Source of the DNA: Gekko japonicus
Taxonomy: Eukaryota
Assembly (NCBI RefSeq): GCF_001447785.1
Contig: NW_015175988.1
Span: forward strand, 328,833-392,832
Reading direction: 5' to 3'
Length of the DNA stretch: 64,000 nucleotides
The position numbers were made by a program, and so were the translations under genes. Positions 1 through 64,000 of the stretch are shown piece after piece. Position 1 is the stretch's first letter; the number at the start of each line of letters is the position of its first letter. Under the pieces are notes generated by a model. The model saw only the letters and a program-made list of their open reading frames with translations. It was not told where the DNA came from and made no database searches.

Positions 1-199
1 CCGTTTGCTGCGCCCCCGATCCGTCCCTCTCCTGGCCCAAAACCTCTCGTGTGACCGGGGCCATTGTTAACTTTATTGGTTCCTTTGTCCAGGGGAAACT
101 GCACACTGAAGTGATCTTAATTATTGTAGCTGGGTTTCTCTCCACAGTGACCATACAATTTAGCAGGCAGTATGGACTAAACACATGAAGTTGCCTTGT

Positions 200-390
200 A
201 ATGTGTCAGATCATAGAACTGTCAAGGTCAGACGTGTCTACTTAGACTGGCAGTGGCTCCCCAGGGTCTTGGGTAGACATCTTCCACACCACCTACTATC
301 TGATCCTTTTAACTGGAGAGGCCATGGATTGAACATGGGACTTTCTATGTACAAAACAGATGCTGTACCACAGAGCCATGGGCTCTCCCC
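200..390 (-). mobile_element. Degenerate tRNA-derived SINE (same family as 26347-26553)
   Basis: Reverse-complement similarity to 26347-26553 (gtctacttagactggcagtggctccccaggg...cttccacaccacctac). Boundaries approximate. Confidence 0.55.
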
Positions 391-1734
391 AGAACGTGCC
401 CATGTTCTAGGTTTTCAAGACTAATGTTGGAACCCCAAATAGTAAGAATGAAAAAGGGAAGGAAAACTCTGGATAATCTTAGCTGGATTGTAGCATTCAG
501 GCATGCAAATATAGTCCAGGCATCTGCAACGCCTGTTAGAATCGCAACAATTCCCCCATTTTATAAAATATGGGGATGGACTCCAGGACTGAGCCTGCTG
601 GATCCCCACCCCGCTCACCTGTCAATGTGTGGTTGCCCCTAGGGCGTATGTCTCTGGAGGTGGGGTATGGGAAAGAAGTTCACTCTTCCCTTTGGGTGTA
701 AGTGCTAAGTGCCCCCCTCTGTGGTAGCAGGTGCATTCTCTGTGCATTCCCAACCATGAGTGTACATGTCAGAGCCCCTCAGAGACCAAGTCCTGTGGTG
801 TATTCCCTATAATCTGAACTATGCTGATTTGGTTTTGTGTAGTGCCTGAGCATGGGTGGGGGAGGTCCTGTCGGCATGGGGGAGTCTGTGGTTGGGTACA
901 GGGGTTGGGGCTGGCTGTCATCAGGGAGTAACATGATTGGCCGTGGCTGTATAGGAAGGTCCACGCTTGTGGGGGGACATTTTACCTTTTCTGTTGCATT
1001 GGCTACATTGCAGTTTTTCCTGGCATGATTTTACAATTGTTGGGGGGGGGGATTCCAAGTCTGGGGCAGCCTAGGGACTAACTAACCCCTGCCCCACCTG
1101 CAGGCCCTCTCCACTGTCAGCACAGAGGTTTGCTTTGGCAGGGGGCTGCAGCATTGTTGTGCCAGCGCCCCGTCTCAGCATAGCAGCAGCGGTGCACTAC
1201 GCCAGCATATCTCCAAGACACACTGGCGCAACAGCTGGTTGGCTCTCTGGTTCCCCCCCTCCCTTAGGAATGCACTGTTTTGCAGGTTGCTTAGATGTTG
1301 CTTCCAGCTTGGTAAGTAGATTATATTCGATTTCCCCAAATGTGTGTGTTTTAATTATATCCCTAGGCTAAATTTGCACCGAAACCTAAATAAGCATAAA
1401 AATTATGAGGGAATACTCCAGGCTTGCAGCCTTCAAAGTTTTCACCCATAGCTGAGTACATACCATAAATACCTCTGTGTCTGTCCTCTTTCTCTGAATT
1501 GGAATTCTGTTTTTGTTTTTTTGGGTGTTTTTTTAAAAATTTAAGTCTCTCTGGCTACAATTTTACACAAGCTGAAAACTAAAACTACAAGGCACCTGTC
1601 AGCAGTGAATGTGACTTACAGAGAGCTGCAGTGTTCAGATGACTGGAGAATGCTGTGCAGCATTCCCAGATTCAAGAAGTTATTTCTGCAAGCTGAAGAC
1701 ACTGGAGAATGGCATAGTTCTGTCAAGGAGAATT

Positions 1735-2175
1735 TTTTTTTTTCCCCACATAGGATTTCAGATGCTGTAGCACATTAGGCAAACCACCTGCTTTTTCCCC
1801 CAGGAAGGAAAGCTGGGGAAAGAAAAACTTGCCCAGAATGAGAAGAGGAAATAATATTTCACTTTCAGTCCATATTGTAATGCTTTCCAGGGGTCATTTC
1901 GTAGAAAAAGAGCTAGGGGAACTCATTAGCATAACTCATTAGCATATGCCACACCCCCTTTTTTTCCCCACATAGGATTTCAGATGCTGTAGCACATTAG
2001 GCAAACCACCTGCTTTTTCCCCCAGGAAGGAAAGCTGGGGAAAGAAAAACTTGCCCTTTGAAGAGAAGAGGAAATAATATTTCACTTTCAGTCCATATTG
2101 TAATGCTTTCCAGGGGTCATTTCGTAGAAAAAGAGCTAGGGGAACTCATTAGCATAACTCATTAGCATATGCCAC
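1735..2175. repeat. ~223-bp tandem duplication; copy 1 ends inside the left end of the hAT MITE
   Basis: ttttccccacataggatttcagatg...catatgccacac occurs at ~1735-1958 and ~1959-2175, with one small block of differences (cccagaatgag vs ccctttgaagag). Confidence 0.9.
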
Positions 2176-2453
2176 ACACCCTGACATCAGGGGCCCGGCG
2201 GTGGACCTGCAAGGCCAGCGGGAGTGCGAGGAAGCCCCGCCAAGGCCCTCCCTGGCCCCAGGCAGGCAGGGGTGGGGAGAGGCGGGGAGGAAGCAACTTA
2301 CCCTCCCTCTTCTCCTGCCTCCTCCTGGCTAAATGAGGGCTGGAAGCGGGGCGGCTGGAAGCAGGGGGCGGGGCTTCATCATGTGCCCCACCCCCCTGCA
2401 CCTCACCCGGGGGAACTGCGTTTCCCCGCGTTCCCCCCCCGAAATGACCTCTG
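2111..2453 (+). mobile_element. Non-autonomous hAT MITE (CAGGGGTCATTTC TIR family)
   Basis: TIRs caggggtcatttc / gaaatgacctctg; 8-bp TSD ATGCTTTC at 2103-2110 and 2454-2461. Confidence 0.85.
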
Positions 2454-2729
2454 ATGCTTTCTAATTCTTGGTGATATTTCATAGCTCACTCGAAACAAAT
2501 GTGACCACATGGGTGCTCTGCTGAACTCTACGGCAAAATGGTTCGGTGCAAGTACACTGACTGCTTCCCTTCCCATGTTTACTCAGGAGCAAATTTCACT
2601 GAGTTCAATAAGGTTTACTCCCAAGTAAGATTGCACAGAATATCAACTACACTTCTGGCAGACATCCTTGGGTACAAACAATGCAGGACCCTGCTTTGAA
2701 GATTTATTGCCCTATTTCAGTACTTCATT

Positions 2730-2881
2730 GGCTGCTGCCACACACGCTAAGTAATCCACTTTCAATCCACTTTCAGTGCACTTTCAAAGTGGAGTTTTTC
2801 TGTGTGAACTGGCAAAATCCACTTTGAAAGTGCACTGAAAGTGGATTGAAAGTGGATTACTTAGCGTCAGTGGCAGCAGCC
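2730..2881. mobile_element. Palindromic MITE, PIF/Harbinger-like
   Basis: 152-bp near-perfect inverted repeat ggctgctgccac...gtggcagcagcc; 3-bp TSD ATT. Confidence 0.8.
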
Positions 2882-5541
2882 ATTGTTATCTATATTGCTA
2901 ATTCTCAGCATCTCCCCATGTGTAGATACTTAAATTGGGAGACTGGGGACATGAAGAGACAAGACAGATCTTCTTACAAATCTCAAAAAGCCCATGGTTT
3001 GCAGAAAATTTTTAAATCTTAAAAAAAAATAATTCTGAGGTCTAAGAAACCCCCAAATAATAGAAACATACTTGTAGCTTTAAGAAATTAGTGCCCTCTT
3101 AGTGGCCATTATGGCCACTGCTAGGCAACCACAACAGTATTGCCATCCTTCAAGCCTTGGTTTTTGTTAGTAAGAGGCAGGGAGCAGGACCTTTTCCAGG
3201 CTGTTTTGGCCTTTGAGGAAGGATTTTTCAGAGCCAGGCCTGTCAGCAACCATCAGGTGACTTTCTAACACCTGATTTGCATGACTTACCCAGGATTAGC
3301 TGCTTGCTACTGTTCAGCAGCAGCTACCCCATAAGAGCCGGCATGGTGCAGTGGTTAGAGTTTTGGATTAGGATCTGGGAGGCCCAGATGTGAATCCCCA
3401 CTCTGCCATAGAAAATCAGCAATTACTCAAATAGTGCACTAGAGTGTTTGGGAAAACTGTAACTGTGAATAAACTAAAAACTTCTCATTAGCCTGATATA
3501 TAAGATCAAAATTCTGTGTTTGTACTAGTTTTACCTCAGTAATTCCAACCCCTGATTTCACCTGACCTTTCCCTTTGATGTTAAATGAAACCTTTTATTA
3601 TTTATGAATTTTAGAAATGTCTCAAGTGCCATTTTCAAGGGTTTAAGGGTGATTCTATCCATTCCCTCAAGTTCCTGGGCTGAGCAAATAGCCTAAATAT
3701 ATCTTATTCACAGAGTGGGACAACTGAAGTTTCCTCAAGAGAGAAGAAAACACATTACTAGGGCTGCTCAGTCAGTGAGGGGACAGAAAAAGCAGGGAAA
3801 ATCTAGCCTCTGAGGGAGGGAAGGAAGGGGCCCATCATAACAACACTGTTTATCTATCTGGATGAAGGCCCTCATGCGTGGACCTTAGGTCTCGGGTCCC
3901 CCAGTTGAACCCTGCAAGGATTTTGGCTGGTGAATCTTTGACCAACTGAAGTTTTATGTAATGAATGTTTTGTGTTACAACTCAGGATTGGGATATTGAT
4001 TTCATTTTCATGGCAAAAAGTTAATGTTCTTGTTAAAGCAGCTAAAGACAAGATCAGCCTTTCAGTTACATTTCATCATTTTCTTGGGGCAAAGTTTGAG
4101 AAGTCCTGTTAGGAGACCAGTAGAACCTTAAGATCACCTTTTTTAATCTTTAGAAAACCTTTAAACAGCTGATCAAATCTTTTCTGTGGATTCTAATTCT
4201 TTACTAAAATATAGCTATGGATAAGAGCCCCTGAGGATGGAATAAGGTATATTTATATAGATATAGAATGGAAGAGAAGGAGACAGGCATTTGGCCTGAG
4301 GATTCCACACGCCAATTAAATCTTAGCCTTTGAATCTGGTTTAAGCTCTTTGAAGCTCAACTGAAAATTCATCCATTTTAACTTAGTTGATTAATTACCT
4401 GTAATTTAAAATATGAATGGAAGCTATGCTCAGTCACCCCCTCCTCTTTCTCCAGTGCTCTTTTTAGAATGTGAAATGGTTCTAATCTTACGCATCTCAT
4501 GTATGCATGCATACCAGAATTGTCTTAAAACTGGTGCTTGGCCAACACAAGTTAAATGCTTCTGAAGTTTTTTGGCAGTGGGCAACTAATGCAGGATGAG
4601 TTCACAGTTGTTACAGCTAGGAGCTGTTCCTTGTAGAACACAGGTGCTCACAGTGGTGGTGATTTTAATATGAACTCTGAATCCAGGCAACAAGCCGGCT
4701 TCCAAACAGCACAACTCAGCAGTCAGTTGCTAAAAGAAAGAACAGTGGGTTCTAGAGTCTGCATCCCTTAATTTTCTGGCTAGTTAATCCTTTCCTAGCC
4801 CTTTACTATAATAGTAAATGCCATTGACCATCTTAGACAAACATTCTGAGCTAGAGTATTGTGGTCAGTCTGCTGGGGCCAAGGATGGCTATACCAGGAT
4901 CTAGAGGCAGACCTTTCAGTTCAGGGTCCTTGAACTCAGTGACTCAAGCTGGAGCCTGATGTGCAAGCAGATGTTCTGCTCTGTTGACTAGGCATTGCAC
5001 GTCAAAGGCTCCTGATATTTAGATCAGGGGCTGGCCAGTTCAGAGGCTTCATACTGCCTGCTTCCCAAGTTGGTGTTTCACAGCCCTTGCTCTCTCCTGT
5101 GCCTAAAGGAGGCTGTAAGATCTGAGCACATGAGGCCCAGAGAGGGTGGCTAGACTCCGGCCAGGGTTCCTTGTTCAAGGCCCCAGAGTTCTTGATGATC
5201 CTTGATTGAAACTATAAGATCCTGAAGGCAAACTGTATACAAGCCAGTAGGGGCTAGCTTGTCATGTCAAGTTACTGCTGTTTTGGGGGGGGAACAGAGG
5301 GAAAGTAGAAAATATAGCTTCTTGAAGAGCTACAGAACATAACATGAGATGATAATATACATTTTTATTCCTACTTTTATCCAAGAAGCCCAGGGCACAT
5401 CGTTTTTCTCTCCGCTACTGTATTCTCACAGTGACCATGAGAGGTAGGTTAGACTAACTGCCCTGAGGTTGCCCAGAGAATATCTTAACTTGGGGGGGGG
5501 CAGGGAGGGGTTGAACCTAGTCTCAATCCAACACTCTAACC

Positions 5542-6082
5542 TAGGGGTGTCAAACTCATTTGTTATGAGCGCCAGATCTGACATAAATGAGACCTTGTTG
5601 GGCCGGGCCATGTGTGTCATAAAATGTAATGCCAGGTAGCGGAGATATAAACTTTATAAAGGACACAAACACAAAGATTTTTTTTTACTTAAAATAAAAA
5701 CATGCGTAAAACATTAGCACTATTGCAATATTTTGTTTATTTAACAGTATCTGATAACTGACAGCTCTTGTTCTGAATTATTGCATCAAAATGTCTGTGC
5801 TGTTGCAATCTTGAGTATGCTGTCCAAGTGTGTATCTGTAAGCTGCAAACCTACTTTCGATTTATTGACATTCACCATAGAAATCTCATGCTCAGAGTTC
5901 TGAGTCTAGGACCCAGGTTAAAACATGAAATGGCTGAGCGAGTGAGAGAGTCTGGTGAAGCAAGCTATGATGCAGCAGCAGCAGCAGAACTGGAAGCAGG
6001 AGATGGCCAGTTCCACTGTGGGCCTAATAGAAGCCCTCCAGGGGCGTAATCCGGCCCCCGGGCCACATGTTTGACACCCATG
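5542..6082 (+). mobile_element. hAT (Charlie/Buster-like) MITE inserted into a minus-strand SINE
   Basis: TIRs aggggtgtcaaac / gtttgacacccatg; TSD CTCTAACC / CTCTCACC; homologous to 20056-20491. Confidence 0.8.
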
Positions 6083-6811
6083 CTCTCACCGAAACACCCA
6101 CACTAGGTCTCAAATAGGACTCTATGGGAATAGATCTAGCATATATTAGTCATGCATGAAAGCTGTTCATGAGCGTGAGAAGACTTGGTCAGGCCATAGG
6201 AGACCCTTTGATGTTTTACGTCATAGGAGATTCCTATCTTTGTGGCCAAAAAGAGAAGATAACTGCTCGTGAATCCAGGGAGAAAGAAATGGAGGAGCCG
6301 AGGAGCAGGATAAGAACCTTTGTTCATAATTGGCTGCTCTCTTTCCGACCTTCAGCTCAACTTTAGTATTCATTTATTGGCAAAGGTCATTTGTAAACAG
6401 TTACATAATTTCAAGGGTGGGGAATTGTTGTTTTCGCTGTTAAACTGCTGTGAGAAGATGGACCCGGAATAAAATAAGCATCCAAATATGTGTTACATTA
6501 TTACTGGAAAGCTCCATCCCTTAAAGCCCCAATAAGTGAGGCACAAGAAATGTCTCATACTTCTGGAAGCATCCATGAGAATCTGAAAGCAAAGCTTCTC
6601 AACTGCCTTGTTTGCTTCCTCGTTGCAAAATGAAGACAAGAAATTTTACGTACGCTCTCCCGTGTCTTGTGGGGATTGTCTTGCCATTTGGAAAGCCCTT
6701 GTTTATATGAAAACAGCAACCATCAATCAATTAGTCTGTTCAAAGGGTAAACACTGTTCTGTTTTACAAAATATCTGGGGATGTTTTTTTCAGCAAAATA
6801 CAGTTTATAAT

Positions 6812-7056
6812 AAGGATGCCAGCCTCCAAGTGTGACCTGGGGATTGCCCAGAATTAGAGTTTAGCTCCAGACTACAGATATCAATTCCCCTGGAGAAAAT
6901 GGATGTTTTGGAAGATGGACTCTATGGCATTGTACCCCACTGAGGTCCCTGTGGCCCCCAGGCTCCATCCCCAAACCTTCAGGAGTCTCCCAACCTGGAT
7001 CTGACAACATTACCCCCCATCCCCTCGCCAGTGGCCAGGGGGACCTGGCAACCCTA
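6812..7056 (+). mobile_element. hAT-like MITE of the abundant TAGGGTTGCCA...TGGCAACCCTA family
   Basis: Same termini and interior (cccctggagaaaatgg) as copies at ~10256-10493, 22897-23118, 30435-30690, 33397-33614, 45134-45355 and 45492-45705. Confidence 0.7.
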
Positions 7057-7915
7057 GGTTATGATTTCATACTTGAAACTTCCATGCCATTTTGTAGCTG
7101 CATGTAGAAACTTCAGCATTTAAGCAAAACTGTATTTATATATAGAAAGTTGACGGTATTGAAGTCATGTGTAAGAACTTTGCTTGCAAAAGCTTTCAGG
7201 ACCCTTTCCTCAAACTAATTAAAATCAAAGGTTTTCCCTCTGTCATGTAGTTAACTAAGGTAGAGAATGATGACATTGCATAGGTGTTTATACTATGTTT
7301 TGTTGGCTCACTAAAAGAAAAGAATTGCCTAAGCTTGCAAATATGTAAATAATATCCCACCATTTTAGCCACGGCTGGGTGTGTTTCTGTAAGCTTCAGC
7401 TATTTTTCTCTCTCTGAAATAAATCCTCAGAAATATATCTGAGTGAGGCAATCATGATAAAGTATCCAAGCTGTGATTTCTAAAAAACCCAATCACGTAA
7501 AAATGCAATTACCAGTAAACCTCTCCCTCTGCCTTTGTGTAAACTGAAAGGGCAATTCTACCCAAAACAAAAGTTGTCGTCTTAGGTTTGCCTCTTCACA
7601 CATGGGCATGTTTTTATACTGTAAGGAAAGATCTCCCAACTATTCCAGACTTAACAGGATTTTAGTGATACTGCAGCATCTTATTATTGGTGTGCATATT
7701 AGAAACGTATATATGTATCATGGGCTGGATCCAGCAGTCAACTTGCACAATGACTGCCGGTCTTCAATCAAGGACTGCTAATCCTCCCCATTTTCTTCTC
7801 CCCCTCGCAGTCATTTCTGACCTGGGAAAGGTGATTTCTGGAGTTACAGATCTCACATGGTGTAATAGCCACACAGGTTGGTGAGAGGGGAACGAAATGA
7901 CTTCCTCCTACCTCT

Positions 7916-8190
7916 GAGAGCCAGTTTGGTGTAGCAGTTAGGAGTGCAGACTCTAATCTGGGAGAACCGGGTTTGATTCCCCACTCCTCCAAATGCACCT
8001 GCTGGTGTGACTTTGGGTCAGTCACAAGTTATTTCAGAGCTGTTCTCTCAAGAGCAGTTCTGGAAAGAGCTCTCTCAGCCCCACGTAGCTCACAGGGTGT
8101 CTGTTGTGGGGAGAGGAAGGGAAGGAGATTGTAAACTGCTCTGAGTCTCCGAGTGAATAGTGGGGTATAAATCCAATCTCTTCTTCTCTT
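7916..8190 (+). mobile_element. tRNA-derived SINE (Squam3-like)
   Basis: A-box-like tggtgtagcagtt, B-box-like ggtttgattccc, 3' end ggggtataaatccaatctcttcttct; further copies at 27945-28226 (-), 38478-38770 (+), 61201-61390 (+). Confidence 0.8.
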
Positions 8191-8381
8191 CCATCAGTAG
8201 TGGTCCACTTAAGGAAGAGTCAGGAAGGGTGATTTTGCACCCTACCCACTCCACACTGCAGCCTACCAACCTGTATGGCTATTACAACTTTCCCAGGGTC
8301 AGAAATGGCTGTTGGTGGAGGAGCACCTTCTGTTGATGGATCATTGAATCTGTGTTCAATTAAATGGGCATCATTAAGGTT

Positions 8382-8600
8382 TGCCCTGACCTAGATGGCC
8401 CAAGCTAGCCCAGTCTTCGCAGATCTTGGAAGCTAAGCAGGGTCGACTCTGGGTAGCATTTGAATGGGAGACCTCCAAGGAATTCCAGAGTCACTATGCA
8501 AAGGGAGGCAATGGCAAACCACCTTTCTTAGTCTCTTACCTCGGAAACCCTACAAGGTTACCATAAATCAGCTGCAACTTGACAGTACTTGACATACATT
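8382..8600 (+). mobile_element. 5S rRNA-derived SINE
   Basis: Contains the 5S internal-promoter segment gatcttggaagctaagcagggtc...atgggagacc, followed by a non-5S tail ggcaatggcaaaccacc...ccataa. Confidence 0.75.
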
Positions 8601-9813
8601 ACGGTTAGATGGCTGAGTGCTGAATTTAGACAACGGTGTCCCAGATTGAAATACCCACTTGTTCATGAAGTTCACTGGGTGATGTTACTTCGTTTACTTC
8701 TCATCCTAAACTAATTTGCAGGGTCACGAGGATGGCTCCCTGGAGCGCCACAAAGGAAGAATGGCATATAAATGTGATAAACAAACATGCCGTGTTATAC
8801 AAAATTGCCCCCCTCAGGCTGCATTCAGATGTCACGACAAACTGTGGTTTGATTATGCCCGCCCCCTGATCCAGCTCACAGAAAATTAATGAGGTATTCC
8901 TTATTAAAATCAGAGAAAGACTGAAGATGGAATCAGAAGTAAGTCTTGCTTTCTGTCATTCTCCGTACTGGTACAGAGAAATCACCAGGACTTTTGCTGC
9001 TTCATTTGCTAAACTGTTCCACAGTCCAGTAGCTCTCCCTGTGAGGAAGCTGAACTGAACTTGCATTGAACCAATCCGTCTTTACTTTTGGGTTCAGAAA
9101 AGTTCAATTCACACTGATTTGTTTGGCTTTAATTTCCATCTGCGTCTCACTTCCTGATGTCAAGCCAATAGGAAAAACATGATAAGGCTACAAGACAAGA
9201 CCCCCTTTTAATGGCATTTCTAGATTAGTCCAAAACTAGAAGGCTCAGGAAATTGCGTGTGGGACCTTCATGTCGCTCAGTTCTTCCTCTGATTCCTTGC
9301 CACAGAGGAGAGGGCGTGCTTCAAATAAACACCAGAATGTGAATTTACTTATCTAAATCCAACCTTTTGAAGGTCAGCCATGTATGTTCTCCAGGGCATG
9401 GAGGAGCCAAACCAAACTTGTTAGTTGTTATAAAACTAAAATTTTATGAGGTCCGTTTCAATAACTGAGGATGTTTATTCTTTTTCTTCCAATGGGGATG
9501 GGAACTGGGAACAAATCAGTTTTTGTCTCTGTCCAATTTGATTCAATCTTTGAAAAAGAAAGAAAACCTGCTATCTTGGTAATAGCCCAGAAGGATTTTT
9601 CTACTCCAAATATCTTGGGGGGTTCTTTCCCTTCACCCAAGAATTCTGGGGAAAGTTACAACTGGAGAAAGTATAGCAGATGGAGTAGATCTCTGATGAG
9701 AGAAAAAAGCTGTTCTTTCAGCAGCTAAAACAAACACACCATTTAGTTCTTCACAGAATCCTTTCTTTAAAGGTTTAGGGAGCCCACCTTTTAACAGCTA
9801 TGATTGTTAAATG

Positions 9814-10228
9814 CAGGGGTCATTTCGTAGAAAAAGAGGTGCAGGAGCTGATTAGCATAACTCATTTGCATAACATTTGCATATGCCACGCCCCCTGACA
9901 TCACCGGACGTGTGTCAGAAGGCAACACCCACCGCTTAGGCTCCGCTGGACTGTTTTGGATTGCTAGCTATTGGGGGGAGGGGAAACGTGCAGATCTGTC
10001 CTCGCAGAGGAGGGAGAGCTTGTACCTGAATAAAACTTGGTCTCAAAGGTGCCACTGGACTGTTTTGGACCGGGGGGCCGGGGGGGGCTCTGCAACTTAC
10101 CTGGCTGCTTCTTGCTCTGACTGAGGGCTGCTGGGAGCAGGGGGCGGGGCTTGTTGCATGTGCCCGCCCTCTGGGCTCTTTACTGCCGGAGCTCCGCTCC
10201 TGTGCGCTCCTGCAGGAAATGACCCCTG
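9814..10228 (+). mobile_element. hAT MITE (CAGGGGTCATTTC family) with octamer-rich left end
   Basis: TIRs caggggtcatttc / gaaatgacccctg; perfect 8-bp TSD GTTAAATG. Confidence 0.9.
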
Positions 10229-10656
10229 GTTAAATGTGTGATATTATTAGTGGTTAGGGATGCCAGTCTCCAGGTGGGACCTGGGAATTCCCCAGAATTA
10301 CAGCTCATCTACAGAGATCAGCTCCCCTGAAAAAAATGGATGCTTTGAAGGGTGGACTCTATGGCAATGTACTGCTCTGAGGTCCCTGTCCTCTCCAGGC
10401 TCCACCTTCAAATCTCCAGGAGTTTCTCAGCCTGGATATGGCAATTCTACTACCCCATTCCCCATTGGTGGCTAGGGGGACCTGGCAACCCTATTAGTAG
10501 GTGTATTTATAAAAACATAAGATCAGACCAGTGGTTTAGCTAGGCCAGCATCCTGTTTCAAACAGTGGCCAATGAGGTGCTCTGGAGGGCCAAAAACAGG
10601 GTACAGAAGCCAAAGTCTCCCCCAATGGTGCCTCCTAGCACGGATATTCAGAGATT

Positions 10657-10820
10657 GCCCCGACCTGGATAGCCCAGGCTAGTCCAGTCCTGTCAGCTCT
10701 CGGAAGCTAAGCAGGGTTGGCCTTGGTTAGTATTTGGAAGGGCAACCTCCAAGGAATACCAGGGTTGTGATGCAGAGGCAGGCAATGGCAAACCACCTCT
10801 GAAACATCTCTTGCCTTTAA
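10657..10820 (+). mobile_element. 5S rRNA-derived SINE
   Basis: ctcggaagctaagcagggttggccttggttagtatttgga matches 5S rRNA; same tail as 8382-8600. Confidence 0.75.
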
Positions 10821-11624
10821 AAAAAAAAGTCCCTTGCCACCTAGTGATGCATAACGCTAAAAGAGCTAGAACTTCTGTCTGCCAAACAATCTTAGGATCT
10901 CCTAACTATCCTACACACAGTGCTATACGGTAATTATTATTAATTATTATCCAGAGCTTGTCTACCTCTAGGTGGGGAGGTTGCCATTTATCATTTTGGC
11001 ATAAGAATGTGTGTATGTATGTACTGCACTTTATGCTTCTCCCAGACACTTTTCTGTTCTGGGAGACCAAGGCCATACGTGCTGGGTTTCGGTGGTTTCT
11101 GCAGATTGGGGCCAGTTCTCCTCCAAAATGGCTCAAGCAGCCACCGACGTGCAATGAGGAGGGGCCGCTGGTATACCACTGGAGCTCAGCTTGATGCCTG
11201 CTAGAGGCAGTGTGGTAGAGGTGATGGACATGCCTTGCACCCATCATTATCCCCAGGAGCCATGCTCATTCCAGCTGGGTCCAAGGTGAGCTCTTGAGAA
11301 GCTGGCAGCCCTTCAGAGGCTTGGCTTCCTCCCAGTTGGTGGTGCCAGAGGAGACATGACTTACATCTGTCATTGCCTCCTGGGTCTGTGCTGCTGCCGG
11401 CTGAGTCTGACGCAAGTTCCTGAGCTGCATGCAGCACTGCTGGGGTTCAGCTTGCTTCCACTCCAGGAACAGGTGATGGGCATACCCTACAGTTCTCATT
11501 GCCTCCTGACTTGTGCCACTGTGGGACAGGTCCAAGTAGAATCTCTGGAGCTCTGCTAGCATCGGGTGGCAAAATACCTTGAACCAACCCTGCTTCAGAT
11601 AATCCTCTGGGGCAAGATCCTAGA

Positions 11625-11768
11625 CCAGTGGTGGCGAACCTATGGCACGGGTGCCAGAGGTGGCATTCAGAGCCCTCTCTGTGGGCATGCGTGCCATTGC
11701 CCCAGCCAGGCCCAGACCATCATTAAAGTGTCGAATTCTCTGCCAAATAATTTTAAGTAAATGAAAGC
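11625..11768 (+). mobile_element. Left end of a hAT (Charlie-like) element cut off by an assembly gap
   Basis: Terminus cagtggtggcgaacctatggcacg, followed by gap 11769-12111. Confidence 0.55.
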
Positions 11769-12193
11769 NNNNNNNNNNNNNNNNNNNNNNNNNNNNNNNN
11801 NNNNNNNNNNNNNNNNNNNNNNNNNNNNNNNNNNNNNNNNNNNNNNNNNNNNNNNNNNNNNNNNNNNNNNNNNNNNNNNNNNNNNNNNNNNNNNNNNNNN
11901 NNNNNNNNNNNNNNNNNNNNNNNNNNNNNNNNNNNNNNNNNNNNNNNNNNNNNNNNNNNNNNNNNNNNNNNNNNNNNNNNNNNNNNNNNNNNNNNNNNNN
12001 NNNNNNNNNNNNNNNNNNNNNNNNNNNNNNNNNNNNNNNNNNNNNNNNNNNNNNNNNNNNNNNNNNNNNNNNNNNNNNNNNNNNNNNNNNNNNNNNNNNN
12101 NNNNNNNNNNNGAGAATGTGCAGTTCTGGCGGAGAGGAGAGTGGGCACAAGTCATTTGGATTGCAAAATTATGAACAGAGAGGGAACTATGGA

Positions 12194-12449
12194 GTCTTTG
12201 AAGATTACTACTGTCGCCTAGCGTGAATTGGACAAAAAACCCAGAATTTGCACCTTTCTCAGTCCATTTGGGTCTCCACACCCTTCTAAGTCCTAATATA
12301 GGTTCCCAAACTTATTTGGCCTACCACGTCTTTGAAGATTACTACTGTTGCCTAGCCTGAATTGGACAAAACCTCCAGAATTTGCACCTTTCTCAGTCCA
12401 TTGGGGTCTCCACACCCTTCTAAGTTCCTAAACTTATTTGGCCTACCAC
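12194..12449. repeat. Diverged tandem duplication (~134 and ~122 bp)
   Basis: gtctttgaagattactactg...cttatttggcctaccac at 12194-12327 and 12328-12449, with several substitutions and an indel. Confidence 0.9.
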
Positions 12450-13093
12450 CAAAAGGCTGCTTTAGATAGGTTTTGGACTCTTCTTTCTTTATGCTTCCAC
12501 CACCCCCTTCTTTGTATTCAACACCCCCCAATTGCACCCAAGGCTCTGACCGCCCACCTGGATCATTCCAGCATTCCCAGACCATCAGATGTGATGGAAG
12601 CAGTCTCACTAACTCCCATTGGCTGGATAGGCAGAACCAGGACACCTCCCCCTGCCCTTTTCCAGAGGCTTGGCTTAGTAGACATCCATCCCTGTCTTCC
12701 CCATGATGGTGGAACCAGTGGATGTAACACTGCTTGGGATTGCCCAGTAAGGACCGTTCTTCATTAAGTGGCAAAAGAATGGAGAAAGGCTTGGTGTGGA
12801 GGGTTCTGGATGTCCAGTAACAGAAGGGAGAAAGGGAAGCTTTGTAGAATTCTCCAAGATGATGAAGAAGTTTCAAATTGATTACCAAACTGTTGTTTTG
12901 TCTTGATCTACATTTAAAACAGGTAGGCTTGATCACCTATTGGTGCAGCTTACCTCCTCTTGAGCACGGAAGCAGAATATTCAATATCAGCATCCAGGCA
13001 ACATGAATGTGTTTGGTTGCAGGGAAAACAATGACTGCACATGCACAATTACATAGAATCATAGAATCACAGAGTTGGAAAGGGCCATACAAG

Positions 13094-13300
13094 CGGTGTT
13101 CCCTCTAAGCTGAGTTAGTATGAGCTAGCTCACAGTTTTTTAGCCTCCGGGTCACACATTTTTGGTCTTAGCTCAGGAAGGATGCCTCCAGAGCAAACTA
13201 ATTTATGCAGTAGCCAAGTTGCTCACTCACGGCTTTAAAGCCAGTAGCTCACAAAGTAGAATTTTTGCTCACAAGACTCCACAGCTTAGAGGGAGCATTG
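13094..13300 (+). mobile_element. hAT-like MITE next to a minus-strand CR1 3' tail (13052-13090)
   Basis: TIRs cggtgttccctctaagctg / cagcttagagggagcattg; upstream catagaatcatagaatcacagag is the CR1 (ATTCTRTG)n tail reversed. Confidence 0.7.
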
Positions 13301-14100
13301 GTTGCAGCCACTGCGTTTGCTTTGGTGTCAGACAATTTAGCATATATACTTTAATTATTATATAAGCAGCAACAAGTAACAGCAAATGTATGTGGATAGT
13401 TGTATAATGTGACAAGAATGTCCCAGCAGGAGTATTACTGGAAGAACTGAAAACATTCTATAACGTGTCTATCCCTAATTATTGGGAACAGGAGATCAAA
13501 GAAGGAACTTATCAGAGCTGGAGACAGTTTGTTTCCATCTTGGAACAAAAGACAAAAGGCACAGTGTCTTGTCTTTTCCTTTGAGGTTCCTTTGTCTGTT
13601 CCATTCTACTTGGCTTCCTGATTGGCTGCTGGGTCTTGATGGTAGATCAGCTGAATACAGTAAAATGATCAATTTGAGAAGCATGTGATGCAACAGGAAC
13701 AATGGAAATTGTAATGTGTTTTTAAAGAGCAATGTGTGTTCATAAATAACCTGAGAATTTTTTCCTTACTAACCCCCTGTGGTTCAATTAACAAGACCTA
13801 ATCCAGGAAAAGCTGTGTGCCTGTATACAGACACACATTTTTTCCAGTGGTCAGTAATGTGACTCACCTTTCTCCTAAAAAAGAAGCATTGTCGGATTTC
13901 AGAACTACTTATAGCTATAATGGGAACATCTAGAGGGCTTATATCTTTAGAACATTGCTAGAAAAACAGGAAGAAACACTTTCAACACCAGAACCTAAAA
14001 ATATTACTTAGAAGTAATATTGCTTTTGGAGGAGATTGTCTTCTTCATTATTATCTTGATATAGAATTGGTCTACCTTTGCATCAAAAAGAAGAACAGCT

Positions 14101-14232
14101 TTGCCCTGACCTGGATAGCCCAGGCAAGCCAGATCTCATCGGAAGCTAAGCAGGGCATACCCTGGCAAGTATTTGGATGGGAAACCACCAAATAATACCA
14201 GGGACAGGAGGCAGAGGCAAGCTATCAAGCCA
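14101..14232 (+). mobile_element. 5S-derived SINE interrupted by a copied 146-bp segment
   Basis: cggaagctaagcagggc...gtatttggatggga; similarity breaks at ~14232 and a CA-repeat tail resumes after 14380. Confidence 0.65.
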
Positions 14233-15594
14233 CTATACACTGGGAGAAACTGATTTCTTATTCTCAAGGCAGCTTTAACTATGCTGGAAGCAAGATCAGA
14301 GTCATAAGCAGCTACAGCCTGTGCCATAATAAACCTGTTATTCCTTAAGGTGCTACAGGGACCTTTTGATGTTACAGACTGGCATGGGCACACACACACA
14401 CACACAACAAACACACACACACGAAATGGAAAAATACCCAAAAAAGAGAGGATAAGCTGAAGTGGTAGAGTATTAGGAGTATGCAAAAAGCCCAGCAACC
14501 CAGTATGGTACTTGGATTCAGTAAAAAGTCAGGAAACCCACAATTCTTTTGCTCCGTTGTACCCTATTTGCTCCATTAAACAACTCCAAGTGGCAAGTTC
14601 ACCCAGAAGGTGTTTAAAGGGACTGTGAGCCCTTTAAACATCTTCAGAGTTCATTTTTCATGAAGTTGAAAATCCCAAATATTTTCAGGATTCTCAGGAC
14701 TTAGCCACTTTGGATAGCTGAAATTAAGCCCCAATCAACAACCGGCTTAAAAAATACCTGAAAAATACTGGTGAGAGCTGCGAGCCCTTTAAACTCCTTC
14801 CGGATGAACTCACCATGGAGTCACGTGGCTTGGAGAAGGCATTTAAAGGGACTGCCTTTTTTCCTCCATTGAAAGCAATGGAGGATGGGGGCACCTTCTT
14901 TCGGCTATCCGGTGGTCCTGAAAATCCCAAATATTTTCAGGATTTTCAGGGCTTGGCCATTTTGGATAGCCAAAATGCAGCCCCATTCAGTAACTGGCTT
15001 AAGAAATACCTGGAAAATACTGGTAAGCTATTTTTTGGGTATTTTTGGCTTGGTTTATGCTGAATGCACACCCCTACTGTAGAAGTAACTTTGTTTTATT
15101 TATTTATCTGCAGCATTTGTATGCTTTCCCCACCCCCCAGAAGGGACCTAAAGCACCTCCCAGAAAAATGCTGAGTACAATTTCCTAAATGATGATGAAA
15201 ACTAGAACAAAAACAATGGCTCATCCTGATTTAGGAGGCTGCCTAATGCAGCCCACAGTCCGCAAACCAAGAGACGTTTGATTAATGCCTCTGTTCCCCC
15301 TCCCCCAGACTTTTGGAACCTACAGAATGAACTTAGCTCAAATGGACTTAGCTTCCTCTATCTAATTGCCAGCAAGTCAGCACGATCTTCCTTACTCTCC
15401 CCTTCCCCCACCACTTATTCTGGACAACTAGGTGTCTGAGTGGTAGTTGCAGGTATAGTTGGCCTTCATGCAGCTCCCTCACCAGGTTAGAAGTAATTCA
15501 GCATGAGCTTTATCCTCCTCTTACATGCCCAGGATTGCAATGCCAGGAGGCCATTCTACAGTCATGAATCCTTGTGTTTGTGTGTGTGTGCGTG

Positions 15595-15770
15595 CAAGTA
15601 TAGTGCCGTCAAGTCACAGCCAACTTATGATGACTCTATAGGGTTTTCAAGGCAAATGAGAAGCAGAGATGGTTTGCCATTGCCTTACTCTGCAAAGCCT
15701 TCGTTGGTGGTCTCCCATCCAAGTACCAACCCTGCTTAGCTTCCAAGATATGGTGAGATTGAACTATACT
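15595..15770 (-). mobile_element. 5S-derived SINE
   Basis: Reverse complement tctcccatccaagtacc...cctgcttagcttccaagat; further copies at 25170-25340 (-), 37395-37560 (-), 43075-43270 (+). Confidence 0.7.
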
Positions 15771-16381
15771 GTACCATTCCACATAAATCCCTAAAAATGT
15801 TTTTTAAAACTGTATTAGGTTGTTTATTAACACTTTCATCAGAATGATCATCTATAAAGGCTGGTGTTGTCAGTTCTGGCAGTAGCTCTCCAGTTGAATT
15901 ATTTCACTACTGATCCTTTTAACTAAAGATACTGAAGACTGAACCTAGGACCTTCTGAATACAAAGCCCTGCCTCATACACTTTTGTGCATCCTGCAAAC
16001 TGTTATTACGGTCTTATGAGTCCTAGTTTTTGATTGAAAACTGTTCTTCGTGGGGATGCTTGAACACCCGCTGGTTCAGCTCACATTCTGCTCGCTGGTC
16101 ACAAGCAGGGAGCTGGTTTTTTGGCAAGCTGTTCAGTTGCTCATGAGCAGTTGTTTGTCAGGTTGCTTTTCACAAATCAAAACACTACAGTACAATGCAG
16201 TTGGTGGTCTTCTGAACATGGGTCTCAATGCAAAACAAGTTGTTTACCAAGTTTGTCATTCATATACAACAGAAGCCAATGCTTTGTAAAGTATAGAAAA
16301 GAATCCATACCAGAGGTTGTGTTAGTCTTTTAGGGGACTGTCAAATTCAGTGTATGCATTCCGCTTTGAGGTTGACTGAGG

Positions 16382-16649
16382 TTATGGGCGTTTGAATAGG
16401 TGAAGCCTATTTCGGTACTCCACAGACCAAATAAACAGGCCACTGTGCAGGCTTTCTTTGAGACAAGTCACTGATTCAATGCCAGGGGTTATTAGAAATT
16501 CATTTTCTGAGCTGACATGGTGACTTGCCGTGCAGGGATAAAGGCCATTATGAAAAAGCTTACTGTTCTCGAGATGTGTACTTTGATTCCTGGCAGTATT
16601 GAGCAGAAATGAAGTAACAACAATGAATGGTGAAAGGATAAGGCCTTCC
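16382..16649 (-). CDS. Weak candidate terminal coding exon, unidentified (EGLILSPFIVVTSFLLN...WSVEYRNRLHLFKRP*)
   Basis: Acceptor tttttccctag, then an 88-codon open frame to TAA in non-repetitive DNA; phase-compatible with 31109-31221. No protein family recognised; could be chance. Confidence 0.22.
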
Positions 16650-17218
16650 CTAGGGAAAAATACACTGGGAGAAGCTGATTTCTTATTCTCAACGCAGCTT
16701 TAACTATGCTGCAAGCAAGATCAGAGTCATAAGCAGCTACATAAGCCTGTGCCATAATAAACCTGTTATTCCTTAAGGTGCTACAGGGACCTTTTGATGT
16801 TACAGACTTAAGATGGCTGCCCCTCTGAAATCTGTTGAAGAAACAGACTTCCTTGAGAGATATGACCCATACACACTGTAACTAATGACATGGTTACTAA
16901 TTTTCATTTTTTAAGACTAGTAGAACAGTAGCATTTTGTTTTTAATTGGTGAGGACAAGCTTTAATCAATTCAGGGCATGTGGGGATTTATTTTGATGTT
17001 ATTGTAATAATAAGATGTTATTGTAATAATAAGAGAGCGAGAAGAAAAAGCTAAAGGCAACCATTCCTTTTAACAGTAAGAGGTAGGCTTTTGTTTATTA
17101 TGCTGTTTGGCATATCTATCAATACTGCAAACATGCACCGACATCAGTATGCAGATTTCAATGTGATCGGTTAACATTCTTCCCAGTCCTGTTACCCAAG
17201 GTCCTTCAACAATTCTGT

Positions 17219-17817
17219 GGCCGAGTTCAGACTGGCAGTTTGGCCCAATATAGGCACGTTTCAGAAATGTTTCAGAAACGGATTAAAGAGCCGGTTCACA
17301 CAGGCACAGCTGTCCGGCGTTCCCCAGCCATACTCAACTCGTCTCATAACACTTCCCTCCCGAGTTTAAAAGATACCAGGTGAAAGTGGTATCAAACCTT
17401 ATTAATATTTGTAAAAATTGAAGTGATTTTAACTTACCTTGATAGATGTTTGAAAATATTAAAACTTCAATAAAAATGTTTTAAAAAAAGAAAGTGGTAT
17501 CAAACCCTGGAAAGCGCGATTATCCTGTGTCCATCCCGTACCAACAAAGTGTGAACGCCAAAAGCCGCATTTTTCTTGTGTGCATAAGCGCTTATGCGCA
17601 TATGCGCATATCTCCAGATTACCAAAAAGAAAGCCACGCCTTACAGCTGTGCCTCTGCCAGGGGCGGGCCAACAGTGTGAACACTCCTTTGCGCCTCCTC
17701 CCCGGTATGTTCCCGTATCAGTCGGTGCAGTTTGACCGGGAAAACCCAGAACAGTTTGTTCCAGGTCTTTTTTGCCGCGACTCCCTCCCGCTTCAAACTG
17801 CCAGTCTGAACTCAGCC
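17219..17817. mobile_element. PIF/Harbinger-like MITE
   Basis: 23-bp TIRs ggccgagttcagactggcagttt / aaactgccagtctgaactcagcc; 3-bp TSD TGT. Confidence 0.85.
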
Positions 17818-17949
17818 TGTGTGTCTCTGAACAAGCTACAGGAAGCTGCCTGGGCCAGTGCCTGGATTGGGTTGAGGGATAACAGATGAATGTTTCATCC
17901 AGGCAAGACGACGGTGATGCTGATTGGTAAGGCAAAGGTTTCGGAGGGG

Positions 17950-18920
17950 TGGTTCTGAAGCTGCCATTCAGTGAAGAGTTTTGCAATTGTACTAGATTCG
18001 CCATTATTGTTGGAAGATCCGATTAATGCAGCTGCAAGAAATGCACTTGTTCAACTGTATTTAGTCCAGGAAGTGGGCCCTTCTCTCAATGCTGCCATGC
18101 CGACCCATGCTTCCATAAATTCAGGATGGGACTATAGCAGAGTACTCTACATAAGAGGGGCCACAGTGGCTCAGAGATTAAGAAGCTGAGCTGCAGACTG
18201 GAAGTTCTGTAGTTTGGCAGCTTGAGACCCTAGTACTGCATGACGGAGTGAGCTCCCGTCTCTGGTCCCAGCTCCTGCCAACCTAGCAGTTCGAAAGCAA
18301 GAAATTGCAAGTAGATAAATAGATGCCACTTAGGTGGGAAGGTAACAACATTCCATGCACCTCAGCGTTTAGTCATGCTGGCCATATGACCACAGAGAAG
18401 TCTTCAGACAGCGCTAGCTCTTCGGCTTGGAAACGGAGATGAGCACCGCTCCTTAGAGTCTGATTCAACTGGCTTTCGAACAAGGGAAAGCTTTTTACTC
18501 TACATAAGGCTGCCCTTGAAGAGGATCTGAAAGTTGGCAGCTGCTCGTTTATTAACCAGAGCTTGCGTGTTCAAAGATATCTCCCCAGTTATTTGTTATC
18601 TACACTGACTTCCTGTTTGTTTCTAGGTCAGATTTAAGGGGCTGGTTCTTACATGTAAAGCCTATATGACTTGGGACTCCACCTACTTGAAGGACCACCT
18701 CTGTCAGTATGAGCAAATTTAGATCCACACGGGACTTTCTCATGAGGGTCCCATTGCCGAAGTCCATTAAATCCGCCACAGCTTGAGGGTGTGTTTCTTC
18801 TTTGCTATGGCACCCGTTCTTTGGAACAGGGTCCCAGAGTTGGTGAGAGGGATCCCCACTTTGGTCCAGCTTGAAGGCGCTATAAATCCATTCTGTTTAA
18901 GGTGGCTTTTGAGGGCAGTT
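17950..18920 (+). mobile_element. Old L2 LINE 3' fragment, interrupted by a Sauria SINE
   Basis: Degenerate L2 ORF2-like motifs (ctctacataaggctgcccttgaag; ggtcagatttaagg...cttacatgtaaagcccta) on both sides of the SINE. Confidence 0.55.
18156..18495 (+). mobile_element. Sauria SINE
   Basis: Diagnostic core gagctcccg...cagctcctgccaacctagcagttcgaaagc...gagatgagcacc; 13-bp TSD TACTCTACATAAG. Confidence 0.9.
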
Positions 18921-20055
18921 GAACAAAGTCTGGGCAACTGAGTGCATGTGGCAGATACGTCTGATGGTGATTTTCTGGCTTCATGGTTTTTCGTTCCCTC
19001 TTTTTTGGTTTGTGTGTGTCTGGTGTAGGTCACACGTGCATTTGTGAGTTGGCTTGATGGGAGGGAGGCGGGGTAAAATAACGAAATAAACAAGAAACGT
19101 CACAGATTGAGTCTAAGAACTTTGGCATGCAAGGAACGATCGAGCGGGGCTCCCTTGAAAGAAAGATTATGAATAATCCATATTTCTTCATAGTTTCATT
19201 CCGTGGTGCCTTCACATATTCTAGATTCACATTAGGCGTTAGTCATGTGAGACATCCATATACTCTTAATTTTTTTTTATGCCCCTCCCAGTAGATATGC
19301 AGTTTTCACTGCCTACTTAGTATGGCTTTTGATTTGTACAACCAAGGACTGAGGGGCATGGGTTCCCTCTCATACAGCTTAAGGTAATTAAGTTTGTGAG
19401 GTCAATATGGCATGCATGACGGATTCTAAAGAGCTACTAGTAAATCAGTTGGAAGGGTCCTGGGTACACACCTTTCAAGTCATTGTTTACACTTCCTGCC
19501 TGGAAATCAGATCTCAGTCAGTGCTGTATAATCTTGGAGAGTTTTTAATAGACCCATGGAAAACAGAAAGAAAATAAAATGATCTGTCAGCAAAGAAAAT
19601 AAGACACTTTTCCTACTCCCGGAGGGGGCTTTTCTGAGAAATATAAATCTCTATTTGCACAGGAAAGTTCTCTTCTTTCAAAAGCAGGCATTTGGTTTTA
19701 ATACAGTGACATAGGAAAGCCCTTGACATTAATCCTACTATGGGTAATTGCTTGCTTATTGACCCTACGCAAGGGTCTATACTGAGTATACTCTCACTCC
19801 TTGAAAATGTGAAAGAGAAGAATCCTAAGCAGGTCTACTGAAAATCCAACTCAGGACTATTCAGTGTGGCTTACTCCCAGGAAAGTGTTCTTCTTTAAAT
19901 TGCTCTGAAGGTTTGAGGGTTTTGTGAGTTTCATTCCACAGGATTGCTGTTGCTTTGTATTCAAAATGAGGACTTTCTGTTTTTTTCCCCATCTCAGCCT
20001 TCAATGATTGATCATATTGATTATTCATAGTATAAGTTTCCAGTTACCTCTAACC

Positions 20056-20491
20056 CAGGGGTGTCAAACATGTGGCCTGGGGGCCAGATCAGGCCCCCGG
20101 AGGGCTTCTATCAGGCCCGCAGTGAAATTAGCTGTCTTCTGCTTCTTCTTCCAGTTCTGTTGCTGTTGTGTCATTGTAGGTTTGCAGCTTACAGAAACAC
20201 ACCTGAAGAGCATACTCAAGATTGCAGCAGCACAGACATTTTGATGCAATAATTCAGAGCAAGAGGTGTCAGTTATCAGACACTGTTAAATAAACAAAAT
20301 ATTGCAAGAGTGCTAATGTTTTAAGCATGTTTTTATTTTAAGTAAAAAAAAACCACCTTTGTGTTTGTGTCCTCTATAAAGTTTATATCTCAGCTACCTG
20401 CCATTGCATTTTATGACACACATGGCCTGGCCCAACAAGGTCTCATTTTTGTCAGATCCGGCCCTCATAACAAATGCGTTCGACACCCCTG
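20056..20491 (-). mobile_element. hAT (Charlie/Buster-like) MITE
   Basis: TIRs caggggtgtcaaac / gttcgacacccctg; perfect TSD CTCTAACC; inverted homolog of 5542-6082. Confidence 0.9.
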
Positions 20492-20987
20492 CTCTAACCT
20501 ATATCCAGATTTCTTCTGTCTGAGAAACTTTAACATAGCATAACAGCTAAGTTTATGTAACATAGTATATATGTAAGTATGCTGTGGCATGAGATTTGGG
20601 ATCCAACCAAACAGGAGCCTGTCCTACAGTGTAATACAGGACAGTAGGTAGGAAGGGAGGCACATGATCCAGCAATCTTTCTGAAGCTGATCAGGCCTAG
20701 GTGTCGTTAGTTTCTTGGTGGGATCTCCTAGAAATACCACATATGCTGTTTTAAATTCAGTGACAGAGGAAAGTCAGTATATAAATGTAAAAAATAAAAA
20801 ATAGTCTTTAGAGTTTCCCACTTTGGAATATATGCCTATTAAGTTCTAGATCCTGGAATTCTTTAAGACTTCCTGCAGTTCAGAGCATTCAGTCCCTCAT
20901 ATGTGCTCTGTAAGTTCTTTCCTCAAGGTATGTGGTGCTTCTTAAACCCTGTCTGCATACTGTGGGCATTTATTTGTTTTTATTTTA

Positions 20988-21298
20988 TTACACTTATAAT
21001 CTTCAGGAAGCTCCAAGTAGCTTACCTGGGCTTCTCAGGCACGCTCCCTTCCAAATACCGTCTAGGATGAGGTCTGTTTAAGTGTAACAAAGTGATGTAG
21101 CCATTAAAAGACTAGGCCTCAGAAGACCCAGGATCTCTTATGTTCTTATGTTCTTACACATATCATCTTCAGGAAGCTCCAGGTAGCTTACCTGGACTTC
21201 TCAGGCACTCTCCCTTCCAAATACCGTCTAGGCTGAGGTCTGTTTAAGTGTGACAAAGTGATGTAGCCGTTAAAAGACTAGGCCTCAGAAGACCCAGG
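20988..21298. repeat. 145-bp direct repeat flanking a 21-bp CR1 3' tail
   Basis: Copies at 20988-21132 and 21154-21298; spacer atctcttatgttcttatgttc. Confidence 0.9.
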
Positions 21299-21803
21299 TT
21301 CAAATCCCTTCCCATTCTGCGATAGAAGTTTGCTGAGTGACGTTGGGCCAGTGACACATGCTCAGCCTAACCTATCTCACAGCATTGTTTTGAGGATAAA
21401 ATGAAGGAGATGAGAATGATGTAATCTGCTCTGGGTCCCCATGAGGGTATAAATGAAGTAAGTAAATAAGTAAGCCTTGGGGCAATCACTGTGTCTCATT
21501 GTAACATGTCTCACAAGGGTGCTGTGAAGGTAAGATGGGTGAAAAGAGAACTATGCAAATTTGCCCTGAGGTTTTAGGGATAGTGCCAGGGGAGAGCAGG
21601 GACAGTATGATGTCATTTCTGGGTGATGCTCTAGGAATTTCGCCATAGGAAAATAGAGCATCACTATGGAGACTATTTTCTGGGAATGTTTTCTCCCACT
21701 CTTCAATTCCTTGAGGGCAGGGGGCTAGGACCAAGGGCGGGGCTTTACCTGCTGCAGTTGGGCAAATGGCAGCCCAGGGAAAGANNNNNNNNNNNNNNNN
21801 NNN

Positions 21804-22310
21804 ATTTATTTTATTTATTAGTTATTTATTTAAATTTATAACCCGCCCTCCCCACGAACGGGCTCAGGGCAGCGTACAGATGGGGCCAATGCCCAATACA
21901 TAAAACATTAAAACTGCATTTTAAAAACATTCAATACAGCATAAGTGCTCTCCACAATATCTAACAAGGGAACAGATGACGTCATCAGGACGGTATCCTT
22001 AGTGGCCACAGCTCCACGCAGTACCACCATTTTAGCGCTCACAGCGAGTTGGTAATAAAGGGCTAGGACAGAGAGTAATAGTCGTAGACAGATGGTAACA
22101 GTCGTTGCGGCTCCTACTCAAATGCCTGGCGGAAGAGCTCCGTCTTACAGGCCCTGCGGAACTGTGCAAGGTCCCGCAGGGCCCGGATCTCCTCTGGGAG
22201 CTCATTCCACCAGGTAGGAGCTGCCACTGAAAAAGCCCTAGCCCTAGTCGCTGCTAGTCTGGCCTCTTTGGGACCTGGAACCACCAGGAGATGTTTAGTC
22301 CCGTAGTGCT
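21804..22310 (-). mobile_element. L2 LINE 3' end (ORF2 C-terminus, 3' UTR and AT-rich tail)
   Basis: Translates ...ARLAATRARAFSVAAPTWWNELPEEIRALRDLAQFRRACKTELFRQAFE*, typical of an L2 ORF2 end; tail at 21804-21840. Confidence 0.85.
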
Positions 22311-22393
22311 TGTTGGGGAACATATGTTATATCATGTACCCTTAATCAGTCTTGAAACATTGTCTGTAAGGATGCCACTATGTATAGAGTTCA

Positions 22394-22597
22394 CTGGAGA
22401 AGACCCTGATGCTGGGAAAGATTGCAGGTAACAGAAGAAGGGGACGGCAAAGGATGAGGTGGTTAGACAGTGTTATTGATGCAACAAACGTGAAATTAAC
22501 CAAACTTCAGAGGACGGCGGAAGACAGGAGGGCCTGGCGTGATGTGGTCCATGAGGTCGCGAAGAGTTCGACTCCACTGCGCGACTGAACAACAACA
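22394..22597 (+). mobile_element. Bov-B (RTE) LINE, 5'-truncated
   Basis: ctggagaagaccctgatgctgggaaagattg...gaagagt...cgactgaacaacaacaa; TSD ATAGAGTTCA. Confidence 0.9.
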
Positions 22598-25500
22598 ATA
22601 GAGTTCATAACCACACTGGATATGTGCATTGTTTATGTGGAAATGGCTCATACCAGGGCAGACTCCCCACCACCACCATAGAATGTGCAATCCAAATGTA
22701 CCATGAGAACCTACTAAGTTATGGCAATAGCAGAGGTGAATCTTCACATGTTGACCGCTCTTAGCAGTCTTCTCATTAAGGTTTGAACAGATTAAATCTT
22801 TACTGCAAGGGTCCCCAGTATAGTGCCTGTGGGCATCGTGGAGCCCACCAATACTTTCCTTGGCACCCACCAAGTGTTTTTAAAAACTGCCTGGGGTAGG
22901 GTTGCCAGGTCTGAATTGGAAAATACCTGGAGACTTTGGGGGTGGATCCAGGGGAGGGCGGGGTTTGGGGAGGGGAGGGGCCTCAGCATGGTACAATGCC
23001 ATAAAGTCCACCCTCCAAAGCGGCCATTTTCCCCAGGGGAGCCGATCTCTTGCAGCTGGAGATCCATTGCAAAAGTGAGAGAGATCTCCAGGCTCTGCCT
23101 AGAGGCTGGCAACCCTAGCCTGGGGCCAGGTGGGGATCTAGCCCAGCAGTATTTCTTACTGCCCACTGGAGATCCAATTGACTGTGCAGATTAAAACAGC
23201 ACTGTTTCAGCAGCAGCTGCCACTACAGTGTTGGCTTTATTCTCTCTCACTCCTCCTTCCCAGTGTATTTTTTAAATTCCCCCTCCCCTACACTTGGACT
23301 TCCTCTATGTGTGTGGCTCCACCCCTTGCAACAGCCATTTTGTGGTTGTGCCCACCATCCTCTGTCAGAACTATGAGAGTACCCACAGCGGTCCCCTCAC
23401 TGGGGCCCCGTGACCTACTGGCTCCCGTTGGCGTGGTGACCAGTCAGGGGAAGACTTCGAGACCCAATCCTCCTTTCTGCTTTTTATACACAGCCTGTCT
23501 GCTCAATAACCTTGCTGGTTATTGGAAGCAAGAATTCATCAGTCCATTTTTAAAAGTAATACTTTACTCTTTTCTTGTATAAATGCCACTACTGCTGGGA
23601 AATGCTGAACACTAAAAACCAGCACCTAGAGGAGGCAGGGGAAAGACGTGGCAGTTACCACTGAAACTTTAAAGAGCCTGGAAGTGAAGTTGTGGGAGAC
23701 CCATCATCATCCTGTCACATGTGCTGAGAGTGGAGGGATGCCAGGCAGAAGACTGGGAAAGCACAGCCACGAAGACAGGCACGGACCCTCTCCTGCAATT
23801 TTGTTGTTAATCTCCAAACTCCACCCTAAAACACAGAAGTTTCGCGATGAATGCCTGCAGGTTAAAACCAAAGATGAACAAATAGAGATGAGACATCTGT
23901 GGAACAAGCGTTGCTACCCAGAAAGTCCCGTGTGGCCTGTTTCACACCACAGAACTGGGCAGGGGTCCATGTGCCAGGGAGGGGCCAAACAAGCAAATTT
24001 ACATGTTGCACACAAATGCCTGAAATGAAGTCCTGGTAGGATTTGTTTTTAAGTGAAAAGCTTTCTCAGNNNNNNNNNNNNNNNNNNNNNNNNNNNNNNN
24101 NNNNNNNNNNNNNNNNNNNNNNNNNNNNNNNNNNNNNNNNNNNNNNNNNNNCCAAAAAAAAAAAACCCAACCATTTTTCCTCCTGTGGATTTCTAGATAC
24201 ACATTTACAAGAATGGGCATGCAGCTGAAACCCGGGGGGGGGGGACAGCTTGAGGGGTAGAATTTGAGTGGAAGATTCTTCCAGTGGGGACGGGCAGCCG
24301 CCTCCCTCTGCTCTTCTTCTGGAAATGGCATCCTGTATGTAACCAATAGTTTGCCCCTCAAAGGGCCTCTCCAGCTGATCTTAAGCGGGGTGGTGAGAGG
24401 AACTCCTTTGATATGTCTTCTTGCAGATTGGACATAAATACGGCAAGAATTTGGGGGGGACGTAGACATGTCTGTCTCGCTCATCTGTGTGTAAACATTT
24501 TCTTTTATGATTTTTTGTCATTGACAGTGGCTTGCAAGAACAGGAACAGCTGTTCTACACTTTCGGGCTGCCAAGGGGGGGATAAGTGCCAAAAATGGCT
24601 CTTTCTACTCCATGCGGTATCATGTTGCCCTGCTCCTCTCATGTACTCATAACAGGATGCTGCTGCTTTGTAAACCTCACAGCTGGGAGGCGGAGGACTT
24701 GCCTCGGGATTGTCATGTTGGTGGCACTGGATCATGCAGATGAGCTCTGGGTTGAATGAAGAAAAAAAAAAGGTAAAGAGAGAAGCCGAAACCGAGAACA
24801 AAATCCGACCAATTTTATATCTTCAATTTATATATCTTCGATTTGTATACCGCCCTTTACCCGAGAGTCTCTGGGCGGTTTACAGGTATATGGCCTAAGT
24901 GCCTAATTAGTTCCTATCCTAGGGCCACTAGTCGACTGGGGGAGGGGCTACCCAGTCCTGTTGTATTCCACGGGCGGGCTTCCGTTGTTTCTTCCTGGCG
25001 CCTTAGGACGGGTCGACGACATCTCCCGGCAGGCTCCTGATGGACTCCTCTGGTGCGCGGCGGCTCCCAATTGCAGTTCCAGCCTTTGTCCCTTAGGCTC
25101 CACCACACTGCATCGTCACGCCGTCGCGCCGCCGTAGCTCCGCCTCCATCCGGTCTTTCTTTTAGTGCCTTTTAGTGGTGGTGGTGGAAAGTGCCATCGA
25201 GTCACAGATGACTTATGGTGACCCCGTAGGGTTTTCAAGGCAAGAGATGTTGAGAGGTGGTTTCCCATTACCTGCCTCCGTGCCAAAACCCTGGCATTCT
25301 TTGGAGGTCTCCCATCCAAATACTAGCCAGGACTGAACCCTGTTTACCAAATGTACCTTGAACAAGAGCCAGATGGAAAAGCTTGAATTGTATCTACATT
25401 TTTAAAGTGTTTTTTTAAAAATTGGCATGAAGCAATATATTACAAACAAGAGTTTCCTCAGTGTTTTAATCATAACTCCTACCTGTAGCGGCCACAGCTG

Positions 25501-26346
25501 CAGTATAGATAAATCTTGATTTGAACCTCCTACCTACCTGGGGTCACCAGCTTACCACTGGGATCGGGGGATATCTGACCCCAGCTCCCGTTGCCTTCCA
25601 CCACTCAGCTAAACTGGGAAGAATGCTCCAGCAAAATGGGAGGGCATGATTGACACCCCTATGCGATGACATCACTTCTGGTGTGATTGGAAGTGATGTC
25701 ATCATGCTGGGTAACACTCTAGAGTTAAGTCATAGAGTTGAGGGTGATGCTAGAGCATCACCCCTGGAATGATGAGGTCACTTCTGGGTAATGCCAGAAG
25801 TGATATCATTGCGCCAAGGATGCTGATCTCCCCCCGCCCCCATAATCCATAAATCCCCATCTCCCACATCTCCTACTGCAATCTGGAGTTTACTTGTAAA
25901 ATGATATGACTGGAATAGATATACCATGCAAAATGGGGGGGGAAGTTACAAGACAGGTTGGCATAGGAGCCGATTAGGAGCCGCCACTGACAAATGAACC
26001 ATCGTAGATTGAGCAAAAGAACCATCGTAAATTGAGCAGGCCACGGCCCTATATTACTACTCTGGACATGGCCTTTCCTTATCGGACCATGTATAGTTAT
26101 CTGTATATCACTGCCATCTGTATATATTAGCACCTTACGTAATTGTCTTTTAATTGTGAATTTTTATTGTATTTATTGGTTCTGTTGCCTTTTAACTGTG
26201 TAAGCTGCCTTGAGCCAGTGCTGCACTGGCAAGGTGGGATATAAATTGAAATAAATAAATAAATAGTAAGCTTACAGTACATTTTATTCATTCTTTTTTG
26301 GCAAGCCATAGGCTGTAGTGCATATTCTGAGTATCTATGCTATTTC

Positions 26347-26553
26347 TGTGGCTCAGTGGAAGAGCCTCTGCTTGGCATGCAGAAGGTCCCAGGTTCAGTC
26401 CCCAGCATCTCCAGTTAAAAAGGGATCAAGTAGTGCGTGATGTGAAAGACCTCTGCCTGATACCCTGGAGAGCTGCTGCCTGTCTGAGTAGACAATACTG
26501 ACCTTGATGGACCGAGGGTCTGATTCAGTACAAGGCAGCTTCATATGTGTTCA
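26347..26553 (+). mobile_element. tRNA-derived SINE, second family
   Basis: A box gtggctcagtgg, B box ggttcagtccc, tail tgattcagtacaaggcagcttcat; further copies at ~49100-49290, 52160-52300 and 52895-53080. Confidence 0.75.
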
Positions 26554-26562
26554 TATACTTGC

Positions 26563-26926
26563 TGGTGTGATAGAGAGAAACAAAAACATCTCCAGATACT
26601 GGACTGAGATTATAGTCTAACAGAAAAATTTGTACAGGCAGGTAAGAAGCATTAGAATTCAGTGATATTAGATGCCAACTACTATTCTTCCACCTTTACG
26701 CCACCATAGACTGTCTCCATTTTGGTGCCAATGTTCCCTCTAAGCCGAGTCAGTGTTGGTGTGATAGAGAGAAACAAAAACATCTTCAGATACTGGACTG
26801 AGATTATAAATAGTCTAACAGAAAAAATCTGTACAGGCAGGTAAGAAGCATTAGAATTCAGTGATATTGGATGCCAACTAGTATTCTTCCACCTTTACGC
26901 CGCCATAGACTGTCTCCATTTTGGTG
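26563..26926. repeat. ~165-bp direct repeat flanking a 29-bp hAT terminus
   Basis: Copies at 26563-26727 and 26757-26926; spacer ccaatgttccctctaagccgagtcagtgt. Confidence 0.9.
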
Positions 26927-27876
26927 TGCACAGTGGTGCACTCTTTTTTTGAGCACCCATACAACTTTGTCCTCAAATTCTTCACTTTCCATTTTTTCCC
27001 CCATCCTCAAGACACTTTTTCTTATTCCTGCTTTTCTAAATTTCCCCCCAAAAGAATGCAGTCCAAGCACGGTAGCATGTTGTCTCATTCGGAACATGTG
27101 CACTTTTGAAAGTCCCACTACTTTTGGATGCTATTTCCTGCTTTTGGCCCCTTGTAGCCACCATTTCCCCTGCCAAACCACTGAAGGGCTTTTTGAGGGC
27201 TTTTTTAAAAAGTCAGTAACAGCTAATAGTGCTATAACGCTGTAGCAATTGCCATTTTTAAAAATCCTCAAAAACCTCTCTGGTGGAGGAAAATGCAGAG
27301 AAATGGCAGCTGGTGAAGGAAACTACACCAAATACTCCCACATGGATGCTCCACTGTCAATATAAATGCCTCTGTGTTTGCAGGGGCAGTGTATGCACAT
27401 TAGAGAATCCTCCCTATGTGGATGCAGCCATAGCAGCCTGTGATGCTGGTGTGACCTGATAGTTTCGGCCTGTCCATAAGCATAGCATGCTGCATGCATA
27501 ACACAAACCCTAGTTTGTCATTACATGAATAAGCATGGAGGACCTCAAACCATCCTCTGCCTTCCTCCCCTGTTGTGCAGGTTGGTAATTATAGACTTAT
27601 GCTTTCGTAGCAAACCAATATTTGTCATTACATCTGTCCCACAAATTGTAGTTTGCTCTCTTCCATGCAAACCAGGATTCCATGCCATGTTTAAGACAGA
27701 ACTTAGAATCCTCATTTGCAAGACAGAAGAGTTTGTGACTGAGGAAACTATACTTTGCATGAAAAGAGAAGTCTTTAATTACTGAGCCATGCACAAGGAA
27801 AGAGGAGGATGACCGTGCATGTTCAAGGATTCTTCCTGGCTGATTCACCTAATAGCAAATTGTGACTCATCATGCT

Positions 27877-28308
27877 GGGTGCTTTCACACATGCTAAGTA
27901 ATGCAGTTTCCATCCAATTTAGTGACCATTTGCAAGTGGATTTTGAAGAGAAGAAGGGATTGGATTTATACCCTGCCCTTCACTACCCGAAGGAGTCTCA
28001 GAGCAGTTTACAATCCCTTTCCCTTCCCCTCCGCACAACAAACACCCTGTGAGGTAGGTGGGGCTGAGAGAGCTCTTTCAAGAACTTCACTTTCCAAAAC
28101 AGCTCTGAGAGAACTTATGACTGACCCAAGGTCATGCCAGCAGCTGCATGTGGAGGAGTGGGGAATCAAACTCGGTTCTCCCGGATTAGAGTCTGCAATC
28201 CTAACCCCTACACCAAACTGGCTCTGCCATTTCACACAGTAAAACCCAGTTGCAAAATGCATTGAAAGTGGGTTGAAAGTGCATTATTTAGTGTGTCTGA
28301 AAGTACCC
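27877..28308. mobile_element. Palindromic MITE (family of 2730-2881) split by a minus-strand tRNA SINE (27945-28226)
   Basis: Arms gggtgctttcacacatgctaagtaatgc / gcattatttagtgtgtctgaaagtaccc surround a full SINE; a third copy lies at 56842-56979. Confidence 0.75.
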
Positions 28309-29936
28309 ACATGTGTCTGAAGCATGGCTGTCTCATAGCTCCTAAACCTTTTTAAAAATATCCTCTGTTGTCAATCAGGCACTTAACAGGTAACTGTATC
28401 ATATATGACACCTCAGGAACCAATTTTAATGCCTATACTGTACACGACCCTATTTATACATTGTAAGTACACCAGAAGGCTAGTAATTACATTTTATGTG
28501 AAAAAGAAGTCAAGGGAAGCCATGGAATATCCCTGTTGGCACCAGGCAATAGGTACTGAGTTATATAAGGAAATGCATGAGCATATCACTTTTCAACCAA
28601 TGACCCAGAGAAGGAGGGAGGGAGTGCGGTGTAGAGGTTAGAGTGTCAGATGAGCACCTGGTTCATAACCCCACTCTCAGCCTACCCTAACCCTCATATG
28701 GTTGTTTGTGAGGATAAAATGAAGGCGAGGAGGACAACGCAACCTGCTTTTAATACCTATTTAGGAAATAGGTAAGGTATAAGTGAAGCAAATAAATAAA
28801 TGAGCATCTTCCCCTCTCATAAATGATCGCAACTCTGCTATTCCCTCTCGGCACTCTGATGTGAAACATACTTTATAAATGGCCCCATTAAGTTGTGCTG
28901 ACATAGCTCTTAGTGGTAAACCCCATTCTAAGCATGTATGTGCTTTAGTGATACATTTTGTCATTGGGCATAAGAATCAAAGGGGGCCTCCGGGTAGTCC
29001 CCGTTTCTTTCATTGAGTCCTTTCATCCTCATCATAATTCTGCCAGCTCTCTCCCTACTCTTCTTCTCCATCTTTAATAGTAAATACTTTGTATTATATT
29101 TTGTTAAATGTGGCCACTATGGTGCTGGTTTTCTCCAGCGACTTTTATGGGATGTGACCACACCTGCAGCCACAGCTAAAGACCAGTTTGCGAACCACTG
29201 CTGGCTTGTGTTTGAAGCAGTCCCACGTTATTTTCTGATGTGGTGAAGTCCTCCTGTAGTGACTTCATTATGTTATTTGTTTTACATGGTCAGGTGTTTC
29301 TATTAAACAGCCCTCATCCAGCTAGAAATCGATCACGTCAGAGATATTTTTTTTGAAAATCAACTTTCCCCCCTGATGCAGTAACATTAAAAATTTTCCA
29401 TATGAGAAAAATACCTCATCACACAAAATATCTCATTATACAAATATGGCAGGGTAAGCTCACTGCATAAAAATTTAACTACATTTTAAAAGTAGGAACC
29501 AGTCCTTGCTCTGTGGTGATCTCTGTTTAGCTCTTTTATTGGCCAATGTCTACAGTCTTTTCTCGTTTGCTCTTGGATTAATATAGGAAAGTCCTGATAG
29601 ATCTTATTTAGTCTTTGTCTGTTTTTACAGGCAAAACATAGAGTGCCTCTCAATCCTATTTTTTCTCATTGTGTTTTATTTTCCGTTCTGAAGCGGCAGT
29701 AAAAATGTCTCTGTCTCTTCAGCAAGTGCTAATTATGGTGTGGTTCCCATTCTTAATTTTTTTTCCCTCAGCCACATATGATTCTGAGGAACAAGTGGGT
29801 GTTATGGGAAATCATCACAGAGCTGGGAAACTGTTCTGGGTTTTGCAAAAAGAAGCAACAGAAGAAGGTATGAGAAAGGTTAATGAGAAGNNNNNNNNNN
29901 NNNNNNNNNNNNNNNNNNNNNNNNNNNNNNNNNNNN

Positions 29937-30313
29937 GGAATGCCAAGGAACGGAGTTCCAGCTGGCTCCTGAGTTCGCCACGCCCAGCAGGAACTCATTA
30001 GCATAATAGGCCACACCCAACAGCAGAAACTCATTAGAATTGGGTACATTAGGGGTGTGTGGCCTAACATGCAAAGGAGTTCCTGCTACAAAAAAGCCCT
30101 GGTTTTTGGCAACAAACAAGGTAAACAGAATAAGAAGGGAAAGGTGGGTGTGGCTGGATGACCATACTTCTGGTAACATGTGGGGTGTGGCCTAATATGC
30201 TAATGAGCTGTGTTGTCAGGGGTGTGGCCTGATATGCTAATAGGTTTCTGCTGTTGGGTGTGGCCTATTATGCTAATGAGTTCCTGCTGGGCTTTTTCTA
30301 CAAAAAGAGCCCT
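29937..30313 (+). mobile_element. hAT MITE (CAGGGC...GCCCTG family), left end in gap
   Basis: Near-identical to 62822-63218; ends ctacaaaaagagccctg. Confidence 0.8.
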
Positions 30314-31108
30314 GCTAAAAGTAACTATCAAAAGATCAGAACAGAATCCGGAACCTTTTATATGAATCAGAGCTTACATGCATAAATTCATATACCAATA
30401 CAATCTGCACATGCAATCCAAACTGTGAAATACAATTGCCAACCTCCAGGTGGGAGCTGGAGATCTCCTGGAATTACAACTGATCTCCAGACTATATAAA
30501 TCACTTATTTATTTATTAAAAACATTTATTCAACTTCTCCTGGAGAAAATGGCTGGTGTGGACGGTGGACTGCAGGGCATTATACCCTACCAAGGTGCCT
30601 CCCCTCCCTAAACTCTCCCTAAACCTCACTCTCCCAGGCTCCACCCTCAATCTCCCAATTATTTCCAAACTTGGAGTTGGCAACTCTACTGTGAAAAGAC
30701 AGAGCAGGAGGGTTGTAGGATTAGCCCACCCTCATGTTAAAGACTCTTCCACATTAGGGAGGACATGTGAATCTGAGACTTCCTCCTGTACCAAAGTTCT
30801 TAATTTTCAAGATAATATACACACTGTTCCTTAATAACCACATTATCTGAGTAATTCGGGGGGGAGACCCTGTAATGTACCTGTACCATTAGGAGATGGT
30901 CACACTTGCCCCCCAGTCACCTTGGCTATGTTCTTTCTGGCAACTCTAACTACAGTATGCAGCAACTCCGTGGGGGGGAAATGATTCAGGAAATGGATTG
31001 GGGAGAATGGATGTCTTTAGATGTGGGTGAGCCTTCAGTGCTGGATTAGGCTGTGTGCAGATTTATGAAGCAATCCGCAAGTACATTCTTTGGATGGAAC
31101 ATACTGAC

Positions 31109-31221
31109 CATTGTACCAGCACATCTTTGCCAATGTTGACATTACACTCGTCAGATGTATTGGCACACAGACTTGTAGGACTCAAGGCAAAGCCACTTCT
31201 GAGTATTTTCGCCCATTCGTC
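31109..31221 (-). CDS. Weak candidate internal exon (DEWAKILRSGFALSPTSLCANTSDECNVNIGKDVLVQ)
   Basis: Acceptor ctcttctgatag, donor ATG|gtcagt, 113 nt with one open frame; unique sequence; unidentified. Confidence 0.25.
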
Positions 31222-31364
31222 CTATCAGAAGAGCACTGCATCCTCTTTGATCCAGCAGCTTTATTTTATATTTTCTCCAAACTATGGCAAAGAATTCATA
31301 ACAACAGTTTTCCCCTTTGATTAATGCTGTGATAAAAAGTCACCATGAAAGGGAGCGTGCCCCA

Positions 31365-31516
31365 GTTACCGTAGCGACTGTGCTTTATTGAGTCATTGGT
31401 TTAGAATGATTTCCTCTGTCCAGCGATTCCCTCAGGGCTCCAACCGAGCAGCCGTCTTTCCTATAATTGAGCAGCTAGGCCAGGTGACGTTCTTGCCTAT
31501 TTCCTCCAGAGGAAGT
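31365..31516. promoter_or_regulatory. Putative regulatory motif cluster
   Basis: X-box-like GTTACCGTAGCGAC (31365), AP-1 TGAGTCA (31389), reverse CCAAT, CRE half-site TGACGT (31485), ETS AGGAAGT (31510). Motif matches only. Confidence 0.3.
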
Positions 31517-32177
31517 AGGCTTAATGAATGAAAAACTCATTTGACTACAAAGCATTGGGTCGTCCATCATGAAATAAGAAAATGACTAACCCCAAATGGA
31601 AACTTGCGTGGTTACCAGTAATGCACAAGATGCTGTAAAAATCCACAGTCCTGGATTTGCAACATACTCAGCAGGGTCAGTGCCAGTCAGTAGGAGTGCC
31701 ATGTGATTCTTGCAAACCAATCCCTTCACAGGACCACAAGACACAAGCACTGGCTCAGACAATTGCTAAAAACCTTGCAAGACAATATCTCTGCCTCTAC
31801 CTCCCAGGAGAATTCCCCATTTTGCTCTCAATGCCACCATGCAAACAGAGGCATCTACAGTTGCAACAGAGCTTTCACACAAGGGATTTCCCCATGTTTC
31901 CCCCTCATGTCTGCCACTTCCCCCCAGGGCTTTTTGCCAGTTTGTTTTTATCAGCAAGAGAAATACTGCTAGAGTGTTAGGACACAAAGAGATATATCTA
32001 GTATCGATACAAAGAAAACCCAGGAAAAGCCTGCCGGTGACAACAGGAAAATGGCAGCCCAAGGTAAATGGCTCTCGATGTAGGTGATGAGGTGCAGAAA
32101 TCTGCATCTGCCCATCCACACTCTCCCCAAACCCACTTTGTGTACGAGGAAGATCATTGCAAAGCAGCTTTGGGAAA

Positions 32178-32810
32178 TCTCTCCTTATATATAATTGAGT
32201 AAGGGAGCGGAGAAAAAATGCGCACCGTCAGCCATTGGCCCGCCAGCTGCCGCTCAAGGCTGCTGCCATGCCATTGGCTGGGAGGCAGGAGGCGAACGAT
32301 GCGAGCGGACGCTGCTGCCAGGAGCCGGGGAAGGGATGCTGAAAGGCCAGGCAACGGGGCTGGGTGGGGGCCAGCGCCAGGAGGATGTGGCAGCCCCGGA
32401 AAAGCGGAATGTCAGCGAGGGGGACGGCAGAGGCCGGGGACGGCGGGTGAGGAGCTCATTCCCGGCCGGCCAGCCGGTCCACCTCACTCCACCACCTTCT
32501 TCGGCGGAGAAGCCCTGTGCCGGGGCCACCTGGCCTCAGGGATGGGGGAGGTGGCCACCATGCCCGGGGACTGGTAGGTGGCCCCCCCCACCGCACCGAT
32601 TACCGCCTCCATGAACCATGTGACGATGATCCAGCGCGGCCTGAGGCACTCACTCCAGCCAGGCACGTCTTTGCTCTCCTACCTCTTCGCCGGTGAAAGG
32701 CAAAGTCCTTCAGTGGGGTGAGATTGTGGCCCCGCCAAACGCGAGGCCTCTTTTTGGCGGCCGCACCGGCCTTCCCTCGCATGTCCTCCCGCAACGGGCA
32801 TTTCCCCTAG
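32178..32810 (+). mobile_element. Non-autonomous Helitron, GC/CpG-rich
   Basis: A|TCtctccttatatataa...gcaacgggcatttcccCTAG|T; no TIR or TSD; first 24 nt identical to the element at 37191 (-). Confidence 0.75.
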
Positions 32811-33794
32811 TGACAGAGCAAAGATGGAGAAATCCTGGAAGATTGACGATGTTTCCACACGGCTGTTTGGCTCTGCCTTGGCTTGCCTTCAGCAGTGCTG
32901 TTTTTTGGGAGCATGAGAAGCCAGCTCATTTTCCATGCTACACTATGCTGCCTCTGATTCTCCTTTCTATACTCCTCCTTTTCTCTTTCCATGTTCAGTT
33001 TTTCATTTTATATAATCCAAAGGAAGATTTATACAAACCGCTTTAAAGTACCGTTGATTTCAGTGGAAGCGGCATGCATGTGTTTCAGATCTCTCTCTTA
33101 CATCCTACTGTGCTCTACTTTCAAGGTCCTCGGGAAGGTATTTGTGATTCTCCCTTTCACCATGTTATCTTCCTAACTGCCCTGTGATGGTGGTCAGACT
33201 GTTGGCCTAAGATCTTCCAGGCAGTTTCATGGCAGAGCGGGAACTCAAACACAGATGACACTCTAATCAGTATACCACACTGGCTAGTCTGCTGTACCAC
33301 AATCACTTCTTCTTTGCCCCCATTTTGTGTAACACTGGATCAAGGACCTGAACATTGGAAATTTGACCGTTATGGGGAAAGTACATCCATGTGCATAGGA
33401 TTAACCGACCTCCAGGTGGGGCCTGGAGATCTCCCACTATTACAGTTGATCGCCATACGATAGAGATCCGTTCCCCTGGAGAAAATGGATGCTTTGGATG
33501 GCAGACTCTATGGCATCGCACCATGCTAAGGTCCCTCCCCTCTCAAACCCTGCTCTCTCTAGGCTCCACCCACCCAATGACCACATATTTCCCAATCTAG
33601 AGTTGGCAACCCTACGTCAGTCCATGTGAGTGTTGCCTCAAATTAAACCCTGAGTGTCCCATGTTGGTTAGGCTCATAGACTATCTGTTTTTCAAAATAC
33701 TGTACTGGAATAAACCTCCCTTCTCCTGAACCTTCTTTGCCAGAAAGCTATTCTTTTTTTTTTCTGTGAGAAATACCTCCAGCAGGGAAGCTTA

Positions 33795-34729
33795 TCTCCC
33801 TTGTATATAAAAGCCGAATGGTGGTGGCACTTCTCTAGAACATTCCACACGCTCCGGAATTGGTTGGTGCCCTGGTGTGTCACTCAGAATCTGTCCCTAT
33901 CCATTGGCTGCATTGCTTGAGTCTCGCCTCCAACATTCTAAACAGTTTGCTGTTCCTCTCCCCCCCCATAGCCAGTCAGAATACAGAGGTTATTTGCATA
34001 TGCAGCCTCATTGGCCTTTGCCTCGGAACACAGAGGTTGTTTGCATATGCGACTTGATTGGCTTTTGCCTCTAATATTCTAAACAGTTTGCAGTTCTGAG
34101 GTAAAATGTGTCCAATCTCCAGGTGAGGGCTGGAGATCACTCAGAATTACAACTGCTTTCCAGATGGCAGAGATCAGTTCCCCTGGAGAAAATGGTGGAC
34201 TCTGTATCCTTATATGCTGCTGAGGTGGCTCCTGTATGACAGCCAATGTAACATAGCAGTCGGGGCTTCAGAGCACAGGAGAGGCTGCAGGTGTGTGGGG
34301 GGGTGGAAAGCTGAAGAGTGAGGGGGAAATAAAGGTAGGTTGATAATGAGCCGGGAAGGAGATAGGGTTGCCAACTCCAGGTGGGAAATTCCTGGAGATG
34401 TGAGGGATGGAGCCTGGAGAGGGTGAGGTTTCAGGAGGCGTGGGACCTCAGAAAGGTACAAAGCCATAGACTCCACCCTCCAAACCAACCATTCCCTTCT
34501 GGGGAACCATCGTTGCCAGTCTCCAGGTGAGGGCTGGAGATCACTCAAAATTACAACTGTTCTTTAGGTAGCAGAGATCAGTTCCTCTGGAGAAAATGGT
34601 GGACTCAGTGTCATTATACCCTGCTGAGGTCGCCACAGCAAATTGACACTGTTTGCCCAAAGCCAGGGCACTCTCCCAGAGCCTCTTTCTAGAGATCGTA
34701 TTTATTTCCACAACGAGCCTTTTTCCTAG
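33795..34729 (+). mobile_element. Non-autonomous Helitron
   Basis: A|TCtcccttgtatataaaa...cacaacgagcctttttcCTAG|T; interior homologous to 36282-37191; includes hAT-MITE-derived segments. Confidence 0.75.
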
Positions 34730-35657
34730 TCTCTATATAATTCACTAGTTTTCCGGTGTCCCCCAATTTTTTTATTATTATCAAACGAAATTTATTAACA
34801 GCCAACGAAGAAAAATGTTTAAATATTTGATCCACGTGTCCACTTTTAGGGACAAAGTATGAAACACAGAGGGGTTCTTCAGAGTTCAGGCTCACCACAT
34901 ACAAACACCAAAGGTCCCCCTGAAGCCCAGGCCATAGCCAGAGGCCTAGTATCTCATGCCTAATGAGGGAGCTCTGTAATCTGTCATGCTCTTTGCTGGG
35001 AGGATATTTATACCAACATTTAGAACAGCACTCGTCTTAACAATCTCGGGTTTGTGTCAGTAAGTCAGATGACCTGCTACAAATTTGCAAGTTCTCTGTA
35101 TCCTGCTGTTTAAAAGCGGCAGAAATGGAAATAGCACAGCTAGCAACTGGGGCACTTGGACATTAGAGCGAAAAGGGGACAATGAGGTCCTTATGATCAG
35201 TTCCCATCATGCAAATGCAGTTAAAAACAAGAGAATACACCTATTTAAGTGAATAATTGTGCCTGTCGGGCAAACCTTCACAGATGCTTTGCCCATCCGT
35301 CTTGAACTCTTTGACCGGATTGTGTACAAGGCTACCAACCTCAGAAAGTATCTTACTTCTATCAATAGGAATGACCTCTAAATCAGTATATGATCATTAG
35401 GTTTCTTTCATGGATTGGCCTGTGCCCCCAATTTAAACGGCTAATGAATTATCTAGCTAACAGTATTAAAAGCCTTCAAATACAAAAAAGAAGACTTTGT
35501 TTATTCAGCTCTGTTAAGACACAAGACAGGCAACAGTGTCACTCTTTTGTAAATATCCTTACTTTAAATAGAATGTTCCTTAAAACATGTTTGGGATGGG
35601 CAATACAAAACTGACATTTGAGTCAATTTTGTATATATATTTGCTTTGGCTATTCAG

Positions 35658-35759
35658 AGAGACTGGATGCCTCCAAGAGTTGATAATGAGAAGGAAGTAA
35701 AGATCCAGAACATTAGAAAGAATGCAAATTTTGCTGGGATTAAAATGAGTCCTGCAAAG
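35658..35759 (+). CDS. Weak candidate 102-nt exon (RDWMPPRVDNEKEVKIQNIRKNANFAGIKMSPAK)
   Basis: Acceptor ttgctttggctattcag, donor AAG|gtatct, single open frame, phase 0-0; no partner exons found. Confidence 0.2.
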
Positions 35760-36281
35760 GTATCTCTGAAGTTGTTGTAGATTTTCCGGGCTATATGGCC
35801 ATGGTCTTGGCATTGTAGGACCTGACGTCCTGGCATCCTCAGAGGTATAACACAGAAAGATGAAGTACTCTCTGTGTCAAGGTGAGAAGAAAAATGATAG
35901 GCAGGTAATTTATATCTACACAGGAAGGTGGGGTAGGGCTGAGTCATTATCCTGTAGGAGTTCCCCAGGCTGTGACATGCTAATGGAGGAACTTTCCTGA
36001 GGAGGTTATTTTGCATATGGATTGGCTGGTTTGATTGGGGAAAGAGATAAGAAAGGTAACAGATAAGAAAGTTGTGTTGGAATAATCCCATACCTGTATA
36101 TCACAATACCCAGAATCCATCCCCCAGTTCACATCACTTCTTTCGCAGGGAAACTCTCCACCTAAATTGATATTTCACCTCAGAGTAATAGTTATGTGAA
36201 ACAATCCTATGACTTAAAATCACAAATCCAGTCCCCTCGCGAAAGCTAGAAAAGTAGTGATTTGCAGCTTTATTAAAGGCA

Positions 36282-37191
36282 CTAGGAATAAGGCCCATTG
36301 TGGAACTAAATACAATGAGCGCTAGAAAGAGGCTCTGGGAGAGTGCCAAGGCTGTGGGCACTCAGAACCAATTTGCCATGGCAACCTAAGCAGGGTATAA
36401 GGACACAGAGTCCACCATTTTCTCCAGGGGGATGGATCAATGCCATCTGGAGAGCAGTTGTAATTCTGAGTGATCTCCAGCCCGCACCTGGAGACTGGCA
36501 ACAGTGGTTCCCCATTATGGAATGGCTGGTTTGGAGGGCAGAGTCTATTGCATTGTACCTGACTGAGGCCCCACTCCTCCTCAAACCTCACCCTCTCCAG
36601 GCTCCATCTCTCAAATCTCCAGGATTTTCCCATCTACTTCTCAGCCAATCATCAACCTACATTCCCCCCTCATTGATCAGCTTTCCATCTGCCTCCCCAC
36701 CAGCAGCTCCCACCGTGCTCTGAAGCCGACTGTCACATATCTGTGGCAGTAATGGGGTGACTGCTTGCACCTTTTCCTATCATTTTTTGCCTTGTGGTAT
36801 TCTGCTGGTGTTGTGATATTTTTTGTGGTGTGGCATGATTGTGTTATTGGGTTTGTTTCTTTTGAAGGGGAAGTGATGTGTTGTGTGTGAGGACATATTT
36901 TACCTCAGAATACAGCAGGTCCCATATGCAACTGACAGTTCCAACTGTCTCGTGGGGGGGGTGAGTTTGAGGTGCGGAATGGAGTGAAGGCCAGTCAGCT
37001 TCCATATGCAAATGACCTTGAAACGCTGGCCCAATCAGAGAAGAGTGGCCTAGGCTGCAGTGGGTGGGAGAGAACTCAGGCAACACAGCCAGTGGATAGA
37101 GATACCTTGTGATTGACACATCACGGAGCCAACTGATTTTGGAGTGCATAGAACATTGTGGGACCACTACTCAATTATATATAAGGAGAGA
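36282..37191 (-). mobile_element. Non-autonomous Helitron
   Basis: Minus strand reads A|TCtctccttatatataattgagta...gctcattgtatttagttccacaatgggc (hairpin) cttattcCTAG|T. Confidence 0.8.
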
Positions 37192-37338
37192 TTGGTTTGT
37201 TATTGTATGAGTTTTGGAAGGGTAGGGGGAAACACTTCAAGCTGACTCTTGTGCCTTGAATATAGCCATAGAAATTGGCTTCACCCTCTCTGTGATCAGG
37301 AAGCAAGTGAAATATCATTAATACCTTTATCAGAGAGG

Positions 37339-38412
37339 CACACACATGCCAAAAGTAGCTTCAACTGATTATATCCCTGGTACTATTTTGTTTTGTTGCC
37401 ATGTCAGAGCCCACTTACAGTGACTCCATAGGATTTTCAAGGCAAGAGACATTCAGAGGTGGTTTGCCATTGCTTGCCTCCACATCGCGACCCTGGTATT
37501 CCAAATACTGACCAGGGCCAAACCGGCTTAACTTCTAAGATCTGATGAGATCTGGCCTGGACCAAGCCCCCAGCCCTCCTTCACTATGTTTTTCACAGGT
37601 GTCCTTACTAACAAATCCCAGCCGATCAGTGTGGTATACAGCTGGTTTCTAACTTGAACATACAGAAATGTCCCCCTCCAATCAATCCTGAAGAGAAAAC
37701 ATTCACGTGGACAAAATATGGTAAAGATGTTTGCATAAAAACTCCAACATTCCAAGTGTGTATATTGGCTGCACTCTTAAAATAACCATAATAATTAAGA
37801 GGTGTTCCCTTTTGTACCAGAGGAGAAGGCCTTTTACAAGATGGCACCACGATTTGCAAGGTGATTGTACAAAAACACACATGCCAAAAGTAGCTTCAAC
37901 TGATCTTATTATATCCCTGGTACTATTTTGTTTTGTTGCCAAGTCAGAGCCCACTTACAGTGACTTCATAGGATTTTCAAGGCAAGAGACATTCAGAGGT
38001 GGTTTGCCATTGCTTGCCTCCACATCACGACCCTGGTATTCCAAATACTGACCAGGGCCAAACCGGCTTAACTTCTAAGATCTGATGAGATCTGGCCTGG
38101 ACCAAGCCCCCAGCCCTCCTTCACTATGTTTTTCACAGGTGTCCTTACTAACAAATCCCAGCCGATCAGTGTGGTATACAGCTGGTTTCTAACTTGAACA
38201 TACAGAAATGTCCCCCTCCAATCAATCCTGAAGAGAAAACATTCACGTGGACAAAATATGGTAAAGATGTTTGCATAAAAACTCCAACATTCCAAGTGTG
38301 TATATTGGCTGCACTCTTAAAATAACCATAATAATTAAGAGGTGTTCCCTTTTGTACCAGAGGAGAAGGCCTTTTACAAGATGGCACCACGATTTGCAAG
38401 GTGATTGTACAA
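37339..38412. repeat. ~540-bp near-identical tandem duplication
   Basis: cacacatgccaaaagtagc...gtgattgtacaaaaa occurs twice with ~4 differences, all in the first 160 bp. Confidence 0.9.
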
Positions 38413-39668
38413 AAAAAGTTTCAGAAATCTTCGGCATGATTAATTATAGCCATCCTTTTGTTCTATCAACTGGTATAGACCCAGTTTGGTGTAGTGGTTA
38501 AGTGCGTGGACTCTAATCAGGGAGAACCGGGTTTGATTCCCCACTCCTCCACTTGCACCTGGCTGGATGACCTTGGGCAAGCCGCAGTTCTGACAAGAGC
38601 TGTTCTTGAAAAAGAGCAGTTTCTGTCAAGAGCTCTCTCAGCCTCACCTACCTCACAGGGTGTCTGTTGTGGGGAGGGGAAGGGAAAGGAGTTTGTAAGC
38701 CGCTCTGAGACACCTTTGGGTTGTGAAGGGCGGAGTATAAATCCAATCTCTTCTTCTCTTCTTCTCCTTCTAAATGGATCAAGTTATCTGATTTGTGGCA
38801 TGCCAGAATGGGTTCATAGAGACTGTAAGACTACTCTTTCAGGGGGGCTGTGCTGGTTCTCTGCTTTTTTAATCACTGTGGAAGACACACACACCCCTTT
38901 AAAATATCCTGTTTAGGGCAACCTTTGATTCTGTGATTCTGTTTTTGTGTAAACTGGGCTTTCGCAACCAAGGTTTCACAGTTTCTTGGCTGACGCAGTT
39001 CCCATCTGATGAGGGTTGAGGAGATTTGAGAAATGTGTTTTTGTTATTTTTTTTAAAATGTATTTTAATATTTGGTTGGAAGTGGCTTTGAACTTTCTGC
39101 AAGGTGGGATTAAAAATTATAACTAAATTAATTAATTGGCTTCTTGTTGCTGATCGTGAGTATGGCAGCCCCAAACATCCAAGTCATGGCAAATCAAAGA
39201 AGGGAGACGGTTTGGACAGTGGGAACGAAACCTGGGACCAAGCAGTCACCGATCCTTTCGGTCCCTCAGTTGTCCAGCTGTAGTGTCAAAAATATTGTAC
39301 GGTAAAAGATAAGCCCTGCCACAGACACGGGAATTAGTAGTTGTGTAAATGATCTCTTAGGGTAAAAATGAATGGCATAATTCTGATGTGTCAGGGACTC
39401 TTGCTCCAAATCAAAGTTGCCAGTTTGCCAGTGATTCTTAAAGGCTTCTCTTTCCTCTCTATTGTGAGTTAATGCCTATTTTTGTGAGTTGCTGTACCTT
39501 GTGTTATGTTGCGATGATGAAGTCTTGCCACTAACAATGCATGCATCAGAGAGAAAGAGTGAAAAGGAGGGGGAGAGAGGTGTAAAAGTCAGCAAAGAAG
39601 GAAATCCCAGTGCCCAATTGGGAAACACCTGGCTTTGATCTTGAATTGTTCCTCCCTAATCCTGAACT

Positions 39669-40016
39669 AGAGCTGCGGTGGCTCAAGTGGTTAAGATGCT
39701 GAACTGCAGGCTGTGGAAGGTCAGTAGTTCAGCAGTTCGAGACCCGGGTGCCACATGATGGAGTGAGCTCCCATCTCTAGTTCCAGCTCCTGCCAACCTA
39801 GCAGTTCGAAAGCAAGAAATTGCAAGTAGATAGATAGGGACCACTTCAGTGGGAAGGTAACAGCGTTCCGTGCGCCTTGGTGTTTAGTCATGCCAGCCAC
39901 ATGACCACGGAAACGTCTTCGGACAGCGCTGGCTCTTTGGCTTTGAAACGGAGATGAGCACCGCAACCCCAGAGTCGGATTCGACTGGCTTTCGAGCAAG
40001 GGAACCTTTACCTTTA
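39669..40016 (+). mobile_element. Full-length Sauria SINE
   Basis: tRNA head, Sauria core, (ACCTTT)n tail; 14-bp TSD CCTAATCCTGAACT. Confidence 0.92.
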
Positions 40017-40510
40017 CCTAATCCTGAACTGTACTCTCTATAGTTATTAAGTGCTGGGGGGAAATGAAAGAACTGGCTCCAGGACACTTTTTTCCTCTTA
40101 TTTTGGAGGGTTTGGGGAGGATGGGTTGTGTGCATTAGACTTTCCCAGGCAAAATGATGCCTGCAGTTTAGTTTGGGTGCATTTTTTTGTACAATCTGCC
40201 CACCAGTTACCTCCTGTTTGGCAGCCTAGACTTTCTGCAGCTATCTGCATATGGCACAGTGGACTCTGAATTCTATGAACTAATCCTTCAGGAATGGTGT
40301 GAACAGAAGAAAGGACCACAGCAGGAGCAACTGGATTAGATTACCATTATGTGAATGACTTCATATTTGTAAAGAACATGCTACACAACAAGGCCAAAGT
40401 TGGCCATAGTCATCTAGTGGGTCAGGACTGAGAAATGGGACCCAGCATGACCTGAAGTGAGTCATGCCCGTGGAACTGACGACACTGTTTAATTTTTTTT
40501 TAAGCCACTA

Positions 40511-41077
40511 GAGAACATAAGAACATAAGAGATGCCAATGTTGGATCAGGCCAAAGGCCCATCCAGTCCAACACTCTGTGTCACACAGTGGCCAGAAATA
40601 CCAGTGCCATCAGGAGGTCCACAAGTGGGGCCAGGACATTAGAAGCCCTCCCACTGTTGCCCCCCCCCCGCAAGCACCAAGAAGACAGAGCATCACTTGC
40701 CCNNNNNNNNNNNNNNNNNNNNNNNNNNNNNNNNNNNNNNNNNNNNNNNNNNNNNNNNNNNNNNNNNNNNNNNNNNNNNNNNNNNNNNNNNNNNNNNNNN
40801 NNNNNNNNNNNNNNNNNNNNNNNNNNNNNNNNNNNNNNNNNNNNNNNNNNNNNNNNNNNNNNNNNNNNNNNNNNNNNNNNNNNNNNNNNNNNNNNNNNNN
40901 NNNNNNNNNNNNNNNNNNNNNNNNNNNNNNNNNNNNNNNNNNNNNNNNNNNNNNNNNNNNNNNNNNNNNNNNNNNNNNNNNNNNTTATATAGGGGCATTA
41001 TGATATTGGCTGATCTGTTTTCAATACCCTTCCTAATAATCCCCAGCATAGCATTGGCCTTTTTTATTGCAGTCACA
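40511..41077 (-). mobile_element. 5'-truncated CR1 LINE spanning a gap
   Basis: Tail agaacataagaacataag; ORF2-like peptide TAIKKANAMLGIIRKGIENRSANIIMPLY; flanking CACTAGA repeat. Confidence 0.85.
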
Positions 41078-41277
41078 CACTAGATAGAGGAGGAGAAAAG
41101 AATAAACAGGTACCTTCTTTTTAAAAATGGGTCTAACTTTATGGGTCAGGTTAAATGTATGTCTTGGTGCTGAAAAAGGTGGAAGGGTACTTCAGAGGTA
41201 ATAAGTAGTAGGGACGGGAGATAGAGCTGAGAATCTGGTTCAATGTTCCAATTAATCCTGGTTTTAATGCTTGGCTG

Positions 41278-41757
41278 CAGGGGTCATTTCATAGAAAAGA
41301 GGTGCAGGTGCTCATTAGCATAATTTATTAGGATAACTTATTTGCATATGCCACACACCCTGACATCACCGGAAGTGTGTCAGAAGGCAACACCCACCAC
41401 TCAGGCTCCACTGGACTGTTTTGGATTGCTAGCTATTGGGGGGGGGGCATGCAGATCTGTCCTCACAGAGGAGAGAGAGCTTATACCTGAATAAAACTTG
41501 GTCTTAAAGGAACCACTGGACTGTTTTGGACCGGGGGGCCGGGAGCTCTGCAGGTTACCTGGTTGCTTCTTGCTCTGACTGAGGGCTGCTGGGAGCAGGG
41601 GGTTGGGCTTGTTGCATGTGCCCGCCCCCTGGGCTCTTTACTGCCGGAGCTCCGCTCCTGTGCACTCCTGCAGGAAATGACCCCTGATCCCACCGCCCCC
41701 TGGGCTCCTTACTGCTGGAGCTCCACTCCTGTGCGCTCCCGCAGGAAATGACCCCTG
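41278..41757 (+). mobile_element. hAT MITE (CAGGGGTCATTTC family) with duplicated right end
   Basis: TSD CTTGGCTG; homologous to 9814-10228; gaaatgacccctg occurs ending at both ~41686 and 41757. Confidence 0.9.
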
Positions 41758-43513
41758 CTTGGCTGTATTATTAATTGAGTGCTGTTTCCCCACACATAAT
41801 CTTCTGCAGTTTGGAAAGCTGAATAAGATTCTGCTCATATGCAGTCCATGCCGTCTCCTCTCCTCCTCTAAACCAGTCTCATCTTGAATTTTAAAAAATG
41901 TCAGACTTCTCTTCATGTGATGCAGCTGCGGAGAAAGGGGGCCATCCACACTCACTTTAATGTTAGTGGCCAAACTACAGTTCCCAGGAGGCAATGCAAT
42001 AATGCGCACATGCAGAGTCCCATTTCGGCCCAACATGTGTTGATATTACAAACTGGGATAGATTTACTGGCATGCAGAGAAGCCTTTTCTAAACGCAAAC
42101 AGTGTCTACATTCCAAACCATTGCCAAATCGAAATGAGTGGTGCTTGCCCACCACCAGCATTTAGCTCATTTGAATACAGTGACCCGTTCTGCGAGTTCT
42201 GCCATTTCGAGAAGACACGGAAATTTGCAAAACTGACCCAGATAACCAATCACCAGAATTCCTAGATTGAATCAGGTCATGTAGTTGCATTGCTTCTGAG
42301 CAAGTTACAGCACTGCAACAAAATGTTTTGCTTTACATGCGTGGATTGGAGGGGAGGCGTCTCTTCTCATTCTTTACTTGTCAGATTAGGGCTGGGAAAT
42401 CCCTAAAAGATGAGTTATGCTCAAAATATACAATCTCCCCCCCTTCTCCGATGGTTTGCCTTATGAATCAGACCCAGGTTCGCCAGGAGCTCCACTATGA
42501 ATCAAAGGTTTATGAGTGCATAGCAAGGAACCAAGAACCAGCATTTAGTAAATTTCCATAGCATAGGAATGGTTGAATTAGGGACTGAGCCAGCAAGCAG
42601 GTGGGGCTGTAGAAACGCATGTCACTGCAAAATCCAATGAGACACACTGCAAAAATTCAGGTGTGGATTTTTGACATTGTTTTGCTTCTCTTAAGCAGTA
42701 CAAAGGTGAAAGAGATCTCCACACATGTTTGTTTTTTTAAAAAAATGTCTAGCTCCAGGGGAATAAAACTGGGTATTATGCAACAACGCTAGATGGTTTT
42801 CCCAAAAGACTCTAGAGTCTGGGTGGCGTAGGAGTGACTAGAAGGAGGAACTTGGATTTAGTAAGACAGATGTTGGAGTCCCTGCTGGAGTCATGAATCT
42901 CATATGGGTGGCCTTGAGGCAGTCATTCCATCTGAGCTTAACCTACCTCGTAGGGTTGTTGTGAGGGACAAAAAGGGATCACTCACACTGATCTCCTTGG
43001 AGGAAGGATGAGATAGAATCAATGGGAAGAGAGAACGCATATTTGCAGCAGTATTCAAATAGTAAGTGGGAAATGTCCTAACCTGGTTGGGTCAGACTAG
43101 CCTGATCTTGTCAGATCTTGGAAGCTAAGCAGGATTGGCCCAGGTGAGTATTCGGGATGGGAGACTAAGGACGTCCAGTGGCTGCTGTGCATAGGAAGAC
43201 AATGGCAAGTGACCACTTCTTTTGCCTAGAAAAACCTATGGGTGTCGCCATAAGTCTCCGGCAACCTAACAGCCAAAACAAAAGCAAGCAAGCAAGCAAG
43301 CAAACACCAAGTAAATGTATTCCGGTTGTACAAATTAATTGAAAGAAAAATGCTTTCTTTTGGGTTTTGTATGCACCACAAATATAAAATGGAATAGAGC
43401 AGAACTGAAAAGGATGCTGGGCTTGAGCACGTGTGTTCACTTACCGGGAAGCCCTTGCCAGCAGAGGGCACCAGATTTCTTACAGAGTTTGATCACTTGT
43501 ACGGGGCCAGTAT

Positions 43514-44072
43514 GTGAAGCAGGCACAATGTCTGGCCCTTTGACCTTTCAGTGGCGAAAAGAGTGACAGCTGAGAAGACAGAAGTTGGCCCTATCTCTGT
43601 GGGTGAGTTATCCACAGCTGTATTGTTTTTGAATGGAAGGGAGCCTTAGGACCAAACTAGACAATACCACATCCCTGAGTCTGCCATTTTAGAGGTTTTT
43701 TTAAAAAAAACTTTAAAAACTTTAAACTTAAAAAAAATTAAAAATACCTCAGGGTCCTGATCCTAACTGGGGACTGCAGCATGAGGAAATGAGGGGATCC
43801 CTGGTGAAGCAGGCACAATGTCTGGCCCTTTGACCTTTCAGTGGCGAAAAGAGTGACAGCTGAGAAGACAGAAGTTGGCCCTATCTCTGTGGGTGAGTTA
43901 TCCACAGCTGTATTGTTTTTGAATGGAAGGGAGCCTTAGGACCAAACTAGACAATACCACATCCCTGAGTCTGACATTTTAAAAACTTTAAACTAAAAAA
44001 AAAAAATTAAAATACCTCAGGGTTTTGATCCTACTGGGGACTGCAGCATGAGGAAATGAGGGGATCCCTGGT
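43514..44072. repeat. ~290-bp tandem duplication
   Basis: gtgaagcaggcacaatgtctgg...gaggggatccctg at 43514-43803 and 43804-44070; differences mostly in the A/T tract. Confidence 0.9.
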
Positions 44073-44257
44073 CCCCCCCCCCCGGTTGTGGTCTCTAGCA
44101 TGCATGTGGTCTGAAGCATTTTGGAAAGTTGTTTGAAAAAACAAGCTCTGAAATGGCACTACGTCCCCAGGCGTACTCAGGGATGTGGTATTGTCTAGCT
44201 TGGCCCTTAGTTTTCAATTTTAGAGGGGATACGCACTACAATTTTGAGGGAGTGAAA

Positions 44258-44468
44258 CAGGCCCATGGCCAGAAATTTTTGGTTGGCGGGGCAGGAGCCG
44301 GAGCGCTGGAGCAGGGGAGTGGAGAACTTAATTAGATCACAAAGCAGATTAGTTTCTAGTCTAATTGGCAGTAATCTAATTAGCGGCGGGAGAGGGGCAG
44401 GGTGGTGGGGCCTGGCTCACAACTGTGGGGCCGTGGCCCCCGAAATGCCCATGATAGCTACAGGCCTG
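44258..44468. mobile_element. Small hAT MITE
   Basis: Termini caggcc...aggcctg; TSD GAGTGAAA / GAGTGAGA. Confidence 0.65.
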
Positions 44469-44689
44469 GAGTGAGATCAGATGCTGAATAAATATGGCAT
44501 TTTCTTCTCAGGGTAAAGTACTTCTTTGATTGCACCTGCACACACCTAGATCTCAATTTATGCAATTCATTTGTATATACCCAGAAGTCACCTTCTAGAA
44601 AAGTTGGAAGTATATTAGACCCCGCATCCCAGTGCATGAATATGGGTATGATCCAGCCCAAGCGAAACATGTGCAAGTTCAAAGTTAGA

Positions 44690-44770
44690 GCTCAGTGGCA
44701 CCTTTAAGACCAACAAAGTTTGATTCAGGGTGTGAGCTTCCGTGTGCATGCACACTTCATCAGACAATGA
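44690..44770 (-). mobile_element. Penelope-like element terminal repeat with hammerhead ribozyme relic
   Basis: Minus strand: CTGATGA-agtgtgcatgcacac-GGAAgctca...aaactttgttggtcttaaaggtgccactg. Confidence 0.65.
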
Positions 44771-45774
44771 AATGGATCTACAGATCGTAGTTGTATGTAT
44801 AGGGGTGGCTTGTTAAATTAGCATGAAAAATACTAAATATGTTTATTAACAGTTCAAAAGAATGACAAGATCGGTTTACTGTTATCATCCATTTGGGTTC
44901 AGCGGGGGGGGGGGGGACAACATAGGTAATAAATGTCAGAACTGGAGACTGATGTGCCCACCTTGATATGCAAGTTCAGTTAGGGAAGGTAAAGTAAAAC
45001 ATTGGCCAGGCCAACAGTGCAATCCTGGACATGTATATTCAGAAGTAAATCCCATTGAGTTCAATGGGACTGACTCCCTAGGAAGCATGCTTAGGATTGC
45101 AGTCTGGAAGTACTATGCAAATTGAGGAGTCCTGTAGGGTTGTCAGTTTTGGGTGGGGAAATGCCTGGAGATTTGGGGTGGGGGGTGGAGCCTGGGGAGG
45201 GCAGAGTTTGGGGAGGGGAGGAACCTCAGCAGGGGGTAATGCCATAGTCTCCACTCTCCAAAGCAGCCATTCTCTCCAGAGGAAGGACCTCTGTAGCCTA
45301 GAGATCAGTTGTCATTCTAGGTGAACTCTGGCCACCACCTGGAGTTTGGCAACCTGATGCTATGGGGAAGAGCTGGAAATCAAAATAGACTGCACACCTA
45401 TTGCATAAACCCTGTTGAACTAGGTGACATTTGCTTCCCAGCAAATACCCAAGGGGGGGGGAGAGAAAAGAGGGAGATTAACCCTTGCAGCTGGGGTTGC
45501 CAACCTCCAGGTGGTAGCTGGGGGTCTCCTGCTATTTGATCTCCAGGCCACAGAGATCAGTTCACCTGGAGGAAATGGTCCCTGTGGGAGGTGGACTCTA
45601 GGGCACTATACCCTGCGGAGGTGTCTCCTCTCCTCAAACCCCCACCCCCCTCAGGCACCAACCCCCAAGTTTCCAAGCATTTCACAATCCGGAGGTGGCA
45701 ACTTTACTTGCAGGCAGATGCTAAAGCTCCAGTGATTTCGGTGGGACTCCCCCCCCCTTCCATTGACGATGCAA

Positions 45775-46110
45775 TCCCAAATACATTTATTTGGCAGTAG
45801 GCAGTATTGTTCCCCGTGTGATCGGCTTCGACTAAAGGCTTTTTTTTTAGGGGAAAAATATCCAGGCTACTACAGTAAACGGAGGAGGGAGAGCAGAGCC
45901 CAGTTTACCAGGATGGGTGGGATGAAGGCGCCCAGGGCTGGGTCCCAAATACATTTACTTGGCAGTAGGCAGTATTGTTCCCCGTGTGATCGGCTTCGAC
46001 TAAAGGCTTTTTTTTTAGGGGAAAAATATCCAGGCTACTACAGTAAACGGAGGAGGGAGAGCAGAGCCCAGTTTACCAGGATGGGTGGGATGAAGGCGCC
46101 CAGGGCTGGG
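45775..46110. repeat. 168-bp tandem duplication upstream of the promoter gap
   Basis: Two copies with one mismatch; this explains the repeated peptide in ORF 45763..46152. Confidence 0.92.
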
Positions 46111-46551
46111 TGGGCAGTGGGCGTGGCCTCCATGGGGACTGCGGAGGGCTGAAGTTTATTATAGGCGGGAGCGCCCACTCGGAGAGGGCTTTTTTTTTTC
46201 CTTTTGGNNNNNNNNNNNNNNNNNNNNNNNNNNNNNNNNNNNNNNNNNNNNNNNNNNNNNNNNNNNNNNNNNNNNNNNNNNNNNNNNNNNNNNNNNNNNN
46301 NNNNNNNNNNNNNNNNNNNNNNNNNNNNNNNNNNNNNNNNNNNNNNNNNNNNNNNNNNNNNNNNNNNNNNNNNNNNNNNNNNNNNNNNNNNNNNNNNNNN
46401 NNNNNNNNNNNNNNNNNNNNNNNNNNNNNNNNNNNNNNNNNNNNNNNNNNNNNNNNNNNNNNNNNNNNNNNNNNNNNNNNNNNNNNNNNNNNNNNNNNNN
46501 NNNNNNNNNNNNNNNNNNNNNNNNNNNNNNNNNNNNNNNNNNNNNNNNNNN

Positions 46552-46790
46552 GACTCCGGAGCCGCCCGAGGAGCAGCAGCGGCAGCAGCAGCGGCCGCCG
46601 CCTTTGCCTGCCTGGCGCCTGAAGGGCTCGCCGAGTGCGAAGGGCGGCGTTCGGCGGAGGCTGCGATGAGCTGAAAGAGGCGCTGCCCCGAGGAGCGATC
46701 CTGGGACGCCGCCGCTTCCTTGCATGCAGCTGGCCGCGCCGCGTCTCTTTTCGAGGCGGCCAGAGAAGCGGGAGATCATGATTCTGACAC
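46552..46790 (+). other. First exon of an unidentified gene (5' UTR, possibly with start codon)
   Basis: Strong donor CAC|GTAAGT at 46790/46791 inside the CpG island; GCA/GCG/GCC repeats; ATGs at 46666, 46724 and 46778. Confidence 0.7.
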
Positions 46791-47204
46791 GTAAGTGGGC
46801 CTTGGGGGGGCGGGGGTCCTACAGATGTGGAAACGCCGCCGCCGCAGCCAGCGGTTTCTTCGGCTGCTCTTTTTCTGCGTGTTGAACCTTGAAATGCCTA
46901 GACTGGGGAGGACGCGGCGCCTTTGGCTGCGCCGCTTCAGGGCCAGGCGTTCGCCCGCGGCGCTCTGTACGCGCTCAGAGGAGCCGCTCTCCGGTATTCA
47001 CGCGGTTCAAAAGTGACCTTTCGCAACGAAAGCAGCGATTGAAAGGAAAGGGGGGATGAGGCAGAGAAGTCGGCAACGTCTGGGGCTCTTGCTGCATGGG
47101 AAGGTGGGCAGCCGTGTCCAGGGCGCGTTTCCTCGGCGGGGAGCCCCACCGCGGCCAGCCTCCTCCCCACGCAAGGGTGGGCTGAGGGGGGCTGCTCCGG
47201 GCTG

Positions 47205-47438
47205 CCTTCGCCCGGCCCTCCCTGGAGGGGGCGAGAAGCGAAGGCGACGCTGCGGTTTGCGGCGGGGGTCGCTGCCCGGAGCCGCTTGCGGGAAGCTGGG
47301 GGGCCGAGCCCCGGGGGGCAGCTCCAGGCTTCCTTCGCCCGGCCCTCCCTGGAGGGGGCGAGAAGCGAAGGCGACGCTGCGGTTTGCGGCGGGGATCGCT
47401 GCCCGGAGCCGCTTGCGGAAAGCTGGGGCGCCGAGCCC
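47205..47438. repeat. 127-bp-period GC-rich tandem duplication in intron 1
   Basis: ccttcgcccggccctccctggagggggcgagaagcg... at 47205 and 47332. Confidence 0.85.
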
Positions 47439-49652
47439 GCTCTGGCTCCGGGGAGGTTCCAGCCGGGGCGAAGGAGGAGGCGGCTCCTTGCCGGAGATGG
47501 GGCGATTAGACCGGCGTAGCCTTTGCTCGGGCGGGGGTGCTGCAGCGGCTGGAATCTGGGTCGGGGTCTCGGGCGGGCAGAGTCGAAAGGGCAGCGGAGG
47601 AGGGCCGTCGGAGGGAGACCCTTATCTTTGCACGTAGGCGCAAAAGGCTGCGGGGGATCGCCTCCTTCTGCTGCGGAGGCTCTGGCGCGCCTGTGGAGGC
47701 GTCTGGTTTGTGTCACCCGCCTGGATTTCTCCGCGGCGGCGTTTCGGACCCGGCGGTGTTTGGAATTTCTCCCGGACGCCTTGGAAGCTGGACGATCTTC
47801 TTGTTCTTCCAGTCGGTCTTCTCCTTTTCATCGAAGCAAAGCATTTTGTGCATATCATAACCTGACCGATTTCTGTGTTTTTTTTTTTAAAAATCCACCG
47901 GTGAGATTGACTTGAGGAAATGACATTCACGTTTTCTCAAGTGGAGGTAATGTAAAAGTTCCGAGGAAAAAGAGAAGACGGATCCTTGGCTGGCCGGAGC
48001 CATGTGGGCAACTTACCTTGAAATGTGTTTTAGATTAGACCTCCCCCCCCTCCCAATTTCATGCCAAAATGCTCTCTGTGATGGTATTCATCTGTGCAAG
48101 AGCAGCTTGGAGCTCTGCACTGGGGAGGGATGTTAAAGGGAAAGGCCAAAGATGAAAGGGTTAAATTAGGGTGTGTGATCCCCCCCCCTTTTTAGTGCCC
48201 AAGAGAAGGAAGCTAACAGTCCCCTTTTGAAGTTTTCAATAATTAGTCTGGTGGCTCCTAGGAGCCAGATGCCTCCCTCCCCCCACCAACCCGGTGGTGG
48301 CCTGGCTCTGATGATGTCATCCGGCGAACCTTTGATCCCTTTCAAGGAGCAACACCCCCTGCCAGTCATAAACAATCCCTTGTATTTCCAGCACAAACAG
48401 AAAACAAATTCTTTTTGTTGTCTGGCTACCTTGGGTACCACCCTCCCTCCCTCCCTTCCTTCGCACAGACCTGCCAATGGCGCGCTTACGGCATCATTGT
48501 GAAGAACATGTTTCCATTAAGCTAATGGAGCCCCTCTACCTGAACAGCAGTCAATTAGATGTAAAACATTTAGGTTAATTGTCGAGCAGGCGGAGTGTTC
48601 TTCTTTAAGGATTTTTTTCTCTCTCTCTCTGATCCCCCTTAAAAGTATGCATGTATTCATCAGTGGTTGTTAATATGGTACCCTTGTAATTTTTTTCTTT
48701 AGATGTACCCAGTTTGCTTCTAGGCAGAAAAAGTTATTCACAATGAAGTAATAATGTGGAAATTAAAGGTTATTTACCACCCCTCTTCAGTGCTGTTTTG
48801 AAGGAGCTTGCCTTTTGCATTCACATCCTTCTTTTAAACACCCATGCATGCTAGCAACTAGCAAATAGTTTTGCTGCTTGTCATCACTGACAAAGTCACA
48901 ATTAAACATAGTAAACTTTTGCCCTCTCCTGGGCCAGGGGATTGATCCAGCTTGGCAAGTCTTGCTCACTGTCTGTCAGTCTAGGAGCCCTGCCTGAAAA
49001 CCAAGAGCCTTTTAACTGAAGATATCTGGTACTGATGTGATGCTTGCAAAGAAGGTGTTATCCTGCTAAATTATGGCTCCTTCCCCAAAAAACGTGGGAG
49101 GGGCCGTGTCATAGTGGTAAAGGATCCACTTGGCATGTAAAAGGTCCCAGGTCTAGTCCCTGGCATGTCCAGTTTCAAGGATCAGGCACTAGGTGGTGTG
49201 AAAGAGCAGAGACTTTTTCATCATGGCCCCTTCGAGAAGTTCATTGGTTGTCTTGTTTGACTTCTTTATGGAAACAAAGTAAGGCATAGCTTACAGTATT
49301 TTGAAACCAAGACTGGTTTTGCTGTTGCTTTTATTGTTCATTTTTATGTTTAGTAGTTTTGTAAATAGGGAAACTGTGTTGGATACAGCCAGTGTTTCTA
49401 CTCACTCTCGCCAAATTCTCTTCCTTATTACGGGGCCCATCCCATCTGGTTTTTGTCCCCGCAGGTCCTGTGATGCCCATGTAGCCTTTTGGGATGATCA
49501 AGGGAGACCCCACCACCTATTTTAACCAGCAGAAAAGCTGGATCCAGGCTCAATTTTCCAGTGTCAGAATGTAACTTTCCTGTCCTCGCCCTTTCATAAA
49601 ATATAAATAGATAACCTAAACTGTTGAGCCGCACTTTTTGGGTCTGTTACAG

Positions 49653-49810
49653 GCTTTCAGAAGCTGCACAGCAGAATTAATGAGTTTAGTCTCTGAAGAA
49701 GAGGTGCTTGCGATTGATTTTGCACTAGTGTGCCAGATCGGTGGCATAAGAAAACACTATGCAGACATCACCCAAAAAGTGTATCCCTAATCCCTATGAT
49801 CAAGAAGAAG
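49653..49810 (+). CDS. Probable exon 2; candidate start ATG at 49759 gives MQTSPKKCIPNPYDQEE (phase 1)
   Basis: Acceptor ctttttgggtctgttacag, donor AAG|gtatgt, A at -3 of the ATG; protein not recognised, so the exon may be purely UTR. Confidence 0.5.
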
Positions 49811-49930
49811 GTATGTGCCATAGATGTATATCCCGTGTTTTGTTTCCAGATTTCCCTTTAATATGAGGACCCCTCCCCTGCACAAACACACCATTTCCAA
49901 GCTCCGCATGACGGAGAGAGAGATAGGGGT

Positions 49931-50335
49931 GCACTGTATGGCTGTGAGAGTTGGACTATAAGGAAGGCCGAGCGCCGAAGAATAGATTTTTTTTAACTAT
50001 GGTGCTGGAGAACCTTTGATCCCTTTCAAGGAGAGAGTCCCTTGGACTGCAAGAAGATCAAATCAGTCAATCCTAAAAGAAATCAACCCTGACTGTTCCC
50101 TGGAAGGCCAGATAATGAAACTGAAGCTCAAATACTTTTCCCTTTGAGAAGGGAGCACTCACTGGAGAAGACCCTGATGCTGGGAAAGATTGAAGGTCAA
50201 AGAAGACAGGGACGGCAAAGGATGAGATTGAGCAAACTTCAGAGGATGGCAGAAGACAGGAGGGCCTGGCGAGATCTTGTCCATGGGGTCGCGAAGAGTC
50301 GGACTCAACTGTGCGACTGAACAACAACAAAAAAC
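49931..50335 (+). mobile_element. Bov-B (RTE) LINE 3' fragment
   Basis: tatggctgtgagagttggactataaggaaggc...gaccctgatgctgggaaagattgaagg...cgactgaacaacaacaa. Confidence 0.92.
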
Positions 50336-53300
50336 AGATCAGAAATCCCAGTCTGGGTGCAGTCCACAGCCCATTGACTACACAGCGGAGCTCTAACTGG
50401 ATGAAATTCTGAGAGATCTGTGAATATATATTTTCTCTCCTTGAAAACAACAGCCATACAAGGCTGCTTGTTGGCTTGGGATGGCAAAACAGGGGAGAAG
50501 GGTTTGAGCTGTTCCCTGATTCCGTTGTCCTGATCTGAAATGGTCCTGTGGTGCAGCTGTTTGCTCCGTGGGAGGGAGGGAGGGAACCTGTGCAACTGCA
50601 GTGGGGTTGTTGTGTAAATACCTGGGCTGCGGTCTGTCCTAGCCCTGAATAGTTTCCTGGTCATGCAGAGATCTAGATTGTTAATGGCCCCAGGCAATAA
50701 AGGAGATCTTGTGAGATGACCTTGCTCAGCTGAAGTTCTGCCCCCAACTCTCTGGAGATGGAATTTCAGGCAGTGTGGCAGAATGTTTTACCTGCTAGCA
50801 GTATGCCTCTAGGTTTCGGCTTACACCTCATCTAGCAATAATAGTGGATTTGCTTTTCTTTTTCTTCTAAGTGCAGAGCTTGCGGTCTGAGCAGTTGTAA
50901 CCTTATCAGGGTCATCAATTACAAATGTCATGAGCAAGTGGGATCCAGGGAGAGTCTCTGCTGGATCAAGAAATTCCCAGAAGTAGGGATATTCAAGCTC
51001 TGGTTACGTGTGCAATGCTGTTTGTGATGGACTAGAAAGCAGATAATAGCCAAGCAGATTGTGGAGTGCTTTTGGTGCATGAGCATCTGTCATCTGCTCA
51101 ACGGTTTGATGAATTTGGCATGCATCTGGCCAGTGAGCTTGTTCCTGGGCTATTCATTAATCTACACCTTAGCTAATTGACTTCTAGGTCTCTTAATCTT
51201 GCCTTTGGGGGTATCTTGCAAGATACCTGTTCCCACCAGCTGTCCGTGCAGGGGCTTAATGTTTGAATGGGGCTGGTTTGATATATGTAGACTCTGATGC
51301 ACACTTTTGACTTCCCGACTAAAACCTGGAAATTGATACTGCCACTCCTGCATATACTATATACGGAAAACCTGGAAATTGATACTGCCACTCCTATATA
51401 CATTGAATTGGGTGTTATTTGACCACATTATGCTTTGCCCACCGCCATCCCCAAAACAAGTGAGCGGTGGTGTCGAGGAGGGGGCAACTGGCTGAGTAGC
51501 CAGGAAGGCCTTGCACTGTTCTCTGCTGCCCACCGTGGAAGTCATCTGCTCTAGCTGTAGGGAGGAGCTATTTACAAGCCTGGATTGTGGTTCCCTGCAC
51601 ATGATTCCGTTCCCAGGGAATGGCAAGAATGAACATTACGCAGATGTGCCTGAAAGTCATTACTCGCAGTCGTTCTGCTAAGTCCCACTTCGGTCTGATT
51701 TCTAAAGTGGCTGCGTACAGGTTGACGGTGGTTTTTATCAGTACTTTGGGCATGAGAAGATTAATAGGTCGCCGCATTCTCCTGTTCTCTTTCGACAGTC
51801 CTTTGACAAGCCCTTTGGTTTTATGAGACTCCGGAGAGGCTGTTAAATGTTGAAAGGAACTTTTGCATGGAAGTTCATGAATCCCCAGTAAATTGAAGTG
51901 ATGTCCCTTCTAAGATTTCCCAGACATTTTAGCCTTGGGGTCTCTTGCCGGAGAAATCCGAGTGGAATGTCTATGCAGAATGTAAACAGTAGTACTGATT
52001 TAAAAAGCTGAAAGTGTTCCCCTGTATTCATATGAGATTCCGTTGTTCTGACGCAGTGGTACCTGAAATAGATGCAGAATCCTCACCCATATGAACGATC
52101 CCTTTGCCTTAATATAAAAGGGACAACCCAGCCACAAGAGTAACACCTAGAAAGGGGCAATAGAGTTCATGCCTTAGAGGTAGAAGAAGGTCCTGGCTTC
52201 CACCCCCTGGCATCTCTAGGGAATAAACTGGATTTTGGATGTTCAAGGCTAGGCTAAATGAGTGACGGGTCTAGTTTAGTATAAGGCAGGTTAACATGTT
52301 TCCATATCAGTTTAACACACGGCTCTGCCCCTTCTGTCAAAGCCCAAGGGGCAGCCCATGTTTGCAGGAATATCACATTGGAACCTGTGTTGTAGAGGAG
52401 GTTCAACACAATGTCTTCTGTGTCCTGAGTATTTAGTGTAAAACAATATCGATGGGATAGCACCTGGGTTGATTGGAGGTCAACATAGGGTTCTGGAATT
52501 TCCCCGTAGACTTCAATGAGGAGATAGCTGAAGCCTGTGGCCTATGAAAGGGAATGGGGGGGAGGGGACTAAGACGTGTGTCACACAGGATGGTCCAGTA
52601 TTGTAAACAGGAGTTTCTCATACTTTGCTAGCAACAGGAAGAAGGAAATGAGGCTATGCAGCCAAACTGACAGACTCCAGACAATGCTAGGCCCACCCTT
52701 GCATTGCATAAATTGCCAGAAGAGCTAGAGGCATAAAAATAACTTCAGATGTTTCCCCTTCCTTTTTATGCTTATTACAGGAGTATAACCAAATCCAATA
52801 CTAACTGTCCTGCATGGAATTTTCTTTGTTGCTGCCCCATGGTGGTGATATTGGAGAAGGATAATAATACATGTCCTACAAGAATTAGGACCAAGAGCTT
52901 GGGCTCAGTGGTAGAGCATCTGCCTTGCACGTAGAGAAGGTGCCAGGTTTGGTCCCTGGCATCTCCAGGTAGCAGGTGATGTGAAAGACCTCCACCTGAG
53001 GCCCTGGAGAGCCGCTGCCAAACAGAGTAGACAATTCTAAACTTGCTAGACCAGTGACCTGACTCAGCTTTCAGTGCACGTGCAGCAGCTGGGTAGGCAA
53101 ATAATGCCAACCACTACCTCTGAGCTGTTTCAGCTCCCCAAAATAGCACGGGGAGAATGCAGGTGCCCCTCTTTCCTCCTCATCTCCCACCATGGTCCCA
53201 ATCTGAATCAGACTCTTGCTGCCCTTTTATGCAGGAGTTGCCATTTGGGCCGAACTCATGTAAAGCCCAGCCTGTTGTCTGGCCTTCAGTAGAAGGTGGT

Positions 53301-54616
53301 TTCATGTGTTCATGTGGCCAAACCATTCCTGTGTGTCCAAAGTAGGACCTGCAGACTTCACCCACAGCAGTGAGTTTCATGAATCCCCATTTTACACAGA
53401 CATACGTGCCTCTTGCCATTCTCTGTAATTTGTAGATTCATGGTTAGGACTGCATTTCTCAAGCTTTGTTTTTAAAAGTAGCAAATAGACCTGGGAGAAA
53501 CAGGTTTGACTCCCAGGTTAGCCATGGCTTTTTGGGGTAGTTGTAGAGCAAAACTGTCCCTTGACTCCTATTTTCTCCCTGTGTAAAAGAAGGGATTATC
53601 AGATGTCTTGCTCACAGGATTACTGTCAAGGATATGTGAGGCGATGAAATGCTATCATCCCTGACCTTTACTGCAACGTGAACCACACCCAAGAGGCCGT
53701 ATTGCACAACCCAGGGTTGCACAATGCACCCAAGCATCCTCTCTGCAACTGCAAGGGATTCTCAGACATTGCACTTCTGCAGAATCATTGGCCACTTCAA
53801 AAATAATTGCAGCTGCTTGGGTTGTGGCAGGCCCATTACTCCGTATATCTGTTTTAAATAAAAAGCTGGTAAAATCTTGACCAGCAATTTAGCTAATTTT
53901 CTAGATATTTTAAAGCTCAGAATCCATGGATCTGTGTTGGGTCTCTAGGAAACTTCTCCCAGTGAGTTGAGCAATTCCAGAGGCATGTCTTGCTTTATTC
54001 CTGATCTACAAGGGGTCAGAGTGACTTGTAAATAATTCTGTCAAGCTAAGGATGTCAAGATGTCTTTGTTTTTGATTCTATGGCTGATAAATATCAAGGA
54101 ATGTGAAGGCTGTTGTTTTTCCAGTAGAGAGGCTGTGAATTGGTGGGATGGGCTATTCTTATTTAGGCCAAGGCTACATGCACAACTGTTGGTTTGTTCC
54201 TTCACAGTCTTGTAAATTCCACCATTCGAATAATAATGTGTCTGGAATACCATGGTAGGTATATCTGGTTGGGCTTTTAAACACAGGTATATCTGGTTGG
54301 GCTTTTAAACACACACACACACCTCTGTACAGTACAGCATTCTGATCCTCAGGAGTTCCTCAGCCATGTCTGCCTTCTGAAACTTCTGCCGGTGTTGTCG
54401 ATACACTATATCTTTGCTGCTACCTGGACTGGAATAAAACTTGGCCTTTGAAGTGTTAAAAAAACGAGACCTTGATTTCTCACAAAAGCTGAATTCTCCC
54501 CCCCCCCATACCATAGTCTGAACTTTTTCTGCCATCTTGAAGAATCAGAACATACCTAGAACAGTTGAGGAAAGAGGATGGAGAGGGCAGTGAGGAGCTC
54601 CAAACAGAGACTCATT

Positions 54617-55045
54617 GGGTGCGTTCAGATGGGGCGTTTCAGCCGGCATAAACTGTACCGGTTGGAACTGGTGCAGTTTATGCCAGCTGAAACGCAATCA
54701 CACTTACCTCCCTCACAGCAGAGCCCATCACTGTATGCCCATTCACATTTTAAAAAACAAATGTCGGGGCGAAGCTTTGCCCAAGCGCATATCGGCAACC
54801 TAAAAAAAAAATGGCGGGCGAAAATTGGAAGCCTTGGGCTTCCGAACGGAAGTGGCTAGACACTGGTGGAGAGCGATCAGACGGGGGTAAACCGATTACA
54901 ACAGTTGTACTCAGGATACCACCACTTGGGGACCTAGTGGCAGAGTACAACAGTTTAAAGGGCTTTGCAACGGTTAGGGAGCCGGTAAGTTCACCGATAT
55001 CAACTGGCACCTATTCCGTTGCAAATGCCCCGTCTGAACGCACCC
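54617..55045. mobile_element. PIF/Harbinger-like MITE
   Basis: TIRs gggtgcgttcagatggggc / gccccgtctgaacgcaccc; TSD ATT. Confidence 0.85.
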
Positions 55046-56029
55046 ATTGTGTCTAGTATTCTATCCAGTAGGACAAGGCTTGAGAATTGGCTCCAAGCTG
55101 TTGTAACAACATTTTGAGATTACCTGGGGAGACAGCTGGATGATATACCAATAGCTAGTCCTGTACCTCAGTCACAAATATATCTACTGGAAAGTCTCAT
55201 TGGTTTCAGCGGAAGTGCAGAAGGCTGCTGTTCTGTTTTATTCTTGAAATAATTATATTTTATATCTCAGGCCTCTTTGGCCAAACACGTTTTGAAGGGT
55301 CATGAGTTTGTCTGTAGTGCTTTCTCGCCTTTTCTGTTGTCACTTGCTGAAACTCATCTGGCTAATCTCAGTATTTCTGTGGATCCTTGAAGATGTGGCT
55401 GGAACATCTGAGAAGGGAAGCTGCTATTCCTGCTAGATGTTATTTTCTTGAGTGTTTACAGAGGACTAGATTATTTCAAATGGGTAGACTAGGAGGCAGA
55501 GAAAGGAACAGAGAAGTAAGGTCCTGTACTCCTTTGACTGTAACATGTAATGTTCTTCACGCACCAGCAATGTTGCCTCCTCCCTCCCAGGCACCTTAAT
55601 GAGGATTCATCATGGTAAAATTGGTATACAGTACAACTATGTGCACTCTTAGTACAAACCCATCAGTCTTTTAAAAGTGATGCTATTCACTAGGATGACC
55701 TACATGAGATAGTTAAGAATCTGGCAATGTACCACTCTGTGAATAGAAGAGCTCAGTAAACCATTTGTCTGATTCAGTATAAATTGTTGTTTTCTCGTGC
55801 ATTCAAGCACACACCCACTCTTTAACTCTCGGCAGGCTGACACAGTTGACCAAGCTTGCCTCAGAGTATTATGGGCTTTTGGTAGCATCCTAACAAGTGG
55901 CAAAAGGATAAAGAATTGTGGGAAATCTTAGAAAGTGAGGGAAGTCGTAAGTCTCCTCACTACTAAGCAGGTTTGTGAGACAGTCAGTTTACCAAGTGGG
56001 TACTATAAGCATTGTAGGACAACGTTTGT

Positions 56030-56205
56030 GTCCAATGGCACCTTTAAGACCAACAAAGTTTAATTCTGGGCACAAGCTTTTATGTGCCTGTGAATCCCCC
56101 CAAATGCTTATACCTTGAATTAAACTTTGTTGGTCTTCAAGGTGCCACTGGACATAAACTTTGTTGTATTGCTTCAGACCAACACGGCTACCCACCTGAA
56201 TCTAT
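56030..56205. mobile_element. Penelope-like end with inverted partial terminal repeat
   Basis: tggcacctttaagaccaacaaagtttaattc is inverted relative to gaattaaactttgttggtcttcaaggtgcca, followed by cagaccaacacggctaccc. Confidence 0.7.
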
Positions 56206-58200
56206 ACACACACGTTGATGTGTTCATCCTAGACTAAGTGGATTTTTATTTATTTATTTTTTTAAAATCCCACAGTCCCTTTTTTGGGAAAAGGAATGAA
56301 ACACCAGATTATTTGTGTGTCCTGCATGCAGGAAACATAAATAACGGAAGTTCCTCGCATACTCTCTGTTAAGAAACAAAACAGGACGGCTCAGATTAAT
56401 GGGTTCTTGAGAGTTTGTCACTGTTAATAAATCTAATAGTGCTAAACCAAGGATCAGAGAAAAGCACACATTCTCATCCTTTTGTCGTTTCTTTTCTACG
56501 TATGGGACCACTTAGTGGGTAATTCCACAGAGTCATAAATAAATATTTTTTTATCATCATACAGGATGTAAATTTCATTGCTAATCTGGTTGTACTAACA
56601 AATCTGAGAATTCTCCTGCATGTCGTCAGTGTGAGCAAAATCTGGTAAAGCAGCTGCTTTAAAATGCATCTGTGGAGATGCCTATTAGCTGCACCTGGTG
56701 CAAAGGCATCCCAAAGTTGTGTTGAATCATACAGGGATGTTTATGCCCACTCTTCAAATGGATTTAGGAATGTCATATATTTTTTCCTGGATTGCTTCGA
56801 TACTCTTTTTCTATCCTTTGCATGTCTTTGTTGAGAGAAATGGCTGCTTTCGCGCACACTAGATAACACACTTGCAATCCACTTTCAGTGCAATGTGCAA
56901 CTGGATTTTACTGTGTGAAATGTCAAAATCCACTTGCAGATGGGTTGAAACAGCATTATTTAGCACGTGTGAAAGCACCGAAGCATCCTTCTTGATGCCA
57001 TTCTGGTATCAAGCTAGGGTGTTGACTGACGTGAGGGGAGCATTTTAATGAGGCGGGCTTCTTACAGTTGTGTCAAGCCAACACACTTCTGTCCCAGATT
57101 TTTGTCCCTCCTCTTCCTTGCTTTTCAGATGCTTCTATATCCTGCACGTATTCCTTCTGCTTATGATTAAAACAGCCAGCATGGTGTAGCATTGGACTGG
57201 GATCTGGGGCACCCCAGTTCGGGTCCCCATTTTGCCAAGAAAGCTTACTGCATGACCTGGGCCCAGTCACTCTTTGTCCACTTAGAATACCTCACAGCAT
57301 TACTGCTGTGAGTATAATGGCAGAGCGGAGGATCATGTTGTTGTAAGCTGTTTTGGGTCCCTGTGGAGGAGGAAAACATGGTATATACATCTACAAATAA
57401 ATAAAAACTTTCCAGGACCTTGCCCCCAACCCTGTCTGTCTTCTCTGATCAAACAAAAAAAGGAAGCTTTGTAGCATCTTTTCAGAAACTTTGCAGTTCC
57501 CTCCCCTTCAAACCTAGCCACACCTTTGATTTCCTTAGCTTTATGCTGGGCATGGTTTTCTCTGGCAGGATCTTTCAACCAAGAACCCTTTCATGAAAAC
57601 CTGGTACAGTACAGGCGCACCAGAGGATCACAGCAATTGTAAGCTTCTGGTAGAGAAGGGAAGGTGACAGCAGTAAAAGGGAAATTGTGAAGATGAATAA
57701 AAAGTGTCATTCTGCTCCCTTAGGGGAAGTGGAAAGCGAAAGTGACGTCATCACGTCGGGGACATTGCGCGGCGACGCTCTGCATCTTGGGCAAAACTCT
57801 GTGCATTTTTTTGGCCTAAAACCGTAGAGTTTTCCCCAAAGAGTAGAGCATTTGCCACGTGACATCCTGATGTGATGGTGTCACTTCTGCATGACATCAT
57901 CAGGTTGGAGACAGGGCTTCCCCAACTGGCCAACAACGGGCAGAAGCCTGAAAAACCAGGGGAATCTCTGCCCAAACTGGGGTTCTGGCAGCCCTACTGG
58001 CAACCCTAAGTAGGTAGTAATTATTTAATTGTGAAGCTCTTCTTGATGGTCTGTGATTAAGTTATTTTAGTTGTTGCGTCTCATTTTTAAAGGTACCCTG
58101 GAGGCCCAACCAGCGCTGTGTTTGTTTCTATATACATAAATGAAAGGGCTAAAATCGACGTATTCCATGGTGCTTCTGGAAGCACGATAGAATTTAAACT

Positions 58201-58909
58201 TGGTGGTAATCGTTTGCCCCCCCCACTCGGAATAATGAGATGGACAACAGTTTGGATCAAACAAGGGCCACTTTATTAACTATATAACAGTTTATTAACC
58301 AAAAAACGGCAAGGGAGCATTTTCTAAGCAGTGGAACAGACAAGGCAGGTGTCAGGATGACCAGTCCCCTTGTCTAATATGTGGGCGAGCCACCAACCCC
58401 AATCTTGAGCCATTAATCTGGCTTGCAGCCAGCAGCCCAGCCACTGGTAGCCTCCCAGGAACGCCTACCCCTGAAACCATACAGCTTGCAGAGAGGAGCT
58501 TACCCAAGAGGTTCCCAGAGGGAATCATCATTCACCGCCCTGGGCCTTAATAACCCGCAGGCCGTTCCTGAAGACCCCCCAGTTCCCAAAACAAGGAACA
58601 GCTTAAGGTGCTCACCATTTTCCGCTTCCTTATCCCTGCACTATTCTGCAACTGCCCTGGGCGGGAGCGGAACGGAGCCTAACTAGGCTGGCTCCTCCCC
58701 ACCCACATCTCAGAGCGCTGCGCTGCGACGCCGTTGCCGCCCCGCCTTCCTCCGCGGCGGCAAACCAGCCCCCGGTCGCCATTGCCTTCGGCGGGCGACC
58801 GGGAGCTCCCTTTCCTTTTGTGATGAGGCTTGTGACCATTCTGTGTGGCTCTGGGGGGAAAAAATCCCTTCCCATGTTTGGGCAGATAACTTCTTAAGCA
58901 TCATCATCA
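58201..58909 (-). mobile_element. Possible solo LTR
   Basis: TG...CA-bounded ~700-bp block, two tttatt (AATAAA on - strand) near one end, CpG-rich core; no TSD found. Confidence 0.35.
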
Positions 58910-60157
58910 GACATTTGAATGGTTTAATACTTTGTTGCCTTCTAGGATTTTTTTCTTGTTAGAAAGCAAATTTAATTCCTGGGAAAGCCCCATGCGCTGC
59001 TGCTAATTAAGGGAAAAGAATGAAGGAGGAGCTCTGTGAAGGAAGAAAAAAATGTACCCAACAATGTTTGGCAAGAAGCAGTGGAAAAGGAGAGGCGTGT
59101 GTGTTAGTAAGACTTAACTATTGATGCGTGCAAAGTTTTCGTGTTAATTGGCCAACCAGGGTGTTCATCAGACTGGAGAAATTAGGAGTGCTGAGAAGAG
59201 CCCTTGGGACACAGGTGTCAGATTTATTGGCCTCTTGTTTTTGACCCCTGTGATCATTTTAATTTTGTTTGTTGGTAAATATTTGGTTTTTAGCAGATGG
59301 AATTCAGCTGTTTTTAACTCAGTGAACGTGGAAGGCACCTTATCCAGGGCCTTAAGTCCTTTCCTCCTCTCAACTTGGTGCTTGGTCAAAATCTCTACTC
59401 CTGTTTTAAGTGTAGCTGCAAGATGGATTGGGGACAGCAGTGAATGGATGGCAGTAGCAGAACAGAGCGAGGGACCTATTCACTAATGCTAGCTGGAGAC
59501 AGTAGATTTCTATCCAGGTTCTCAGAAAGGGTTTCTGAGGCTTGTCAGTCAGAGTATCTTCTATTTCTACAATACTGGCTATGAGTTGGGAACATATACT
59601 GTGTTTAAGTTGATAAGTGTTCATTCAAACCAGCCAAGATATTATCAGATCAAACAACAGCAAGAGAGGCTTAGGAATACCTATTTTTAACTTCTGTTTG
59701 GGCCGGCTTGTCCTAGTGCCACAGGAAGCATCACTGTATCTAGTTTCAAAGTCCTTGCTGCCAACTGGATAGCAAAGTCTACACATCAAGGCCAGGCGTA
59801 TCTGCATATCTGGGGGAGCTTCCAGAAATGCAAAAAAAATCTGATTTTTCCTTCCGTAACTGCCAAAATGTGGCCCAAAAAACCCAGACACCCCCAAAAA
59901 AGGGGTTCCTGCAGTCTCCGTATGTATCTAGGATACATTACAGGCGCATAAGGTGACAAACAGTGTAATCTTATGCAAAAATACTCCTGTCTAAACCCAC
60001 TGGATTCAGTGGGTTTACAGGCAATCAAAATAGTTATTGAACTCTCGTGAGACTTTGCCTTTAGGGTTGCCCTGGCAACCTTGCAGAAAGGCAAGACCTC
60101 CAGCTCCTGTTGTGCTGTGGAGCTTTGATGCAGTGTTGACACACCATAGTCACTATA

Positions 60158-60586
60158 GGCCCCTGCCACACGCAGGGGAAAAGGCGCGGCTTTTAAAAGC
60201 CGCGCCAATGTTGACACGGCGCAGCGGGATCTCACGGATCCCCCGGCCGCGCCGCCTTTTCTCCCCGGCACGATCAAACGCCGGGGAGAAAACACGCCCT
60301 ACTCGGGGGCCGGCCGAACTGCGCATGTCCGGGCATGCACAGTTCGGATCCGGGCCGGGGTTGAGCCGGCGCAGGGAAGCGGCGGCGATCAAACGCCCCG
60401 TTGCCGCGCCGCTTCCCTTTAAACCACCTAGATAGGTGATTTAGTTTGCGCCGGCTTATCCCGGGAAAGGGACAGTTCGGCCACGGAAGCAAGACGCTTC
60501 CCAGATGTGGTGGTGTGATCGCGCCGGTTTGATCCGGCCCCGAACTGTCCCGCTCCCGGACCAAATAGCCGCGTGTGAACGGGACC
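60158..60586. mobile_element. Young CpG-rich PIF/Harbinger-like MITE
   Basis: Imperfect TIRs ggcccctgccacacgc / gcgtgtgaacgggacc; TSD ATA. Confidence 0.7.
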
Positions 60587-62542
60587 ATAGTATAGTGAAT
60601 GTGTTGCTGAGGCCTGCAACTGTGATCCTAGTCACCTGGCATGTCTTAAAAGGATATAGAAAGAGCATATTTCGAACATAAAATTCTAGGTATTTGTCTT
60701 GCCGCCTGAACCTGTCCAAACCTACGTACGCCTAAACGCTTTGAAAGCAACGGACTTAAGTGTGCCCACCAATGCTAGGAATTAGGCTGTTTTGATTCCA
60801 GCTTCTGTGCATATCTCACCTTGCAGTACACCCTGCAAAAAGCAGTTCTTCATTTTTAAGAGGCAAATGGGTTGAATAGTTTGGAGGGAGGGAGGGAGGA
60901 GCTTACTGACAGGTTTGTTGTGCATGGATTTGCAGCACTATAAATATGACCTGATTTTTCAGGAAAATTCAGTTTTGCCAAAACACATATGCTGTGACCT
61001 AGACACAAATTGCAGGCCATGAAGCAAAATGCATCATGCTGACATTATGGCATAGGAATAGAAAAGTTAGGCAGTGCTAGATACTAGGCAAAAAGAGAGT
61101 TCCCAGCCCCTTTGATGGCCTGCACATTCAGCTGGAAGGCTGCAGCCCATGGCTTTGGCCACAAGATGTGCTTTAACTATTATGCATCCATCGATGTATA
61201 GTTCTGATAAGAGCTGTTCTTGAAAAGAGCAGTTTCTGTCAGAGCTCTCTCAGCCCCACCCACCTCACAGGGTGTCTGTTGTGGGGAGGGGGAAGGGAAA
61301 GGAGTTTGTAAGCTGCTCTGAGACACCTTTGGGTAGTGAAGGGCGGGGTATAAATCCAATCTCTTCTGTTCTTCTTCTTCTTCTTATTCTTCTATTATTA
61401 TTTTTAAAAAATTATGGGGGGGGGAGATTAAAGTTTCAAATCAATGTGTCTTGCCAACTCTCTCATAATTTTTGTGTTAACTTTTTTGCCCTGGTCTGTT
61501 AAAGAGATCGAATAGGGCTGAAGAGTGGATAAACAGTAAGCATTTGACCATTCACCATTATCTCTTTAATGAAGTAAAATCTGACTGACTGGCAGGTTAA
61601 TATTCATCTTATGCAAAATGGTTTTGAGCAAGAAGAAAAATGTTTGGGCTTCAAATATCGTTTAATGTCTTATAGGCTAATTTAAAATGTATATTTCAAA
61701 ACACTGACTATCAAGAGCCAAGTTCGGGTGTCAGTATATACATAATTTGGGCTAGGGCTGGGGCATGTTTTGAAAAGACAAGCTATTATGGGTGTTGCCT
61801 AGCTGCCAAGCAGTTGGCTTTGGTTTTCTCTAAAATTTATTCATTTTTAGTTTTAAAAAGATCCACTTAACTCTAATGAGTATGTGATAAAGAGAAGAGG
61901 ATGTTCTAGAAAATTGCTACTGACAGCTGGATTTTTAAGTTTGGCTTTCTTACGTGGAAATCATTTTTATAGTTTCCCATTCTGTCATAAATGAGGCTTC
62001 AACAATTTATGGGCCAGGCTAATTACTGGTATTGACTTTCAGAGGAGATCACGTCTAATCCAGCTGCTCCAGAGTTCCCTGGTTTATCATCTCTGCATTC
62101 CCCCCCCCCAGTTCTTCTCTGCTGCTCTCTCCCCATGAGTTTTTATGAGTAGTGCTTGTTCCAAAATAACAGAACATAAATATTATTTCCCTGTTTAGTA
62201 ATTTCCCTTTAAAAGGACAGGACCTCCTGGTATACAAACTCTTCTTTCACTGCAGTTCAGTTCTGTGGCTCACAGTAGGCCTCAATGTCAGACCTCTAAA
62301 CTCTGCTCTGGGAACTTGACCTAGAACTGAAATTGTTGCGGGCAAATTTGCCTCTTGCTGTCAGGGCCAAACTAAATGTATTGGTTACACAGCCCCGAAC
62401 AGAATCCATTCTACCCCTCCCTGTAAATGGGGGTGGGGAAGCTTTAAGTGCAGGAAGGGTGAGAGGTGAGAGCTTGTTCTCCACCCCACCCCCATCCATG
62501 TTCTCCTTCCGTAACACCGTCTTGTACTGGTTTTTCTTCCAG

Positions 62543-62585
62543 ATGTGGTTATTGCTGGTCTTGGATTAAAAACAGCTCTAAACAG
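62543..62585 (+). CDS. Probable 43-nt exon ((D/H)VVIAGLGLKTALN)
   Basis: Strong acceptor tggtttttcttccag, donor CAG|gttagg; open in phase 1, matching both exon 1 and exon 2. Confidence 0.45.
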
Positions 62586-62821
62586 GTTAGGTTCCACCTC
62601 TCCCTTAAGAGGGACCAATGAAAGCTGACAGAACGTTGGGTAGAAACCGTTGAAAAGCAGCAGTTAAGAGAGCAGTTGGGCATTGGCAGCTAACAAGCTG
62701 AGAGGAGAACGAGTGTGTCTGGCTAAATGAAACTCAGCCAGAAGAGCTGGCTGAAAATAGTCAATCCGTAACAACATGTATTCAGGTAGAACTTTATGAA
62801 GAAGAGATTCTGCCATACCAT

Positions 62822-63218
62822 CAGGGCTATTTTGGGGCAGGAACGCATAGGAACGGAGTTCCGGCTGGCTCCCAAGTTGGCCACACCCAGCAGGAACCTC
62901 ATTAGCATTATAGGCCACACCCAACAGCAGAAACTCATTAGGATTGGCTACATTAGGGGTGTGTGGCCTAACATGCAAAGGAGTTCCTGCTACAAAAAAG
63001 GCCCTGGGTTTTGACAACAAACAAGGTCAACAGAATAACAAGCAAAAGGTGGGTGTGGCTGGATAACCACACTTCTGGTAACATGGGGGTGCGTCCTAAT
63101 GTGCTAATGAGCTGTGCTGTCAGGGGTGTGGCCAAATATGCTAATGAGTTCCTGCTGTTGGGTGTGGCCTATTATGCTAATGAGTTCCTGCTGGGCTTTT
63201 TCTACAAAAAGAGCCCTG
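62822..63218 (+). mobile_element. Composite hAT MITE (CAGGGC...GCCCTG family)
   Basis: TIRs cagggct / agccctg, extra internal right end at ~63006; homologous to 29937-30313; flanked by a 37-bp direct repeat. Confidence 0.8.
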
Positions 63219-63361
63219 GGTAGAACTTTATGAAGAAGGGATTCCGCCATACCATCGTGTATAGTGTTGCCCTCCAACCTGGTTCCTGGTCGAGAATGAG
63301 ATGTGGTGAGGGCAGAAAGCGAGCAAAGCAAAAGTGGTCTAAAGTGAGAGGGAGTCTCCAA

Positions 63362-63877
63362 GGTTGTGGTCACACACACCAGTTGAAGCGGAGGGGAAAG
63401 TGAGGCTATCTCCTCCGGAGGAATTTGACCTGCAGTTGCGAGATCACACAGCCCTTTGTAACAGCGGGCGCAGCTCGTCACTGTGTGATCAGATGCAACT
63501 GTGGGTGAGTCGTTCTTTTGGGGGGGCGTGTTTGTTTCCCATGCGCATAAACAAGGAATCATACCACTGCACTGAGGGCCCCCTATGGAGTATGCAATGA
63601 TGCACATACTGCGAAGGGGGGGGGAATGGCACAAAGCCGGAATGGCCTGATCAGACCATCCTAACAGCATGAGTGCATGCCTGTTCGATCAGACAGGGAG
63701 AAGTCCGTCCCTGGCCCGTTGGAACCCGTTTACTACCGGACCTTCCCCTGTGTCTTTTAACTCCGCTTCTGCAGACAATTGCGGGACGCTTCCCAAATGT
63801 TGCTGTCTGATCGTGCCCTTTAGATCTGTCAGGCATTCACAGCTATATTGGATCTAAAGGCGTGTGTGATTGCAGCC
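63362..63877. mobile_element. Older Harbinger-like MITE
   Basis: Imperfect TIRs ggttgtggtcacacacacc / ggcgtgtgtgattgcagcc; TSD not retained. Confidence 0.5.
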
Positions 63878-64000
63878 GAGGTCGCTCAGACCAATAAGTA
63901 AGCCCAGCCAGTTTAGAAGGTATGGGGAATATCACCCGCCCTACTCCTGCCATACTGGTGCATGGAGGCTTCCTTGGCTGAAGTGACTGATAAGCAGAGA

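What the first reader, a model, noticed from the sequence alone, without database searches (positions are those of the whole stretch)
32178..37191. Cluster of three related non-autonomous Helitrons within 5 kb
Seen: three blocks (32178-32810 +, 33795-34729 +, 36282-37191 -) each begin TC followed by TATATAA, end CTAG, sit between A and T, have no TIR or TSD, and carry a subterminal (c/g)caa(c/t)g(g/a)gc hairpin arm. Copies 1 and 3 share their first 24 nt, while copies 2 and 3 share interior and 3' sequence, so the termini are shuffled. Established: these are the defining Helitron hallmarks. Inference: a possibly uncatalogued gecko rolling-circle family that hops locally or favours this site. 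I noticed no other copy in the window.
Basis: partly seen in the sequence, partly recalled or inferred. Interest (0 to 1): 0.7.

Follow-up and report, generated by a model that had tools for sequence, protein, structure and literature searches.

The report
Three independent short Helitron insertions
Three short, protein-less jumping-DNA copies lie within 5 kb, each from a different subfamily spread across the genome and each missing from the same spot in a related species; they likely moved by the known rolling-circle (Helitron) route with an enzyme made elsewhere, and their closeness is most likely chance.

Summary
The three blocks are real canonical (HLE1) non-autonomous Helitrons: A|TC...CTAG|T ends, no target duplication, and clean A|T empty sites for all three in a related organism. 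They are not a local-hopping cluster. Each belongs to its own genome-wide subfamily; copies 2 and 3 are 90-96% and 89-93% like copies on other contigs but 79% like each other. The shared 3' motif occurs 13,464 times in G000. Around 100 other family members, neighbours were no commoner than chance (4 seen, 4.8 expected), and 2-5 such triplets are expected genome-wide. Broken 10.6-kb RepHel elements with related ends exist, but their last 30 nt fall short of 80% identity. Copy 1 has lost the left hairpin arm. One side result: 77 of 120 insertions have a WATAW box 6-7 nt past the insertion point, against 1.7% of AT sites, resembling the element's own 5' end. The scan noted other non-autonomous Helitrons in this genome before. 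Whether Repbase or Dfam hold these families was not testable.

The parts
32178..32810 (+). Copy 1: non-autonomous HLE1 Helitron, GC-rich subfamily (66% GC, 45 CpG), internally deleted; other members mostly 708-858 nt
   Evidence: empty site
32178..32201 (+). Left terminal 24-mer shared with copy 3; 954 exact copies in G000, followed by at least four different interiors
32783..32784 (+). Deletion junction in copy 1 (about 177 nt lost, including the left hairpin arm); found only here in G000
32791..32810 (+). Right hairpin arm and CTAG end of copy 1
33396..33614 (.). Separate, older ~220-nt dispersed repeat with decayed inverted ends (MITE-like), present in organism C; pieces of this repeat family make up much of the interiors of copies 2 and 3
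33795..34729 (+). Copy 2: full-length member of a 909-941 nt subfamily; left hairpin arm lacks 3 nt
   Evidence: empty site
34112..34633 (+). Fragments of the MITE-like repeat inside copy 2 (34112-34229, 34363-34507 inverted, 34516-34633)
34730..34742 (+). Target flank of copy 2, TC followed by a TATA-like box (WATAW at +5 and +7), resembling the element's own 5' end
36282..37191 (-). Copy 3: full-length member of a 920-942 nt subfamily
   Evidence: empty site
36293..36320 (-). Intact subterminal hairpin of copy 3, 9-bp stem, 11 nt from the CTAG end
37168..37191 (-). Left terminal 24-mer of copy 3, identical to that of copy 1

Best explanation
Three non-autonomous canonical Helitrons from three different genome-wide subfamilies sit at three A|T sites that are empty in a related organism; they likely inserted independently, likely moved in trans by a RepHel transposase of the related 10.6-kb elements, and their closeness is likely chance. 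Mechanism (inferred from Helraiser, PMC4778049): the HUH domain nicks at the 5' TC, the helicase peels off one strand, the 3' hairpin signals termination at CTAG, and a circular intermediate is inserted between A and T with no duplication. Shown here: termini, missing TSD, empty sites, copy numbers, separate subfamilies, no excess of neighbours, a downstream WATAW target box. Inferred: the enzyme, the circle step, independent timing, and that copy 1 lost its left hairpin arm during or after its own insertion.
For: Boundaries in dispersed copies: A before TC in 75 of 79, T after CTAG in 73 of 75 (of 87 loci; the rest had an end not recognised), flank duplications no different from shuffled pairs in 67. 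Stem of 7+ bp in 95 of 120 3' ends. Run X5 (organism C): one contig joins 33794 to 34730, another 36280 to 37191, a third crosses copy 1 with 8 letters for 8; X14 (C) and X3/X4 (B) also lack copy 1, X3 lacks copy 2. Tree of the shared 3' module splits copy 2 with 23 kin from copy 3 with 24 kin at 100/100. 4 neighbours against 4.76 expected in 880 kb around 100 members; 2.4-4.8 triplets expected in the genome. RepHel element on G000:C15658 (Helitron_like_N, PIF1, Pif1_2B) starts with a near-match to the copy 1/3 head and ends in hairpin-CTAG|T.
Against: Three in one 64-kb window has Poisson P = 0.005, and none of the 100 test loci had two neighbours. Gaps under 2 kb among the first 100 listed 3' ends were 4 against 1.3 expected (P = 0.04), so some short-range clustering may exist. 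The clustering test saw only 4 events and cannot exclude a twofold excess. The RepHel ends match the window copies at only 19-23 of the last 30 nt (family medians 17-23), under the 80% family line, and no intact RepHel frame was seen in 10 loci examined of 34 places. Two of 67 copies had 6-nt flank matches against 0.15 expected; both lie in (AT)n runs (L095, L099).
Confidence: 0.85

Rival explanations
1. Real local hotspot: independent insertions, but this 5-kb stretch was favoured (open germline chromatin, or Helitrons attracting Helitrons).
For: P = 0.005 for three in 64 kb, mild excess of gaps under 2 kb; a review passage states that maize Helitrons insert near other Helitrons (PMC12477314); nested or adjacent copies seen at C14036 and C3898; 8 exact head-to-tail joints in G000.
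Against: 4 neighbours seen against 4.76 expected around 100 members; the window was picked for the cluster; the three copies are neither nested nor touching (984 and 1,552 nt apart); the other 59 kb hold no copy.
Confidence: 0.11
2. Local hopping or local recombination: one copy gave rise to the others, shuffling the ends on the spot.
For: Shared 24-mer (copies 1, 3) and shared 3' half (copies 2, 3) within 5 kb.
Against: Each whole architecture recurs on many other contigs; copies 2 and 3 are 21% apart but 4-5% from remote kin; Helraiser showed no local hopping in 701 events (PMC4778049 section 10).
Confidence: 0.02
3. Not Helitrons: composite repeats moved by another route (cut-and-paste MITE, retroposition, HLE2) or assembly artefacts.
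For: Interiors of copies 2 and 3 contain pieces of a MITE-like repeat; no exact autonomous partner found; the window has several near-identical tandem duplications.
Against: No TSD, different sequences at the two ends, no poly-A tail, A|T not T|T sites, empty sites with no gain or loss; run X1 holds single-depth contigs identical to the interior of copy 1.
Confidence: 0.02

Closest known systems
Non-autonomous HLE1 (canonical Helitron) elements, e.g. HelibatN moved by Helraiser (PMC4778049, PMC11417382)
   Same: 5' TC, 3' hairpin about 11 nt before CTAG, insertion between A and T, no TSD, thousands of non-coding copies, AT-rich bias on the 3' side of the target, head-to-tail joints, captured internal pieces.
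   Different: Own terminal sequences; interiors built from host-lineage repeats rather than gene pieces; the 3'-side bias is a positioned WATAW box, where the Helraiser text speaks only of AT-richness (its logo could not be seen).
HeligloriaB of the green anole (PMC2997563)
   Same: Non-autonomous Helitron amplified in a lizard genome (667 copies in that paper).
HLE2 / Helentron
   Same: Rolling-circle, no TSD, 3' stem-loop.
   Different: HLE2 has short terminal inverted repeats and inserts at T|T (PMC11417382); these insert at A|T and start TC.

Membership tests
HLE1 (canonical Helitron), non-autonomous | 5' TC | tested here: met
   3 of 3 window copies; dispersed copies; 8,294 A+TC heads against 81 control
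HLE1 (canonical Helitron), non-autonomous | 3' CTRR | tested here: met
   CTAG in 3 of 3; 13,464 pattern matches, control 0
HLE1 (canonical Helitron), non-autonomous | Subterminal hairpin 10-15 nt from the end | tested here: met
   95 of 120 family ends; intact in copy 3, reduced in copy 2, left arm deleted in copy 1 but present in its kin
HLE1 (canonical Helitron), non-autonomous | Insertion between A and T, no TSD | tested here: met
   75 of 79 and 73 of 75; duplications as in shuffles; empty sites for all three
HLE1 (canonical Helitron), non-autonomous | No transposase coding | tested here: met
   0 of 136 window frames of 85+ aa pass a Pfam cut-off
HLE1 (canonical Helitron), non-autonomous | RepHel partner with related termini in the genome | tested here: inconclusive
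   Related ends on 7 RepHel loci, both ends on 2; all seen are broken or gapped; trans-mobilisation not shown
Same family as the C15658/C14036 RepHel elements (80% over the last 30 nt, rule quoted in PMC2997563) | >80% identity over the last 30 nt | tested here: not met
   19-23 of 30 for the window copies; family medians 17-23, best single row 24. Sister subfamilies L051, L053, L059, L060 carry the copy 1/3 head and the RepHel-type tail
HLE2 / Helentron | T|T insertion and short terminal inverted repeats | tested here: not met
   A|T sites; no inverted pair joining the two ends of any copy among those listed
Named Repbase/Dfam families (e.g. HeligloriaB, anole Helitron-N families) | Sequence identity of termini to the catalogued consensus | not testable with these tools
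   No Repbase or Dfam library is held

The most novel reading that the evidence does not exclude
This Helitron lineage picks targets that mimic its own left end: the transposase reads A|T plus a WATAW box 6-7 nt downstream with the surface that binds the TC...TATATAA start, so existing Helitron heads are themselves preferred targets, which builds head-to-tail chimeras and drives the swapping of ends between subfamilies.
Probability: 0.3. Interest if true: 0.5.

Novelty: new member of a known kind. Interest (0 to 1): 0.22.

Why it matters
As a cluster it does not matter: it is an ordinary by-product of a very abundant repeat group. The group is of modest use: more than 13,000 copies, with insertions younger than the split from organisms B and C, give presence/absence markers and add a lizard-type case to the few vertebrate Helitron bursts described. 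The positioned target box is the one point a specialist may care about: if it reflects the enzyme reading its own left-end sequence, Helitron target choice is more specific than 'AT-rich', which bears on how subfamilies exchange ends and on Helitron-based tools.

Tried and rejected
Local hopping: rejected. General clustering: not seen. A hairpin-less subfamily behind copy 1: the deletion junction, with one mismatch allowed, occurs once in G000, at this locus. Captured gene or RNA in the copies: 0 of 136 window frames pass a Pfam cut-off, two weak hits below cut-off outside the copies; no Rfam match in 31500-38000. Exact autonomous partner: 10 Rep loci and 20 helicase loci (half of them the same elements) gave only the sister-type tail; 14 of the 20 showed no such tail within the 1.5 kb held. 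Horizontal transfer: no protein relative above 54% (only the top 7,976 candidates of 925-2,640 aa were scored). Presence in other runs of organism A: X1 and X2 contigs reach 17-21 nt into the copies, under the tool's 31-letter bridging rule, so presence is only suggested; copy 3 in organism B and in A was not among the rows shown. Summed contig depth at the 24-mer is far higher in X1 than in X4, X5, X14, but depth is no copy number and is not used as support. Helitron density in the 200 kb beside the window was not measured. Look-ups of earlier notes by sequence and by target-motif words returned nothing.

Full report
Observation. The three blocks are at the stated places: 32178-32810 (+, 633 nt), 33795-34729 (+, 935 nt), 36282-37191 (-, 910 nt). 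Each follows an A, starts TC, ends CTAG and is followed by T. Copies 1 and 3 share 24 nt at the start and nothing else; copies 2 and 3 are 78.8% alike over 476 nt at the 3' end. With 30 heads, 30 tails and two RepHel elements from elsewhere as queries, no further terminus was found in the window. The hairpin differs by copy: 9 bp, 11 nt from the end, in copy 3 (z -2.8); a 4-bp remnant in copy 2; none in copy 1, which lacks about 177 nt, left arm included, that four aligned kin keep. That junction occurs once in G000, so it is likely private to this copy.

Each copy is a member of a dispersed subfamily. Copy 2 matched 39 other places over nearly its whole length at 90-96% (40 of 6,735 candidates scored), copy 3 matched 36 at 89-93% (40 of 8,590), copy 1 matched about 25 at 77-88% up to its deletion (40 of 837). 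Mean distance to kin was 6.2% (copy 2, n = 23), 5.3% (copy 3, n = 24) and 13.5% (copy 1, n = 19; 7.3% without CpG columns), as large as among the kin themselves (only loci with both ends recognised were used, and one copy 1 kin over 1,000 nt was dropped). A tree of the shared 470-nt module puts copy 2 with its 23 kin and copy 3 with its 24 kin on either side of a 100/100 branch (bootstrap not fully settled). Whole-genome counts: 954 exact 24-mers, 8,294 looser heads against 81 controls, 13,464 3' ends against 0. That 3' pattern caught 62 of 100 focal elements, so the true number is likely near 20,000. The 24-mer leads into at least four different interiors in 30 loci: the swapping of ends is real but took place when the subfamilies arose.

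Boundaries. Of 87 family loci, 79 had a recognised 5' end (A before it in 75) and 75 a 3' end (T after it in 73). In the 67 with both, flank duplications were 52 none, 11 of 2 nt, one each of 3 and 4 nt, two of 6 nt; shuffled pairs gave 53.6, 10.7, 1.9, 0.4, 0.15. The two 6-nt cases lie in (AT)n runs. 95 of 120 distinct 3' ends fold a stem of 7 bp or more.

Empty sites. In run X5 (organism C; flanks about 4-7% different), record 23 joins 33794 to 34730 and record 25 joins 36280 to 37191 with no letter between, which is exact removal of copies 2 and 3. Record 22 crosses copy 1 with T plus 8 letters where the window has T plus 8 letters; X14 (C, another study) shows the same, and X3 and X4 (B, one study) lack copy 1 too, with a short flank deletion. 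X3 also lacks copy 2. So all three likely inserted after the split from C, without gain or loss at A|T. The tables were cut, so copy 3 in B is unknown.

Is the cluster special? The pattern density is one per 185 kb. Three in one 64-kb window has P = 0.005, but 2.4 (3.5-kb span) to 4.8 (5-kb span) triplets are expected somewhere in the genome. I took 10 kb around 100 family members chosen by sequence likeness (39, 36 and 25 per subfamily): 4 extra 3' ends in 880 kb of flank, 4.76 expected; none had two. Among the first 100 listed ends, gaps under 2 kb were 4 against 1.3 (P = 0.04) and under 5 kb 5 against 3.1. A small short-range excess is thus possible, and nesting was seen (C14036, C3898), but the window's copies are 984 and 1,552 nt apart and not nested. 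Density in the DNA beside the window was not measured.

Enzyme source. PF14214 hit 34 places and PF21530 116 places in G000. Of 10 Rep loci read over about 20 kb, five end about 3.7-5 kb downstream in a hairpin-CTAG|T related to that of copies 2 and 3; C3412 and C2418 add two more. Two have a recognisable head: C15658 (10,601 nt) starts with a near-match to the copy 1/3 24-mer, C14036 (10,621 nt) with one closer to copy 2. C15658 carries Helitron_like_N, PIF1 and Pif1_2B in three separate frames; no intact frame was seen. Their last 30 nt match the window copies at 19-23 positions, under the 80% family rule quoted in PMC2997563, while sister subfamilies (L051, L053, L059, L060) join the copy 1/3 head to the RepHel-type tail. 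Helraiser needs the left end but not strictly the right (PMC4778049), so cross-mobilisation is plausible; it is inferred, not shown. The best full-coverage named relatives of the 528-aa piece are from a gecko (52-54%) and other lizards (49-52%).

Interiors. Copies 2 and 3 contain pieces of a ~220-nt dispersed repeat with decayed inverted ends, a free copy of which lies at 33396-33614 (36 long hits in 24 of 100 flank loci). Its ends recall hAT-Blackjack-type elements (recalled, not tested). Whether the Helitrons captured these pieces or were hit by them is open. Copy 1's GC-rich interior has no Pfam match.

Target box. Downstream of CTAG, positions +8 to +11 are 91-97% A/T. WATAW lies within +5..+14 in 91 of 120 insertions, against 25 (letters shuffled within each flank, maximum 43 of 1,000), 43 (columns shuffled, maximum 59) and 10 at +45..+54. 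It starts at +6 or +7 in 77 of 120, against 1.7% of background AT sites (38-fold). The left flank shows no such box (24 of 109 against 88 of 105 on the right, looser motif). The elements' own heads have WATAW at +8 or +9, so the likeness is close but about 2 nt out of register. Eight exact tail-to-head joints exist, where my rough estimate is 0.2-0.3 for random AT sites; two of the eight (L191, L193) join unlike heads, the rest could not be typed or may be rolling-circle or assembly repeats. In the window, copy 2 has the box at +5 and +7, copy 3 at +8, copy 1 not at all. These are retained insertions, not new ones, and the box could serve easy melting rather than recognition.

Literature seen. 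PMC4778049: passages and section 10 in full: AT targets, AT-rich bias strongest on the 3' side, no local hopping, circles; its logo figure is not held and may already show a positioned box. PMC11417382, PMC5876387, PMC2997563, PMC13286980, PMC12477314: passages only. Earlier scan notes describe two other non-autonomous Helitron findings in this genome (unchecked).

Verdict. Ordinary canonical non-autonomous Helitrons, new members of a known kind at most; the cluster is most likely chance (0.85). Interest 0.22, carried mostly by the clean empty sites and the target box.

Noticed in passing
window 37340-38415; also 1737-2182, 20975-21298, 26563-26926, 45775-46111, 47186-47438: Several two-copy tandem duplications of 127-540 nt at 93-99% identity; real duplications or assembly artefacts.
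   Followed up: no
G000:C14036 (L181/L182), right after the RepHel element's 3' end: A non-autonomous Helitron starts 3 nt after the CTAG of the 10.6-kb RepHel element, same strand.
   Followed up: partly
G000:C3898 (L187): A full-length copy 2-type element (90% identical) lies on the opposite strand just downstream of the helicase frame of a RepHel element of another family.
   Followed up: no
L041, L048: Elements with the copy 1/3 head carry a 107-nt unit repeated 12 or more times in tandem: a Helitron-borne minisatellite.
   Followed up: no
L102, L016, L191-L198: Direct CTAG|TC tail-to-head joints between Helitrons, some of unlike subfamilies.
   Followed up: partly
G000:C2:2034660-2034698: A minus-strand 3' end abuts the TATA-like box inside the head of a plus-strand element: likely one Helitron inserted into another's 5' end.
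   Followed up: no
G000:C15808 and C8342; C16382 and C3898: Two further RepHel lineages without the tail described here; termini not determined.
   Followed up: no
G000:C11350 (L171/L172): The last 1 kb of the RepHel element, with the same flank, appears twice 8.8 kb apart; possibly an assembly duplicate.
   Followed up: no
window 46001-48000: The most GC-rich 2-kb bin of the window (0.53), with a 127-nt GC-rich tandem at 47186-47438; may be a CpG-island promoter.
   Followed up: no
window 32203-32290: In organisms B and C this piece of copy 1's interior occurs behind other upstream sequence (loose ends), so the copy 1 subfamily may have formed by joining the head to an older repeat.
   Followed up: partly
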